A DNA stretch of 64,000 bases from Alphaproteobacteria bacterium (lineage in GTDB: Bacteria > Pseudomonadota > Alphaproteobacteria > Bin95): the NCBI GenBank assembly GCA_965205265.1, contig CBDBGH010000003.1:3968001-4032000 (forward strand), written 5' to 3'. The notes below the pieces were generated by a model. That model worked only from the letters and a program-made list of their open reading frames with translations. It ran no database searches and was not told the DNA's origin. The position numbers and the translations under genes are program-made. This document shows positions 1 through 64,000 of this stretch, one piece after another (within the stretch, counting starts at the first letter, position 1; each line of letters opens with the position of its first letter).

Positions 1-726
1 GAGGCGGCGCGGGAGAAGATCGAAGCGGAGAAGGCCGAACAGGTCGACCGCCTGGCGTATCTGAGGACGCAGGCCGAGAAGGCGGAGGCCGAATCGCGGC
101 TGGCGAAGGCCCAGGTCGCCCGGCTGGCCGCCAATATCCGGGCGCTCAAGGAGCAGGTGAAGCGGCTCAACGCGGCGCTGGAGGCTTCGGAGGCGAAGGC
201 GGAGGGAGCCGAGACGCTGGTTCTGGACGCGCGGCTCAACAGCGCGCTCGTGCGCAAGATCGACGAGATGCGCCGCTTCCGCTCGGAGTTCGTCGGCAAG
301 CTGCGCGAGGCACTGGCGGGCCAGCAATTGGTGCGGACCGAGGACGACCGCTTCTACCTGCCGGCCGAGGTGCTGTTCCTGAGCGGCTCCGCGGACCTCG
401 ACGGGCGCGGAAAGGAGCGCGTGCGCCGCATCGGCAAGGCCCTGACCGACGTCGCGGGCAGGATCCCCGAAGATCTCGACTGGGTGCTGCGCGTGGACGG
501 CCACACGGACCGGCAACGGCTTCGCGACAGGTCCCGCTACAAGACCAATTGGGAACTGTCGGTCGCGCGGGCGATTGCCGTGGTCAAGCTGCTGGTCGAG
601 GCCGACGTGCCCGCCGAGCGGCTGGCCGCCACCGGCTTCGGCGAATTCCATCCGCTCGATCCGGCCGATACCAGGGACGCCTACCGGCGCAACCGGCGCA
701 TCGAGTTTTCGCTCACCCGGAAGTGA
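1..726 (+). CDS. OmpA/MotB-family peptidoglycan-binding protein with coiled-coil N-terminus (5' partial)
   Basis: OmpA C-terminal motifs VLFLSGSA, RVDGHTD, NWELSVARA, GFGEFHP, NRRIEF; frame is open to the window start. Confidence 0.85.
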   Translation, partial: EAAREKIEAEKAEQVDRLAYLRTQAEKAEAESRLAKAQVARLAANIRALKEQVKRLNAALEASEAKAEGAETLVLDARLNSALVRKIDEMRRFRSEFVGKLREALAGQQLVRTEDDRFYLPAEVLFLSGSADLDGRGKERVRRIGKALTDVAGRIPEDLDWVLRVDGHTDRQRLRDRSRYKTNWELSVARAIAVVKLLVEADVPAERLAATGFGEFHPLDPADTRDAYRRNRRIEFSLTRK

Positions 727-790
727 CGCCGGCGGTCTGCGGACCGGAGCCGATGACGGGGCCGCACCCACCGTCGCCCCGGCCCCCATT

Positions 791-1305
791 CGTCGCCCCC
801 GCGAAGGCGGGAGCCCATCCCCGATTCCCGATGCCGCCGCAGCTGGTGGAGAGGAGGCCGGACCCTCTTCCCGTCATGCCCGGACTTGTTCCATTGCTGT
901 CCGGTTCAGCCATTGGGTGAGGCTGAACGGGGGTCCGCCGGGGGTTTCGGGGGCGCGCGGCGTCTGCGATCCGCCCCTTGCCCGTGAGGCTCGAACGCCC
1001 CCCTTCGGCAGGCTCAGGGCAGGCTCTTTCGTCATGCCCGGACTTGTTCCACGGCTGTCCGGTTTAGCCATCGGGGGGAGCCGAACGGGGTGTCGGGAGC
1101 GCACCGCGTCTGCGATCCGCCCCTTGCCCGTGAGGCCCCAACGCCCTCCTTCGACAAGCTCAGGACAGGCTTCTCCGTCATACCCGGACTTGTTCCGGGT
1201 ATCCACACGGCCGCCCGGCTGAGCCGCTTGAGAGAGATACCCGGAACAAGTCCGGGTATGACGATATGGGGCGGGTATGACGATGTGAGGGTCGGGCATG
1301 ACGAC
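791..1305. repeat. Mosaic of REP-like palindromic elements
   Basis: cgtcgcccccgcgaaggcgggagccca at 791; two tandem ~150-bp units (872-1029, 1030-1175), each starting cgtcatgcccggacttgttcc and containing ccttcg(a/g)ca(a/g)gctcagg; 28-bp perfect inverted-repeat pair 1176-1203/1236-1263. Confidence 0.85.
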
Positions 1306-1345
1306 TTGGGGACCGGGCTGCCGGTCCTCGACGCGGCCGCTGGCG

Positions 1346-2224
1346 TCAGGCCGCCGACCGGCGCAATTTCGTGCGCACGCCCAGCATATGGCAGACCGCC
1401 CGGGTGAGCTCCGGCCGGTTGAGGGTGTAGAAATGGAGGCTTTCCACGCCTTCGGCCTCCAGGCGCCGGCACTGCTCGACCGCGACCGTGGCCGCGACCA
1501 TGCGCCGGGTCTCCGGGTCGTCGTCGAGGCCCTCGAACTGGGCGCCGAGCCAGGCCGGCACCTGCGTTCCGCAAAGCGCGGCGAACCGTTTCGCCTGGGT
1601 GAAATTGCCGATCGGCAGGATGCCCGGAACGATTTCGCAATCGATCCCGGCCTTGCCGCACCTGTCCCGGAACCGGAGAAAACGGTCGGTCTCGAAGAAG
1701 AACTGCGTGATCGCGCGCGCCGCTCCGGCGTCCAGCTTGCGCTTCAGATAGTCGATTTCGAACGCCGGGCCCGGCGCATCGGGATGGCCCTCCGGATAGG
1801 CGGAGACGCTGATTTCGAAATCGTGCAGGCGGCGCAGGCCGGCGACGAGGTCCAGAGCATAGGCATAACCGCCGGGATGCGGCCTGTAGCGCTCGCCGAT
1901 GCCGGACGGCGGGTCGCCGCGCAGAGCCACGATATGGCGCAGGCCCGCCTGCCAGTAGGCGCGGGCCGCCTCGTCGATCTCTTCCCGCGATGCGCCGGCG
2001 CATGTCAGATGCACGGCCACGGCGAGCCCCGTTTCGCGGGCGATGCGGGCCGCGACGGCCGCCGTGCGCCCGCGCGCGCTTTCTCCCGCCCCGCCTCCGG
2101 CCCCGCAGGTGACCGACACGAAACGGGGCCCGAGCGGCGCCAGGCCATCCAGTGCGCGCCTGAGGCCGCCCTCCCCCGCCGCCGTCTTGGGCGGAAAGAA
2201 CTCGAAGGAAACGGCGAGCGTCAC
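1346..2224 (-). CDS. metF: 5,10-methylenetetrahydrofolate reductase
   Basis: VSFEFFPPK, FVSVTCGAGG, HLTC, ALRGD, AYPEGHP, AITQFFF, HFYTLN; GTG start at 2224 preceded by GGAGG. Confidence 0.95.
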   Translation of the reverse strand: MTLAVSFEFFPPKTAAGEGGLRRALDGLAPLGPRFVSVTCGAGGGAGESARGRTAAVAARIARETGLAVAVHLTCAGASREEIDEAARAYWQAGLRHIVALRGDPPSGIGERYRPHPGGYAYALDLVAGLRRLHDFEISVSAYPEGHPDAPGPAFEIDYLKRKLDAGAARAITQFFFETDRFLRFRDRCGKAGIDCEIVPGILPIGNFTQAKRFAALCGTQVPAWLGAQFEGLDDDPETRRMVAATVAVEQCRRLEAEGVESLHFYTLNRPELTRAVCHMLGVRTKLRRSAA

Positions 2225-2411
2225 AGGACGGCCTCCGGGCGGCGCCCGGCGGTCGGCGGAAGGGGAATGGCGGCGGGCTGCAGCATGATGCCGGCCACTT
2301 ATAGGGGCGCCCGCCCGCCCTGTCACCTTTGGCCGCATGCCGCGTGTTTTTGCGGTTCCGGAGTTGTATGCTACCCACTCGCGGGACACGCCCGGAGAGT
2401 GCGAAACGCAG

Positions 2412-3311
2412 ATGCGAGAAGGGTTCGAGAGCAGACCCCGCACATCCTGCCCTCCGGTCGCCAGCGGGCGCCCCGCTGCCGCGGGCCGGTTGCCGGGCGT
2501 TGCGGCGGCTTTTTTCCTGGTTTTTCTCCTCGCCGTCGCCGCGCCGCTGCCTTCGAGCGCCGGCGAGGAACCGGAGGATGTTTCCTACGGCGACCCGCTG
2601 GAGCCGCTGAACCGGATCGTCTTCGCCGTCAACGAGATGCTCGACACGATCGTCCTGCGCCCCGCCGCCTTCGTGTATGGCAAGGTCGCGCCCGCCCCGG
2701 TGAAGCGCGGCGTCCGCAATGTGATCCGCCACCTGTCGCTCCCGTTCACATTCGTCAACGACGTCGCCCAGGGCGAATGGGAGCGCTCCGGCGACACCGC
2801 CCAGCGCTTCGTCCTCAACACCATGATCGGCTTCGTCGGCCTCATCGATGTCGCCGAAGACCACGGCCTGCCCCACCGCAGCACCGACTTCGGAAGCACG
2901 CTGGCGTCATGGGGCGTCGGCGAAGGGCCGTATCTGGTGTTGCCGCTCGCGGGCCCCTCCAATCTCCGGGACGGCGCCGGCCTTGTCGTTCAGAGCGTTG
3001 CAGACCCGGTCGATATCGCGTTTCGCAAGGCCGACCTCGACCATATGCCGCTGGTGCGCGCGGGCGTGGCGACGATCGATTTCCGGCACCGCAACCTGGA
3101 TACGCTGGACGATTTCAAGGCGAACGCGCTCGACTACTACGCCTTCATCCGCACGCTTTACCGCCAGCGCCGGGCCTTCGAGACCGATGGCGGACAGGAG
3201 ATGTATCTCCGCGGCAAGCAGGACGGCGAGGACGAGGAATATGCCTATCCGCCGCCGCGGCCCGACTTCAGCCGCGGCGCGCCGCCCGTCGAGACCCGGC
3301 CGGCCCAGTGA
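2412..3311 (+). CDS. mlaA: MlaA/VacJ family lipid asymmetry protein
   Basis: DPLEPLNR, RFVLNTMIGFVGLIDVA, DFGSTLASWGVGEGPYLVLPLAGPSNLRD; start uncertain (2337 or 2412). Confidence 0.9.
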   Translation: MREGFESRPRTSCPPVASGRPAAAGRLPGVAAAFFLVFLLAVAAPLPSSAGEEPEDVSYGDPLEPLNRIVFAVNEMLDTIVLRPAAFVYGKVAPAPVKRGVRNVIRHLSLPFTFVNDVAQGEWERSGDTAQRFVLNTMIGFVGLIDVAEDHGLPHRSTDFGSTLASWGVGEGPYLVLPLAGPSNLRDGAGLVVQSVADPVDIAFRKADLDHMPLVRAGVATIDFRHRNLDTLDDFKANALDYYAFIRTLYRQRRAFETDGGQEMYLRGKQDGEDEEYAYPPPRPDFSRGAPPVETRPAQ

Positions 3312-3328
3312 AACCGGGAGCTTCCGTC

Positions 3329-3919
3329 ATGCGTCCGTCGCGCCTCGCCGTAATCCTGCCCTTCCTTCTGCTTGTCGTTGCCGGTCCGGCAAGGGCGGAT
3401 GAAGGCGCTGGCGGCTTTATCCGGGAGCTTGCAGCCAATGTGCTTCCGCAACTGACCGACCCTACGACGCCGGTTGACGAGCGCCGCGCCCGCTTCCGCG
3501 AGGTCCTGAGCCGGGATTTCGATCTGGACAAGATCGGCAAGCTGGTGCTGGGGCGGCATTGGCGCCGGGCCAAGCCCGCGCAACGGGCGGATTTCAGGGG
3601 GCTGCTGGAAAACTACCTGTCCGGCCTTTACACGAACCGCTTCGAGGACCTGGCGGGCTTGCAGATCAGGGTGGACGGGGTCCGCGACTTCGAGGGCTGG
3701 TCCATGGTCTATACGACGGCGACGCGCCCCGAGGGCAAGCCGCCCGTCCTGTTGGACTGGCGGGTGGACCTCAAAAACGGTGGCTATGCAATCACCGACC
3801 TGGTGATCGAAGGCGTGAGCATGGTCATCGCCCAGCGCGAGGAGTTCTCCGCAATCGTGCTCGAATCCGGCGGCCTCGACGGACTGCTGCTCAGGCTCCG
3901 CGCAAGAATCGCGGGCTAG
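3329..3919 (+). CDS. mlaC: MlaC/Ttg2D phospholipid-binding periplasmic protein
   Basis: Signal peptide, FDLDKIGKLVLGRHWR, ITDLVIEGVSMVIAQREEF; follows mlaA. Confidence 0.9.
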   Translation: MRPSRLAVILPFLLLVVAGPARADEGAGGFIRELAANVLPQLTDPTTPVDERRARFREVLSRDFDLDKIGKLVLGRHWRRAKPAQRADFRGLLENYLSGLYTNRFEDLAGLQIRVDGVRDFEGWSMVYTTATRPEGKPPVLLDWRVDLKNGGYAITDLVIEGVSMVIAQREEFSAIVLESGGLDGLLLRLRARIAG

Positions 3920-4094
3920 CCCGCATTTCTCACGAAGGTCGCGGCCTGCGCGGCGCTGTGGGTCGCGCCCAGGCGTCCGCCCGCGGCGTCGCGGGCCTCA
4001 ACCGTAGTCGCTGCTACGCTTTTCGGCCCACTCCTTGCGGAGCGGACGCCTGGACAGCGACGCAGGCCGCGACCTTCGTGAGAAATGCGGGCTA
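3917..4094. mobile_element. MITE-like non-autonomous element with perfect terminal inverted repeats and TA target duplication
   Basis: tagcccgcatttctcacgaaggtcgcggcctgcg (3917-3950) is the exact reverse complement of 4061-4094; inner IR ccaggcgtccgc 3969-3980/4042-4053; no credible coding capacity. Confidence 0.8.
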
Positions 4095-4943
4095 ACGCCT
4101 CAGGCGGTCCAGCAGGTCGTCGAGCTGCTCCAGATTGCGGTAGTGCAGGGTGAGGCTGCCGCCTTCGCCTCTTTGCGTCAGCGACACTCTGAGGCCGAGC
4201 GAGTCGGCGAGTTCGCCCTCCAGCGCCAGCGCGTCCTCATCCCTCGCCGCCGCCGGCCTGCCGCGCCCGCTCTGCCGTTCGCGGACGAGGCGCTCGACGC
4301 GGCGCACGCTCAGCCCGTCCGCGGCGATCCGGTGCGACAGGGCGACGGGGTCCGGGTCGGCGAGCAGGGCGCGGGCATGGCCGGCGGACAGCGAGCCGTC
4401 ATCGACAAGATTGCGCACAGGCTCCGGCAGCGAAAGCAGTCTGAGCGTGTTGGCGATATGCGGCCGGCTGCGGCCCACCACGGTCGAGAGCCGTTCCTGC
4501 GTGCAGCCGAATTCCTCCAGAAGCCGCCTGTAGCCCTCGGCTTCCTCGATGGGCGAGAGGGCGTTGCGCTGGATGTTCTCGGCGAGCGCCGCCTCCATCG
4601 CGGTCCGGTCGTCGAGCTCGCGGACCGAGACCGGCACCTCCGCGAGCCCGGCGCGGGTGGCAGCCAGCCAGCGCCGTTCGCCGGCGACGATCTCGTAATG
4701 GCCGGGCTTCTTCGCCTGCGGCCGCACCAGGATCGGCTGCAGGACGCCCTGTTCGCGGATCGACTGCGCAAGCGCATCCAGCGCCTCCTCGCCGAACTGC
4801 CGCCGGGGCTGGAAGCGGCCGGGCGCCAGCCGGTCGACCGGGACCGCGCGGGCGCCGGCCGGCGGATCCCGGTCCGGGACCGGGGTGTCCGGGATCAGCG
4901 TCGAAAGGCCGCCGCCGAGACGGGCCGGTCTGTCGCTGCTCAT
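4092..4943 (-). CDS. parB: Chromosome partitioning protein ParB
   Basis: FQPRRQF, GVLQPILVR, IVAGERRW, ENIQRNALSPIEEA, GRSRPHIANTLRLL; start overlaps parA stop. Confidence 0.95.
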   Translation of the reverse strand: MSSDRPARLGGGLSTLIPDTPVPDRDPPAGARAVPVDRLAPGRFQPRRQFGEEALDALAQSIREQGVLQPILVRPQAKKPGHYEIVAGERRWLAATRAGLAEVPVSVRELDDRTAMEAALAENIQRNALSPIEEAEGYRRLLEEFGCTQERLSTVVGRSRPHIANTLRLLSLPEPVRNLVDDGSLSAGHARALLADPDPVALSHRIAADGLSVRRVERLVRERQSGRGRPAAARDEDALALEGELADSLGLRVSLTQRGEGGSLTLHYRNLEQLDDLLDRLRR

Positions 4944-5731
4944 GGGGCGCCCTCCTCCCGGCGCAGGAACTCGCCCGCGAAGCGGATATAGGCCTGCGAG
5001 CCGCTGGCCCTCATATCGTAAACGATGACGGGCTTGCCGTGCGAGGGCGCTTCCGACACGCGCACATTGCGCGGGATGACGGTGTCGTAAACCAGGCGGC
5101 CGAACTCGGCGTGGCCGCGCACATCGGCCTCGACCTCGGCGGAGAGGCGGTTGCGGCGGTCGGACATGGTGAGCAGGATGCCCGCCCAGGTGAGGCTCGG
5201 ATTGAGCGCGGCGCGCACCGCCTCGACGGTCCGCCTGAGCAGGACGAGGCCCTCGAGCGCCAGGAACTCGGTCTGGAGCGGCACCAGCACGCGGCGGGCG
5301 GCGGTCAGCGCGTTGACGGTGAGCAGGCCGAGCGAGGGCGGGCAGTCGATCAACACATAGTCGTAGCGCCCGGCAGCGCCTCCAAGGGCGTCGCACAGCC
5401 TCGTCTCCCGCAGAGGCGTGTCCGCCAGCTCGATTTCCGCGCCGAACAACTGCGCCGTGGACGGCACGAGGTCGAAACCGGCGAGCCCCGTCGCCATGGC
5501 GGCATCGTCGAGGCGGGCGCCCGCCAGCATGAGATCCCACGCGCCGAGCCGCCGCCGGTCCGGGGCGATGCCGAGGCCCGTGCTGGCATTGCCCTGGGGG
5601 TCGAGGTCCACCACCAGCGCCCGGCGGCCGGTCGCCGCGAGCGCCGTGGCGAGATTGACGGCGGTGGTCGTCTTGGCGACGCCGCCCTTCTGGTTGACGA
5701 CGGCGTGGATGCGCGCGCCGTCAGGCGGCAT
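4940..5731 (-). CDS. parA: Chromosome partitioning ATPase ParA/Soj
   Basis: NQKGGVAKTTT deviant Walker A, DLDPQGNAS, IDCPPSLG, IPRNVRVSEAPSHG. Confidence 0.95.
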   Translation of the reverse strand: MPPDGARIHAVVNQKGGVAKTTTAVNLATALAATGRRALVVDLDPQGNASTGLGIAPDRRRLGAWDLMLAGARLDDAAMATGLAGFDLVPSTAQLFGAEIELADTPLRETRLCDALGGAAGRYDYVLIDCPPSLGLLTVNALTAARRVLVPLQTEFLALEGLVLLRRTVEAVRAALNPSLTWAGILLTMSDRRNRLSAEVEADVRGHAEFGRLVYDTVIPRNVRVSEAPSHGKPVIVYDMRASGSQAYIRFAGEFLRREEGAP

Positions 5732-6312
5732 GGGAGACGTCCCGGAGCTCGAGGACCACGCCCTCCGGCGCGCTCAGGCTCGCATGGCGGCGCACCCCGA
5801 TCCGCCAGCGGGCGCGGGCGGCCTCGATCTCTTCCTCGGCGCGCGCGCCCTTGAGGAAAAGGCAGACGCCGCCCGGGGCCAGAAGCGGCAGCGCCAGACC
5901 GAGCAGCCGGTCGAGCGGCGCGCAGGCCCGCGCAGCGACGACATCGGCCTCGAGCGCAAGGCTCTCGGCGCGGGCGTTATGCACCGCGGCCGGGGCCTCT
6001 GTCGCGCGCACCGCCTCGGCGAGGAAGGCCGCCTTGCGCGCATCGCTCTCGATGAGATCGACCGGCCCGCCGCGCATTATCGCAAGCACAAGGCCCGGAA
6101 AGCCCGCGCCCGAGCCGAGGTCCGCCAGCCGCGCGCCGGCGGGGACGAGGGGCGAAAGCTGGGCGCTGTCCAGAACATGCCGGCGCCAGGGGTCCGCGAG
6201 GGTGGCCGCGCCGACCAGATTGATGCGCTTCTGCCAGCGGGCCAGCAATGCCAGGTGCCGGGCGAGCCGGTCCGATGTTTCACGTGAAACACCGGTCATG
6301 CGCGCGAAGTCC

Positions 6313-6335
<23 letters not shown>
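5721..6335 (-). CDS. rsmG: 16S rRNA m7G527 methyltransferase
   Basis: [34 protein letters not shown]; located between mnmG and parA. Confidence 0.95.
6276..6291. other. parS centromere site inside rsmG
   Basis: Perfect 16-bp palindrome tgtttcacgtgaaaca, matching the canonical parS consensus. Confidence 0.9.
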
Positions 6336-8151
<1,816 letters not shown>

Positions 8152-8212
8152 GCCCCGGTCCAATAGGCCCAAGCGCGGCGCGGGGCAAGCCCGGCGCGCT
8201 TCTCCGGCACCG

Positions 8213-8228
8213 TGTTTCACGTGAAACG
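8213..8228. other. parS centromere site upstream of mnmG
   Basis: tgtttcacgtgaaacg, one mismatch to the canonical parS palindrome. Confidence 0.85.
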
Positions 8229-8247
8229 CTCGCGTTTCAGCCGGCCC

Positions 8248-8943
8248 TCAAGCTACCGCCAGCACCAGCAGGACCGCCAGTTCCGTCACCTGCTGGACAG
8301 CGCCGAGGGTGTCGCCGGTGTGGCCGCCGAAGCGCCGGGCCGTCCACCATGCGGCGGCGAAGGCTGCGAGCGCGGCCGCCGGGACCGCCGGCCAGCCGAG
8401 TGCGATGCCGATGCCGGCCGCCAGCAGGAGCGGGGCGAGGGCGGAGGTCGGGCCGGCTTCGGCTGCGAGGCCGTCGCTGCGGGCCGGCGGCGTCCAGGCC
8501 ATCGCGCCCGCCACAGCGCCGCGCGAGAGCGCATGCGCCGCCAGCGCCGCGACCGGCCCCGCCGCCGCCAGCGCCAGCGCCCGCATCGGCACCGTCAGCG
8601 CCAACGCCAGCGCGCCGAAGGCGCCGGCGCGGGAATCCCGCATGGCGTCCAGCGCGCGGCGCCGGCCGCGGACGCCGAGGCCGTCCGCCGTGTCGGCCAG
8701 GCCGTCCTCATGCAGCCCGCCCGTGACCGCGATGCCGGCGCCGACGGCGAGGAATCCCGCCAATTCGGCCGGCAGGCCGGCCTCCCGCGCCGCCAGGAAG
8801 ACAAGCGCCACGCAGCCGCCCACGGCCAGCCCCGCCAGCGGGAAGCACCAGGCCGCCTCGCCGAGCGGCCGCGGCTCCAGCCGGCCGGCGGGCAGCACAG
8901 TCAGGAACTGGAAGGCCAGCCGCATGTCGTCGAGGGCGCGCAT
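8248..8943 (-). CDS. cobS: Adenosylcobinamide-GDP ribazoletransferase (cobalamin synthase)
   Basis: FQFLTVLP, TGGLHEDGLADTADG, MRDSRAGAFG, FGGHTGDTLGA; hydrophobic. Confidence 0.92.
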   Translation of the reverse strand: MRALDDMRLAFQFLTVLPAGRLEPRPLGEAAWCFPLAGLAVGGCVALVFLAAREAGLPAELAGFLAVGAGIAVTGGLHEDGLADTADGLGVRGRRRALDAMRDSRAGAFGALALALTVPMRALALAAAGPVAALAAHALSRGAVAGAMAWTPPARSDGLAAEAGPTSALAPLLLAAGIGIALGWPAVPAAALAAFAAAWWTARRFGGHTGDTLGAVQQVTELAVLLVLAVA

Positions 8944-8979
8944 GGACTTCCCCGGGCGAATCCGCGATAGACCGCCAGC

Positions 8980-10071
8980 ATGTCCGAAACCGATCCTGCT
9001 GTCTCGCACGACGAGACCAACGCGGCTGCCTCGCCCAACGAGACTGCACCTGTCGTCTCGCTGGCCGAGATCGCCGAAACGCTCGCGCACCTGCCCGGCC
9101 CCGACGAGGCGGCGCGGGAGGCGGCGCGCGCGCGGGACGCGCTGTTGACCAAACCGCCGGGGGCGCTCGGGCGGCTGGAGGAACTGGCCGAGTGGCTCGC
9201 CGCATGGCAGGGCCGCCATCCGCCGCGCCTGGAGCGCGCGCGCGTCGCGGTCTTCGCCGGCAATCACGGCGTCGCCCGGCGCGGCGTCTCGGCCTGGCCG
9301 GCTTCGGTGACGGCGGAAATGGTGCAGAACTTCATCGCCGGCGGCGCGGCGGTGAACGCCATTTGCGGCGCGCTGGATGCCGAACTCCGGGTCTATGAGC
9401 TCTCGCTGGAGACGCCGACGGCGGATTTCACAGAAGCACCCGCCATGACGGACGAGGAATGCGCGCGCGCCATCGCCTACGGCATGATGGCCGTCGAGCC
9501 CGGCCTCGATGCGCTCGCGATCGGCGAGATGGGCATCGCCAACACCGCCTCGGCCGCCGCCATCGCGCATGCGCTGCACGGGGGCCGGGCGGAGGACTGG
9601 ACCGGGCCCGGCACCGGCGTTTCCGGCGCGCGCCTCGAAGCGAAGATCGAAACCGTGCGCCTGGGCGCGGCCCGGCATGGCGGCCGGCCGCCGCTGGAGG
9701 TGCTGCGCCGGCTCGGCGGCTTCGAGACCGCCGCCATGTTCGGCGCGCTGGCGGCGGCGCGCATGGGGCGCGTGCCGGTGCTGCTGGACGGCTACGGCGC
9801 CGCGGCCGCGGCGGCCGTGCTGCATGCGCTCGACCCGACCGGCCTCGACCATTGCCAGGCCGGCCATCTCTCCGCCGAGCCCGCCCATGCGCGGCTGCTG
9901 GCGCTCTGGGGCAAGGCGCCGCTGCTGGACCTCGGCATGCGCCTCGGGGAAGGCTCCGGCGCGGCCCTCGCGCTCGCGCTGCTCAGGGCCGCCGCCCGCT
10001 GCCATGCGGAAATGGCCACCTTCGAGGGCGCCGGCGTCTCCGGCCCGGAAACCCGCCCGGCGGGCCGGTAG
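8980..10071 (+). CDS. cobT: Nicotinate-nucleotide--dimethylbenzimidazole phosphoribosyltransferase
   Basis: LTKPPGALGRLE, VFAGNHGV, GEMGIANT, GPGTG, MRLGEGSGA; divergent from cobS. Confidence 0.93.
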   Translation: MSETDPAVSHDETNAAASPNETAPVVSLAEIAETLAHLPGPDEAAREAARARDALLTKPPGALGRLEELAEWLAAWQGRHPPRLERARVAVFAGNHGVARRGVSAWPASVTAEMVQNFIAGGAAVNAICGALDAELRVYELSLETPTADFTEAPAMTDEECARAIAYGMMAVEPGLDALAIGEMGIANTASAAAIAHALHGGRAEDWTGPGTGVSGARLEAKIETVRLGAARHGGRPPLEVLRRLGGFETAAMFGALAAARMGRVPVLLDGYGAAAAAAVLHALDPTGLDHCQAGHLSAEPAHARLLALWGKAPLLDLGMRLGEGSGAALALALLRAAARCHAEMATFEGAGVSGPETRPAGR

Positions 10072-10083
10072 CCGGGCAGGGCC

Positions 10084-10641
10084 CTACAGCACCGGCGCGC
10101 CGAACAAGGCGGCGTGGAAATATGCCAGGAGGCCGGCGGCGACGAGCCCCGCGGCCAGGGCCGCCGCATCCATCGCGAGGCGCGGCGGCTTGTCGGCGGG
10201 GGGCCGCTTGCCGCGCGCCACCGCGCTTGCCGCCGCCACAAGGGAGAATCCTGAAAGGCCCCCGAAGAGCAGGAGCGAGCGCAGGTCTCCGTTCGCCGCC
10301 AGATGGGCGAGCGCCCAGAGAAGGAGCCCGAGAAGCATGGGGTGCCGGACGACGGATCGGATGTGCGTCGGCATATTGGCCGCGGCGAACAGCACGAGCG
10401 CCGCCGGCACAACCAGCATCGCCGCATGCCGCCCCCAGTCCGGAGGCGAATAGACCGGCTCGAACGGCGCCGCCGCATAGCCCCAGACGATCATCGCCAG
10501 GCCTGCGAAGGCGAGGGCCGAGAACACCCCGCGATACGGCTTTTCGCCCATGCCGGCGACAAGGCCGGCGCGAAGGGGAGCAACGCTCGGAATCATGTGC
10601 AGGGCGATGAAGAGCGCGAGGCCAGCAATGAGAAGGGTCAT
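10084..10641 (-). CDS. nnrU: NnrU family membrane protein
   Basis: GLALFIALH, YRGVFS, RHPML, WALAHLAANGD. Confidence 0.8.
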   Translation of the reverse strand: MTLLIAGLALFIALHMIPSVAPLRAGLVAGMGEKPYRGVFSALAFAGLAMIVWGYAAAPFEPVYSPPDWGRHAAMLVVPAALVLFAAANMPTHIRSVVRHPMLLGLLLWALAHLAANGDLRSLLLFGGLSGFSLVAAASAVARGKRPPADKPPRLAMDAAALAAGLVAAGLLAYFHAALFGAPVL

Positions 10642-10687
10642 GGCGGGTCCTTTCCGGTTTCGACGTCGGGGAAATCCGCCCGGCGCG

Positions 10688-11014
10688 TCAGGTAACGATG
10701 CCGAGGAACAGCGCGAGCGCACGGTTCACGGCGCGCATGGCGTCCTCCTCCAGACGGCCGAACGGTTGGCCCAGTTTACCGGTCCGTACCGTTGTGGCCT
10801 TGTCGGCCATAATGAAGTACCGTGTTCGCAGACCGTTGGCGGGAGACGGTTCGACCGCAACCCGGAACAACGGCATCTCCGCCTCGGTCGATGTCACCAG
10901 CAGAACCGTTACGGTGGCCGTTTCCCGGAACCGGTCCGACTGCACCACGAGAGCGGGGCGCGGCTTACCGAATTCTCCCGGCGCGACAACGGTTACAAGG
11001 TCGCCGCGCGTCAC
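10688..11014 (-). CDS. MazF/PemK-family endoribonuclease toxin
   Basis: RGDLVTV..PGEFGKPRPALVVQSD, PSPANGL, MADK; GTG start overlaps antitoxin stop (GTGA). Confidence 0.9.
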   Translation of the reverse strand: MTRGDLVTVVAPGEFGKPRPALVVQSDRFRETATVTVLLVTSTEAEMPLFRVAVEPSPANGLRTRYFIMADKATTVRTGKLGQPFGRLEEDAMRAVNRALALFLGIVT

Positions 11015-11229
11015 TCCGGATCGCCCAGGTCTTCCAGAACGGCGTCCAGAAAGCCCATAAGTTCGGGGTCGTTCCGGTCCGCCGCCACCGCCAGCGCCGC
11101 TTGCCGGCGGCATTCCTCCTCGAAGCCCGGCCGCCGGCTGTCGGGGACCCAGATCTGGACGGGACGGAGCCCCTGCGCCCGCAATACTTCCCTTCGCTTG
11201 CGGACACGTTCGGCGTTCGATGAAGGCAT
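11011..11229 (-). CDS. DUF3018-type (MazE-like) antitoxin
   Basis: ERVRKRREVLRAQGLRPVQIWVPD..PGFEEECRRQA; directly upstream of the toxin. Confidence 0.85.
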   Translation of the reverse strand: MPSSNAERVRKRREVLRAQGLRPVQIWVPDSRRPGFEEECRRQAALAVAADRNDPELMGFLDAVLEDLGDPE

Positions 11230-11246
11230 GATTCACCCCGGCCCGT

Positions 11247-11260
11247 TGTTACATGTAACA
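11247..11260. promoter_or_regulatory. Putative TA operator palindrome
   Basis: Perfect palindrome tgttacatgtaaca 17 bp upstream of the antitoxin ATG; TTGACC -35-like hexamer on the minus strand at 11280-11285. Confidence 0.7.
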
Positions 11261-11300
11261 TGAAGCCGATAGTCGGAGCGGTCAAGTCTCAAGAAGCCGC

Positions 11301-11852
11301 TCAGCCGCCCCGGCCCGCGACATGCTCCTGCAGGCGGGGCATGATTTCCACGAAATTGCAGGGGCGGAAACGGTAGTCGAGCTGCCAGTGAAGGATGTCG
11401 TCCCAGGCGTCCCTGCAGGCGCCGGTGGAGCCGGGCAGGGCGAACAGGTAAGTGCCGCCGGCCGTGCCGGCCGTGGCGCGGGACTGGATGGTCGAGGCGC
11501 CGATCTTCTGGAAGCTCTGCCAGCGGAACAGCTCGCCGAAGCCGTCTATGCGCTTCTCATAGACGCCCTCGAAGGCTTCGGGCGTAACGTCCCGCCCGGT
11601 AAGTCCCGTGCCGCCGGTCGCAATCACGCAGTCGATTTCGGGATCGTCGATCCAGCGCCGCAGGGCCGCCCGGATGGCGTCGATCTCGTCGCGGACGATG
11701 GCGCGGTCCGCGAGTATGTGCCCGTCGCGCTCCAGCCGCCCGGCCAGCGTGTCGCCCGAGCGGTCGTCGGCCGGGCTGCGCGTGTCCGAAACGGTGAGCA
11801 CGGCGATGCGCACGGGAATGAAAGGGCGGCTCTCGTCTATCGTTCCGGGCAT
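11301..11852 (-). CDS. moaB: Molybdenum cofactor biosynthesis protein B
   Basis: [53 protein letters not shown]. Confidence 0.95.
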
Positions 11853-11882
11853 TGCGGGGGGTGCTTTCCGGGCGAAGGCGCG

Positions 11883-13601
11883 TCACGCATTCGGCGGGCT
11901 GCCGCTCGCGTCCGCCTGACGGATATCGAGGGACTTATAGAGCGGCGCCTCGCCGGTCGCCAGCGCGGCCAGGCTCGGCCGCTTCTGGCCCAGCCTGGCC
12001 CGATAGGCCCAGATATTCGTGAGCACATGCTCGACGAAAACCCGGGTCTCCTTGGCGGGCAGGCTCTCGATGAACAGAAGCCGGTCGTTCAGATGCCGCA
12101 CGGTCGCATTCCAGCGGCGCAGCCTGCCGGCGCCGGCATTGTAGGCGATGGCGAGATTGAGGAGGTCGCCCGACACCTCGTCCTTTTCCAGCAGCATGCT
12201 GAGATAGTTGCGCCCGAGCGTCAGGTTGAGTTCGGGCTCCAGAAGGCGCTTGAGCTTCCTGCCGGCGAAGCGCTCGCCGCCGGACACGGCATTCGCCGTC
12301 GATGGCATGAGCTGCATCAGCCCGCGCGCCCCGGCCTTGCTGGAGGCGCGGGTGTCGAAGGCGCTCTCGCGGCGCATGAAGCCCAGCAGCAGCGCCCGGT
12401 CCAGGCCGTAGCCGCCTTCCGGTTCCCAGGGCGCCAGCGGGTAGAGCGCGAGGTCGCGGGGCGCGTCGCCGCGGCCGAGCAGGCGGCGCCCGGCCAGCAG
12501 CGCCGCGCGCGGCAGGCGGGCGAATATGGACGCGGCGAGCAGGGCGCGCGTCGTGTCGGAATCGGCATCGGCGAGGGCGCGGCGCATTTCGGCCTCCGCC
12601 TCTACCGTGCGCCCCACCTCGGCCAGGGCCAGCGCGCGGACCGCCGCCGGTTCCGCGTGAATCCGCAGGCGGTCCGCATCGTCGAGCGGCGGCGGCTCGA
12701 AATTCAGCCCATGCGGCAGGCCCAGCATTTCGCGGGCCAGCATGCCGTAGAAGGTGCGCTTGTGGCGCGCCGCCTCCCGGAGCCATAGTTCGGCCTCCTC
12801 GGACCGCTCGATCCGGCGCAGCATCCTGGCCGCCCAGAACGCCCCGGCGGACGCGTTCCAGGGCGAGGCCGCGGGAGACCGCGCATGGGCCGCGAAATGC
12901 CGCGCGGCGCCCGCATGCCAACCGAGCCTGAGCGCCGCCAGCCCGGCGACCCAGTGGAGCAGCGAAACCCGGCCCTGCGCGAGCTCCGCGCGCCTCGAGG
13001 CGAGGCTGTAGGCTTCCGCATCCTTGCCGAGAAGGTAGTAGAAGAAGGCGATATCGGCGCGCAGCTTGTCGGCGTAGTCCTGCCCGAGCGCGCGATGCAC
13101 GGCCGCGTCGCGGAACAGGTTTCGCGCAAGATCGGGCCGCTCGTCCTTCAGATGCTGCTCGATGATCCGGGCATAGATCCGGCCGACGGCCGTCGGCGGT
13201 TTCCGCAGGGGCGCAGCGAGGAACACCGGCGTCGGCTTGCGCACGGGCGGATGCTTCTCCGGCGGCGGCGGCAGCGCGCCCGGCGGCCGGCGCTTGAGCG
13301 CCAGGCGCGATATGTCCTGCGCGCCCGGATGGTCGCCATAGGCCTCCAGCCAGGACCGCAATTCCTCGTAGGGCGTTACATAGTCGCGCGAGACGGCGTA
13401 GCGCCGGTAAAGGACGTGGCCCATCAGCAGCGGGTTGTCCACCTCCTTCGCCAGCGCGTCCGATTCCTCCCAGAGGTTCTCTGCCTCCAGCTGGAAAAGG
13501 CGCTGGTAGCGCTCCGTATCGGCCGGCGACAGGATCCGGAGTTCGGCGGCCCCGGCGGCGCCGCTCCAGGCCGTCAGCATGGCGAGCGCAAGGACCCTCA
13601 C
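11883..13601 (-). CDS. Soluble lytic murein transglycosylase (Slt family)
   Basis: Signal peptide, TFYGMLA, RRESAF, GARGLMQLMPSTA, AYNAGAG, FIESLPAKETRVFV; GTG start overlaps UDG stop. Confidence 0.9.
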   Translation of the reverse strand: MRVLALAMLTAWSGAAGAAELRILSPADTERYQRLFQLEAENLWEESDALAKEVDNPLLMGHVLYRRYAVSRDYVTPYEELRSWLEAYGDHPGAQDISRLALKRRPPGALPPPPEKHPPVRKPTPVFLAAPLRKPPTAVGRIYARIIEQHLKDERPDLARNLFRDAAVHRALGQDYADKLRADIAFFYYLLGKDAEAYSLASRRAELAQGRVSLLHWVAGLAALRLGWHAGAARHFAAHARSPAASPWNASAGAFWAARMLRRIERSEEAELWLREAARHKRTFYGMLAREMLGLPHGLNFEPPPLDDADRLRIHAEPAAVRALALAEVGRTVEAEAEMRRALADADSDTTRALLAASIFARLPRAALLAGRRLLGRGDAPRDLALYPLAPWEPEGGYGLDRALLLGFMRRESAFDTRASSKAGARGLMQLMPSTANAVSGGERFAGRKLKRLLEPELNLTLGRNYLSMLLEKDEVSGDLLNLAIAYNAGAGRLRRWNATVRHLNDRLLFIESLPAKETRVFVEHVLTNIWAYRARLGQKRPSLAALATGEAPLYKSLDIRQADASGSPPNA

Positions 13602-14371
13602 GGGGCGCCGGTCTCCAGCCGGGCCTTCACGGCCAGCAGGTCCCGCCAGGATTCGCGCTTGCGCGCCGGCGAACGCAGCAGGAAAGCCGGGTGGAAGGTC
13701 GGCATGACATCGATCGGCCCGTCCGGCGTCGCAAAAGCCTGCCAGCGCCCGCGCAGGCGCATGATGCCCTCCGTAGTGCCGAGCAGCGTCTTGGCGGCCG
13801 CGCCGCCGGCCAGCATCAGCACTCTCGGCGCCACCAGCGCAATCTGCCGGTCCACGAACGGACGGCAGGCTTCCACCTCCTCCGCCGAAGGCGTGCGGTT
13901 GCCCGGGGGGCGCCAATAGACGGTGTTGGCGATATAGACCTCCTCGCGGGCGAGCCCGATCGCGGCCAGCATCCGCTCCAGAAGCCGCCCGCTGGGACCG
14001 ACGAAGGGGCGGCCCTGGCGGTCCTCATCGGCGCCCGGCGCCTCGCCGACGATCATCAGGCCGGCCCCGGCGGGCCCTTCGCCGAACACGGTGTTGATGG
14101 CCGTCTTCTTCAGCGCGCAGCCGTCGAAGGCGAGCAGGCGCTCGCGGAGCGCATCCAGGTCGCCGTCCGCCGCCATATCCTGCACCGCGGGCGCCGCTGC
14201 CGCCGGGCGCGGGCGCGACGGTGCCGCCCCGGTAGCGGGGGGCGGGGAGGCCGGCGCCTTGCTTGCCGGGGGCGGGGCGAACCGGTCGAACGGCTCGAAG
14301 CCGACAACCTCGTCCACGCCCGCCTCCAATTGCCACTCCAGCGCCGCGAACAAGGGTTCCCGTTCGGTCAT
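13598..14371 (-). CDS. Uracil-DNA glycosylase, family 4
   Basis: GEAPGADED..GRPFVGPSG, RPPGNRTP, TFHPAFLLR. Confidence 0.92.
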   Translation of the reverse strand: MTEREPLFAALEWQLEAGVDEVVGFEPFDRFAPPPASKAPASPPPATGAAPSRPRPAAAAPAVQDMAADGDLDALRERLLAFDGCALKKTAINTVFGEGPAGAGLMIVGEAPGADEDRQGRPFVGPSGRLLERMLAAIGLAREEVYIANTVYWRPPGNRTPSAEEVEACRPFVDRQIALVAPRVLMLAGGAAAKTLLGTTEGIMRLRGRWQAFATPDGPIDVMPTFHPAFLLRSPARKRESWRDLLAVKARLETGAP

Positions 14372-14431
14372 GGCGCAGCCTGAATGTCCAGACTATGTTA
14401 GCGCAAAATGCGCCGGATGGAGAAGGCGGAC

Positions 14432-16075
14432 ATGGAACGCGAGAGCATGGAGTTCGATGTCGTCATCGTCGGCGGCGGCCCGGCGGGGCTGGCTGCCGCG
14501 ATACGCCTGAAACAGCTTGCGGCCGAGGCCGGCTCCGAGATTGCCGTCTGCCTGATCGAGAAAGGCTCCGAGATCGGCGCCCATATCCTCTCGGGCGCCG
14601 TTCTCGATCCGCGCGCGCTCAACGAATTGCTGCCCGACTGGCAGGAGCTCGGCGCGCCCCTGGACACGCCGGTCAGGGAGGACCGGTTCTTTCTGCTCGG
14701 CGAGAAACGTGCCTTCCGGGTGCCGGGCCCGCTCCTGCCGCCGACATTGCGCAACCACGGCAACCATATCGTCAGCCTCGGCAATGTCTGTCGCTGGATG
14801 GCCGAACAGGCCGAGGCGCTCGAGGTGGAAATCTATCCCGGTTTCGCCGCCGCCGAAGTGCTTTACCGCGAGGACGGGTCGGTGGCCGGCGTGGCGACGG
14901 GCGACATGGGCATCGGGCGCGACGGCGATCCCAGGGCGACGCCTGAGCCCGGCATAGAGCTGCGCGCCAGATACACGATGTTCGCCGAGGGCTGCCGGGG
15001 CTCGCTCGGCAAGCAGCTCATGGACCGCTTCGACCTCCGGCGGGACTGCCAGCCGCAGACCTACGGCATCGGCATCAAGGAGCTGTGGGACGTCGATCCG
15101 GCGGTCCACGAACCGGGGCTGGTGGTCCATACCGCCGGCTGGCCGATGGACGGGCGCACCTATGGCGGGTCCTTCCTCTACCATCTGGCGGGCGGGCAGG
15201 TGGCGGTCGGCTTCGTCATCGCTCTCGATTACCGCAATCCCTGGCTCAGCCCCTTCGACGAGTTCCAGCGCTACAAGACCCACCCGAAAATCCGCCCCTT
15301 CTTCGAAGGCGGGCAGCGCGTCGCCTATGGCGCCCGCGCCGTGAACGAAGGCGGGATACAGGCGCTGCCGAAGCTCGTGTTTCCCGGCGGCGCGCTGATC
15401 GGCTGCGAGGCGGGGTTCCTCAATGTGCCGCGCATCAAGGGCAGCCACGGCGCCATGAAGACCGGCATGCTGGCCGCCGAGGCAGCCTTCCGGCGTCTGT
15501 CGGAGGGTTCGGAAGGGGGCGACGAACTCACGGCCTATCCGGAGGCCTTCCGCGCGTCCTGGCTGCATGACGAACTCCACCGGGCGCGCAATGTCCGCCC
15601 CGGTTTCCGCTGGGGCCTTGCGGCCGGGATGCTCCATGCGGGCTTCGACCAGATGCTGCTGCGCGGCCGGGCGCCATGGACGCTGCGCCATCACAGCACG
15701 GACCATGCCGCCACCGGCCGCCGGGACGACCACGAGCCGATCGAATACCCGAAGCCGGACGGGGTGGTGTCCTTCGACAAGCCGTCCTCGGTCTATCTTT
15801 CCGGCACCAACCACGAAGAGGACCAGCCGGTCCATCTGGTGCTGAAGGATGCGGAGATCCCCATCCGGGTCAATCTCGCCGAATTCGATGCGCCCGAGCA
15901 GCGCTACTGCCCGGCCGGGGTTTACGAGATCGTTGAGGACGGCGGCGGCCCGCGCCTCCAGATCAATGCGCAGAACTGCGTCCACTGCAAGACCTGCGAC
16001 ATCAAGGACCCGACCCAGAACATCGTCTGGACAGTGCCGGAAGGCGGCGGCGGACCCAACTATCCGAACATGTGA
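14432..16075 (+). CDS. Electron transfer flavoprotein-ubiquinone oxidoreductase
   Basis: [59 protein letters not shown]. Confidence 0.95.
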
Positions 16076-16084
16076 GGGCGGGCG

Positions 16085-17668
16085 ATGCGCGCCTTTCTTC
16101 TGGCACTTGCGCTCCTGTTCTCGGCCGCCTGCCGTCCGCAGGCTGCGCCGGCCCTGACGGACTGGCTGGCCGCGGGCTATGCGGAGCAGCAATTCGACCT
16201 CGCCGCAGCCATCGATTTCTACCGGCGCGCGCTCGAAGCGGACCCGGGCAATTTCAAGGTGCAGGGCCGCCTGCTGCGGATGAGAATCGCGGCCGGCGAT
16301 GCCGGGGCGAGCCTGGCTCTTGCGCGGCGGATGAACGAATCCCTCCCGGCCCGCGGGCTCGGCAGAGAGGCGGCGCTGGCTAGCGCGCTTATGGCACTGC
16401 GCCTCGCAGTGGACGACATAGGCCGGGAAGACTGGCCGGCAGCGGCCGCGCGGCTCGAAGGACCGGCGGGCAAAGCTGTACCGGAGGTGCTCAAACTGCT
16501 TTCCCTTGCCTGGCTGCGCCATGCAGCGGGCGATGCGTCCGGCTCGGAAGACGCGCTTTCGAGGACCGGGAAGCTCCGCGGGGTTTCGGGCTGGGAGACT
16601 CTGCACCGCGCCCTGCTCCTGCATGCAGCAGGCCGGACGGAAGAGGCGCGCGACGTATTCGAGCGCATCCGCCGGTCGGGCGTCGGGCTGCAATTGCTGC
16701 GCTACCGCCGCGCGGGCGGGCCGTTCCTTACCGGGGACGCCGACGACGCCGGCTTCCTGGCCTCGACGCCGTCCGAGGGCATCGCTCTGGCGCTTTACGG
16801 CATAGCCGAACGGCTGCATCGACGCCGTGTCGCCCTGGCCCTGATCTATGCCCGGCTCGCGGCGATGCTCGAACCGGACCGCCATGCCGCCCCGGTGCTG
16901 GCCGGGGACGTTCTCGCGGACCGGGGCAGGCACGACGAAGCCGCAGCGGCCTATCGGTCGGTGCCCGCCGGCTCGGCCTGGCGGCTCGCGGCGCGGGCGG
17001 GCCTGGCGAGGGCCTATGCCTCCCGGGACCGTCTCGACGAGGCGGTCGCGCTTCTGGAAGCGGAGGCCGCGGCCCGCCCGGACGACCCCTTCGCGCTCGG
17101 CGAGCTCGGCCGCCTGCTGCGCCGCGAGGAGCGGTTCAAGGACGCCGTCGGTGCCTATGACCGTGCGATCGCCCGGATCGAGGGACAGGCCGGTTTTGCG
17201 CATTGGCGGCTTTATTACGGGCGCGGGATCGCGCTTGAGCGCACCGGCCGCTGGGAGCTTGCGGAGCGCGACCTCCTGAAGGCGCTGGAATTCGCGCCCG
17301 ACGACGCCTATGTGCTGAACTATCTCGGCTATTCCTGGATCGATCGCGGCGAGCATTACGACCGGGCCGAAGAGATGGTCGCCAAGGCCGTCGGCCTCCG
17401 GCCGCGGGACGGTTATATCGCGGACAGTCTGGGCTGGGTCTATTTCCGTACAGGGCGCTACCGCAGGGCCGTCGAGGAATTGGAGCGCGCCGCGGCGCTG
17501 GAGCCGCTGGACCCGGTGGTGAACGAACATCTGGGCGATGCCTACTGGAAGACGGGGCGCCGCGTCGAAGCCCGGTTCCAGTGGCGCCGCGCGCTGGAGT
17601 TCGACCCGGAGCCCGAGCGCGTCGACGGGCTGCGCCGGCGGCTCGACTGCGGACTCGACTGCGGCTGA
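16085..17668 (+). CDS. Tetratricopeptide repeat protein, possible lipoprotein
   Basis: Signal with SAAC; LNYLGYSW, DSLGWVYF, EHLGDAYW..GR..EARFQW; usual position between ETF-QO and ispE. Confidence 0.85.
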   Translation: MRAFLLALALLFSAACRPQAAPALTDWLAAGYAEQQFDLAAAIDFYRRALEADPGNFKVQGRLLRMRIAAGDAGASLALARRMNESLPARGLGREAALASALMALRLAVDDIGREDWPAAAARLEGPAGKAVPEVLKLLSLAWLRHAAGDASGSEDALSRTGKLRGVSGWETLHRALLLHAAGRTEEARDVFERIRRSGVGLQLLRYRRAGGPFLTGDADDAGFLASTPSEGIALALYGIAERLHRRRVALALIYARLAAMLEPDRHAAPVLAGDVLADRGRHDEAAAAYRSVPAGSAWRLAARAGLARAYASRDRLDEAVALLEAEAAARPDDPFALGELGRLLRREERFKDAVGAYDRAIARIEGQAGFAHWRLYYGRGIALERTGRWELAERDLLKALEFAPDDAYVLNYLGYSWIDRGEHYDRAEEMVAKAVGLRPRDGYIADSLGWVYFRTGRYRRAVEELERAAALEPLDPVVNEHLGDAYWKTGRRVEARFQWRRALEFDPEPERVDGLRRRLDCGLDCG

Positions 17669-17673
17669 CCCCG

Positions 17674-18468
17674 ATGCTGCGCGAGCCGGCGCCGGCGAAG
17701 GTCAACCTCTATCTGCATATCGTCGGGCGGCGCGCGGACGGGCTGCATCTGCTGGAAAGCCTGGTCGCCTTCGCCGAGCCGGCCGACATGCTTTACGCCG
17801 AACCCGCGGACCGCCTCAGCCTGGAGGTCGCCGGGCCGTTCGCAGGCGCGCTGGCGGGCGAGGCGGACAATCTGGTGCTGCGGGCGGCAAGGGCGCTGGC
17901 GCCGGGGCAGGGCGCCCGGCTGGTGCTGGAGAAGAACCTGCCGGTGGCGGCGGGGCTCGGCGGCGGCTCCGCGGATGCGGCCGCCGCGCTCCGGCTGCTC
18001 TCGCGGCTGTGGGGCGTGGCGGCCGACCTGGAGGCCCTGGCGGCCGGGCTCGGCGCGGACGTGCCGGTCTGCCTCGCCGGGGGCACAACCGGCGTCGCAG
18101 GCATCGGCGAGCGGCTCACACCCCTGCCGGGCTGGCCCGCACCGCCTCTGCTGCTCGCCAATCCGGGCATCGTCCTGCCGACGCCCGGCGTGTTCGGCGC
18201 GCGGCGCGGTCCCTTCCGGGAAAGCCGGCCGTGGCCGGAGACGATGGCGGACCTCGCCGGTTGCGCGAACGACCTGACGGACGCCGCCATATCGCTGGCG
18301 CCGGAGATCGCCGGCACGCTGGCGGCGCTCTCAGCGCTCGACGGCGCGCTGTTCGCCCGCATGTCCGGCAGCGGCGCCACCTGCTTCGCCGCCTTCGCCG
18401 AAAAGGACGCCCGCGACCGGGCGCGCGAGGCGCTCCGCGAGAGCCGCCCGGACTGGTGGATCGCCTGA
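17674..18468 (+). CDS. ispE: 4-diphosphocytidyl-2-C-methyl-D-erythritol kinase
   Basis: APAKVNLYLHI, KNLPVAAGLGGGSADAAA, LGADVPVC, MSGSGATCF. Confidence 0.95.
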   Translation: MLREPAPAKVNLYLHIVGRRADGLHLLESLVAFAEPADMLYAEPADRLSLEVAGPFAGALAGEADNLVLRAARALAPGQGARLVLEKNLPVAAGLGGGSADAAAALRLLSRLWGVAADLEALAAGLGADVPVCLAGGTTGVAGIGERLTPLPGWPAPPLLLANPGIVLPTPGVFGARRGPFRESRPWPETMADLAGCANDLTDAAISLAPEIAGTLAALSALDGALFARMSGSGATCFAAFAEKDARDRAREALRESRPDWWIA

Positions 18469-18474
18469 GCGGGG

Positions 18475-19404
18475 CTACCGGTTCAGGAAATTGAGGGGGA
18501 GGCCGGGGCGGGGCCATTGCGTGGAGACCAGCCGGCCGGACATGGAGAGGGTGACGAAGGCGGTGCGGAGGTCCGGCCCGCCGAAGGCGATGTTGGTGGT
18601 CACCGGGTCCGGCATGGGCACATGCGCCGCCGCGCCGCCGTCCGGCGGGATGACGGTGATGCCGCCATTCTGGATCGTGGCGACGCAGATGCGGCCGTCT
18701 GCCTCGATGGCGAGCGAGTCGAAAAATTGCAGGCCGGGCGCGCCGTGGAGGCAGCGGCCGCGATGGCCGCGCACGGTCCTGCCGCCCGAGCCGGCAATGA
18801 CGCCCGGCGCCTCGAGGTCGAAGGCGATGAGCCGCGCCGTTTCGGTCTCGGCGACATAGACGCGGTCCTCCTCCGGCGAGAGGCCGACGCCGTTCGGCGC
18901 ATGGAGCGGCCAGACGGCCTCGCGGGCCGGCCCGCCGTCCGCCGGCGCGTAGAAAAGCCCGGTCACGTCCCGCACGCGCCCGCGGTCCTTGCCATGATCG
19001 GTGAACCAGAGGCCGCCCGTGCGGTCGAAGACGAGGTCGTTCGGGCCCTTGAGCGGTTCGCCCCCGCAGTCGCGCCAGACGGTCTCGACCGCGCCGGTTT
19101 GCAGGTCGATGCGCTGGATCGATCCACCCTCATAGTCGCGCGCGCAGCCGATCGGGAAGAGCCTACCGTCGCGGTCGAACCACTCCATGCCGCCATTGTT
19201 GCAGACCCAGAGCCTGCCGTCGGGACCGAGCGCGGCGCCGTTGGGGCCGCCGCCGGTCTCCGCAACGACCGACCGCGCGCCGTCCGGCGCGATGCGCGCA
19301 ATGCGCCCGGCCGCGATCTCGCAGACCAGCACATCGCCGCCGGGCAGGACCACCGGCCCCTCGGGAAACCGGAGTCCGCCTGCAATCTCGCTCAGTGCCG
19401 CCAT
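18475..19404 (-). CDS. SMP-30/gluconolactonase family protein
   Basis: GLRFPEGP, GGPNG, PNDLVFD..GGLWFTD, PNGVGLSP, TNIAFGG. Confidence 0.88.
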   Translation of the reverse strand: MAALSEIAGGLRFPEGPVVLPGGDVLVCEIAAGRIARIAPDGARSVVAETGGGPNGAALGPDGRLWVCNNGGMEWFDRDGRLFPIGCARDYEGGSIQRIDLQTGAVETVWRDCGGEPLKGPNDLVFDRTGGLWFTDHGKDRGRVRDVTGLFYAPADGGPAREAVWPLHAPNGVGLSPEEDRVYVAETETARLIAFDLEAPGVIAGSGGRTVRGHRGRCLHGAPGLQFFDSLAIEADGRICVATIQNGGITVIPPDGGAAAHVPMPDPVTTNIAFGGPDLRTAFVTLSMSGRLVSTQWPRPGLPLNFLNR

Positions 19405-19468
19405 GTCGCGCGCGCCCCTCCCCTTCGCTATACTCGCCGGCCGCAACGCGCAAGGAGCGGCCCCACTC

Positions 19469-21541
19469 ATGGACGGAAGCCCGACCATCCATTTCAGCGC
19501 CTGCCCGCACGATTGCCCTTCGACCTGCGCGCTCGAGGTCGAACGCTTCGACGCGCACAGCATCGGCCGCGTCCGGGGCGCCCGCGAAAACGACTACACC
19601 GCCGGCGTGGTCTGCGCAAAGGTCGCGCGCTACGCCGAGCGCATCCACCACCCGGACCGCCTGCTCCATCCGATGGTCCGCACCGGCCCCAAGGGCTCGG
19701 GCAGGTTCGAGCGAATTTCCTGGGACAAGGCGCTCGACCTCTGCGCCGAGAAGTTCCTGGAGGCCGAGGCGAAGCACGGGCCGGAGACCGTCTGGCCCTA
19801 TTATTACGCCGGCACGATGGGCCTGGTGCAGCGCGACGGCATCAACCGCCTCCGCCACGCCAAGCGTTATTCCGGCTTCCACGCCACCATCTGCACCACG
19901 CTCGCCTGGAACGGCTTCATCGCCGGCACCGGCAGGCTCGCCGGCTCCGACCCGCGCGAGATGGCGAAGGCCGACCTGCTCGTGATCTGGGGCACCAACG
20001 CCGCCGCCACCCAGGTGAACGTGATGACGCACGCGGTCCGCGCCCGCAAGGAAAGGGGGGCGCGCATCGTCGTCATCGACGTCTATCGCAACGAGACGGC
20101 GAAGCAGGCCGACCGCTTCCTCTGCGTGCGGCCCGGCACGGACGGCGCGCTCGCCTGCGCGGTCATGCATGTGCTGTTCCGCGACGGCCATGCCGACCGG
20201 GAATACATGGAGGCGATGACCGACGCGCCGGCGGAACTGGAAGCGCATCTGGCGAGCCGCACGCCCGAATGGGCGGAGGCGATCTGCGGCGTGCCGGCCG
20301 CCGAGATCGAGGCGCTGGCCGGCGAAATCGGGCAGACGAAACGCACCTATCTGCGCCTCGGCTACGGCTTTTCGCGCCAGCGCAACGGCGCGGTCAACAT
20401 GCACGCCGCCTCCTGCATCGCGGCGGTGACCGGGGCCTGGAAATACGAGGGCGGCGGCGCCTTCCACAATAACGGCGCGATCTACGGCTGGGACAAGTCG
20501 CTGATCGAGGGGCTGGACATGCGCGACCCGACCGTGCGCCTGCTCGACCAGACGCGCATCGGCCCGGTGCTGACCGGCAATCCCGCCGACCTCCAGGGCG
20601 GCCCGCCGGTGACGGCGATGCTGATCCAGAACACCAACCCGATGATGGTGGCGCCCGAGCACCTGCTCGTGCGCGCCGGCTTCGAGCGCGAGGACCTGTT
20701 TGCCTGCGTGCATGAGCAGTTCATGACCGCGACGGCCGGGATGGCCGACCTGGTGCTGCCGGCCACCATGTTCCTCGAGCATGACGACATCTACCAGGGC
20801 GGCGGGCACAGCTATGTCATCGCCGGGCCGAAGATCGTCGAGCCGCCGGGCGAATGCCGGTCCAACCACGAGGTGACGGCGGCGCTCGCAAAGCGGCTCG
20901 GGGTCGATCATCCGGGCTATGCGATGACCGCCGCCGAGGTGGCCGACGCCACGCTCCGCCGCTCCGGCTATCCGGGCTTCGAGGAGTTGAAGTCCGAACG
21001 CTGGACGGACGCCCAGCCGGACTTCCGCGCGGCGCATTACCTGGACGGCTTCGCCTGGCCGGACGGCAGGTTCCGCTTCAAGCCGGACTGGGGGGCCTTC
21101 GCGCCGCGCGCCCACAATATCGCCGCCGGCATGCCCGGCCTGCCGGACCACTGGGACGCCATCGAGAACGCGACCGAGGACAAGCCGTTCCGCATGGCGA
21201 CCTCGCCGGCGCGCGGCTATCTCAACTCCTCCTTCACCGAGACGCCGACCTCGCAGCAGCGCGAGGGGCGGCCGACGGTGATGATCCATCCCGAGGACGC
21301 CCGGGAGCTCGGCATATCGGACGGCGGGCGCACGCGGGTCGGCAACGACAAGGCGTCGGTCGTCGTCCGCGCCCGGCATTTCGACGGGGTGAGGCGGGGC
21401 GTCGTCGTGGTGGAGAGCATCTGGCCGCATGAGGCGTTCGAGGAGGGGCTCGGCATCAACGCGCTCACCTCCGCCGATGCGGCCCCGCCCGTCGGCGGCG
21501 GCGTGTTCCACGACACGGCGGTCTGGGTGCGCGCCGCCTGA
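19469..21541 (+). CDS. Molybdopterin-dependent oxidoreductase (DMSO reductase superfamily)
   Basis: CPHDCPSTC...VCAK Fe-S motif, [29 protein letters not shown]-terminal IHPEDA; substrate unknown. Confidence 0.88.
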
Positions 21542-22641
21542 TGGCCGTTGCGCTCGAAGCGGTCGCGGCCGCGACCGAAGGGCGCTTGCACGGCGACGGA
21601 GGGTTTGCGGTCGAGCGCCTGGTGCATCCCGTCGAGGCGCGCGGGGCCGGCGACCTCATCTTCCTGATGGAGGCGCGCCATGCCGCCATGCTGGCGGAGT
21701 TGCCCGTTCGCGCCGCCGTGCTGCCGCAGGGGTCGGAGCCGCCCGGGGGCGCGCTCGACGCCTGGGTCGAGGTGGAGGCGCCGCGCTATGCGCTGGCCGG
21801 GCTGGTGGCGCTGTTCGAGCCGGGCCCGCATGCGCCGCCGGGGGTGCATCCGACAGCGGATGTCGCCGGGGACGCCGTGCTGGGCGCGGGCGTCTCGCTC
21901 GGGCCGTTCGTCTCGATAGGGCCGGGGGCGGAGATCGGCGCGGGCGCGCGCATCCTTTCGCATGCGTCCATCGGGGCAGGGGCGCGCCTCGGGCCCGACT
22001 GCCTGGTCCATGCCGGCGCGCGTGTCGGCGAAGGCGCGGTGCTGGGCGCGCGGGTGATCCTGCAGGCCGGCGCGGTCATCGGCGCGGACGGTTTCAGCTA
22101 TGTGACGCACGGGCCGGCCTCCTTCGAGGTGGCGCGGCGTTCCGGGGACTATCACGGCGTCGTAAACGAGCGCGTCCGGCGCATCGGCTCGCTCGGCCGG
22201 GTCGAGCTCGGCGATGATGTCGAGGTCGGCGCCAACAGCTGCATAGACCGCTCCAATATCGGGGCGACCCGCATCGGCGCGCGCACCAAGATCGACAATC
22301 TCTGCCAGATCGGCCACAACATCGTCATCGGCGAAGACTGCCTGATTTCCGGCAAGACCGGCATCGCCGGCAGCACGCGGATCGGCGACCGGGTGGTGCT
22401 GGGGGGCGCGGCCATGCTCGCCGACCATATCGAGATCGGCGACGACGCCGTGGTCGGCGGCGCCGCGGCCGTCTGGAAGTCCGTGCCGCCCGGCCAGGTC
22501 TGGGTCGGCTATCCGGCCAGGCCCAAATCCGTTTATCTGGCGGCCCAGGCGCATCTGGCGCGCATGGGCCGCGTCGCCACCCAGCTCCGCCGCCTCGCCG
22601 CTCGCGTGCTCACCCTCGAAGGCGGCTCCGGCCGGGGCTGA
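21541..22641 (+). CDS. lpxD: UDP-3-O-(3-hydroxyacyl)glucosamine N-acyltransferase
   Basis: Hexapeptide repeats, [43 protein letters not shown]. Confidence 0.92.
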
Positions 22642-22878
22642 GAGCGCGGACAGGCGGGGACGTTCGTTTTTGCGGATCGCAGGCCACAGGACCGCCGGCA
22701 GCCTCCCGAAATGCGGCAGGAAGCTCTTGCAGAATGGCTGTTACGATTGCACATAATCGGTACACTGCCCGCTCTCGAGGCGCGTCGCCGAAACCGCGGC
22801 GCGGGAGGAGCGTTGTATGGGACCGTGCAACAGGCCGCCGGCGTCGAAGCCGGGCCTGTCCGGAAGGTATGATCGCCG

Positions 22879-23262
22879 ATGAACGCCGCCCGACATCCCG
22901 AACGGGCGGATAGCTTGCGCGAGCTCGGCGGGGTTGTCGCAGAAGCGCAAGAGGAAGGCTTCCCTCGACCGTCCGAAGAGGCCGTGAAGAATGCGCGCCG
23001 GCTCCTTCGGGCGATGCACAGGATATCGCCGCAGCGTTTCGAGGTTTATCCCACGCCGGACGGAGAGGTTGCGATAGATGCGCCGGGCGGAGCGGGACGG
23101 TCTGTCATTCTGCTGTGCGCTTCGGACGGCGGAGCGCTTTGCCTTGTGAACATGGGCGGCGCGCATCGGCGCGCCCGCTATTCGGACACGACACGGCTGC
23201 CGGACGGGTTCGTCCGGGAGGCGCTGGAGGAATTGGCGCAGCGTGACAAGCGCGCCGCGTGA
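22879..23262 (+). CDS. Hypothetical protein, putative partner/antitoxin of the downstream gene
   Basis: 127-aa ORF with globular composition (PSEEAVKNARRLL...VYPTPDGEVAID); stop overlaps next start (GTGA). Confidence 0.7.
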   Translation: MNAARHPERADSLRELGGVVAEAQEEGFPRPSEEAVKNARRLLRAMHRISPQRFEVYPTPDGEVAIDAPGGAGRSVILLCASDGGALCLVNMGGAHRRARYSDTTRLPDGFVREALEELAQRDKRAA

Positions 23263-23669
23263 CGGCACCGGACGGGATTGCGCCGGGAGAAAATCTCGGC
23301 AGAGGCGTGTTCTCGCGCAGCCAGGCGCGGCGGGCCGAGCGGGGCCGCGTCCTCCTCAATGCGTTTCTGGAAGCGGAAGGCGAGGCTGAAATCTCGGTCG
23401 ATCGTCTCGACATGGCGCCACCGATGGAAGCGAAGGAGATTGGCGACAGGGTAGCCGCTGGACGGGGCAAGCAATTCTATGGCTGGGCCGTTGTCGTCCT
23501 TGAGGTTGCAGCCGCCAACCAAAGGCAGGCGCTCGCTTCTCCGCAGTTGGACAATCCCTACCACGCGGACATCGTCCTGCCGGATGCTGCGGTCGAGGAC
23601 CGGGACGAGCAGAAACGCCATGCGCAGGAACTCGCGGACGCATCGGCATGGCGCGGTCGGGACGATTGA
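23259..23669 (+). CDS. Hypothetical protein with ADP-ribosyltransferase-like motif spacing
   Basis: 136 aa: RGVFS...NAF...EISVDRL...FYGWA...SP..DNPYHADI; function is inferred only. Confidence 0.7.
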   Translation: MTAPDGIAPGENLGRGVFSRSQARRAERGRVLLNAFLEAEGEAEISVDRLDMAPPMEAKEIGDRVAAGRGKQFYGWAVVVLEVAAANQRQALASPQLDNPYHADIVLPDAAVEDRDEQKRHAQELADASAWRGRDD

Positions 23670-23670
23670 A

Positions 23671-23722
23671 CGCAACCCGGCTCCGCCGCCTCGCCGCCCG
23701 CGTCCTCACCCTCGAAGGCGGC
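23671..23722 (+). repeat. Diverged duplicate of the lpxD 3' end (22575-22626)
   Basis: 48/52 nt identical, no gaps; translates [17 protein letters not shown] versus lpx[18 protein letters not shown]. Confidence 0.9.
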
Positions 23723-23726
23723 CCAT

Positions 23727-23975
23727 TCAGACTCCGCCGACCACCAGCGGATAGTCGAGACGATTCCCGATCGGGACCGCGCCCGTCTCATCGAGGCCCG
23801 GTTGTCCCTGCCGTTCGGACCGGGCTTCCAGAAGTTTCCGGGCGACATCGCGAGCGATTTCCAGCGTCTCGGTCACCGTTCGCCCCTGTGCGACGAGACC
23901 GGGTACCTCCTCAGAGGTCGCCAGCCAGACGCCTTCCGGCTGCCTCTCGATATGCAGCTTTACAATTCGCTCCAT
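23727..23975 (-). CDS. HicB-like (DUF1902-type) antitoxin, orphan
   Basis: IERQPEGVWLATSEEVPGLVAQGRTVTETLEIARDVA, the HicB partial RNase H fold pattern. Confidence 0.8.
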   Translation of the reverse strand: MERIVKLHIERQPEGVWLATSEEVPGLVAQGRTVTETLEIARDVARKLLEARSERQGQPGLDETGAVPIGNRLDYPLVVGGV

Positions 23976-24017
23976 CCGCGACCTCGGCGCAACATAGCTC
24001 CCTCGGGCACCCGGACG

Positions 24018-25247
24018 TCAAGCACGCTCGATGTTGCCGCTGCGGAGCGGAATCCCGAACTCGCGGTGGCAGATTTCGGCGAGCTTCCCCACGCCGTCGC
24101 GGATTTCCTCCACGGTCGGGTTGCCGAAGCAGAGCCGGATGCGCGAGCGGGCGGGCGCGGCGTCGGCGGACCATTCCGGGCCCGGATTGATGGCGATGCC
24201 GGCGGCGGCCGAGGCGGCGGCCAGTTTCATCGCGTCCACCGCCTCCGGAAAGGAAATCCACAGGAAGATGCCGCCCGCCGGCGGCACGAACTCCGCGGCC
24301 GTGCCGAAATGCTCCTCCAGCGCCCCGGTCATGGCGTCGAGCTTCTCCTTGAGCAGCCCCGTCACGCGCTCGACATGGGCGTCGAAGCGGGTCCGGCAGT
24401 ATTCCGCCAGCATCAGCTGTTCGAGCGCGCCGGTGCCGCCGTCGGTCTTGCAGGCGACCATGCGGGCGATGAGGGCGGGTTCGGCCACGATGTATCCGAC
24501 GCGCAGCGCCGGCGCGACGGTCTTCGAGAACGACCCGCAATGGATGACCCGGTTGCCCTCGTCCATCGCCGCGATGGCGGGCGGGCGCTCGCCGGTCCAA
24601 AGCAGGTCGGCATAGCATTCGTCCTCGAAGACGGGCACGCCGTATGCCGCCGAGAGGCGCAGCAGCTCGGCCCGCCTGGCTTCCGGCATGATGCTGCCGC
24701 CGGGGTTCTGGATCGTCGGGATGACATAGATGAATTTCGGCTTCACGCCTTGCGCGGCGAGCGCGGCCAGCTTTTCGCCGAGCAGGTCCATGCGCATGCC
24801 GCCGCCGTCCAGCGGAATGCCCACCGGCCTGGCGCCGAGCTTGCGCAGGCGGGCGAGCGCGCTGCCGTAGCTGAACTGCTCGACCAGGACCGTGTCGCCG
24901 GGGCGAAGGAAGAGCTCGTTGACGAGGTCCAGCCCCTGGTTCGAGCCCGAGGTGATGAGGACATTGTCGGGCGAGACCGAGAGGCCGCTGCGTTTGCGGA
25001 GCTTGGCGGCCACGAATTCCCGCAGCGGCCGGTAGCCGAGCGGCCCGCTGTCCAGCCCGTAGGTCGCCAGCGTCGTTCCCTCCCGGCGGAGCGCCGAGGC
25101 GGTTGCGGCGATCATGTCCTCGACCGGCATGCTCGCCGCATCGACATTGCCGCCGATGAAATTATAGGGCGCGAACCCGTTCCAGCGCGGGGCCGGCGGC
25201 GGCAGGCCGGGCGCGAGCAGGGCGTCGTAATCGATGGCGGCGGGCAA
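24018..25247 (-). CDS. PLP-dependent aminotransferase, class I/II
   Basis: ITSGSNQGLD, IPTIQNPGG, EDECY, GSFSKTVAPALRVG, IRLCF; TTG start preceded by AAGGAG. Confidence 0.9.
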   Translation of the reverse strand: MPAAIDYDALLAPGLPPPAPRWNGFAPYNFIGGNVDAASMPVEDMIAATASALRREGTTLATYGLDSGPLGYRPLREFVAAKLRKRSGLSVSPDNVLITSGSNQGLDLVNELFLRPGDTVLVEQFSYGSALARLRKLGARPVGIPLDGGGMRMDLLGEKLAALAAQGVKPKFIYVIPTIQNPGGSIMPEARRAELLRLSAAYGVPVFEDECYADLLWTGERPPAIAAMDEGNRVIHCGSFSKTVAPALRVGYIVAEPALIARMVACKTDGGTGALEQLMLAEYCRTRFDAHVERVTGLLKEKLDAMTGALEEHFGTAAEFVPPAGGIFLWISFPEAVDAMKLAAASAAAGIAINPGPEWSADAAPARSRIRLCFGNPTVEEIRDGVGKLAEICHREFGIPLRSGNIERA

Positions 25248-25282
25248 GGGGCGGCTCCTTCGTTCGTTCGGATCGGGGCCGG

Positions 25283-25975
25283 CTATTCCGGCGAGACGTG
25301 GCGGTGGAGGACCGCGAGGTCGGCGATCCGCGCATCCCCGCCCTTGATGGTCACCCCGTGGTTCCTCAGCTGGGCCAGCGCCCGCGAAAAGGTTTCCGGC
25401 TTCATGCCGAGCCGGTTGGCGATCAGTTTCTTGTCGTAGGGCAGCCGCACATCGACGGCGCTGCCATAGGGCCTCGACGGGGAACAGAAATGCAGCAGGA
25501 ACGCCCCGACGCGCTGCGACGAGGTCTGGCTGCTGGCCGTCTCGATCCTTGTCACGAGGCGCTTCAGGTTGACCGCGAGCGAGGCGAACGTCCTCAGGAC
25601 CATGTCGGGGTCCTCGCGCAGGCGGTCGATATATTCGACGACCGGCACCGCCAGAAGCCGCCCGCCCTCGACCATCTCGGCGGAAACCGGGTAGCCGTCG
25701 GGCATGCAGATGGCGCCCTCGGCAAAGGATTCGCCGGGCCCGAACACCTCGATGATGACCTCCGAGCCGTCCGGACGCAGGCGGTAGAGCTTCACCCAGC
25801 CGGACAGCACGCCGAAAAAGTGGGTGACCGGGTCCCCCTGCTCGAAGATCGTGGTCCGTTTCGAATAAGCCAGGACTTCCGCGTCCTTGACCACCGAGCG
25901 GAGCGCGTCCGCCGCCAGCCCCCGAAACATGGGGAGCTGATGGACCATCTCCAGGTCGTCGCCGCCTACGGCCAT
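25283..25975 (-). CDS. Crp/Fnr family regulator, DNR/NnrR-like
   Basis: IFEQGD, GWVKLYR, GPGESFAE, HTH LIANRLGMKPETFSRAL with ExxSR; no N-terminal Cys cluster; divergent from nosR. Confidence 0.88.
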   Translation of the reverse strand: MAVGGDDLEMVHQLPMFRGLAADALRSVVKDAEVLAYSKRTTIFEQGDPVTHFFGVLSGWVKLYRLRPDGSEVIIEVFGPGESFAEGAICMPDGYPVSAEMVEGGRLLAVPVVEYIDRLREDPDMVLRTFASLAVNLKRLVTRIETASSQTSSQRVGAFLLHFCSPSRPYGSAVDVRLPYDKKLIANRLGMKPETFSRALAQLRNHGVTIKGGDARIADLAVLHRHVSPE

Positions 25976-26058
25976 CGCTTCTCCGCCTCGGCTCCATGCC
26001 GGCCCGGCCGGAACGCCGCAGGGTTACAACGCCATGGACCGTCCCGCAAGGAACCCGG

Positions 26059-26072
26059 TTGACCGGCGTCAA
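26059..26072. promoter_or_regulatory. FNR/DNR-type binding box upstream of nosR
   Basis: ttgaccggcgtcaa = TTGA-N6-TCAA, 55 bp upstream of nosR, between the divergent regulator and nosR. Confidence 0.8.
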
Positions 26073-26127
26073 GGAGCGAACGGGCCGAATTCGCTAGGGT
26101 CCCGCCCACAGCACGGAGGAACATCCG

Positions 26128-28308
26128 GTGTCCCGCGGCTCGATCGTCGGCCTGTTCCTGTGGCTATCGGCTCTGCCGATTGCCGCATGGGGGTCCGAAT
26201 TGCCGCGCTTTCTGGGCGGGCTCGCACCGGAGGCGCTCGTCCCCGGGGCGACCGGCTTCGGGCCGGTCCGCAGCGACCTCCCCGTCGCCCCGGTCCTGAA
26301 AGGCGGCGAAACCGCAGGCTGGGCCTTCCTCACATCGGATTTCGTCGGCACCACCGGTTATTCCGGCAAGCCGATCCATGTCGTCGCGGCGATGTCGCCC
26401 GATGCGGTGCTGACCGGGGTCAGGCTCGTCGAGCATTCCGAGCCCATCGTGCTGATCGGCATACCCGACGCGAAAATGCGGCGGCTGACCGAGTCCTATG
26501 CCGGCATCGACCTGAAACTCGAGGCGGCTGAAGGCGGCTCGGCGCACGATCTCGACATCATCTCGGGCGCGACCGTGACGGTGATGGTGATCGATGACTC
26601 GGTCATCCGGGCCGGCCTCAAGGTGGCGCGGGCGCTCGGTCTCGGCGGCCTCGCGCCGGAGGCCGCCGCCGGCCCCGTCCGCGAGGTGGACCGGGCGAAA
26701 CGGGAAGTGCTCGACTGGACCGTGCTCGCCGGGGACGGCTCGGTGCGCGCGCTCTCGCTCGATGTCTCCCAGGTCAATGCGGCCTTCGAGGCGACGGGCG
26801 ACCCCAAGGCCATCGCCCGCCCGGAACGGGGCGCGCCGGAAGAGACCTTCATCGACCTGCGCGCGGCGCTTGCCAGCGTGCCGTCCATCGGGCTCAGCCT
26901 GCTCGGCGAGGCGGAATACGCCAATCTCTCCCGATGGATCGGCGAGGACGGCCACGCCCTCCTGGTCGCGGGCCGCGGGCGCTACTCCTTCAAGGGCTCG
27001 GGCTATGTGCGCGGCGGCATCTTCGACCGCATCCAGCTCATCCAGGGCGACCGGTCGATCCGCTTCTTCGACCGCGACCACAGGCGGCTCGGCGACATCG
27101 CTGCCGACGGCGCCCCTTCCTTCACCGAGCTGGACCTCTTCCGGATTCCCGCGGATGCGGCGTTCGAGCCGGGCGAGCCGTGGCGGCTGCAGCTACTGGT
27201 GCAGCGCGCCGTGGGGGCCGTGGACAAGCGGTTCCTGACCTTCGACCTCGGCTACCGCCTGCCGGAGCGCTACCTGCTGCCGCCCGTCCTCGCGGCGGAG
27301 GCGGAAGCCGGCGAGGCGGAGGCCAAGGCGGCGCTCTGGCAGCGGGTCTGGCACGACCGCCGGTTCGAGATCGCCGGGCTCGCCGTCATGCTCGCGCTGC
27401 TGACCGCAATCTTCTTCTTCCAGCGCCAGGTGACGAGGAACGCCCGGCTCTATTTCTGGCTGCGCATGGGCTTCCTCACGGCCACGCTCTTCTTCCTCGG
27501 CTGGTACGCCAGCGCCCAGCTTTCGGTCGTGAACCTGATGGCGCTGTTCGGCAGCCTGCGCACGGGCTTCGCCTGGGATGCGTTCCTGCTCGACCCGCTG
27601 GTCTTCATCCTCTGGTTCTCCGTGGCGGCGGCGCTGATCTTCTGGGGGCGGGGCGCCTATTGCGGCTGGCTCTGTCCTTTCGGCGCGCTGCAGGAGCTCA
27701 CCAACAAGATCGCGCGCGCGCTCCGCGTGCCGCAATGGGAGCTTCCCTGGGGCCTGCATGAGCGGCTCTGGCCGGTGAAATATGTGCTGTTCCTCGGCCT
27801 GTTCGGCATCTCGCTCGCCTCGATTCCGCTCGCCGAGACCTTCGCCGAGGTCGAGCCGTTCAAGACCGCCATCGTGTTGAAATTCGCCCGCGAATGGCCG
27901 TTCGTGCTGTTCGCGGTTTCGCTGCTGGCCGCCGGGCTCTTCGTCGAGCGTTTCTTCTGCCGCTATCTCTGCCCGCTCGGCGCCGCGCTTGCGATTCCGG
28001 CGCGGATCCGCATGTTCGCCTGGCTCAGGCGCTACCACGAGTGCGGCCATCCCTGCCAGCTCTGCGCCAACGAATGCCCCGTCCAGGCCATCCACCCGAC
28101 GGGCGAGATCAACCCGAACGAATGCGTGAACTGCCTGCACTGCCAGGTGCTCTACCAGTCCACGGCCAAATGCCCGGTCTGCATCAAGCGGCAGCGGAGC
28201 CGGGAACGCCTCGCCCGCAGCGCCGGCGCGCTCAGCGCCGCGCTCGCCCGGGCGCCCAACGCACCCACATCCCGGAAGGAGGGGAGTCATGACCGACAAG
28301 GCGAATAA
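26128..28308 (+). CDS. nosR: NosR membrane Fe-S flavoprotein
   Basis: [19 protein letters not shown] attachment motif, [21 protein letters not shown]-terminal 4Fe-4S Cys motifs. Confidence 0.95.
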
Positions 28309-30193
28309 ACTCCGCGTCACCCGGCGCGGCCTCATGCGGGCGACCGCAGGCGGAGCGGTCGCCGCGGCGGCGACGGCCGCGGCCGGCGTCGCGGGCCCGG
28401 GGCGTGCGCAGGCCGCCGCGGGCAGCCACGCGCTCGCGCCCGGCCAGCTCGACGACTATTACGGCTTCTGGTCGTCCGGCCAGACGGGCGAGTTGCGCAT
28501 CCTGGGCGTCCCGTCCATGCGCGAGCTTATGCGCGTGCCCGTCTTCAACCGCTGCTCGGCGTCGGGCTGGGGCCAGACCAATGAGAGCCTCAAGGTGCTG
28601 ACCGAGGGTCTCACGCCGGAAACGAAGGCGTTCCTGGCCGCCAGCGGCCGCGTCACCTACGACAATGGCGACCTCCACCACCCGCATATGTCGTTCACCG
28701 ACGGTACCTATGACGGCCGCTACCTCTTCATGAACGACAAGGCGAACACCCGGGTCGCGCGGGTGCGCTGCGACATCATGAAGTGCGACAAGATCATCGA
28801 GATCCCGAACGCAGCGGACATCCACGGCCTGCGCCCGCAGAAATACCCCCGCACCGGCTATGTCTTCGCCAATGGCGAGCATGAGACGCCGCTCGTCAAT
28901 GACGGCAGCATCCTCGACAGCCCGGAAGACTACGTCAACATCTTCACCGCCATAGACGGCGACACGATGACCGTCGCCTGGCAGGTGATCGTCTCCGGCA
29001 ATCTCGACAATTGCGACGCCGACTACCAGGGCAAATACGCCTTCTCCACCAGCTACAACTCCGAGATGGGGATGACGCTGGCCGAAATGACCGAGAGCGA
29101 GACCGACCACTGCGTCATCTTCGACATCGAGGCCATCGAGGCGGGCGTGGCGGCCGGCGACGGGCAGATGCTGAACGGCGTGCGCGTGCTCGACGGGCGC
29201 AAGGGCTCGAAATACACGCGCTATGTGCCGATCCCGAACAGCCCGCATGGCTGCAACACCGCCCCGGACAAGCGCCATGTCGTCATCAATGGCAAGCTCT
29301 CGCCCACGGTCTCGGTGATCGACGTAACGAAGGTGGATGCGCTCTTCTCCGAGAATGCCGATCCGCGCTCCTGCATCGTCGCGGAGCCGCAGCTCGGCCT
29401 GGGGCCGCTCCACACCGCCTTCGACGGCAAGGGCGGCGCCTTCACCACGCTCTTCCTCGACAGCCAGATCGTGAAATGGGACCTCGAGAAGGCCATCCGC
29501 GCCTATGCCGGCGAGGACGTGGACCCGATCGTCTCCAAGGTCGATGTCCACTACCAGCCGGGGCACAACCACAGCACCATGGGCGAGACGGCCGAGGCGG
29601 ACGGCAAATGGCTCGTTTCGATGAACAAGTTCTCCAAGGACCGCTTCATCAATGTCGGGCCGCTGAAGCCCGAGAACGAGCAGCTCATCGACATTTCGTC
29701 CGACGAGATGAAGGTGCTCCATGACGGGCCGACCTTCGCCGAGCCGCATGACTGCATCATCGTGCGCCGCGACATCGTGAACCCGAAGACCATATGGGAC
29801 CGGGACGACCCGATGTTCGAGGACGCCGTCAGGCAGGCGGCGGCGGACGGCGTCGATCTGGAGGACGGCGCCGAGGAGCCGATCCGCGACGGCAACAAGG
29901 TGCGCGTCTACATGTATTCGGTCGCGCCCGAGTTCTCGATGGAAAAGTTCACCGTTCGGCAGGGCGACGAGGTCACGATCTACATCACCAATCTCGACGA
30001 TGTGGACGATGTGACCCACGGCTTCTGCCTGTCGAACTACGGCATCGCCTTCGAGATTGCACCGCAGGCGACGGCCTCGGTCACCTTCACCGCCGACCGT
30101 CCGGGCGTCCACTGGTTCTACTGCCAGTGGTTCTGCCATGCGCTCCACATGGAGATGCGCGGGCGGATGTTCGTCGAGCCGAGAGCCGCATGA
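28289..30193 (+). CDS. nosZ: Nitrous-oxide reductase, clade I (Tat exported)
   Basis: TRRGLM Tat motif; CuZ His motifs DLHHPH, IHG, SPHG, GPLHT, PGHN, EPHD; CuA motifs THGF and [12 protein letters not shown]. Confidence 0.98.
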
Positions 30194-31452
30194 TGCTCCG
30201 CGCCGGGCTCGCACTGGCACTTCTGGCTTCGCCCGCGATGGCGGCGGAGCGCGAGGTGCCCGCGCGGCCCGGCGCGCTGGCCGCCGCCATCGAAGCCGCG
30301 GAGGCGGGGGAGGTGCTCCTGCTGGCTCCCGGCGTCCATGAGGGCGGCGTGCAGATCGAACGCCCGCTCGCGCTGCGGGGCCGGGCCGGCGCCACCGTCG
30401 TCGGTCCCGGAACCGGCAGCGTCATTTCGGTGCTCGCGCCCGATGTCGAGATCGGCGGGCTGGAGATACGCGGGTCCGGCTCCTCGCACGAGACCATCGA
30501 CTCCGGCATCAGGCTCGGCCGCAAGGCCGCCCGCGCCCTGGTCCGGGGCAACCGGCTCCTGGGCAATCTCTACGGTGTGGACATCCACGGCGCGCGCAAC
30601 GCCCGCGTCGCCGGCAATGTCATCGAGGGCCGCCGGGACCATCGCATGAACGCCCGCGGCAACGGCGTCTATGTCTGGAATGCGCCCGGCGCGGTCGTGG
30701 AGGGCAACGACATCCGCTGGGGCCGGGACGGCATCTTCGTCAATACTTCGAAGAAGAACACCTTCCGGAACAACCGTTTCCGCGACCTGCGCTTCGCGGT
30801 CCACTACATGTACGCCCACAGCAGCACGGTCGAAGGCAACCTCTCCATCGGCAACGACCTCGGCTATGCGATCATGTATTCCAAGCGCGTGAAGGTGCTC
30901 GGCAACGCCTCCGTCGGCGACGCCGAGCACGGCATCATGCTGAACTACGCCAACAGCTCGGAGGTCCGCGGCAATCTCGTGCTGAACGGGGCCAATCGCT
31001 GCGCCTTCATCTACAACGCGCACAAGAACCGGATCGAGGACAACCGGTTCGAGGGCTGCGCCATCGGCATCCACTTCACCGCAGGCTCCGAGCGCAACGC
31101 GATCTCCGGCAATGCCTTCATCGCCAACCGCACGCAGGTGAAATATGCCGGCACCCGGTGGATGGACTGGTCGGAGGAGGGCCGCGGCAACCACTGGTCC
31201 GATTTCGCCGCCTTCGACCTCGACGGCGACGGCATCGCCGACGCCCCCTACCGCCCGAACGATGCGATGGACCATGTGCTCTGGCGCCAGCCGGCCGCGA
31301 AATGGCTGCTCGGCGCGCCGGCGGTGCAGCTCGTGCGCTGGGCGCAGGCGGCTTTCCCCGCGCTTCTGCCGGGCGGCGTCATCGACAGCCACCCGCTGAT
31401 GCGGCCGGTCGAGGTCCGGCTTCCGGACTGGGGGGAGGGCGGCGATGGATAG
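30190..31452 (+). CDS. nosD: NosD copper maturation protein
   Basis: [38 protein letters not shown]. Confidence 0.95.
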
Positions 31453-32341
31453 CGCGCTCTCGGTCTCGGCCGTCTCCAAGGCCTTTGGGCCCCACCGCGT
31501 TCTGCGGGAGGTGTCGCTGGAGGTCCGCGCCGGCGAGCGGGTGGCGCTGCTCGGCCATAACGGCGCCGGCAAGACGACGCTGATGAAGCTCGCGCTCGGG
31601 CTCGTTCCGGCGGATAGCGGGTCGATCTCGGTCGGGGGCGCGGCCGCGGGAAGCGCCGCCGCGCGCGAGGCGGCGGCCTATCTGCCGGAAGCGCTCGCCT
31701 TTCATCCGGCGCTGACCGGGCGCGAGCAATTGGACCTGTTCGCGCGCCTCGCCGGCGTTTCGCGGGCGGCGATTCCGGGCCTGCTCGGCCGCGTCGGCCT
31801 CGGGAACGCCGCCGACCGGCGCATCGGCGCCTGGTCCAAGGGCATGCGCCAGCGGCTCGGCCTCGCCCAGGTGCTGCTCGGCCGCCCGGCGCTGGCCCTG
31901 CTGGACGAGCCGACAAGCGGCCTCGACCCGGTTTCGCGCCACGAGCTCTACGCGATTATCGACGATATGGCCGGGCAGGGGACCGCCGTCCTGGTCGCAA
32001 GCCATGCGCTCACCGAACTGGAGGCCCGCACGGACCGGATCGCGATCCTGCGCGAGGGCCGCATGGTCGCCTGCGACGCGCTTGCCCGCCTGAGGGACCA
32101 GGCGGGGCTGCCGGTCCGGCTCCGGGTCACGGCCAGGGGAGAGCGCGCCGCCGATCTCCAGGCGCGCATCGGCGGCGCGCGGCTGAACGGCGCCTCGGTC
32201 GAAATCCTGTGCCCGCCCTCGGAGAAGATGGCGCGGCTTGCCGAGATCGCCGGCCTTGGCGGGCTGGTTGCGGACCTGGACGTCGCGCCGCCGAGCCTGG
32301 AGGACATTTACCGGCATTATTCCGAGGGGGCGTCGCCATGA
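31445..32341 (+). CDS. nosF: NosF ABC ATPase
   Basis: GHNGAGKTT, SKGMRQRLGLAQ, LLDEPTSGLDP; inside nos operon. Confidence 0.93.
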   Translation: MDSALSVSAVSKAFGPHRVLREVSLEVRAGERVALLGHNGAGKTTLMKLALGLVPADSGSISVGGAAAGSAAAREAAAYLPEALAFHPALTGREQLDLFARLAGVSRAAIPGLLGRVGLGNAADRRIGAWSKGMRQRLGLAQVLLGRPALALLDEPTSGLDPVSRHELYAIIDDMAGQGTAVLVASHALTELEARTDRIAILREGRMVACDALARLRDQAGLPVRLRVTARGERAADLQARIGGARLNGASVEILCPPSEKMARLAEIAGLGGLVADLDVAPPSLEDIYRHYSEGASP

Positions 32342-33162
32342 TCGCCCGCATGCTCGCCGTCGCCGGGGCGGAGTTCCGCATCGCGCGGCGCAACCGCTGG
32401 GCGCTGACAGCGGCGGTGCTGATGCTGCTGTTTGCGCTGGCCCTCACATTCGCCGGCTCCGCGCCGACGGGCACGCTCGGCGTCGATCTGCTCACCGTGT
32501 CGGTCGCCTCGATGACGACGCTGGCCGTCTATCTGACGCCGCTGCTGGCGCTGCTGCTTTCCTTCGATGCGGTTGCCGGCGAGCGCGAGCGGGGCAGCCT
32601 CGCGCTGCTGCTGAGCTACCGCCTGACGCGGGGGGAACTGCTGGCCGGCAAGCTGGCGGCGCATCTGGCGGTGCTGGCGCTCGCCATGGCGGCGGGGTTC
32701 GGCGCGGCCGGGCTCGCCGCGGCGGCGGCAGGCGGGGCGGGGCCCGAGAGCCTTGCCGCGCTCCTCCGGCTGATCGGCTCCTCGGTCCTTCTCGGTGCCA
32801 CCTTCCTCGCCCTTGGCTATGCGGTCTCCGCCCTTGCCGGCAGCACGGCCGGCAGCGCCGGGATGGCGGTCGGGATCTGGCTGGTGCTGGTCGTGCTCTA
32901 CGATCTGGGCCTGCTCGGCGCCGTGGTCGCGGACGATGGCGGCTTCTTCACAGAGGCGCTGTTCCCCTGGCTGCTCGCGCTCAACCCGGCCGATGCGTTC
33001 CGGCTCTGGAACGTGGCCGGTTCCGGGCAGGTCGCGCTGGCGAGCGGCATGACCGGGGCCGCCACCGCGCTGCCGGGCGGCGCGCCGCTCGCCTCGCTCC
33101 TGCTCTGGCCGGTCGCGGCGTTCGCGCTCGCCCGGCTGGCCATTTCGAGGACCGCGCCGTGA
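32338..33162 (+). CDS. nosY: NosY ABC permease
   Basis: RNRW, FDAVAGERERGSLALLLSY, LNPADAFR. Confidence 0.92.
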   Translation: MIARMLAVAGAEFRIARRNRWALTAAVLMLLFALALTFAGSAPTGTLGVDLLTVSVASMTTLAVYLTPLLALLLSFDAVAGERERGSLALLLSYRLTRGELLAGKLAAHLAVLALAMAAGFGAAGLAAAAAGGAGPESLAALLRLIGSSVLLGATFLALGYAVSALAGSTAGSAGMAVGIWLVLVVLYDLGLLGAVVADDGGFFTEALFPWLLALNPADAFRLWNVAGSGQVALASGMTGAATALPGGAPLASLLLWPVAAFALARLAISRTAP

Positions 33163-33671
33163 AGCGCCTGGCGCTCGTCCTCTTGCTTCTCGCAGGCTGC
33201 GGCGAGGAGGAAGCCGCCTTGCCGGGTCCCGTGCGCCTGACGGCCGAGGCGGTCGGCCACTATTGCATGATGACGGTCCTCGACCATGAGGGGCCGAAGG
33301 CCCAGATCCATCTCGAGGGCATTCCCGAGCCGATCTTCTTCACGCAGGTCCGAGACGCGCTCGCCTATGCAAAAGGCCCGGAACGGAGCGCGGAGCTGCG
33401 CGCCATCTATGTGTCCGACATGGGCGCGGCGCCGAGCTGGGCCGAGCCCGGCCCGGACAACTGGGTCCTGGCGCAAGGCGCCAGCTTCGTGGTCGGCGGC
33501 GATGTCCGGGGCGGCATGGGCGCGCCGGAGATCGTGCCCTTCTCCTCGGCCGAGGCCGCCGCCCGCTTCGCCGCCCGGCATGGCGGCGCGGTGCGCGCCT
33601 TCGCCGACATACCGGACAGCGCCGTTCTGGGGCCTGTCGAGGTCGAGCTTGCCGAGGAAGGCCGGCAATGA
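33159..33671 (+). CDS. nosL: NosL copper chaperone lipoprotein
   Basis: Lipobox LAGC, GHYCMM...HEGPKAQ, YVSDM, GGMGAPE. Confidence 0.92.
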   Translation: MKRLALVLLLLAGCGEEEAALPGPVRLTAEAVGHYCMMTVLDHEGPKAQIHLEGIPEPIFFTQVRDALAYAKGPERSAELRAIYVSDMGAAPSWAEPGPDNWVLAQGASFVVGGDVRGGMGAPEIVPFSSAEAAARFAARHGGAVRAFADIPDSAVLGPVEVELAEEGRQ

Positions 33672-34597
33672 AGATCACCCGCCGCCGTTTCCTGGCCGTT
33701 TCGGCTGCCGCCGGCCTCGCCTGGCACGCGCCCGTGCGGGCCGGGTCGTTCCGCTGGCAGGGCGTCGCGCTGGGAGCCCCGGCCTCGATTACGCTCGCTG
33801 GACTGGACCGCGCGGCGGCTGCCGGACTCGCCGGGCGGGTCGAGGCCGAGATTGCGCGGCTGGAAGGGATTTTCAGCCTCTACCGCGCCGATTCCGAACT
33901 CAGCCGGCTGAACCGCGCCGGGCGGCTCGAACACTCTTCGCACGAGATGCTGGAACTGCTCGACCTTGCGCGGCTCGTGAACGAGACCACCGGCGGCGCG
34001 TTCGACCCGACGGTGCAGCCTTTCTGGCGGCTGCACGCACAGGCGGCCGCCGAAAACCGGGCGCCGACGAGCGCCGAAATGCGCGCCGCGCTGTACGCCT
34101 CGGGCTGGCGCCATGTGCAGGTCGGGGCCGGCCTCATCCGCTTCGGCCGGCCCGGCATGGCGCTGACCCTGAACGGAATCGCGCAAGGCTATATCGCCGA
34201 CCGCGTGGCCGGCCTGCTGCGCGCCCGCGGGCTGGTCGATGTGCTGGTCGATACCGGCGAGATAAAGGCGCTCGGCAGGCGCGCGGACGGGACGCCCTGG
34301 CGCGCGGGAATCGTCCTGCCCGACGGAACGCCCGTCGCGCGCAGGACGCTGTCCGGGCGCGCGCTCGCCACCTCCGCCCCGCTCGCAACGCTTCTGGACG
34401 CCGCGAGGGGCGCGGGCCACATTCTCGATCCCCGGACCGGGGAGCCGGCCGCGCGCTGGCGCCTTGCATCGGTATCCGCGCCCCGCGCCGCGCTCGCGGA
34501 TGCGCTCTCGACCGCGTTCTGCCTCATGGACCGCCCCACCATCGACCGCGCGCTGGCGCAGCACCGCGACGCAACTCTGGAGGCTCTCGTCTCCTGA
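33668..34597 (+). CDS. nosX: NosX/ApbE flavin transferase
   Basis: Tat TRRRFL, FDPTVQP, LNGIAQGYIAD, DTGEI, ATS, HILDPRTG, ADALSTA. Confidence 0.92.
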   Translation: MKITRRRFLAVSAAAGLAWHAPVRAGSFRWQGVALGAPASITLAGLDRAAAAGLAGRVEAEIARLEGIFSLYRADSELSRLNRAGRLEHSSHEMLELLDLARLVNETTGGAFDPTVQPFWRLHAQAAAENRAPTSAEMRAALYASGWRHVQVGAGLIRFGRPGMALTLNGIAQGYIADRVAGLLRARGLVDVLVDTGEIKALGRRADGTPWRAGIVLPDGTPVARRTLSGRALATSAPLATLLDAARGAGHILDPRTGEPAARWRLASVSAPRAALADALSTAFCLMDRPTIDRALAQHRDATLEALVS

Positions 34598-34621
34598 ACC
34601 CGCCCGAAGGAGGACGAAACG

Positions 34622-35002
34622 ATGAAGATCGCCGGACTACTGATCGTCGCGCTCGGCCTGGGCCTTGCCGGCCCCGCCCTTGCCGATGGCGACCCCGTCA
34701 AGGGCAAGAAGGTCTTCCGCAAGTGCAAGGCCTGCCACACCGTCGGCGACAAGGCCAAGAACAAGATCGGCCCCATCCTGAACGGGATCATCGACAACGA
34801 GATCGCCTCCGTGGAAGGCTTCAAATATTCCAAGGCCTTCCTGGCGAAGAAGGAAGAAGGGTTCGTGTGGACCGTCGAGGTGCTCGATACCTACCTGGCC
34901 AAGCCGAGGAAGCTCATCAAGGGCAGCAAGATGAGCTTTGCGGGCCTGCGCAAGGAGAAGGACCGGGCGGACGTGATCGCCTACCTGCAAACCTTCGAAT
35001 AG
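34622..35002 (+). CDS. Class I cytochrome c (c2/c550-like), likely NosZ electron donor
   Basis: Signal peptide, CKACH, IGPILNG, GSKMSFAG; last gene of the nos run. Confidence 0.92.
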   Translation: MKIAGLLIVALGLGLAGPALADGDPVKGKKVFRKCKACHTVGDKAKNKIGPILNGIIDNEIASVEGFKYSKAFLAKKEEGFVWTVEVLDTYLAKPRKLIKGSKMSFAGLRKEKDRADVIAYLQTFE

Positions 35003-35018
35003 GCCGGGCGTTCCGGGG

Positions 35019-37028
35019 TCAGCCTTTCCGGCCGGCCTTGTCCATCGCTTCCAGAACGGCGCCGTCCGTCAGCAGTTCCGGCAGCGCGATGCCGGCGGGC
35101 GCGCCCGGGCCGTAAACCGCGTTGAAGGGGATGCCGTAGCGGGCGAAGCGGGCGAGATAGGCCGAGATCGCCGGGTCGGGCCGGGTCCAGTCGGCGCGCA
35201 TCGCCACCACGCCGCCGGCCAGCCGGTCCGCGACCGGGCCCCGTTCCAGCACTGCCGCCTTGTTGAACCTGCAGGTGATGCACCAGTCGGCGGTCACATC
35301 GACGAAGACCGTGCGCCCCTCCGACACCAGCGGCCCGATCCGCGCTTCGTCGAACGCCTGCCAGCGGCCTTCGGGCACCGCCCGCTCCATCGCCGCCGGC
35401 AGGGCGATCACCGCCGCGAGGCCCGCCGCTGCCGCCGCCATGGCCCCGGCCCCGAGAAGGCGGGTGCGGCGCCGCGCCCATGCCGCCAGGAGCGCCGCCG
35501 GCAAGGCCGCCGCCAGGAGCGCCCCCAGGCCGGCCGCCCAGCCGAGCTGCGCGGCGAGCACCGTCAGCAGCCATACTGCCGTGCCCGCCAGCGCCAGGCC
35601 CAGGAGGAAGCGCAGCCGCGCCATCCAGCGGCCGGGCTTCGGCAGCGCCGCCGCCAGGCCCGGAAAGGCCGCGACGCCGAGATAGGGCAGCGCCAGGCCG
35701 AGGCCGAGCGCCGTGAAGATGAGCGCGATCTCCTGAGGCCCCCGCGTCAGCGCGAAGCCGACCGCCGTGCCGACGAAGGGGGCGGAGCAGGGCGTCGCCA
35801 GCAGGGTTGCGAACATGCCGGTGAGGAACGGGCCGCCGCGCAGTCCGCCCGCGAAGCGCGGCGCCGGAATCTCGAAGGCGCCCCAGAGATTGGCCGCGAA
35901 CAGCAGCAGCAGGAACAGCATCGCCGCCAGGAAGACCGGCTGCTGGAACTGGACGCCCCAACCAACCGCCATGCCGGCCTCCGCCGCCGCAACCGCCGCG
36001 CCGGCCAGCAGCCAGAACGAAAACACGATGCCCGCGGCGACGGCCAGGAACTCCGCCCGCGCCCGGCCCCGTCCGGCCCCGCCAAGCCCCGCGAAATGCA
36101 TGAGCTTGATACCGAGCACCGGCAGCACGCAGGGCATGAGGTTGAGGATGACACCGCCGGCCAGCGCGAGCGCCAGGATTATGGCGAGGCCGTATGAGGC
36201 CCGCGCGCCCGCCGGCGCCACATGAAGGCGCTGTTCCAGGGCTCCGCCGCCGCCGGTGACGGTCGCCACCAGCTCGCGGCCGAGCAGCGCTTCCGGTCCG
36301 CCCTTCGCCCAGGCCACCGGCACCGCCAGACCGCCTGCAACGGGTGTCGGCCGGCCGAAGGCGGCGAAGCCTTCCGCCTCGATGAAGATGTCCTCCGCCG
36401 CCATGCCGGGCAGCGCGACATGGAGGACCGCTCCCTCGCCGTCGCCGGCAAGCTCCGCCCGGCCTGCGGCCGGCTCCGGCCGCGGCGCGCGGCCGCGCCA
36501 GCGGTCTATGGCGAAGGCCTCCGCCGAGGGCCGGGCCGGGCCGGCGGGCAGGGCGAGCGCCAGATCCGCGCTTTGCGGCACGCAGATGTCGGAACAGGTG
36601 AGATAGTCCACCCGGAGCGCGACCCGCACCGGCTCGCCGGGCCGGGGGACCTGCACGTCCATCGGCAGCAACAGGCCGTCCTCATAGCCGACGCTGTCTA
36701 TGCCGAGAACGGTGAAGCGCGCCGGCGCCGGCCAGTAGAGGCCGGCCTCGCCCAGATTGCTGCTCCCGGTCCAGTCGAGCGCCGGCGGCAGGCCTCCCTC
36801 TCCGGGGCTGCGCCAATAGGTCTTCCATCCGGGCGCGAGCTCGAATTCGAGCCCGAGGCGCAGCCGGTCGAGACCGCCCACCGCCTCGCTCGCCGACACG
36901 AGCCGCACCGCGGCTTCCGGCGTGCGCGCCCAGGGCGAGGCGGCCGCGCGCGCCTCTCCGGCGACCGCCAGCACCGCCAGGGCCAGGGCGAGGAATCCGA
37001 GCGCCCGCCCGGCTGCCGTCATGCCCAT
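35019..37028 (-). CDS. DsbD/ScsB-type thiol:disulfide interchange protein
   Basis: GWKTYWRSPG, CSDICVP, LNLMPCVLPV, ATPCSAP, TADWCITC, YGIPF. Confidence 0.9.
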   Translation of the reverse strand: MGMTAAGRALGFLALALAVLAVAGEARAAASPWARTPEAAVRLVSASEAVGGLDRLRLGLEFELAPGWKTYWRSPGEGGLPPALDWTGSSNLGEAGLYWPAPARFTVLGIDSVGYEDGLLLPMDVQVPRPGEPVRVALRVDYLTCSDICVPQSADLALALPAGPARPSAEAFAIDRWRGRAPRPEPAAGRAELAGDGEGAVLHVALPGMAAEDIFIEAEGFAAFGRPTPVAGGLAVPVAWAKGGPEALLGRELVATVTGGGGALEQRLHVAPAGARASYGLAIILALALAGGVILNLMPCVLPVLGIKLMHFAGLGGAGRGRARAEFLAVAAGIVFSFWLLAGAAVAAAEAGMAVGWGVQFQQPVFLAAMLFLLLLFAANLWGAFEIPAPRFAGGLRGGPFLTGMFATLLATPCSAPFVGTAVGFALTRGPQEIALIFTALGLGLALPYLGVAAFPGLAAALPKPGRWMARLRFLLGLALAGTAVWLLTVLAAQLGWAAGLGALLAAALPAALLAAWARRRTRLLGAGAMAAAAAGLAAVIALPAAMERAVPEGRWQAFDEARIGPLVSEGRTVFVDVTADWCITCRFNKAAVLERGPVADRLAGGVVAMRADWTRPDPAISAYLARFARYGIPFNAVYGPGAPAGIALPELLTDGAVLEAMDKAGRKG

Positions 37029-37106
37029 GTCGCCGCTCCGTTCGCCGCCTGTCATCCGCGCACCGTCCGCCTTCACACCCGCCCGTGCTGTGCTACACTC
37101 GAAGCC

Positions 37107-37676
37107 ATGACGCAAGACCGCCCCGGGGAAGGCTGGCTGACCGGCCAGTTCCTGATCGCCATGCCCAGCATGAGCGACCCGCGCTTCGAGCGCACGGTGA
37201 TCTATATGTGCGCCCACGGCGAGGAGGGCGCAATGGGCCTCGTCATCAACAAATCGTTAGAATCGCTCTCCTTCACGGACCTGATGGAGCAGCTGGGCGT
37301 GGAGGACAGCGAGGCCGACATGTCCATCCTCTCGGGCGGGCCGGTGGAGACCGGGCGCGGCTTCGTGCTCCATTCCTCCGATTACGACCGGGACGGCTCG
37401 CTTGCCGTCTCGGACGATATCCGGCTGACCGCGACGATCGACGTGCTGAAGGCCATCGCCGTCGGCGACGGCCCGCAGAAGCGCCTGCTGGCGCTCGGCT
37501 ATGCCGGCTGGGCGCCGGGGCAGCTGGAGGGCGAGATCCAGGACAACGGCTGGCTGACGGCCCCGGCCGACGACGCCATCCTGTTCGACGACGCGCTCGA
37601 GTCCAAATGGTCGCGCGCCATCGCCAAGCTCGGCGTGGACGCCTCCATGCTCTCCTCCTTCGCCGGCCGCGCCTGA
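37107..37676 (+). CDS. YqgE/AlgH family protein
   Basis: LIAMPSMSDPRF, GAMGLVIN, GGPVE..RGFVLH, LGYAGWAPGQLEGE, GRA C-terminus. Confidence 0.92.
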   Translation: MTQDRPGEGWLTGQFLIAMPSMSDPRFERTVIYMCAHGEEGAMGLVINKSLESLSFTDLMEQLGVEDSEADMSILSGGPVETGRGFVLHSSDYDRDGSLAVSDDIRLTATIDVLKAIAVGDGPQKRLLALGYAGWAPGQLEGEIQDNGWLTAPADDAILFDDALESKWSRAIAKLGVDASMLSSFAGRA

Positions 37677-37760
37677 TGCCGGCTCCCGCGGAGGGCTGAC
37701 GGCCCGCTGACGCCTGAGCGCGTCCGCCGGTCCGGAAGCCGAGGGGAGCGCGCCGCTCTC

Positions 37761-38993
37761 ATGCCCGACAGTTCCTCTTCCAGCGTCGAGGTGCGCTATG
37801 GCTGGGTGGTCGTCTGGGCGTCGCTCGTCCTGAACGCCATCGCGCTCGGCGCGCCGACATTCCTGTTCGTAGCGCTCAAGCCCATCGCCGCCGATCTCGG
37901 CGGCGAACGCTGGGTGCCCTCCTTCGCCTATTCGGTGCTGATGGTCGGCACCGGCATCGGCGGCGTCGCCATGGGCTGGTGGATGGACAGGCGCGGCATC
38001 CTCCAGCCGATCCTGTTCGGCTCCGTGATGATCTGCCTGGGCAGCGTCGTGGCGAGTCAGTCGGAGGGCCGGTGGGGGCTCTGGGTCGCCAACGGCCTCT
38101 TGATCGGCCTGCTCGGCAAGGCGGCGATGATCGCGCCGCTGGTCGCGAACGCGACCCGCTGGTTCGACCGGCGGCGCGGGCTCGCCATCGCCATCATCGC
38201 ATCGGGGCAGGGTCTGGCCGGCGCCGTCTGGCCGATGGTCTTCGGCCATCTGGAGCGCGCCGTCGGCTGGCGGGAAACCTATCTCTACTACGCCGTCTTC
38301 GCGGCGCTGACGATGCTGCCGCTTTGCTGGCTGATCCGCCCGAAGCCGCCGGCCCCGCCGCCGGGGCCGGTCCGCCTGGCGGCGTCGCGCGGCGGCAAGG
38401 TGCTCGACTGGCCGCCGGAACTGGTGCAGGGCGCGATGTGGCTCGCCGTGATCGGCTGCTGCGGGGCGATGGCCATGCCCATCGTCCATCTGGCGTCGCA
38501 CGCCTCCGACCTCGGCCATGCGGAGGAGCGCGGGGCGGAATTGCTGTCGGTGCTGATGGTGGCGGGCTTCTTCAGCCGGATCGCCTTCGGCATGCTGTCG
38601 GACCGCATCGGCGCGGCGCCGACCCTGCTGATCGGCTCCGTGTGCCAGCTTGTCATGATGATCGTGTTCGCGATGGTCGAGAGCCTGACGGGGCTTTACG
38701 TCGCCGCGCTCCTGTTCGGCCTCGGCTTCGCCGGCATCATGCCCTGCTACCCGCTGCTGCTCAGGCTCTGGTTCCCGGTCTCGGAGATCGGCTGGCGGGT
38801 CGGCGCGCAATACATGTTCGCGGGCGCCGGCATGGCCATCGGCGGCACGCTCGCCGGCTACATATTCGATGTGACCGGCTCCTATGCGCCGGCTTTCCTC
38901 TCGGGCGTCGCCTTCAACGCGATGAATTTCATGCTGATCGCCATGCTCCACCTCCGCTCCCGCAGCCTCGGCCTCAGCCCGCGGGCGGTTTGA
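37761..38993 (+). CDS. MFS transporter (OFA/MCT-like)
   Basis: About 12 hydrophobic segments, GWWMDRRG, WFDRRRGLA, GMLSDRIG. Confidence 0.88.
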   Translation: MPDSSSSSVEVRYGWVVVWASLVLNAIALGAPTFLFVALKPIAADLGGERWVPSFAYSVLMVGTGIGGVAMGWWMDRRGILQPILFGSVMICLGSVVASQSEGRWGLWVANGLLIGLLGKAAMIAPLVANATRWFDRRRGLAIAIIASGQGLAGAVWPMVFGHLERAVGWRETYLYYAVFAALTMLPLCWLIRPKPPAPPPGPVRLAASRGGKVLDWPPELVQGAMWLAVIGCCGAMAMPIVHLASHASDLGHAEERGAELLSVLMVAGFFSRIAFGMLSDRIGAAPTLLIGSVCQLVMMIVFAMVESLTGLYVAALLFGLGFAGIMPCYPLLLRLWFPVSEIGWRVGAQYMFAGAGMAIGGTLAGYIFDVTGSYAPAFLSGVAFNAMNFMLIAMLHLRSRSLGLSPRAV

Positions 38994-39008
38994 GGAGGCG
39001 CCGCGCCG

Positions 39009-39761
39009 TCAGTCCTCCGCGAGCACCTCGGCGAGGCGGCCGAGCGCGTTGAGGGCGGGCGGGAAGCCGGCATAGGGCGCGGTCTGGGCGATGGCGGCGG
39101 CGATCTCGGCCGGCGCCAGGCCCATGGCGCGCGCGGAAGCGGCGAATTTCGCCAGCGTGTCGTGCAGGCCGAGCACCGCCATGCTCGCCAGCGCCACGAT
39201 CATGCGCCGGCGGTGCGAGAGGCCGGGCCTGTGCCATATGACTCCGTAGCCGTATTGGATCGCGATGCGGTAGAGGCCGGCCGAGCCCGCATTGCCGGGC
39301 GCCGCATAGCCGGTTTCGGCGCGCTCGCCGTGCAGTTCGTGCATCGTCGCACGCCCGTCCGCCTCCAGCGCCGCCAGGTCGCGCGCGTCTTCCTCCTCAC
39401 GGTCCGGGTAGCCCAGCTGGGCGTTCAGCGTGTTCAGCGCATGCGCCGCCATCGGCAGCCCGCCGTAAAGCCCGCACTGCACGAAGATCTCGCGGATTTC
39501 GCGCGCCTCCAGCCCGGCCTTCACCGCCGGGCGGATGTGGGTTGCGATATCGCCCTGCCGGTCCTTCTGGGCGAGCGCGGAGAGCACCGCCACCATGCGA
39601 TCGGCCGGCGGCAGCGCCGGGTCCGCCAGCAGCGAGCCGAAGCCCGCCTCCAGCGCAAAGGCGTCCAGCCCCGGCGCGCCCTTCGGCACCGGCAGCCCGA
39701 ATTCTTTCGCAAGCCGCGCCCCGGCCTCGCGCAGTTCCGTGCGGTCGTTCGGCTCGGTCAT
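39009..39761 (-). CDS. Carboxymuconolactone decarboxylase family protein (tandem CMD domains)
   Basis: Two CMD-like halves: EIREIFVQCGLYGGLP and YGVIWHRPGLS..RR...QTAPYAGFP. Confidence 0.8.
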   Translation of the reverse strand: MTEPNDRTELREAGARLAKEFGLPVPKGAPGLDAFALEAGFGSLLADPALPPADRMVAVLSALAQKDRQGDIATHIRPAVKAGLEAREIREIFVQCGLYGGLPMAAHALNTLNAQLGYPDREEEDARDLAALEADGRATMHELHGERAETGYAAPGNAGSAGLYRIAIQYGYGVIWHRPGLSHRRRMIVALASMAVLGLHDTLAKFAASARAMGLAPAEIAAAIAQTAPYAGFPPALNALGRLAEVLAED

Positions 39762-39792
39762 GGCGGTATCTCCTCCGGGCGCTGCGGGCGGG

Positions 39793-40144
39793 TTATTCCG
39801 TCGGCGCTCTCTGCGGCTCGTCGGAAGGCGCATTGCGGCCTGATATGCTATCCCGGACGAACGTCACCCGGCTCTGAAGCCCGGCCAGACCGTCGGCCTC
39901 CGCCGACCGTCCAGCCCTTCGGTCCGCCCGCGAAGGCCCGAGCGTATGTCGTTCACCTTGAGCGCAGCCGATTTTCGATGCGGTTTATCTCGGAGCGCAA
40001 CCTGTTTTCGGTGGCCCGCATCTCGGAACGCAACCGTTCCTCCGTGCGGCGAATGTCCGAGCGCCACTTGTCCTCCACGAAAAGCCAGACGAACAGCCCA
40101 ACGAGCACAGCGGGCGTGATCCAAGGGGCGAGGTCTTCCATCAT
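39793..40144 (-). pseudogene. Frameshifted small TM + coiled-coil protein, paralogue of the adjacent ORF
   Basis: N-terminal TM, 11-aa repeats RSDIRRTEERL/RSEMRATENRL/RSEINRIENRL; after two frameshifts ends FVRDSISGRNAPSDEPQRAPTE*, similar to neighbour FIGNYILGRNAPDGSVETPAE*. Confidence 0.7.
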
Positions 40145-40196
40145 GGCAACTCAAGTATAGCACGGCGCTGCCCGCCGCAATCCCGCCGAAGGCGGC

Positions 40197-40424
40197 TTAT
40201 TCCGCCGGTGTCTCTACCGATCCGTCCGGGGCGTTGCGGCCCAGGATATAGTTTCCGATGAACCCCAGCTTGCCCTCCATTCGCGTCTGGCCCTTTTCGA
40301 CGGCGATCAGGCGGTCTTCGACCCGGTCCATGCGCTTGTCGGTCCGCTGCTGCCCGGCCAGCATCAGCCCGGCCAGAGCGACTCCGACGCCGAGGACTGC
40401 AACCAGTTCGGAACTGATATCCAT
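40197..40424 (-). CDS. Small protein with N-terminal TM helix and coiled coil
   Basis: MDISSELVAVLGVGVALAGLML then RTDKRMDRVEDRLIAVEKGQTRMEGKL; GGGGA upstream. Confidence 0.75.
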   Translation of the reverse strand: MDISSELVAVLGVGVALAGLMLAGQQRTDKRMDRVEDRLIAVEKGQTRMEGKLGFIGNYILGRNAPDGSVETPAE

Positions 40425-41153
40425 GCCCGTTCCCCAAAGCGGCCCCGCACCGGGACCGGAACGCGATGCGGCTCGACGGTAGCAGGACCGCCATTCGCCG
40501 TCATCCGTTCCCCGGCGGGCTGCTGGATTGTACATCCGTCTCCCGTGGCTTGCACAGCATGTCGCCGATCCGCCGCCCCTGCCCCAACCGAGTCCGACCT
40601 CGGCTTTCGCAGCGACGACGACAGGGAAGCTGGAGTGCGAAACCGACAATGTTCGCTATATTTGAAATATTTCTCTTTTCTGCTTGACATCGATCCCGTT
40701 CACCTCCAGATAGAGCGGCGGCAGGCGCCATCAGGAGGCCGCCTGCTGCCGCGCCGGCGAGTAAAGACCCCCTCGGAGTGGACGGGAGATGTGCGCCCCG
40801 CGTCCGGCTCGCGCGCGGGGGCGCGCCCGGGCAATCAGGCGCGCAAACCGCGCCGGCGCGAAACGCCCGCCCGCGGGTACTGGCGCGGGCGGGCGCGATA
40901 CGCGCGAATCAGGGTCCCGCCGCCGGCAGGCGGGTGGAACGAAACGGGAGCGGAAAGGAGAAACGCCATGCCCCGAACCCGGAGAGGAACCGGAAGCCGG
41001 GCCGGAACCGACGGCGCTATGCCCGGAACGGCCGCAGCGCATGACTGCACGGCATGGAAAACATGACATCCCATGAGGGGCTTATATGGATAGGTTGACA
41101 ACAGGTTTGGGAGGCTTCGCGCCTTCTCTCCGGCGTCCAACCCGCCCCCATAT

Positions 41154-41241
41154 CGTCATACCCGGACTTGTTCCGGGTATCCATGCGGCCGTCCGGCGGA
41201 AGCGGTGGAAGGAGATACCCGGAACAAGTCCGGGTATGACG
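41154..41241. repeat. REP-like doublet (28-bp perfect IRs, 32-bp spacer), second copy of 1176-1263
   Basis: cgtcatacccggacttgttccgggtatc...gatacccggaacaagtccgggtatgacg; arms identical to 1176-1263, same 88-bp length, spacer 22/32 identical. Confidence 0.9.
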
Positions 41242-41365
41242 GAGGGGACGTGACGGAGGGGACGTTGAGGTATGACGGAAGAAATGTCGTCGGTCTCCCC
41301 CGTCAACCTATCTTTGTAATCTCCAACATGACATATCCGCTGCCTCTCCCGCGCCCCGCGCCCGC

Positions 41366-44104
41366 CTACGCCCCGCCTTCCCCCACAAAGCCACCGACGA
41401 TCCGGCATGCCTCCGCCAGCCCAACGCGCTCCAGCGCGACGCCTTCCGGGAAGGCGCCGGCGAGGCGCGACGGCATCCTCGGGTCGAGCAGCACGAAGAC
41501 GCCCTTGTCGTCGCGGCGGCGGACGAGGCGGCCGAAAGCCTGCCTGAGCCGGAGCCGGGTCAGCATGTCGTCATAGCCGGCGCCGAAATGCGCGCGTCTG
41601 GCCTTGTGCAGGACGGTCGGGCGGGGCCAGGGCACGCGGTCGAACGCGATCAGGCGCAGCGCCCGGCCCGGCACGTCCACCCCGTCGCGCACGGCGTCCG
41701 TGCCGAGCAGGCAGGAATCGGGCTCGGCGCGGAAGATGTCGATCAGGGTCGCGACATCCATCCGGTCCACATGCTGGGCGATGAGCGGGATGCCCGCCGC
41801 GTCCAGCGGTTCCGCCAGAAGCCCGTGCACGGCGCGCAGCCGCGCAACGGCGGTGAACAGGCCGAGCGCGCCGCCGCCCGCCGCCAGGAACAGGCTGCGG
41901 CAGGCCGACGCCACCTGTGCGGCCGAGTCCCGGCGCACATCTGTCACCACCAGCGCGCGCGTCTGGGCCGGATAGTCGAAGGGGGAGGGCGCGGCGGCGC
42001 GTATGGCCGGCGCTGCCAGATGCTGCGCGCCGGTGCGCATCTCCGCCGCCTGCCAGGCCTCCTCCGGCTCGCGCGCGCTGTCGCGCAAGGTCGCGGAGGT
42101 GACGAGCAGCCCGTGGGCGGGCTCCGCCACCTCGGCGGCGAAGGGGGCCGTCGGGTCGATCCAGCGCCGGTGCATGCCGACATCGCGCTCGCGGCCCTGT
42201 GCGCGCTCCAGCCCGAACCAGTCCACGAAGGCGTCCGGCGGCTCGGCGTCGAGCGCCTCCAGCATGGCGGCCCAGGCCGCAAGCTGGGTTTCGGCGCGGC
42301 GGTGGAGGCTGCGCGCCAGCGCCTCGATGCGGATGCGCTCGCGGCTCTCGAGCTCTTCGGCCTCGTCCGCCAGCCGGGCCAGCAGCGCGCGGCGCAGCAC
42401 CCCGAGCGGCTTGCGCAGCGCTTCGAGGGCAATGCCGAGAGCGCGGGCGGCCTCGATCAGCCCCTCGACCGGAGGTCGGCACTCGCATTCGAGGCCGTAG
42501 GCGCCGTTTGCGCGCCCGGGCGCCCGCGCCAGCACCTGCCGGCGGACGATGGCGAGGAAGCGCTCCACCGCCCCCTGCGGCGCATCCCCGGCGAGGCGGC
42601 CGAGCCAGCCCTCCGCCGGGAGCACGGTCGCCGCCCGGCCGGCTTCGGCGAGTGCGTCGGCCGCCTCGCCCCCGGCCGGCACGAGGTCCTCGGCGCGGCG
42701 CTTCAGCCCTCTTGCGCGCGAACCGCCGCCCTCCGCCCCCAGCAGCCAGCGGCGCAGCTCCGCCGTCTCCAGCCCGGAAAGCTCGGCCGAGAAGGCGCTG
42801 TCGGCCGCGTCGAACAGGTGGTGGCCCTCGTCGAACACATAGCGCGTCGGCAGCCAGGCATCGTCGAGCCCGCCCAGCGCCGCCTGCACCATGACGAGCG
42901 CATGGTTGGCGATGACGAGGTCCGCCCGGCGCGCGCGCCTGATGCCGCGCTCGATGAAGCAGCGCTGGTAGTGGCCGCAGGCGGAATAGAGGCATTCGCC
43001 CCGCCGGTCGCCGAGCCCGCGTATGCGCGCCGCGCCTTCGAGGTCCGGCAGCCAGGAGGGGAAGTCGCCGCCGGTCATGTCGCCGTCGCGGGTCGCGTCC
43101 GCCCAGCGCGCGGCGAGCGCGAGCGGCACGGTCTCGTTCGGCGTGAGGCGCGCCGTCCGCACGGCTTCCTCCAGGTTGAGCAGGCAGAGATAGTTCTCCC
43201 GGCCCTTGCGCAGCACGACCCGGCGGCGCTTGGCGGCCGGGTCGGGGATCAGCCGGTCGAGCTCGCCGTCGATCTGGTGCTGGAGGTTGCGGGTATAGGT
43301 AGATATCCAGACGGGCGCCTCGTTCGCCTCCGCCCAGAGGCTCGCCGGAGCGAGATAGCCGAGCGTCTTGCCGACCCCGGTGCCGGCCTCGGCCACCACC
43401 ATATGCGGCGCGCCGGCCCGCTCTCGCGGCTGGAAAGCGCCCGCGGCGGCCGAGGCGTAGTCCGCCTGGCCCGGCCGGTCCTCGGCGTCCGGACCCAGCA
43501 TGTCCGCGAGCCGGCGGCGGGCCTCTTCGGGCTCGACCGGGCGGTTGGAGGGCTGCGGCTCCGGCGCGAATTCGGCCCAGAGCGGCAGCCGGTCCCAGAC
43601 CGCGAAGCCGGCCCCGCCGGCCGGGCGCGGCGCCGATACGCCGAGCGCCGCCAGCACGAACGGCCCCCAGAGCCAGCCCGCCTCCGCCGCATCGCTCGCA
43701 AGGTCGGCCGCAGTACCGCCCGGGTCCTCCATGCGGGCGAGCTCGGCGAGCAGCGCGCGCGCCGCGCCGAACAGCGTCTCCGCCGCGCGCTCCAGGGTCG
43801 CCGGGCGGGGCAGGCCGGCGGCGTCGGCAAGCCCGTTCGGCGTCGGCAGGCAGAACTCGGCCGGGCGCACGAAGGCGAACAGCTCCAGCAGGTCGTAGGA
43901 ACGGAACGGCCGCGCCTCCGTGTCCAGCCGCCGGGAGGTCGCCGGCCCGTGAACGGCAAGCGGCGGGCGGCCCCGCGCGCGCACCGCCGCCTCGACGGGC
44001 GCGAGCCTCTCCGGCGCGCCCTCCGGCTCCAGCCAGACGGCCCGCGCCGGGCTCGCCACCAGGGCGGGCGCGCGCGGCATGACGATGCTTCTCTCCGACG
44101 CCAT
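41366..44104 (-). CDS. dinG: DinG family ATP-dependent DNA helicase
   Basis: EAGTGVGKTLGY, KGRENYLC, Fe-S Cys cluster, VFDEGHH, TSATL, RDGVDVPG, QAFGRLVR. Confidence 0.92.
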   Translation of the reverse strand: MASERSIVMPRAPALVASPARAVWLEPEGAPERLAPVEAAVRARGRPPLAVHGPATSRRLDTEARPFRSYDLLELFAFVRPAEFCLPTPNGLADAAGLPRPATLERAAETLFGAARALLAELARMEDPGGTAADLASDAAEAGWLWGPFVLAALGVSAPRPAGGAGFAVWDRLPLWAEFAPEPQPSNRPVEPEEARRRLADMLGPDAEDRPGQADYASAAAGAFQPRERAGAPHMVVAEAGTGVGKTLGYLAPASLWAEANEAPVWISTYTRNLQHQIDGELDRLIPDPAAKRRRVVLRKGRENYLCLLNLEEAVRTARLTPNETVPLALAARWADATRDGDMTGGDFPSWLPDLEGAARIRGLGDRRGECLYSACGHYQRCFIERGIRRARRADLVIANHALVMVQAALGGLDDAWLPTRYVFDEGHHLFDAADSAFSAELSGLETAELRRWLLGAEGGGSRARGLKRRAEDLVPAGGEAADALAEAGRAATVLPAEGWLGRLAGDAPQGAVERFLAIVRRQVLARAPGRANGAYGLECECRPPVEGLIEAARALGIALEALRKPLGVLRRALLARLADEAEELESRERIRIEALARSLHRRAETQLAAWAAMLEALDAEPPDAFVDWFGLERAQGRERDVGMHRRWIDPTAPFAAEVAEPAHGLLVTSATLRDSAREPEEAWQAAEMRTGAQHLAAPAIRAAAPSPFDYPAQTRALVVTDVRRDSAAQVASACRSLFLAAGGGALGLFTAVARLRAVHGLLAEPLDAAGIPLIAQHVDRMDVATLIDIFRAEPDSCLLGTDAVRDGVDVPGRALRLIAFDRVPWPRPTVLHKARRAHFGAGYDDMLTRLRLRQAFGRLVRRRDDKGVFVLLDPRMPSRLAGAFPEGVALERVGLAEACRIVGGFVGEGGA

Positions 44105-44281
44105 GCCGGGTTTGTAGAGCGGTTCCGCGAAAGAGCGAAACGGGTTCGGTATCCAGGTACGGCTCAGCAGCCCGGGGCGGCGTGGCAGCCCGCTTGAGAT
44201 ATGCCCGGGATAGTTTGTAAAGCCTCGTTGTTCTCTGCCAAATTGCAGGCGCGCTGGAATGGCGGCGACCGGAGGAGATTC

Positions 44282-45180
44282 ATGCGTTTCACGGCAGCAG
44301 CGGCGCTTCTGTTTCTTGCTGCGTGTGTCACCATCGAAGACCCGCCCCGGCCTGCTACCGTGACCGCTCTTCTCAAGACAGATACCGATAGCGGCATTCC
44401 TCGACGCAAGCTGAGCCGCGAGAGAACGAACAAAACAGATCAGCATGGAAATCATCAACGAAGGGGCCCCCACTCTTCTTTCGCGACTTCTCCCTACGGT
44501 CGAATCCTGCGAAACTGAAATCGAAGTGACCACGCGCGATGAACTGAACCGCCGAGACCGGCGCTACAAATCGCCCACCGAAGTCGAGGCGATAGTCCGA
44601 TCGCGCCGGAACCCCAACCTGCTACAACCGAAAGACCTTCCATACCGCCAGAAACCGGGACTCAGCGCCGACCTCAAAGCACTGATGGAGCGCAACAGAC
44701 TGATAGACCTCGAACGACGCAAACAGCGCACCCGGCGCACGACAGAGACATAAAATGGGCCCTCGTCGCGAAGGCTGTCGGTGTCGATCCGCCGGCCGGT
44801 CCGGTGCGGTTCGTACATCCTTCCGAGGTTTTCGTCATCGGAAAGAAGGCGCCAGAGGACGGCCGGGACGTAGAGAAGGCAGTTTCGATCCTGAATGCGG
44901 TTCTGCCGCTGTCACATCGCATCCATTTCGACCGAACAGCGTCCAAAGGCGCAGAACCGGGCGCGCCTCGCGAGGGCGTTGTGCTTGTCGGCTTCCTTCC
45001 ACGGGAGGAGTGGTCTCCTGAATTACAGAAACGCCCCCTTCTCGCGCCGGGTCCGGATTCCGTCGGACTCGCACTGCCCTTCCAGCCGCTCGGCAAGCCC
45101 ATTCATCGCATCGAGGGCGGCATCATACTGGCCGATTCCGCTCATATCAGAGGCAATCCAGGGACGTGCGGAACGTCGTT
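44282..45180 (+). pseudogene. Degraded lipoprotein gene (frameshifts, internal stop, 3' truncated)
   Basis: GGAGGAG RBS, MRFTAAAALLFLAAC lipobox; protein-like segments continue in shifted frames (44445-44750, 44750-45160); lower GC than flanks. Confidence 0.5.
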
Positions 45181-45248
45181 GGCCTGCTTTGCAGCCGGGC
45201 CGGCAACCTGTAGGTTGCGCCCGCCCCCGCTCCGGAGCCGCCTGTCCC

Positions 45249-46820
45249 ATGTCCGTCGAAGCTGCAAGCTCTGCCCGCGCCTGGCCGTTCGAGGAAGCGC
45301 GCAAGCTGCTGGCGCGGCTGGACGGACACGCGCCGGACAAGGGCTATGCGCTGTTCGAGACCGGCTACGGCCCCTCCGGCCTGCCGCATATCGGCACCTT
45401 CGGCGAGGTGGCGCGCACGGCCATGGTGCGCCGCGCCTTTGCGGAGCTCTCGGATATCCCGACGCGGCTGTTCGCCTTCTCGGACGACATGGACGGCCTG
45501 CGCCGCGTGCCGGACAATGTGCCGAACGCCGGGGCGCTGGAAGTCCATCTCGGCAAGCCGCTGACCTCGGTGCCGGACCCCTTCGGAACGCATGAGAACT
45601 TCGGCGCGCACAACAATGCCCGGCTCCGCGCCTTCCTCGACCGTTTCGGCTTCGACTACGAATTCGTGAGCGCGACCGAATGCTACCGCTCCGGCCGGTT
45701 CGACGAGGCGCTGCTCGGCGTGCTCAGGGCTTATGAGAAGGTGATGGAAATCGTGCTGCCGACCTTGGGGCCGGAGCGCCGGGAGACCTACAGTCCCTTC
45801 CTGCCGGTATGCCCGGAAACGGGCGTCGTGCTGCAGGTGCCCATCCTCCACCGCGACCCGGACGCGGGCACCGTCGTCTATGAGGACGGGAACGGCCGGC
45901 GGGTCGAGCAGCCGGTCACGGGCGGGCAGTGCAAGCTGCAATGGAAGGCCGACTGGGCGATGCGCTGGCGCGCGCTCGACGTGGACTACGAGATGGCGGG
46001 CAAGGACCTGATCGATTCTGTCCGCCTCTCCGGGCGCATCTGCCGCGCGCTCGGCGGCCGGCCGCCGGAGGGCTTCATCTACGAGCTTTTCCTCGACGAA
46101 CGCGGCGAGAAGATCTCCAAGTCCCGGGGCAACGGCCTCTCCATCGAGGAATGGCTGACCTATGCGCCGGAGGAGAGCCTGGCGCTCTTCATGTTCCAGA
46201 AGCCGAAGGCGGCGAAGCGGCTCTATTTCGACGTCATCCCGCGCGCCGTGGACGATTACCGCGCTTTCCTGGAGCGCGCCGCCGGCGAGGCAGAAGACAA
46301 GCGGCTGGAAAACCCGGCCTGGCATATCCACGGCGGCGCCCCGCCGGCCCCGGAGGAGGGCATTTCCTTCTCGCTGCTGCTCAACCTGGCGGCGGCCAGC
46401 GATGCGCGGGACAAAGACGCGCTCTGGGGCTTCATCTCGCGCTACGACCCGGAGGCCTCGCCGGAGACGCGGCCCGAGCTGGACCGGCTGGCGGACTTCG
46501 CCATTGCCTATTGCCGCGATTTCGTGGCCCCCGAGAAGGTCTGGCGCGACCCGGACGCAAAGGAAGCGGCGGCGCTGGCGGAGCTCGCCGACCGGCTGGC
46601 GGCGCTCCCGCGCGATGCCGACGGCGAGACCGTGCAGGCGGAAGTCTATGCGGTCGGCAAGGCACACGGTTTCGAGCCGCTGCGGGCCTGGTTCGCCGCC
46701 CTCTACGAAGTCCTGCTCGGGCGCAAGCAGGGGCCGCGCTTCGGCTCCTTCGCCGCGCTTTACGGGCTGGCCGAGACCGAGACGATGATCCGCAGCGCGC
46801 TCGCCCGGAACGCCGCGTGA
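45249..46820 (+). CDS. lysS: Lysine--tRNA ligase, class I
   Basis: [22 protein letters not shown] (HIGH-like), [16 protein letters not shown] (KMSKS-like), GPRFGSF. Confidence 0.96.
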
Positions 46821-47701
46821 CACCCGCTCTGCCGGCGGGTTTCCGCATCGGTGCGGGCCCGCGCATCCCGCTCGGCAGGGGCCATGCGGTCTCGCGCGGC
46901 TGGACGAAGGCGACCGGCGGGCGGCCGATGGGCGTCACCTGGCACTGGACGGCGACGCGCGACCTCGCGGCCTGCGACCGGCTGCTCGGCGGCGCGGCGC
47001 CCGAACGCAAGGGGCAGGCCTCGGCGCATTACGCCGTCGGGCGCAGCTTCGCCGAGGGCGTGTCGCGCTATGTCTCGCTCTCCGACCGCTCCTGGCATGC
47101 GGGCGTCGAGCAGAAATTGCGCTGGGACGGCCGGCCCTCGACGACCCGCACCAAGGGCGCGCGCGCCTGCATCGGCGTCGAGACGGTGAATATCGGCTAT
47201 GCGCGCGAGGGCGTGCCGGCGGGCCCCGACTGGATCGAGGCCGCGACGCCGGACGGGCGCCATGTGTACCGGGTCCAGCCCTGGACGGAGGAGCAGATCG
47301 CCATGATGGCGGCGGTGGGCCGGGAGATCGCCGCCCGCTGGCCGGGGATCGGACCGCGCGACCATCACGGCCATCACGACCTCTGCCCCGCATACAAGCA
47401 GGACGTGCTGGGCTTCCCCTTCGCCCGCCTGCTGCGCGCCATCTACGGCGACCCGGACATTCCGGATGTGTGGTCGGAGGTCTGGATGCCGGAGGGCCGC
47501 CAGCGCGCGCTCGCCCGGCTCGGTTTCGCGCCGGGCCCCGTGGACGGCGTCTGGGGCCCGCGCTCCGACGCCGCGCTCCGCGCCCTGCAAGCCGCCGCCG
47601 GCCTCGTGGTCAACGGCTGGTGGACCACATGGGTCTGCTGGGCCGTCCATGACATGGGAGCGGGCGGCCGAGCGGCGGTCAGTCCCCCACGAGCGGTGTG
47701 A
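46817..47701 (+). CDS. N-acetylmuramoyl-L-alanine amidase (Amidase_2) with C-terminal peptidoglycan-binding domain
   Basis: HWTA, SAHY, SWHAG, IGVE, GHHDLCP..KQD Zn-amidase motifs; [28 protein letters not shown]; GTG overlaps lysS stop. Confidence 0.82.
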
Positions 47702-48428
47702 AATCGCCGCCGGTCATCGGTTCGTGCGTTTCCCAGCGCCCGTTCATCTCGACCAAGATGCGCTGGTTCGCCGGGTCGGGCGGTCTGTTGACCCGTACGA
47801 TCCTCGCCCTGTATTCGCCCGAAGACTCGGCCATCGCCGCAGCCAAGTCCCGAATCAGGTAACGCGGAGCCCAGCCGATCATGTGGTACTCGGCTGTCTG
47901 AATCTGGATAGCGAGCCGTCCTACCGGATTGTTCAGCTCAAGCGCGATCTGTAGCTCCTCGTCAGCCTCGAGGCTGTCGATACGACGGCGCGCCGCCTCG
48001 GATACGTATCGCCAGCCATGGACGAAGAAGCGGCATGAGAACCGGCCGTCGAGGCCTTTGTCGAGCTTTGGGAAAACCTCATAGCGGTCCGTGGCCCGTT
48101 GTCCGCCGCTGACGGAAAGCAGCTCTACCGGGTCGGCGGATTTGTCCAATGCGAGCATGCGAACATAGTCGGGAAAATCGGGCCGCCGCGGCGACATGAC
48201 ACGGTTCCGGAAGGTGGGGAAGAGATCGTCGCCGCGATAATCGCCCTCAATATCGGGAAACTCGGCGGCCAACGGCCAGGCGGCTTCTTCCTGCGCCCGC
48301 CGTGCGCCCTCGATATACCGGAACCGGTAGCTGGGAGCGTCGGTGTCCGCATCCAGACGGCCGACCGGAAACCAGCGCCGGGTCTCGCCGGCGTCTTGCC
48401 ATGCCAAAAAGAGGGTTCTCTCGCTCAT
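47679..48428 (-). CDS. HipS-like + HIRAN domain protein, putative antitoxin
   Basis: N-terminal LFLAWQ..RRWFPVGRL..YRFRY..LFPTFRNR; C-terminal FFVHGWRY..ELNNP..AIQI..IGWAPRY; overlaps kinase stop. Confidence 0.78.
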   Translation of the reverse strand: MSERTLFLAWQDAGETRRWFPVGRLDADTDAPSYRFRYIEGARRAQEEAAWPLAAEFPDIEGDYRGDDLFPTFRNRVMSPRRPDFPDYVRMLALDKSADPVELLSVSGGQRATDRYEVFPKLDKGLDGRFSCRFFVHGWRYVSEAARRRIDSLEADEELQIALELNNPVGRLAIQIQTAEYHMIGWAPRYLIRDLAAAMAESSGEYRARIVRVNRPPDPANQRILVEMNGRWETHEPMTGGDFTPLVGD

Positions 48429-49321
48429 CGGACAAGTTTCCTCAGTTCGTCGAGATTGTAACCCATAAGCGCGACGGCGAAATCCCGGGCGGTTCGTGAC
48501 ATCCAGCCGTCGGGAATGCGACTGACAATCCGTTGGACGTCATCGGCGCTCGTTTCGGCCGCCCTCTTCAGCGCCGGCGCAAACAGGGTCGGGCGGTCCC
48601 CGACACAGCGACGAACCAGCGCAAGAGGGCTCGGCGCGCGCTTGTCGGTGTGCGACGAGTAGATGCCCCCGCGTCCCCTTTCCGAATAGTCCCCGAAGCG
48701 GTCTTCCTTCAGCAGACGCAGCCGCCTTTCGTCCGAAAGCTCCCGCCCCAAGGAAGAGGCGTGATCGAAGGATGGAGCCAGGTAGCCCAGATAGCTCTGC
48801 CCGACGCGCCTGACGAGGATCCCCCAATTTTCGTGATGCCGGTCGGTATTCCCGATAATGGCGTCCAGAACCAGATATCCTGCGAAATCCCGGCTTGCCC
48901 GCGAAGCTGCTGTCGCTCCAACGAAAATGCGTTCCAATGTCTGCAGTATATTGCCAAGCGTGTGCTGCGACTGCCCGAACCTTTGTTCTTGATCGTAGCC
49001 GGAGACCGTTTTTGCAAGCAATTCGTTGCCATGGCGCAGTTCTCGCCGGTTGCGGGCAAAGGTTTCCGTTGCCGAACCCCGTTCCCCGTCAAGCTCCGCC
49101 AGTTCGACCCTGCCATGGGACACATTCAAAAGTGCCGCGATCTCCGCTGCAATCTTTTCCGACCAGTGTTCTCCGGTATCCTTGCGAGGAAACTTGAACA
49201 ACCACCGATGGTTGTCTTCGGGCATCCGGTACCAGAATTTGACTTTCGTGCCCATCGCCTCGCTGTCCAGCTTCCACCCGGCATCGACTGTTACGACAGG
49301 ATAGGGACAGGAAGACGACAT
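48425..49321 (-). CDS. HipA-like Ser/Thr kinase core domain
   Basis: GTKVKFW, LFKF..GEHWSEKIA, DAIIGNTDRHHENWG, LAPSFDHASSLG; lower GC than flanks. Confidence 0.88.
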   Translation of the reverse strand: MSSSCPYPVVTVDAGWKLDSEAMGTKVKFWYRMPEDNHRWLFKFPRKDTGEHWSEKIAAEIAALLNVSHGRVELAELDGERGSATETFARNRRELRHGNELLAKTVSGYDQEQRFGQSQHTLGNILQTLERIFVGATAASRASRDFAGYLVLDAIIGNTDRHHENWGILVRRVGQSYLGYLAPSFDHASSLGRELSDERRLRLLKEDRFGDYSERGRGGIYSSHTDKRAPSPLALVRRCVGDRPTLFAPALKRAAETSADDVQRIVSRIPDGWMSRTARDFAVALMGYNLDELRKLVR

Positions 49322-49348
49322 GCTGCGGTTCAGGCTTTGCGATAGCTT

Positions 49349-50032
49349 TCAGAACGGGACGCCGAGGGCTTCGGAGAGGAAACGGACGAAGGGGCCGCCT
49401 GAGCGCGCGATGCCGGCGAAGCGGTCGAGGAAATCCGGTTCGACGGCTTCCGCCTCCGAAATCTCGGCCCGGGCGATGAAGTCCTTGCGCTTCAGGTCCC
49501 CGATAAGCGGATGGCCGACGTCGTAGCCGCGCGGCGGGCGCTTGAGGGACTCGCCCATCAGCGCGAAGGTCTCGCCGAAGGAGGTGCCGGTGACCCGCCT
49601 CCACAGCCGGGGCTTGCCGGCTATGGCCTCGCGGATGGCGCCCACCGCCTCGCCGCCGGGACGCCAGATGCCGCAGCCCGCGAAGCAGCGGCCGGGCTCC
49701 AGATGCAGGTAGAAGCCGGGCGCATGCGCGTCCCTGCCGGCCACATGGCGGAAATGCGCGCCGACATTGGTCTTGTAGGGCGTCTTGTCGCGCGAGAAGC
49801 GCGTGTCGCGGTAGATGCGGAACAGCGAGCCTCCGTTCGCCCTCGGATCGGCGCGGAAATGCGGGCTGATCTCCGCCAGCGGCTCGCCGAAGGCGGCGAT
49901 GAAGTCCAGCATCGGGTCGCGGACTTGCCCGATATAGCGCTCCCGGTTCGCCTCGAACCACGCCCGGTCGTTGTTCTCCTTCAACTCGCGCAGGAAGTCG
50001 AACAGCGCGGGCGGAATCGCGGGTGCCGTCAC
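49349..50032 (-). CDS. DUF2461 family protein
   Basis: FLRELKENNDRAWF, FRIYRDTRFSRDKTPYKT, GFYLHLEP, LKRPPRGY. Confidence 0.88.
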   Translation of the reverse strand: MTAPAIPPALFDFLRELKENNDRAWFEANRERYIGQVRDPMLDFIAAFGEPLAEISPHFRADPRANGGSLFRIYRDTRFSRDKTPYKTNVGAHFRHVAGRDAHAPGFYLHLEPGRCFAGCGIWRPGGEAVGAIREAIAGKPRLWRRVTGTSFGETFALMGESLKRPPRGYDVGHPLIGDLKRKDFIARAEISEAEAVEPDFLDRFAGIARSGGPFVRFLSEALGVPF

Positions 50033-50048
50033 CGTTGCGCCCCCGCCC

Positions 50049-50969
50049 CTACCCGTCCGCCTTGAGCACGGCGTCGATGGCGGCCTTGTCCACCTCGATC
50101 TCGACGCCGGCGCGCTCCTGCTGGAGGAGGAGGAAGGCGCGCGAGTCGCGGTCGCCCCAGCCGCGGCCGAGCGCCTCGCTCATCTCGGCGCGGGTCATGT
50201 CGATGAGCCGCATCGGCACGCCCATGTCGCGGCCGAGTTCGGCCGCGAGCGAGATGTCCTTGTGCGCGAGCCGGAGCGCGAAGTCCGGCGGGTCGTAGTC
50301 ATTGGGCAGGAAATGGTCGGCCAGGCTGTCGAAGCCGCGCTGGCGGCCGCGCACGCCCTGGCGGATCGCCTCCCAGAGCGCGAGCGGCTCCACCCCGGCC
50401 TTGACACCGACGGTGAACATCTCGACCACCGCGGCCTGCATCGCATAGGCGGAGGCATTGTGGACGAGCTTGGTGACCGCGCCCGCGCCGAGCGGGCCGA
50501 CATGGCGCACCTGGTCGCCCATCGCGTCGAGGGGCGCGCGGTTCGCCTCGAACACCGCCTTGTCGCCGCCGACCAGCACGGCGAGCTTGCCCGACTGCGC
50601 GCCGCGCGGGCCTCCGCTCACCGGCGCGTCGAACAGCTCCGCGCCGATCTCCGCGAAGGCCGGATGCAGGCGGCGGATCGTCACCGGGGAGTTGGTGGTG
50701 AGATCGAACCAGACCTTGCCCTTGGCGAAGCCTGCCAGAAGCTCCGGCGCGACCGCCTCCACCTCGGGCGGGCCGGGCAGCGAGGTCAGCACCACGTCCG
50801 AGGCTTCGGCGACTGCGCGCGCGCTTTCTGCCCATGCAGCCCCGGCCGCTTCCAATGCGCTCGCCGCCTGGCGGTTCAGGTCGTGGACGGTCATCTCGAA
50901 ACCCGCCTTGCGGATATTGAGCGCCATGGGCCCGCCCATGGTGCCGAGGCCGATAAATCCGATATGCAC
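50049..50969 (-). CDS. NAD(P)-dependent beta-hydroxyacid dehydrogenase (3-hydroxyisobutyrate/2-hydroxy-3-oxopropionate reductase family)
   Basis: IGFIGLGTMG, DAPVSGG, KLVHN, FALRLAHKD; GTG start with GAGGGG RBS. Confidence 0.9.
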   Translation of the reverse strand: MHIGFIGLGTMGGPMALNIRKAGFEMTVHDLNRQAASALEAAGAAWAESARAVAEASDVVLTSLPGPPEVEAVAPELLAGFAKGKVWFDLTTNSPVTIRRLHPAFAEIGAELFDAPVSGGPRGAQSGKLAVLVGGDKAVFEANRAPLDAMGDQVRHVGPLGAGAVTKLVHNASAYAMQAAVVEMFTVGVKAGVEPLALWEAIRQGVRGRQRGFDSLADHFLPNDYDPPDFALRLAHKDISLAAELGRDMGVPMRLIDMTRAEMSEALGRGWGDRDSRAFLLLQQERAGVEIEVDKAAIDAVLKADG

Positions 50970-51038
50970 GGTTTCCCCTCCCGTCGGGCGGCCCCACCGG
51001 CCGGCCTGTCTCAATGCGGCCGTCGGCGGCCGCCGGTC

Positions 51039-51386
51039 TCAATCGTGGTCGCTGCGGTGCAGGATAGAGCCGGCGATGCCGGTTTCGTAGTCCCTGCCGG
51101 CGACCGTCAGCACGGTGCGCCCGCCGGCTTGGCGCACCAGCCCCCGCCGGGTCAACGCAACGAATACGGAGCGGTTGGCGAGCCCAGTGGTGTCGCGCGC
51201 GAACACGACATAGGGCCCGAGATGGAAGTGGTTGCCATGGGCGGGCGGCATGGAGGCGATCGCGGTTTCGCCTTCCTCGGGCCCGGGCGTCGCGTAACGC
51301 GGCAGTTCGGCGAGCGCCTGCAACAGCGCGAGCGTCTTGCATTGCAGGCGGTTGAGCTTGAGCGGATTGGGGCGGGCTGCGGACAT
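51039..51386 (-). CDS. Hypothetical protein with HGNHFH motif and winged-helix-like C-terminus
   Basis: 115 aa, 8 nt after the pgm stop; NPLKLNRLQ, HGNHFH, ALTRRGLV..LTVAGRDY. Confidence 0.75.
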   Translation of the reverse strand: MSAARPNPLKLNRLQCKTLALLQALAELPRYATPGPEEGETAIASMPPAHGNHFHLGPYVVFARDTTGLANRSVFVALTRRGLVRQAGGRTVLTVAGRDYETGIAGSILHRSDHD

Positions 51387-51394
51387 GGGCTGTC

Positions 51395-52783
51395 TCAGAT
51401 CTCCGGCGGTTCGACGCCCGAGGCCCGCAGTTCGGCGGCGAGCGCGGCCTTGAGCCGTTCCAGCCCGGCCTCTCCCGCCGCCGCATGCGCCTCGCAGCGC
51501 GCGACGAGCGCGTCCTGGGTGTTGGAGGCGCGCAGCAGCCACCAGCCGTCTTCGGTGGCGACGCGCACGCCGTCCGTTGCATTCACATCGGCGCCGGCCT
51601 CGGCAAGCCGCCCGGCGACCTCGCCCGGCACCGCGAACTTGCGCGCTTCCGGGCAGGGAAAGCGCAGCTCCGGCGTGTTGATCCACACGGGCAGCGAGCT
51701 GCGGAATTCCGCGAGCGAGGCGCCCGAACGCTCCAGGGCCCCCAGCAGCCGGAGCGCGGCATAGAGCCCGTCGTCGAAGCCGTACCAGCGGTCGGCGAAG
51801 AAGATGTGTCCGCTCATCTCGCCGGCAAGCGGCGTTCCGGTCTCGGCCATGCGGCTCTTGATGAGGGTGTGGCCGGTCTTCCACATCTCGGGCCGGCCGC
51901 CCGCTGCGGCCACGGCGTCGAACAGCGCCTGGCTCGCCTTCACATCGGCGATGACGCGCGCGCCCGGCCGTTCGGCCAGCAGGTCGCGCGCGAGCAGGAT
52001 CAGCAGCTGGTCCGCCCAGAGCACCTCGCCCTCGCCGTCCACCGCGCCCAGCCGGTCGCCGTCGCCGTCGAGCGCGATGCCCAAGTCGAGGCCCTCGCGG
52101 CGCACCAGATCGACAAGCTGGGCGAGGTTCTCCGGCACGGTCGGGTCGGGATGGTGGGCGGGGAAGGTCCCGTCTATGGTCTCGTTCAGCAGCATGTGCT
52201 GGCCCGGCAGCCGCGCCGTGAGCCGCGCCATGACGCGCCCGGCCGAACCGTTGCCGGCGTCCCAGCCGACGCGGAGCCCCGGCCCTTCGCCGGCCTCCTC
52301 TGCCAACCGCGAAACGTAAGCGTCCTCGACCGCCACTTCGGCAACCCCGCCCCGCCCCCCGGCGAAGCCGCCGGCGGCGGCGAGCGGCCCGAGCGCCCGG
52401 ATGCGTTCGCCGAAAAAGGCTTCGCCCGCCAGCACCATCTTGAAGCCGTTATAGTCCGGCGGGTTGTGCGAGCCGGTGACCATGACGCCCGCGTCGAGGC
52501 CCAGATGGTACATCGCGAAATAGAGCATCGGCGTCGGCCCGAGGCCGATGCGGGTCACGTCGATGCCGGCGGCGGCAAGCCCTTCCACCAGCGCCGTCTC
52601 GAGGCCGGGGGAGCTCAGCCGGCCGTCACGGCCCACCGCCGCGCTCCGCCGGCCGCCCCGCGCCAGAACGGTGCCGAAGGCGCGGCCGAGGGCGCGCGCA
52701 TCCGCCTCCGACAGGGTTTCGCCGACAATGCCGCGCGCGTCGTATTCCCGGAGGAAGGTCGGGTGGAAGTTGTGCCCCGTCAC
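51395..52783 (-). CDS. Phosphomannomutase/phosphoglucomutase
   Basis: REYDARG, TGSHNPPDYNGFK, FPAHHPDP, DGDGDR, GEMSGH, RASNTQ. Confidence 0.95.
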   Translation of the reverse strand: MTGHNFHPTFLREYDARGIVGETLSEADARALGRAFGTVLARGGRRSAAVGRDGRLSSPGLETALVEGLAAAGIDVTRIGLGPTPMLYFAMYHLGLDAGVMVTGSHNPPDYNGFKMVLAGEAFFGERIRALGPLAAAGGFAGGRGGVAEVAVEDAYVSRLAEEAGEGPGLRVGWDAGNGSAGRVMARLTARLPGQHMLLNETIDGTFPAHHPDPTVPENLAQLVDLVRREGLDLGIALDGDGDRLGAVDGEGEVLWADQLLILLARDLLAERPGARVIADVKASQALFDAVAAAGGRPEMWKTGHTLIKSRMAETGTPLAGEMSGHIFFADRWYGFDDGLYAALRLLGALERSGASLAEFRSSLPVWINTPELRFPCPEARKFAVPGEVAGRLAEAGADVNATDGVRVATEDGWWLLRASNTQDALVARCEAHAAAGEAGLERLKAALAAELRASGVEPPEI

Positions 52784-54093
52784 AGTGCCCGCCCCTTGCC
52801 GACGCCGCGATAGGCGAAACCCGCGGCCTCCACTTCGGCCGGCTTGTAGACATTGCGCAGGTCCACCAGCACGGGCGCGGCCATGACGCTGCCAAGGCGC
52901 TCCATGTCCACCGCGCGGAACTCGTTCCATTCCGTCACCAGCACGGCGCAGTCGGCGCCCTCGGCGGCGTCATAGACATCGCGGCACCAGGCGACATCCG
53001 CCAGCAGCGACCGGGCCGTTTCCATCGCCTGCGGATCGTAGGCGCGCACCTTCGCCCCGGCCGCCTGCAGCGCCGGCACCAGTTCCAGGCTCGGCGCTTC
53101 GCGCATGTCGTCCGTATTGGGCTTGAAGGCGAGGCCGAGCACGGCGACGGTCCTGCCCGCCGCATCGCCGCCGAGCGCCTCCAGCACGCGCCCGGCCATG
53201 GCGCGCTTGCGATCCTCGTTGACGGCGGCGGCCGTTTCCACCAGCCGCACCGGCGAGCCCGCATCGCTGGCCGTCCGGGTCAGCGCCAGCGTGTCCTTCG
53301 GGAAGCAGGAGCCGCCATAGCCGGGGCCCGGATGCAGGAACTTGTCGCCGATGCGCCGGTCGAGACCCATGCCGCGCGCCACGTTCTGCACATCCGCGCC
53401 CACGCGCTCGCAGAGGTCGGCGATCTCGTTGATGAAGGTGATCTTGACCGCGAGGAAGGCATTGGCGGCGTATTTGGTGAGCTCTGCCGTCTCGCGGTCG
53501 GTGAACAGGATCGGCGTCTCGCGCAGGAAGAGCGGGCGGTAAAGCTCCCGCATCGCGTCCCGGGCGCGGTCGGTCTCGGCGCCGATAACGATCCGGTCGG
53601 GATGCATGAAGTCCTCGATCGCCGCGCCCTCGCGCAGGAATTCCGGGTTGGAGACGACATCGATCTCGGCGTCCGGGCGCAGTTCGGCGGCGATCCCGGC
53701 GACGCGGGCGCCCGTGCCCACCGGCACCGTCGATTTCGTCACCAGCACGGTGTAGCCCCGGGCCGCCGCCACGACCTCGCGCGCCGCCTCGAAGACGAAG
53801 CTGAGGTCCGCATGGCCGTCGCCGCGCCGGCTGGGCGTGCCGACGGCGATGAACACGATATCCGCCCCGGCGACGGCAGCCGCAAGGTCGGTGGAGAAGG
53901 CAAGCCGCCCGGCCTCGACATTGCGCGCCACCAGGTCCGCAAGGCCCGGCTCGTAGATCGGCATCTCGCCGCGGCGAAGCCTTTCGATCCGCTCTGCATC
54001 CCTGTCCACGCAGACCGCATCCGTGCCGAACTCGGTCAAACAGGCGCCCGTCACCAGGCCGACATAGCCCGCGCCCACCATCGCAATGCGCAT
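52780..54093 (-). CDS. ugd: UDP-glucose 6-dehydrogenase
   Basis: GAGYVG, KSTVPVGT, SNPEFLREG, GYGGSCFPKD, AFKPNTDDMREA. Confidence 0.95.
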   Translation of the reverse strand: MRIAMVGAGYVGLVTGACLTEFGTDAVCVDRDAERIERLRRGEMPIYEPGLADLVARNVEAGRLAFSTDLAAAVAGADIVFIAVGTPSRRGDGHADLSFVFEAAREVVAAARGYTVLVTKSTVPVGTGARVAGIAAELRPDAEIDVVSNPEFLREGAAIEDFMHPDRIVIGAETDRARDAMRELYRPLFLRETPILFTDRETAELTKYAANAFLAVKITFINEIADLCERVGADVQNVARGMGLDRRIGDKFLHPGPGYGGSCFPKDTLALTRTASDAGSPVRLVETAAAVNEDRKRAMAGRVLEALGGDAAGRTVAVLGLAFKPNTDDMREAPSLELVPALQAAGAKVRAYDPQAMETARSLLADVAWCRDVYDAAEGADCAVLVTEWNEFRAVDMERLGSVMAAPVLVDLRNVYKPAEVEAAGFAYRGVGKGRAL

Positions 54094-54133
54094 GTCCCTT
54101 ACTCCGCCGCCCTGTCCCCCGCCGGCCCCTGCT

Positions 54134-55003
54134 TCAGGCGAAGCGGGCCAGGATTTCCCTTGCCGCCGGCGCGAGTTCGGGCCTTGCGAGCGCGCAGGCG
54201 ATATTGGCTTCGAGGAAGCCCATCCTGTCGCCGCAGTCGAACCGCCGGCCTTCGAAGCGCAGGCCGTGGAAGGGCACGGCGCCGACCGTCCGCGCCATGG
54301 CGTCGGTCAGCTGGATTTCGCCGCCGGCGCCCGTCTCCTGCGTGTCGAGCGCCGTCATCACCGAGGGGTCCAGCACATAGCGCCCCACGATGGCGAGCGT
54401 CGAGGGCGCATCCGCCGGCGCCGGCTTCTCGACCAGGCCCCGGACGGAGGCGAGCCGCCCGTCGTCCGCCGCCACGTCCAGCACGCCGTAGCGCCCGGTC
54501 TCCTCGCGCGCCACGTCCATGACCGCGACGACATTGCCGCCATGCTGGCGGTGGACGTCGAGAAGCTGGCCGAGGCAGGGCCGTTCGGAGAGCACGAGGT
54601 CGTCCGGCAGCAGCACGGCGAAGGGCGCATCGCCCACGACATGGCGTGCGCACCGGACCGCATGGCCGAGGCCGAGCGGCGCCTGCTGGCGCACATGCAC
54701 GATTGCGCCCGCCGCCGGCACCATTTCCGACGCGGCGGCGCGCAAATCCTCCTTGCCGCCCGCCGCCAGCGCCCCGTCGAGCTCCGCCGCGAGGTCGAAA
54801 TGGTCCTCCATGGCCCCTTTGCCGCGCGCGGTCACGAACACGAAGGTCTCGATGCCGGCCGCCCGGGCTTCCTCCACCGCATACTGGATCAGCGGCTTGT
54901 CCACCACCGGCAGCATTTCCTTCGGCACCGCCTTCGTCGCAGGCAGGAAGCGCGTTCCGAGCCCCCCGGCAGGGATGACCGCCGTCTTGACAGGGTTGCT
55001 CAT
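54134..55003 (-). CDS. galU: UTP--glucose-1-phosphate uridylyltransferase
   Basis: GLGTRFLPATKAVPKEMLP, LGLGHAV, VEKP, GEIQLTDA. Confidence 0.95.
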   Translation of the reverse strand: MSNPVKTAVIPAGGLGTRFLPATKAVPKEMLPVVDKPLIQYAVEEARAAGIETFVFVTARGKGAMEDHFDLAAELDGALAAGGKEDLRAAASEMVPAAGAIVHVRQQAPLGLGHAVRCARHVVGDAPFAVLLPDDLVLSERPCLGQLLDVHRQHGGNVVAVMDVAREETGRYGVLDVAADDGRLASVRGLVEKPAPADAPSTLAIVGRYVLDPSVMTALDTQETGAGGEIQLTDAMARTVGAVPFHGLRFEGRRFDCGDRMGFLEANIACALARPELAPAAREILARFA

Positions 55004-55059
55004 GCCGGCAACCGCCGATCAGGGCCTGAGCCGATTGCCGCCGCGAAGGCGAGGGGCAT

Positions 55060-55143
55060 CCCCGGCGCTTCCTTCGCCGCCCCCGGCGCTTCCTTCGCCG
55101 CCCCCGGCGCTTCCTTCGCCGCCCCCGGCGCTTCTTTCGCCCC
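55060..55143. repeat. 21-bp tandem repeat (VNTR), 4 copies
   Basis: ccccggcgcttccttcgccgc x3 exact plus one copy with 2 mismatches. Confidence 0.92.
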
Positions 55144-55158
55144 CCCCGGACCTCTCTT

Positions 55159-55387
55159 CGTCACCCCCGCGAAGGCGGGGGTCCATCCATGGTCCGCGAT
55201 GCTGCCGCAGCCGGTGTTAAGCAGGCCGAACCGTCCGAGGGTGCCGGGAAATCCGAAGCTGGACCCCCGCCTTCGCGGGGGTGACGGTTGAGGTTCGCGC
55301 AGCGCGAAACCACCTGAGGGAGATATGCGGCCCTCCATCCGGCGTAAGCAGCCCGTAGAGATGCCCGGAACGAGTCCGGGCATGACG
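55159..55387. repeat. REP-like elements: 27-bp IR doublet plus a partial copy of the 28-bp family
   Basis: cgtcacccccgcgaaggcgggggtcca (55159-55185) is the reverse complement of 55260-55286; left part homologous to 791-865; gatgcccggaacgagtccgggcatgacg at 55360-55387. Confidence 0.88.
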
Positions 55388-55463
55388 GAGGGGGCCTGTA
55401 TCGAGCGACCCGGTAGCATGAACGAACGCCCCTTTCTTTCCCCGCATGCGCGAATCCTGCGCC

Positions 55464-56162
55464 TCAGGACCCGAGCAATATATCCTTGGCCTGGTTTATT
55501 TGCGCGGCGAAGAATGTCGAGCCGCCCCGGTCCGGGTGGTATTCCCGCATCAGCCGGCGGTGCGCCGCGCGGATTTCGGCGGCAGCCGCGCCGGGCGCCA
55601 GGCCAAGCACCTTGTAGGCCTCGTTGCGGCTCATGCCCGCGCCGCCCGCGGCCGGCGCCTCATGGGCTGCCCTGTCGCGCCAGCTCTCCGGTCCCTCGCG
55701 GTCCAGCCAGCTTTCCAGCAGCTGGGCCGAGCGCGGGTCGTTGCCGGTATAGAAGCGCAAGAGGTCGAACAGCTGGTCCTCGGCGAGGTCGGAGAGGCTC
55801 GCGCCGGTATGCGGGCCGTCGATCACCCGTCCGTGCATGGCGCCCGAATCGTGGTCGAGGCGCATGGAAAGAAAGCGGGTCTGGACCTCCGAGCCCTTGC
55901 CGGGCGTGGGGCCTCTCGCGGTCTTCGCCATGTTGCGCGCGCGCCGCCACTGCATGAACAGGCCGAACAGCAGCGGCGCCAGCAGGCCCAGTACGAGCCC
56001 GCGCCCGAACACCAGCAGCAGGAGCACGGCCGCGCCCATGACCAGCACGGCCGCCAGCCTGAGCACGCGCAGGAGCACCCTGGGGTCGGCGTTGGCGGCC
56101 CAGCGCGCCAGCAGCGGCAGGCAGACCAGCAACGCCAGGACCAGAACGACGACGCCGATCAC
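55464..56162 (-). CDS. Membrane-anchored DnaJ-domain protein (C-terminal J domain)
   Basis: N-terminal TM segments, MRLDHDSG.M.G, AYKVLGL...HRRLMREYHPDRGGS..AAQINQAKD; GTG overlaps VWA gene stop. Confidence 0.88.
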   Translation of the reverse strand: MIGVVVLVLALLVCLPLLARWAANADPRVLLRVLRLAAVLVMGAAVLLLLVFGRGLVLGLLAPLLFGLFMQWRRARNMAKTARGPTPGKGSEVQTRFLSMRLDHDSGAMHGRVIDGPHTGASLSDLAEDQLFDLLRFYTGNDPRSAQLLESWLDREGPESWRDRAAHEAPAAGGAGMSRNEAYKVLGLAPGAAAAEIRAAHRRLMREYHPDRGGSTFFAAQINQAKDILLGS

Positions 56163-56872
56163 CGCCGCCGGCTCCTCCCGCCGCCCGGCAGGGCCTTCAT
56201 CTGGCCGGCCAATTGCTTCGCCGCGCTGCCGGGAAGCGAAGTCAGCGCGGCCCGCCCGCCGGCCGCGAACGCCGCCACGGCCCGCAGCAGCGCACGCAAC
56301 TGCTCGGCGCTGCCCGTATCGAACCGGCAGCAGGCGCCGCCGGTGAGGCGCGCGACCTCGTTGAAGCCGCGCGTTGCCAGCGGGTCGCCGCCCTCCTGGA
56401 ACAGGAAGGCCGGCGTGCCGAGCATGCCGAGCTTCCCGGCCTCGTGGCTGACGCGGTCGATATCCTCCTCGAACGCATCGCCCACGAATACGAGCGCATC
56501 GACCTTGCGCTTGTTCGTCTCCTTGGCGGCATGGGCCAGCACCCGCCCGATCTGCGTCAGGCCTCCGTAGCAGCGGATCTGCAGCATGCGCTTCAGCAGG
56601 TCGTTGGCATTGCGTACCCAGCCGCTCGCCTTGCATTCGCGGAAGCCGCGATAGAAGACGAGCTGCACTTCGAGCCCGCCCAGCGCCGCCGCGGTCTGGA
56701 ACATCTCGGCCTGCAGGTGGCTCGCGCGGTCCCAGGTCGGCTCGCGGCTGGCGGTGGCGTCGAGGGCGAAGATCAGCCGCCCGCCGCCTCCCGGGCGCGG
56801 CGTCCGGGCGGCCTTCTTGAGGAAGGCGTCGATATCGCCCTCGGGCGAGAAGCGTGTCGGCGTTCCGGCCAT
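56159..56872 (-). CDS. VWA domain protein
   Basis: LIFALDATASR MIDAS-like motif, GLTQI, VFVGD. Confidence 0.85.
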   Translation of the reverse strand: MAGTPTRFSPEGDIDAFLKKAARTPRPGGGGRLIFALDATASREPTWDRASHLQAEMFQTAAALGGLEVQLVFYRGFRECKASGWVRNANDLLKRMLQIRCYGGLTQIGRVLAHAAKETNKRKVDALVFVGDAFEEDIDRVSHEAGKLGMLGTPAFLFQEGGDPLATRGFNEVARLTGGACCRFDTGSAEQLRALLRAVAAFAAGGRAALTSLPGSAAKQLAGQMKALPGGGRSRRR

Positions 56873-57086
56873 GGCTGGACGGGACCATACACTATCGCAG
56901 CCCCGCTGTGTGCCCGCCGGCCACGCGGTGCCGGTGCCGGGAGCGGAGCAACGCCCTGCGGCGTTGCGACTCCGGTCCGGTCAGGCAACTCAACGGTTGC
57001 CAAAGGACCGGCGCTTCACCATCATGGAGGATGGTGGTCACCACTCACCGGATGCAACCTAGGAAACAGACCTTCGGAGAACGCCA

Positions 57087-57290
57087 ATGGCTGAACGAAA
57101 GGCAGCTTTCAAACGAGCACCGGTGCGGCCTCATCTGCAGAAGCTCCTCGAAGACGCCAAGAAAGTCACCATGACGGAAGAACAACTGCGCGAACAGAAG
57201 GCGAGCTTCGTATATGGCAACGCGCCGCAGGGATCGCGGATAACCAAGGAATCCGCACGAGAGTCTGTGGATCGAATTCGACTCTTCTAG
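57087..57290 (+). CDS. Small protein, putative Fic antitoxin
   Basis: 67 aa, GGAGA RBS, MTEEQLREQKASFVYGN...ITKE; immediately upstream of the Fic gene. Confidence 0.7.
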   Translation: MAERKAAFKRAPVRPHLQKLLEDAKKVTMTEEQLREQKASFVYGNAPQGSRITKESARESVDRIRLF

Positions 57291-57336
57291 GATTGCTCGT
57301 AAAGTTCACGCTTGGACGCCTCTGAGTTCGCCTGCA

Positions 57337-57933
57337 ATGTTCATTCTGGAGCAGGAGGATCCGGACCTTTTCAGCCGTATTCAGGAACATAATCTGAATC
57401 GCCAATATGACCTTATGGCGAATTGCATAGAGATAGGGCTTTTGAAAGGACCAGCATCGTTTGACAAATACCTACTCTGGTCATTGAACCACGTAGCAGT
57501 AGCAAATATCTCGCAATTCGGCGGACGGTTTAGGCGAGAACCGATCTATGTCGGGAACCACATTCCGCCGCACTTCAACGACGTTTCGGATTGGATGGAC
57601 CGGTTCATCTCGACAGTTCAGGAAAATTGGTACATTTGGACTCCAACCGAATTGGCTGCTTACGGACTTTGGCGTCTGAATTGGATTCACCCGTTCATCG
57701 AGGGTAATGGAAGAACCGCCAGAGCGGCATCGTACTTTCTCCTCTGTGTTAGGTCTGGGGCCCTTTTGCCGGGAAGAAAAATTGTCCCGGAAAGAATTAG
57801 GCAAAACAGAGAGGGGTACAACGCGGCTTTGACAGCGGCCGACCGCGCTTGGGATTTAGGTCATTTGGACTTTGGTGAAATGGAAAATTACCTCGCCAGT
57901 CTTCTTGCGGAGCAATTACAAGACATCGATTAA
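57337..57933 (+). CDS. Fic/Doc family protein
   Basis: Canonical HPFIEGNGRTAR motif; markedly lower GC than the backbone. Confidence 0.92.
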   Translation: MFILEQEDPDLFSRIQEHNLNRQYDLMANCIEIGLLKGPASFDKYLLWSLNHVAVANISQFGGRFRREPIYVGNHIPPHFNDVSDWMDRFISTVQENWYIWTPTELAAYGLWRLNWIHPFIEGNGRTARAASYFLLCVRSGALLPGRKIVPERIRQNREGYNAALTAADRAWDLGHLDFGEMENYLASLLAEQLQDID

Positions 57934-57945
57934 CGCGCCTCGGCC

Positions 57946-58046
57946 TGCGGATGCCGCACCCGGAGTTCTCCTCGCGGCACGGAGCTGTCCGGGATGGGGG
58001 CCATGCGGCGGTCCCGGTCCGTCGGTTCGCCCGCGACTCGAACACC
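57946..58046 (-). repeat. Diverged duplicate of the GNAT gene 3' end (58740-58840)
   Basis: About 84/101 nt identical by hand alignment, no gaps; GVRVAGEPTDRDRRMAPIPDSSVPRGELRVRHPQ versus GVRVAGEPADRVHHMPLIPDSPAPRGELRAWHPQ. Confidence 0.9.
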
Positions 58047-58105
58047 GGGCGGAGCGCAGGCGATCGATGCGCCGAAGAGTGGTGTGGCCCCGGCAGGGGC
58101 GTCGT

Positions 58106-58705
58106 TCAGAACCACACGGTGGCCACCGACACGACGGTGACGATGGCGAGGACGAGATTGACTGTGGACCATTGCGCGTCCGTTCTGAGCATCCGTCCGA
58201 GCACTGCCCCACCCAGGCACCACAGGACCATCGCCCCCATTGCAGAGCAGCCGAAGGTCGCCGCCAGCAACAGGGCCAGCTCCAGCGAGCTGCTGGTGAA
58301 CCCGGCATAGGTGCCCGCGGCTGCCAGCCCCATCATCCAGGCCTTCGGAGCGAGAAACAGGACGGCCAGCCCCGTCGCGAACCCCATGGCCCGTTCTCCG
58401 CCGGCATCCTCCGACGCGCTGGGCGCACCGCTTCGGAAGATCCGCCAGGAAAGCCATACGAGATAGCCGGATCCCAGTATCTTGATCGCGAGTTGCAGCG
58501 ATGGCGCCGTCTGCAACAGGGCGGAGAGGCCGAAGGCTCCGGTTGCCGCGATCGACGCCAGGCCAACGGCGACCCCGGACGCCAGAGGCAGGCTTCCGAC
58601 GAGACCGTGGCGGACCCCGGACGCCGCCGCCAACAGTGTGCTCGGCCCCGGCGTGATGGTCGTCGCGACAGCCAGCACCGCCAGCGATATCAAGAACTCC
58701 GGCAT
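58106..58705 (-). CDS. LysE/RhtB family amino acid exporter
   Basis: ITPGPSTLL..SG..HG, KILGSGYLVWLSW, PKAW; GGGAGG RBS. Confidence 0.88.
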   Translation of the reverse strand: MPEFLISLAVLAVATTITPGPSTLLAAASGVRHGLVGSLPLASGVAVGLASIAATGAFGLSALLQTAPSLQLAIKILGSGYLVWLSWRIFRSGAPSASEDAGGERAMGFATGLAVLFLAPKAWMMGLAAAGTYAGFTSSSLELALLLAATFGCSAMGAMVLWCLGGAVLGRMLRTDAQWSTVNLVLAIVTVVSVATVWF

Positions 58706-58735
58706 TGATCGTCTGCCTCCCGGAACGGCGCTGTC

Positions 58736-59236
58736 CTATTGCGGATGCCACGCCCGGAGTTCTCCCCGCGGTGCGGGGCTGTCCGGGATGAGGGGCATAT
58801 GGTGGACCCGGTCCGCCGGTTCGCCCGCTACCCGGACGCCGACCGCCGCCGCCGGGCTGAAGCCGAGCGGCTCGTAATAGGCGCGCTCGCCGACAAGGAA
58901 GACATGGGGCCAGCCGGCGGCGCGCGCCGCATCGAGAGTGCGGCGGAGCAGCGCCCGGCCGATTCCCCGGCCGCGAAGTTCCGGCTCCACCGCGAGCGGG
59001 CCGAGCAGCAAAGCGCGGGCGCCCGCATCCCCGACCGCGATCTGTGTCTGCTGCACGCTGCCGACCGGGCGCCCGTCCATCCACGCGGCGAAGGCAAGCG
59101 CCGGGCAGGGCGGGTTGCCGGCGCGGAGCCGGTAGGAGGATTTGCTCCTGCGGTCCCGCCCGAACACACGGTCGAGCAGCGCTTCCACTGCGGGCCGGTC
59201 GGCGGATTCGAGCGGGGAAATCTGGAAAGGGGACAT
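58736..59236 (-). CDS. GNAT N-acetyltransferase (YhbS-like)
   Basis: LLDRVFG, SYRLR, LLGPLAVEP..RGRGIG, LVGE..YY..LGF. Confidence 0.9.
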   Translation of the reverse strand: MSPFQISPLESADRPAVEALLDRVFGRDRRSKSSYRLRAGNPPCPALAFAAWMDGRPVGSVQQTQIAVGDAGARALLLGPLAVEPELRGRGIGRALLRRTLDAARAAGWPHVFLVGERAYYEPLGFSPAAAVGVRVAGEPADRVHHMPLIPDSPAPRGELRAWHPQ

Positions 59237-59299
59237 GGTCGGACAGCTCCCGGACGGACAGGACGGCGTCGATGCCGGCCGGAGCCGTGTCCGGCCGGT

Positions 59300-59332
59300 T
59301 CAGCCGCGTCGTCGTCGGAGCCAGCGAACCAT
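59300..59332 (-). CDS. Putative leader peptide MVRWLRRRRG (uORF)
   Basis: ATG GTT CGC TGG CTC CGA CGA CGA CGC GGC TGA, 63 nt upstream of the GNAT start; followed by a 9-bp hairpin at 59275-59298. Confidence 0.65.
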   Translation of the reverse strand: MVRWLRRRRG

Positions 59333-59339
59333 GGGAATG

Positions 59340-59369
59340 AAATTAGCCGCTTTCGCCTGTCGTCGGCAA
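59340..59369 (-). promoter_or_regulatory. Putative sigma70 promoter for leader-GNAT-LysE
   Basis: TTGCCG-N18-TAATTT, 7 nt before the uORF ATG, consistent with a leaderless transcript. Confidence 0.5.
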
Positions 59370-59407
59370 GGGCAGGTCGCCGGCCCGCGATGTCGGCCGC
59401 GGCGCCA

Positions 59408-60088
59408 TCAATCCAGCCAAACGGGGTCCTTCAGGCCGGCGATGAACGCCTTGTGGGCGGCCAGTTCCTCCGGCGTCGGCGCATGGGGCCGGGGCGGACG
59501 GAAGGGATTGCCGGCTCGCGTTTTCTCCACGGTTCCGGTATCGCCGCCGGCGCCGGCCTGGAACGCAAGGCCCGGCTGGCGGCCTCCGGTCAGGTGCAGA
59601 TAGACCTCCGCCAGCAGGCGGCAGTCGATGAGCGCGCCGTGCAGCGTGCGAACCGAGAGGTCGATCTCGAACCGCTTGCAAAGCGCGTCCAGGCTGTTCG
59701 GCGCCCCGGCAAAGCGGCTGCGCGCCATCTGCAGCGTATCGACCAGCCGCTCCCCGGCGAGCGGCGGCAGGCCGAGCCGGGCGAATTCGGCATTGAGGAA
59801 GCCGGCGTCGAAGGGCGCGTTGTGGATCACCAGCGGCGCATCGCCGACATATTCCAGGAACCCTCCCGCAATCTCGGCGAAGCGCGGCTTGCCGCGGAGG
59901 AAGTCTTCCGACAACTCGTGGATGCGATAGGCTTCCTCCGGCATGTCCCGTTCGGGATCGATATAGCTGTGCCAGTGCGAGCCGGTCGGAACGCGGTTCA
60001 CCAGCTCCAGAGCGCCGATTTCCACGACGCGGTGCCCGTCAGCCGGGTCGAGCCCGGTGGTCTCGGTGTCGAGGACAATCTCACGCAT
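59408..60088 (-). CDS. dnaQ: DNA polymerase III subunit epsilon
   Basis: LDTETTG, HNAPFD, SLDALC, HGALID, TGGRQ. Confidence 0.96.
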   Translation of the reverse strand: MREIVLDTETTGLDPADGHRVVEIGALELVNRVPTGSHWHSYIDPERDMPEEAYRIHELSEDFLRGKPRFAEIAGGFLEYVGDAPLVIHNAPFDAGFLNAEFARLGLPPLAGERLVDTLQMARSRFAGAPNSLDALCKRFEIDLSVRTLHGALIDCRLLAEVYLHLTGGRQPGLAFQAGAGGDTGTVEKTRAGNPFRPPRPHAPTPEELAAHKAFIAGLKDPVWLD

Positions 60089-60749
60089 CCCGTTTTCCTC
60101 CCTTGCCGAACCGCCGCCGCGTTATGCGCCGCAAACGCTTCGAATGGCGCCGCCGGCGCAGCATGGCCCGCAGCCGGTCGCGGGTCAGCCGTCGGCCGGC
60201 GCCCGTCGGCACCACAATATCGGCGCGCTTGCACTTTTCCGCATCCGCCATCTGTTTCGCCCGCACGGATTCGAGCAGCTCCCTCGTGACGCCGGGGCGG
60301 GCCAGCACCCGGGCCGCCTGGATATGCGCCGGCGCGGAGACGACGACAGTCCAGTCGCAGCGCCTCTCGCCGCCCGTCTCGAACAGGAGCGGCACATCGC
60401 GCACCACCGCCCGCCGGCGCTCGCGCGCGGCCCGGCGCAGAAAGGCGCGCTCGGCCCGCCCGACCAGCGGATGCACGATGCGCTCCAGCCGCCGGAGCGC
60501 ATCCGTATCCGCGAACACGAGGTCTCCGAGCGCGCGCCGGTTGACCGCGCCGTCGCAGACCGTGCCCGGAAAGGCCGCATCGATGGGCGCCACGGCCGCC
60601 CCGTCGGCCGCCATCATGCGGTGCACGGCGGCATCGGCGTCGAACACGGGGCACCCCGCCTCGCGCAGCATGGCGGCGGCGGTGCTCTTGCCCATGCCGA
60701 TGGAGCCGGTGAGGCCGATCACGCGAGGAACGGTGCGCCGGCGTTTCAC
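60081..60749 (-). CDS. coaE: Dephospho-CoA kinase
   Basis: GLTGSIGMGKST, DADAAVH, LERIVHPLV, DVPLLFE. Confidence 0.95.
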   Translation of the reverse strand: MKRRRTVPRVIGLTGSIGMGKSTAAAMLREAGCPVFDADAAVHRMMAADGAAVAPIDAAFPGTVCDGAVNRRALGDLVFADTDALRRLERIVHPLVGRAERAFLRRAARERRRAVVRDVPLLFETGGERRCDWTVVVSAPAHIQAARVLARPGVTRELLESVRAKQMADAEKCKRADIVVPTGAGRRLTRDRLRAMLRRRRHSKRLRRITRRRFGKGGKRDA

Positions 60750-61600
60750 AGTGTGGCCAGCACGCTCTTGCGGAGCGCATCGTCCACTTCCGGGTCGGTG
60801 CCGAACCAGACTGCAAAGCCGGGCCGGGCCTGGTGCAGCAGCATGCCGAACCCGTCCACCGCGGCGAGGCCGCGCCGGCGCGCGACGGCCAGCAGCGGCG
60901 TTTCGAGCGGGACATAGACGATGTCGTTCACGACCGCGCCTTCCGGCAGCGCGTCGAGGGTAATTTCCAGCGGCGGGCCGCCGGTCATGCCGAGGCTGGT
61001 CGTGTTGACGAGAAGGCCCGCGCCGTCGAGCGCCGCATCCCGCTCCTCCCAGGCGACCGTCGTCATCGGCCCGCCGATCTCTTCCACGACTTTTTCGGCC
61101 CGCGCCGCCGTGCGGTTGGCGAGCCGCACTTCCGACGCGCCCGCATCGACGAGCGCCGCCGCCACCGCCCGCGCCGAGCCGCCCGCGCCCAGCACGACCG
61201 CCACGCCCGGCCGCCAGTCCGGCGCGGACGCACGCAGGTGCTCCAGGAAGCCGTAAGCATCCGTGTTGCTGCCATGCAGCGAGCCGTCCTCGCGCGCCAC
61301 CACCGTGTTGACCGCGCCGATCCGCCGCGCGACCGGGTCCGTCTCGTCCACCGCCCGGAGCGCGGTCTCCTTGTGCGGCAGGGTGACATTGGTGCCGGAG
61401 AAGCCCAGCCGCGGCAGCATGCGGATGGCGTCGTAGCCGTGCTCGGGGCGCACGGAATAGGGGATATAGGCGCCGTCTATGCCGTAGCGCGCGAGCCAGT
61501 GGCCGTGAATCGCGGGCGAGCGCGAATGAGAGACCGGCCAGCCCATGATGCCGGCCACCTTCGCCGCCCCCGTCAACACGGCCATTTCAGCATGCCCCAT
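60746..61600 (-). CDS. aroE: Shikimate dehydrogenase
   Basis: GWPVSHSRSP..H, NVTLPHK, GAVNT, NTD, LGAGG, NRT, DIVY.P; start at 61600 or 61585. Confidence 0.95.
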   Translation of the reverse strand: MGHAEMAVLTGAAKVAGIMGWPVSHSRSPAIHGHWLARYGIDGAYIPYSVRPEHGYDAIRMLPRLGFSGTNVTLPHKETALRAVDETDPVARRIGAVNTVVAREDGSLHGSNTDAYGFLEHLRASAPDWRPGVAVVLGAGGSARAVAAALVDAGASEVRLANRTAARAEKVVEEIGGPMTTVAWEERDAALDGAGLLVNTTSLGMTGGPPLEITLDALPEGAVVNDIVYVPLETPLLAVARRRGLAAVDGFGMLLHQARPGFAVWFGTDPEVDDALRKSVLATL

Positions 61601-61601
61601 T

Positions 61602-62213
61602 TCAGCACGCCCATGCCGGCACCCCCTCGCCGCGCAGGAATTCCAGCAGCGCCAGCAGCGGCAGTCCCAGCACGGTGAAGAAGTTCCCCTCCACGCGCTC
61701 GAACAACTGCGCCCCCGGCCCCTCCAATTGGTAGGCGCCGACCGATGCGAGCGCCGCAGGCCCGACAACCGTCAGATAGGCGTCGATGGCCGCCGGGGTC
61801 AGGGACCGCACGGCGAGCCGGGCGCGTTCCGTCCGCTTCCAGAGGACGATCCCGTCCCTGAGCGCAACGGCCGCCGTCACCAGTTCATGCTCGCGGCCCG
61901 CAAAGGCGGCGAGATGGGCGGCCGCTTCGCCCAGATTCCGCGGCTTGTCGAAACGCCGGTCGCCCATGACGAGCAATTGGTCCGCGCCAAGCACCAGCCG
62001 GCCGGGATGCGTCGCCGCGACGGCCGCCGCCTTGGCTTCCGCCAGCGCCAGCGCAAGGGCGTCGTGGTCGAGCCCGCCGAACTCTGCCTTTACCCGGTCT
62101 TCGTCAACGCCGGAGGCGATCTGCTCGACCGGCACCCCGGCGGCGGCGAGCAGGCGCGCCCGCACGGCGCTGGCAGAGGCCAGGATCGGCGGTTCAACCC
62201 GCCGCGCTGCCAT
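61602..62213 (-). CDS. maf: Maf family nucleotide pyrophosphatase
   Basis: ILASAS..R..LL, VDE, LGADQ, KP, VGAYQLEG, LGLPL. Confidence 0.93.
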   Translation of the reverse strand: MAARRVEPPILASASAVRARLLAAAGVPVEQIASGVDEDRVKAEFGGLDHDALALALAEAKAAAVAATHPGRLVLGADQLLVMGDRRFDKPRNLGEAAAHLAAFAGREHELVTAAVALRDGIVLWKRTERARLAVRSLTPAAIDAYLTVVGPAALASVGAYQLEGPGAQLFERVEGNFFTVLGLPLLALLEFLRGEGVPAWAC

Positions 62214-63024
62214 GGGCGCGCTCCTCCAGCAGGCGGATGATGCCGGCAGCCGTTTCCTCGATGGACCGCCGGGTGACGTCTATGGACGGCCAGCCTTTTT
62301 CGGAAAAGAGACGGCGCGAGGCTGCCACCTCGGTCCGCACCCGGTCGAGGTCCACATAGTCGGTCTCGCGCTGCTCATGCAATGTGCGCAAGCGATTGCG
62401 GCGCACCTGCACCAGCCGGTCCGGATCGACTGTGAGGCCCACCACCAGCGGACGCGTCAATTGCATCACCTGCTCCGGCAGCGGCACTTCCGGCACGAAG
62501 GGCACATTCGCGGCCTTGTAGCCGAGATTGGCGAGATAGATGCAGGTCGGCGTCTTGGAGCTGCGGGAGACGCCGATCACGACGATATCCGCGTTGTCCA
62601 GGTCGTCGCTCATCTGGCCGTCGTCATGCACCATGGTGAACTGCATGGCGTCGATGCGGTCGAAATACCTGTCATCGAGCTTCTGGCGCCGGCCGGGGCG
62701 GTGATGCGCCGGCCGGCCGGCCCATTCGCTGATGGCCGTCACCGGTTCGTCGAGCAGCGAGACGAAGGGCGCCCCGGCCTCCCGGCAGGCAACCTCAAGC
62801 CTATGGCGGAGCTCATCGTTGACCACGGTTGCAAGCACCACGCCCGGCGTTGCACGTATGCCCTCGATCACACCGAGAAGCTGGTCCGTATTTCGAACGA
62901 GGACCCAGAAATGCTCCCAGACCGCTATGCCGTCGAACTGGCTGACGCAGGCCCGGCCGAGCGTGCGCACGGTCTCGCCGGTCGCATCGGAGACCAGATG
63001 CAGGTGAACGACCGGATTATCCAC
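62194..63024 (-). CDS. Pyruvate,phosphate/water dikinase regulatory kinase-pyrophosphorylase (DUF299, PDRP)
   Basis: LVSDATGET, HDDG, GVSRSSKTPTCIYLA, ANVP, IDVTRRSIEETA. Confidence 0.93.
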   Translation of the reverse strand: MDNPVVHLHLVSDATGETVRTLGRACVSQFDGIAVWEHFWVLVRNTDQLLGVIEGIRATPGVVLATVVNDELRHRLEVACREAGAPFVSLLDEPVTAISEWAGRPAHHRPGRRQKLDDRYFDRIDAMQFTMVHDDGQMSDDLDNADIVVIGVSRSSKTPTCIYLANLGYKAANVPFVPEVPLPEQVMQLTRPLVVGLTVDPDRLVQVRRNRLRTLHEQRETDYVDLDRVRTEVAASRRLFSEKGWPSIDVTRRSIEETAAGIIRLLEERAHGSAAG

Positions 63025-63282
63025 GCAACCTCCGGGGAAAAGCAGTGAAGAACCGGAAGCCACTGATAACACACCCGACTCTCCCCCCGCGCCCCCAAAC
63101 CTTCCCCAGCCTGAAAAGAACAACTTCAATCCCGTGGATAACGGGAGCAGGCATATCCCGATGCAGCTTCCCGGAATGACGGGCAAGGGATAATGCCTGT
63201 TTCCACAGCCGGGAGCGGCTATATAGAAAAAACAAGAATTCGGAATCTCTTCTATCCGGTTAAGGAAGCGCTGCCGGCCGGC
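63017..63282. other. Candidate chromosomal replication origin (oriC)
   Basis: Between divergent PDRP gene and hemE, the known alphaproteobacterial oriC location; DnaA-box-like ttatccacg (63017), cgtggataa (63133), gtttccaca (63199); AT-rich tract ~63220-63262; GANTC at 63077 and 63243. Confidence 0.75.
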
Positions 63283-64000
63283 ATGGTCAAACCCCTCCTG
63301 AGAGCCCTTGCAGGCGAGGCCGTGCGCCCGGCGCCGTTCTGGCTGATGCGCCAGGCCGGGCGCTACCTGCCGGAATACCGGAAGCTGCGCGCCTCGGCGG
63401 ACGGCTTCCTCGACCTTTGCTTCTCCCCGGCGCTCGCATCCGAGATCACGCTGCAGCCGGTGCGCCGCTTCGAACCCGATGCCGCGATCCTGTTCTCGGA
63501 CATCCTGACGATTCCCTACGCCATGGGCCAGGAGGTGCGTTTCGTGGAAGGAAGGGGACCCGTCCTCGGCCCTCTCGATCCTGCCGCCTTGCGTCCCGTC
63601 GGGGAGCGGTTGAAGCCGGTTTACGAGACGGTGAGCCTGGTGCGCGCCGGTCTGCCCCGCGAAACGGCGCTGATCGGGTTTGCAGGCGCTCCCTGGACGG
63701 TGGCGGCCTATATGGTCGAAGGAGGCTCCAGCCGCGACTGGCTCAAGGTGCGGCGGATGGCGTTCGGCGAGGCGGAGCGCTTCGCGGCGCTGATCGACCG
63801 GCTCGTGGACGCCACCATCGATCATCTGGCAGCGCAGGCAGCGGCCGGGGCGGAGGCGCTGCAGCTTTTCGAAAGCTGGGCGGGCCTGTTGCCGCCTTCC
63901 GGCATGAGGCGCTGGTGCCTGGAGCCGACGCGGCGAATTGCGGCGGCCCTGAAGGAACGCCATCCCTCCGTGCCGCTGATCCTCTTTCCGCGCGGCGCAG
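63283..64000 (+). CDS. hemE: Uroporphyrinogen decarboxylase (3' partial)
   Basis: Hand translation MVKPLLRAL...FWLMRQAGRYLPEYR...AAILFSDIL...IGFAGAPWTVAAY; absent from the ORF track because it runs off the window. Confidence 0.95.
   Translation, partial: MVKPLLRALAGEAVRPAPFWLMRQAGRYLPEYRKLRASADGFLDLCFSPALASEITLQPVRRFEPDAAILFSDILTIPYAMGQEVRFVEGRGPVLGPLDPAALRPVGERLKPVYETVSLVRAGLPRETALIGFAGAPWTVAAYMVEGGSSRDWLKVRRMAFGEAERFAALIDRLVDATIDHLAAQAAAGAEALQLFESWAGLLPPSGMRRWCLEPTRRIAAALKERHPSVPLILFPRGA

Follow-up and report, generated by a model that had tools for sequence, protein, structure and literature searches.

The window, a stretch of 64,000 nucleotides, carries on its minus strand a gene for a GNAT N-acetyltransferase of 166 aa (58736..59236), a YhbS-like protein (COG3153) with matches to Pfam Acetyltransf_1, _7 and _9. 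It is the putative target of the leader described here. A LysE-family transporter (58106..58705, minus strand; Pfam LysE, 7.7e-13) is encoded 30 nt downstream and has a GGAGG of its own, and the upstream neighbour (59408..60088, minus strand) was identified by domain search as a DnaQ-like exonuclease of the RNase_T family.

Read on the minus strand, the leader (59237-59369) begins with a -35-like hexamer, TTGCCG (59364..59369), separated by an 18-nt spacer from a -10-like hexamer, TAATTT (59340..59345), which lies 7 nt ahead of the AUG of a uORF. The uORF (59300..59332, minus strand) has 10 codons and a stop, with its ATG at 59332 and TGA at 59302-59300, and encodes MVRWLRRRRG. It contains the putative sensor, a CGA-CGA-CGA run (59309..59317) followed by CGC. 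Folding and covariation place the 5' arm of an anti-SD helix, GGCUCC-GACG-AC-GACGCGGC (59302..59322), within the uORF. An apical 9-bp hairpin (59275..59298) begins 2 nt past the uORF stop; in it CCGGCCGGA (59298-59290) pairs with UCCGGCCGG (59283-59275), and a U-tract is absent after it. A second GGCUCC, lying in the loop and 3' strand of this hairpin, is in the models a possible second anti-SD. The 3' arm of the helix, likewise from folding and covariation (59237..59270), includes the SD of the GNAT gene, GGGAGC (59251-59246), and extends up to the GNAT start (ATG at 59236). The hexamers, uORF, CGA run, hairpin and SD are all where a preliminary description of this DNA had placed them.

Neither hexamer appears in the output of a generic promoter scan, because TAATTT shares only three of six positions with TATAAT. 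A terminator scan listed nothing terminator-like within the leader and, as there is no intrinsic terminator, control would be at translation initiation. A metatranscriptome with a small share of the window's words gave contigs from a relative, mostly 90-95% alike, and a second possible RNA run gave none. One RNA contig spans 59046-59376 and then continues into sequence unlike the window; such contigs cannot give start, strand or level. A genome search showed the leader to be single-copy in its own genome. A repeat or mobile element was considered and rejected, given the single copy and the weakness of the remaining genome matches (16-50 nt, E 0.006 or worse).

Conservation of the leader in the genus and the class

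Among 16 members of the genus, the stretch from the uORF ATG to the GNAT ATG (about 105 nt) is nearly invariant, whereas the flanking GNAT proteins are only 59-93% identical; the leader is more conserved than the proteins beside it. Sequences 5' of the -10 box are completely different from one member to the next. A TAnnnT hexamer ends 7 nt ahead of the uORF ATG in 16/16 sequences (6 nt in L016), and the spacer between the two varies; a fixed distance from the AUG combined with a variable spacer speaks for leaderless initiation. By eye, a hexamer of the TTGCCG, TTGCGA or TGACAA type could be found 17-18 nt 5' of the -10-like box in most genus members.

The peptide varies more freely. Genus variants include MVRWLRRKRG, MVRRLRRRRG, MVHRLRRRRG, MVSRLRRRRG, MVRWLRRRHG, MVRWLRRRRS and MVERLRRRGD, and since most of the changes are non-synonymous the peptide beyond the Arg run is not conserved. 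The CGA run shows no synonymous variation in the genus, and there is one synonymous change across the whole uORF.

The preliminary description had proposed aligning the regions upstream of orthologous GNAT genes in search of a conserved CGA-run uORF and compensatory pairing. Short ORFs within 350 nt 5' of 109 alphaproteobacterial GNAT orthologues were surveyed. Such an ORF carries an in-frame run of three or more CGA codons at 53/109 loci and a run of exactly two at 20, whereas 36 have no run of two or more. The controls for at least three CGA codons gave none (reverse complement 0/109, inside the GNAT gene 0/109, downstream 0/104). Mapped by hand, these 53 loci represent 35 family codes. Conservation in the genus and the class thus places the leader beyond chance. 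CGACGA is missing upstream of 10/10 non-alphaproteobacterial YhbS-like homologues and of the one YhbS-like paralogue in the window genome.

Conservation of nucleotides beyond the needs of the peptide, with synonymous change all but missing in the genus, would also be expected if CGACGACGA were bound by a protein or sRNA, or belonged to a riboswitch-like fold, with the ORF incidental. The run is indeed paired with a probability > 0.5 in 44/53 class leaders, and part of its conservation could be structural, the run being itself in a helix. However, it keeps its frame. At 48/53 loci the CGA frame has an ATG no more than 13 codons upstream and no stop in between, compared with 3/53 for each of the other two frames, and a stop codon always ends the CGA frame within a short ORF. 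Also against an element acting purely as RNA are the constant 7-nt distance between -10-like box and AUG among genus members, the dependence of the run's pairing partner on lineage, and Rfam, which at E up to 10 gave no match inside 59237-59369 (eight matches elsewhere in the window, E 0.37 to 5.4, are all far under gathering score). An incidental ORF is very unlikely.

What is conserved is the codon. Runs of three in the preferred codons are found at one (CGC) and two (CGG) of the 109 loci, whereas class uORF peptides, 4 to 52 aa long, have only the Arg run in common; the run starts 1 to 30 codons past the start, and the residues around it are free to vary. These figures bear on two explanations based on the peptide. 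Arginine-rich small proteins, such as the DUF1127 family, are known in Alphaproteobacteria (PMC10117765), and the uORF product might be such a micropeptide acting in trans; with such lengths, only RRR in common and mostly non-synonymous change in the genus, this is barely credible.

The second is drug-dependent arrest. In ermC/ermD/cat leaders a specific nascent peptide together with a drug regulates resistance genes, and the preliminary description had raised macrolide arrest at an R/K-x-R/K motif as one option. RRR contains that pattern, the peptide of one relative begins MRLR, the logic of an SD-sequestering hairpin opened by an occupied uORF is the same, and antibiotic acetyltransferases exist among GNATs, so that a ribosome stalled by antibiotic on R-x-R could induce an acetyltransferase of resistance type and an exporter. 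The macrolide option is nevertheless disfavoured because conservation is at the codon level and the remaining peptide is free, unlike in leaders of the erm and cat type. In addition, the GNAT reaches no resistance-family cut-off (streptothricin model 18.7 bits, cut-off 420), and throughout the genus its gene belongs to the chromosomal core and sits beside dnaQ, the DnaQ-like gene being syntenic in 15/16 loci. Such a drug-responsive leader is most unlikely here.

Strict TAnnnT hexamers occur 5-9 nt ahead of the uORF ATG at only 4/53 class loci and 19/53 look SD-led, which indicates that leaderless initiation is not general class-wide. Positions -14 to -12 show a TA peak in 20/52 class loci.

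A crude check for other CGA-run leaders in the window genome gave 447 CGACGACGA sites, nine of them in short ORFs with an upstream ATG and none convincing. A relaxed scan returned 167 noisy hits because the proxy gene set is incomplete. The few hits inspected resemble antisense or internal parts of genes.

Folding of the leader and access to the GNAT start

The complementarity between uORF and SD given in the preliminary description was recovered by folding. The 114-nt leader has an MFE of -54.2 kcal/mol, whereas its shuffles average -43.3 (z -3.34); 0/200 of them were as stable. The predicted fold is one long helix that joins the uORF to the SD and start codon of the GNAT gene. In it the uORF AUG pairs with the GNAT AUG, a feature absent from the preliminary description.

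The genus alignment supports this helix. Its consensus fold has 34 pairs, with 96.7% of cells paired compared with 24-46% when the partners are slid. Five pairs changed on both sides are compensatory, a number equalled in 1/500 shuffles. In G005, for example, a change of CGA to AAG in the uORF is matched on the opposite arm by GUCC to GCUUU. The closing A-U pair of the apical hairpin is G-C in 2/16 genus sequences, and its loop sequence is variable.

Accessibility of the GNAT RBS was modelled as opening energy, replacing a measure based on unpaired probability. At the window locus the modelled opening cost is 16.5 kcal/mol for the free leader, 9.7-10.3 with a ribosome on the CGA run and 11.8 with a ribosome at the stop. 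The genus means are 17.2 (free), 10.8-11.2 (stalled) and 13.0 kcal/mol (terminating), and the modelled cost is lower for the stalled than for the terminating ribosome in 16/16 loci, which are kin and not independent. When the 5' strand of the apical hairpin is blocked, its 3' strand can pair with the SD in the model. The unpaired probability of the SD under a sliding 27-nt block showed no consistent opening on stalling (0.34 to 0.25 in the window), and the support for opening on stalling comes from the opening-energy measure, not from unpaired probability.

Elsewhere in the class the picture is mixed. Modelled stalling cuts the opening cost by at least 2 kcal in 23/53 leaders, shifts it by < 2 kcal in 28/53 and raises it in 2/53, with class means of 12.5 (free), 10.5 (stalled) and 12.4 kcal (terminating). 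The pairing partner of the CGA run differs among lineages. In only 21/53 loci does the run pair with the last 40 nt ahead of the GNAT gene, so other lineages must use a different fold.

In the models, a block on the 5' arm lowers the opening cost whatever the cause of the dwell. The leader might then be a device for constitutive coupling, in which translation of the uORF melts the helix and slow CGA decoding sets a basal level of GNAT, or in which the uORF reports general translation capacity or any slowdown. The anatomy of the leader is compatible with this too. Yet any slow codon or structure would do for such coupling, whereas the leaders are CGA-specific in 53/109 loci and 35 family codes, with no run of another rare codon among the codons counted. 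Runs of codons for a single amino acid are described as a hallmark of amino-acid sensors (bioRxiv 10.1101/834739). Coupling of this general kind is unlikely, though it deserves more weight than the explanations considered above.

A probable arginine-sensing attenuator and its known relatives

CGA is a rare codon in this genome, as the preliminary description had judged from the window. Among 2729 proxy genes it accounts for 2.8% of Arg codons, against 52% for CGC and 32% for CGG, so that a CGA triplet for RRR would be expected at about 2e-5 by usage alone. The Arg tRNA anticodons found in the genome are ACG (2), CCG (3), UCU (2) and CCU (1), and the tRNA search found no tRNA-Arg(UCG). The sole Arg tRNA found that is able to read CGA is the one with anticodon ACG, read as ICG.

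We consider the leader to be a ribosome-mediated translational attenuator that senses the supply of Arg-tRNA(ICG) and frees the GNAT SD when a ribosome stalls, and put the probability of this at about 0.6. Support comes from the sequence anatomy, the codon- and frame-specific conservation, and the complementarity with its covariation.

The mRNA is probably leaderless, with its 5' end at the A of the uORF AUG or right beside it. With no ribosome on it, a single long helix would join uORF nucleotides 1-31 to the SD and start codon of the GNAT gene, and GNAT would be off. CGA-CGA-CGA should be readable by the tRNA set of the genome only via tRNA-Arg(ICG), by I:A wobble. When charged tRNA-Arg(ICG) is short, a ribosome translating the uORF would dwell on the 5' arm and the apical hairpin would stay closed; stalling would thus mean ON, with the SD and AUG free and GNAT translated, plus LysE in the window genome. 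During fast decoding, the ribosome at the stop would cover the 5' strand of the apical hairpin, and the GGCUCC freed in the 3' strand could re-capture the SD. After release, the long helix would re-form and GNAT would stay off.

The preliminary description had proposed a leader switch acting on a GNAT-LysE operon. Conservation, frame, covariation and the modelled opening cost uphold the core of that proposal, a probably leaderless uORF carrying its CGA run on the anti-SD arm. The operon as the regulated unit is not supported, and the macrolide option is disfavoured. It had also stated that the leader was not recognized as a described element. The literature searched likewise yielded no CGA-run or arginine leader ahead of a GNAT gene and no arginine attenuator of this type, and the main texts of two Sinorhizobium papers on uORFs and small proteins contain no such leader, though their supplementary tables might list one.

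The class of mechanism itself is known. Ribosome-mediated attenuators are textbook examples for Trp, His, Leu, Thr, Phe and Ile/Val, and the leu leader uses rare CUA codons. Like leaders of the trpL, hisL and leuL type, the window leader has a short ORF rich in the sensed codons, and the position of the ribosome would select the RNA fold. In contrast, classical transcription attenuators switch between terminator and antiterminator, and their operons make the sensed amino acid; the window leader has no intrinsic terminator and its regulated gene is no recognized biosynthetic gene. An alphaproteobacterial precedent for a leaderless leader ORF is trpL of Sinorhizobium meliloti (PMC10117765).

The closest likeness is to the polycysteine leaderless sORFs of mycobacteria, in which pairing between a codon run and the SD downstream is blocked by stalled ribosomes (bioRxiv 10.1101/834739). 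As in such poly-codon attenuators, the window leader has a run of codons for a single amino acid, and the run is predicted to pair with the downstream SD region. Both have an unusually stable leader, and the window uORF, like the mycobacterial sORFs, would be a leaderless first cistron. The mycobacterial sORFs concern cysteine in Actinobacteria, are linked to cysteine-metabolism loci and have a measured response, whereas the window leader concerns arginine (rare CGA) in Alphaproteobacteria, has a GNAT as putative target and is known from its sequence. It also has, close to the stop, an added hairpin that may supply a second anti-SD. The best reading, by analogy, is that the window leader may be the arginine counterpart of the polycysteine sORFs.

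Arginine sensing through a leader ORF is described for Salmonella orf34 (speFL region), where consecutive Arg codons upstream of speF sense arginine (PMC6386406). There, a pause at the Arg codons rather than at the stop decides the post-stop hairpin, the mRNA fold and RBS access, as proposed for the window leader. However, orf34 is SD-led, has 34 codons and a conserved peptide core (DUF2618), acts also via Rho and RNase G, and targets ornithine decarboxylase. Its Arg codons are AGG CGG, and rare and frequent codons worked alike, so the rarity of CGA need not matter, a point in favour of constitutive coupling. Because the attenuator proposed here uses a single rare codon, nature provides a clean way of asking whether the identity of the codon (I:A wobble) counts when an amino acid is sensed.

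The GNAT, its neighbours and arginine homeostasis

LysE lies 3' of the GNAT gene at 5/16 genus loci and makes up 2/50 of the downstream ORFs in the class. A same-strand ORF within 300 nt downstream is present at 50/109 loci, with no dominant partner. LysE is a lineage-specific passenger and not a conserved partner of the leader. The sequence of its product appears assignable only at the level of the Pfam LysE superfamily: it scores 17.8 bits with the ArgO equivalog model (cut-off 298) and 30.7 bits with that for the L-lysine exporter (cut-off 213.65), and so fails both. The nearest NCBIfam models are of EamB and LeuE type, all under cut-off, with the EamB-type model best (52.2 bits, cut-off 193).

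The GNAT is similarly general in its relationships. No NCBIfam model was at cut-off, clusters from the ESM Atlas were all generic (GNAT/YhbS), relatives are named 'predicted N-acetyltransferase YhbS' in source records, and the best PDB matches are 4rs2_A and 4zbg_A (E about 1e-9). No NAGS model reached cut-off (NF005921, 20.6 bits) and no NAGS structure was among the PDB matches.

By the logic of such switches, the GNAT would be expected to act against a lack of charged tRNA-Arg, for example as a short N-acetylglutamate synthase or by acetylating an arginine antimetabolite. A broader proposal is that CGA-run leader ORFs are an arginine-sensing device of Alphaproteobacteria and that the YhbS-like (COG3153) GNAT is an arginine-homeostasis enzyme; we hold this to be doubtful in its full extent. 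In its boldest version, the GNAT would take the place of the missing N-acetylglutamate synthase and prime the ArgJ cycle. ArgJ is present in the window genome (380 bits), in which no classical ArgA over cut-off and no Mtb-type short NAGS were found; a classical ArgA over cut-off occurs in only 1/401 class genomes searched. Alternatively, the GNAT might acetylate an arginine antimetabolite or ArgRS inhibitor, the product being exported by LysE. Under this proposal, reliance on CGA alone would mean that the sensing itself is done by tRNA-Arg(ICG) through I:A wobble.

A profile search found no ArgR in the window genome, a gap that an RNA-level arginine sensor would fill, and an arginine leader would here be conserved in 35 alphaproteobacterial family codes. 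A regulatory signal would thereby be attached to a very common family of COG3153/YhbS-like acetyltransferases, which narrows the search for their substrate.

The GNAT leader and its locus

On the minus strand of the window, the gene for a DnaQ-like exonuclease (59408-60088; Pfam RNase_T, 1.3e-33) is followed, after a spacer of 171 nt, by that for a 166-aa GNAT acetyltransferase (58736-59236, ATG at 59236) and, 30 nt past this, by a gene encoding a LysE-family transporter (58106-58705). The features that the preliminary description had placed in the spacer were all located in the sequence: the promoter-like hexamers TTGCCG (59369-59364) and, 18 nt on, TAATTT (59345-59340), which lies 7 nt before a uORF (59332-59300; ATG GTT CGC TGG CTC CGA CGA CGA CGC GGC TGA, encoding MVRWLRRRRG), a 9-bp GC hairpin without a U-tract (59298-59275) and the GNAT Shine-Dalgarno (SD) sequence GGGAGC (59251-59246). 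The promoter was absent from the listing of a generic sigma-70 scan, as TAATTT matches TATAAT at only three of six positions. The leader is present as a single copy in its own 5.7-Mb genome and matched no Rfam family.

The GNAT protein was found in 15 of the 16 other genomes of the genus, and dnaQ lies upstream of GNAT in 15/16 genus loci (own locus counted). The stretch of approximately 105 nt that begins at the uORF ATG and ends at that of GNAT hardly varies across the genus (mean column identity 83%, with the variable promoter spacer also in the alignment); GNAT protein identity is only 59-93%, and the DNA 5' of the -10 box is completely different between members. Since a TAnnnT hexamer ends 6-7 nt before the uORF ATG in all 16 sequences, the distance expected for a transcription start, the simplest reading is that the mRNA is leaderless. 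Changes in the uORF are nearly all non-synonymous (giving MVRWLRRKRG, MVRRLRRRRG, MVHRLRRRRG, MVSRLRRRRG, MVRWLRRRHG, MVRWLRRRRS and MVERLRRRGD), indicating that it is not the peptide that is conserved.

Six relatives (loci L010, L012, L013, L016, L020 and L021; spacers of 628-743 nt) have an extra ORF between dnaQ and the leader, whose start overlaps the dnaQ stop and whose stop codon is inside the -10 box of the leader. The translated example (L012:2105-2713, minus strand) has 202 codons, and no Pfam family was found for the full-length protein. An in-frame remnant of 21 codons in the window (59343-59408, minus strand; MAPRPTSRAGDLPLPTTGESG) fuses the first and last ~10 codons of this ORF, so its loss looks like a clean internal deletion.

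CGA runs across the Alphaproteobacteria

Of 401 alphaproteobacterial genomes, 208 had matches to the GNAT profile (E ≤ 1e-15). Among the 150 matches listed (117 further), 110 loci were examined (30, plus rows 31-90 and 131-150), and omission of L092, a locus whose contig ends before the start codon, left 109. A run was taken as at least three consecutive codons in a stop-terminated ORF of ≤ 70 codons starting with ATG, GTG or TTG. A CGA run was found ≤ 350 nt upstream of GNAT at 53/109 loci among the matches listed, representing 35 family codes (handles mapped by hand). There were none in the reverse complement of the upstream regions (0/109), within the GNAT genes (0/109) or downstream of them (0/104). 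An ATG ≤ 13 codons upstream, with no intervening stop, was present in the CGA frame at 48 of the 53 loci and in the other two frames at three and three. The encoded peptides, of 4-52 residues (for example, MSASGKLRRR, MTIIRRRR, MLRRRRLHLFVLSL and MRRR), have only the Arg run in common. The element does not fit a leader arrested by a drug, an option raised in the preliminary description, because it is the codon and not the peptide that is conserved: upstream runs of CGC and CGG occur at only 1/109 and 2/109 loci, respectively, and the peptide is free to vary outside the Arg run.

Exactly two consecutive CGA codons were found at a further 20/109 loci, partly by chance since the reverse-complement control gave 8/109. 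Four loci with only two CGA (L075, L079, L076 and L085) have characteristic contexts, such as ...CGA CGA CAA TAG, with the run placed two codons ahead of the stop, and TGG CGA CAT CGA CGA. The sensor may take lineage-specific forms at these loci.

The fraction of loci with a run is highest at the top GNAT scores (13/15 at ≥ 200 bits versus 3/20 at 140-160 bits). Outside the class the profile search gave only weak homologues, and CGACGA was absent upstream of the ten examined. It was also absent before a distant GNAT family member in the same genome (G000:C3:2485233-2485613; 92 bits to the profile), which confines the leader to one GNAT orthologue group. From the class and outgroup counts, the conserved unit is a short, probably translated CGA-run ORF followed by this GNAT orthologue and, judging by its distribution, this unit is old within the Alphaproteobacteria.

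Leader folding and modelled ribosome stalling

The predicted fold of the leader (114 nt) is a single long helix (MFE -54.2 kcal/mol), and none of 200 dinucleotide shuffles (-43.3 ± 3.3 kcal/mol) folds as well. Folding recovered the complementarity noticed earlier as anti-SD pairing (GGCUCC:GGGAGC) and, besides this, paired the uORF AUG region with the GNAT AUG region. On the genus consensus fold of 34 pairs, 96.7% of cells hold standard pairs, compared with 24-46% after displacement of the partners by 1-3 columns. Both-sided changes affect five consensus pairs, a count reached by 1/500 shuffles, although such figures overstate independence as the genomes are kin. In the genus relative G005, CGA to AAG in the uORF is matched by GUCC to GCUUU on the opposite arm, and the closing pair of the apical hairpin changes from A-U to G-C in two genomes. 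On these comparative grounds the leader is a real, widely conserved cis-regulatory element.

In thermodynamic modelling that represented a ribosome by a block of 27 unpaired nt, opening the GNAT ribosome-binding site (RBS; -18 to +13) in the window carried an ensemble cost of 16.5 kcal/mol with no ribosome, 9.7-10.3 with one on the CGA run and 11.8 with one at the stop. The corresponding means were 17.2, 10.8-11.2 and 13.0 kcal/mol for the 16 genus leaders and 12.5, 10.5 and 12.4 kcal/mol for the 53 class leaders. The stalled state was the cheapest of the three in all 16 modelled genus leaders; across the class, stalling saved ≥ 2 kcal in 23/53 leaders and raised the cost in two. Unpaired probability, an earlier measure of accessibility, gave no consistent signal upon modelled stalling. 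In the modelled folds, a ribosome on the CGA run would keep the apical hairpin closed and leave the SD in weak local structure, while one at the stop would cover the 5' strand of the hairpin, allowing the 3' strand, with a second GGCUCC, to pair with the SD. A ribosome-stalling switch is the best explanation of the leader, given the conserved run and the modelled lower cost with a stalled ribosome; of the original proposal, the drug option and the link to LysE are not supported.

The closest described system is the polycysteine leaderless short ORFs of mycobacteria (bioRxiv 10.1101/834739), in which the SD of the following gene is paired with a tract of Cys codons and ribosomes stalled in this tract are proposed to block that pairing. 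The window element likewise has, at the level of sequence, a codon run that pairs with an SD. In the model proposed for Salmonella orf34 (PMC6386406), a pause at Arg codons lets a hairpin past the stop form with the RBS accessible, and a pause at the stop prevents that hairpin; similarly, the modelled CGA-run stall keeps the post-stop hairpin closed and the SD free. Unlike classical attenuators, the element has no terminator. A leaderless leader ORF has precedent in the Alphaproteobacteria in trpL of S. meliloti (PMC10117765). Literature searches, which took in the main texts of two Sinorhizobium uORF/small-ORF papers, turned up no report of an arginine or CGA-run leader ahead of a GNAT gene. 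The leader would be a further case of a known type of switch, on a GNAT gene whose function is assigned only at the family level (YhbS-like).

Arginine supply, GNAT function and lineage-specific features

CGA is as rare as had been supposed: in a proxy set of 2729 long, high-GC3 ORFs, its share of the Arg codons is 2.8% (52% for CGC and 32% for CGG) and its frequency 2.6 per 1000 codons. ARAGORN identified Arg tRNAs with anticodons ACG (2), CCG (3), UCU (2) and CCU (1), and none with UCG, among the tRNA genes of the window's genome. A-to-I editing of the ACG anticodon is established, as is the weak pairing of I with A. Of the tRNAs identified, tRNA-Arg(ACG), read as ICG, could be the sole decoder of CGA, via I:A wobble, and the supply of Arg-tRNA(ICG) is the most likely signal.

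GNAT belongs among the generic YhbS-like acetyltransferases (COG3153; Pfam Acetyltransf_1, _7 and _9) and is named 'predicted N-acetyltransferase YhbS' in the sources for its relatives. No NCBIfam model matched at cut-off, ESM Atlas matches were to generic clusters only, and the titles of the best PDB matches (4rs2_A and 4zbg_A, E ~1e-9) assign neither a function. ArgJ is present in the window's genome (380 bits); no classical ArgA over cut-off, Mtb-type short NAGS or ArgR was found there, and classical ArgA exceeded cut-off in only 1 of the 401 class genomes searched. A switch responding to Arg-tRNA shortage would suit an enzyme starting arginine synthesis. Alternatively, GNAT might inactivate an arginine antimetabolite, which a LysE partner could then export. 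The GNAT-LysE association that had been proposed is not general, as LysE is downstream of GNAT in only 5/16 genus loci (one with only ~740 nt of downstream sequence) and accounts for 2 of 50 same-strand downstream ORFs class-wide; the window LysE protein is nearer EamB/LeuE-type than ArgO or LysE models, below every cut-off. The commonest families among the 50 downstream ORFs (loci L058-L167) were DUF1285 (7) and saccharopine-dehydrogenase-type enzymes (5). As the latter family includes carboxyspermidine dehydrogenase, a connection to polyamines may offer a clue to the GNAT substrate.

Lineages differ in the fold of the leader itself. In 44/53 class leaders the CGA run has a pairing probability above 0.5, with a partner within the last 40 nt before GNAT in only 21/53; the remaining paired runs have local partners, which in the modelled folds suggests an arrangement of several stems. 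Only 4/53 class loci have a strict -10 hexamer 5-9 nt upstream of the uORF ATG; a TA positional peak at -14 to -12 is seen at 20/52 and an SD-like motif before the uORF at 19/53. Leaderless and SD-led versions probably both exist.

Convergent to the LysE gene of the window is a Fic/DOC-family gene (57337-57933, plus strand; Pfam Fic, 1.2e-14), preceded by a 67-codon ORF without a Pfam match (57087-57290, plus strand); the two may encode a Fic toxin and its small partner protein.
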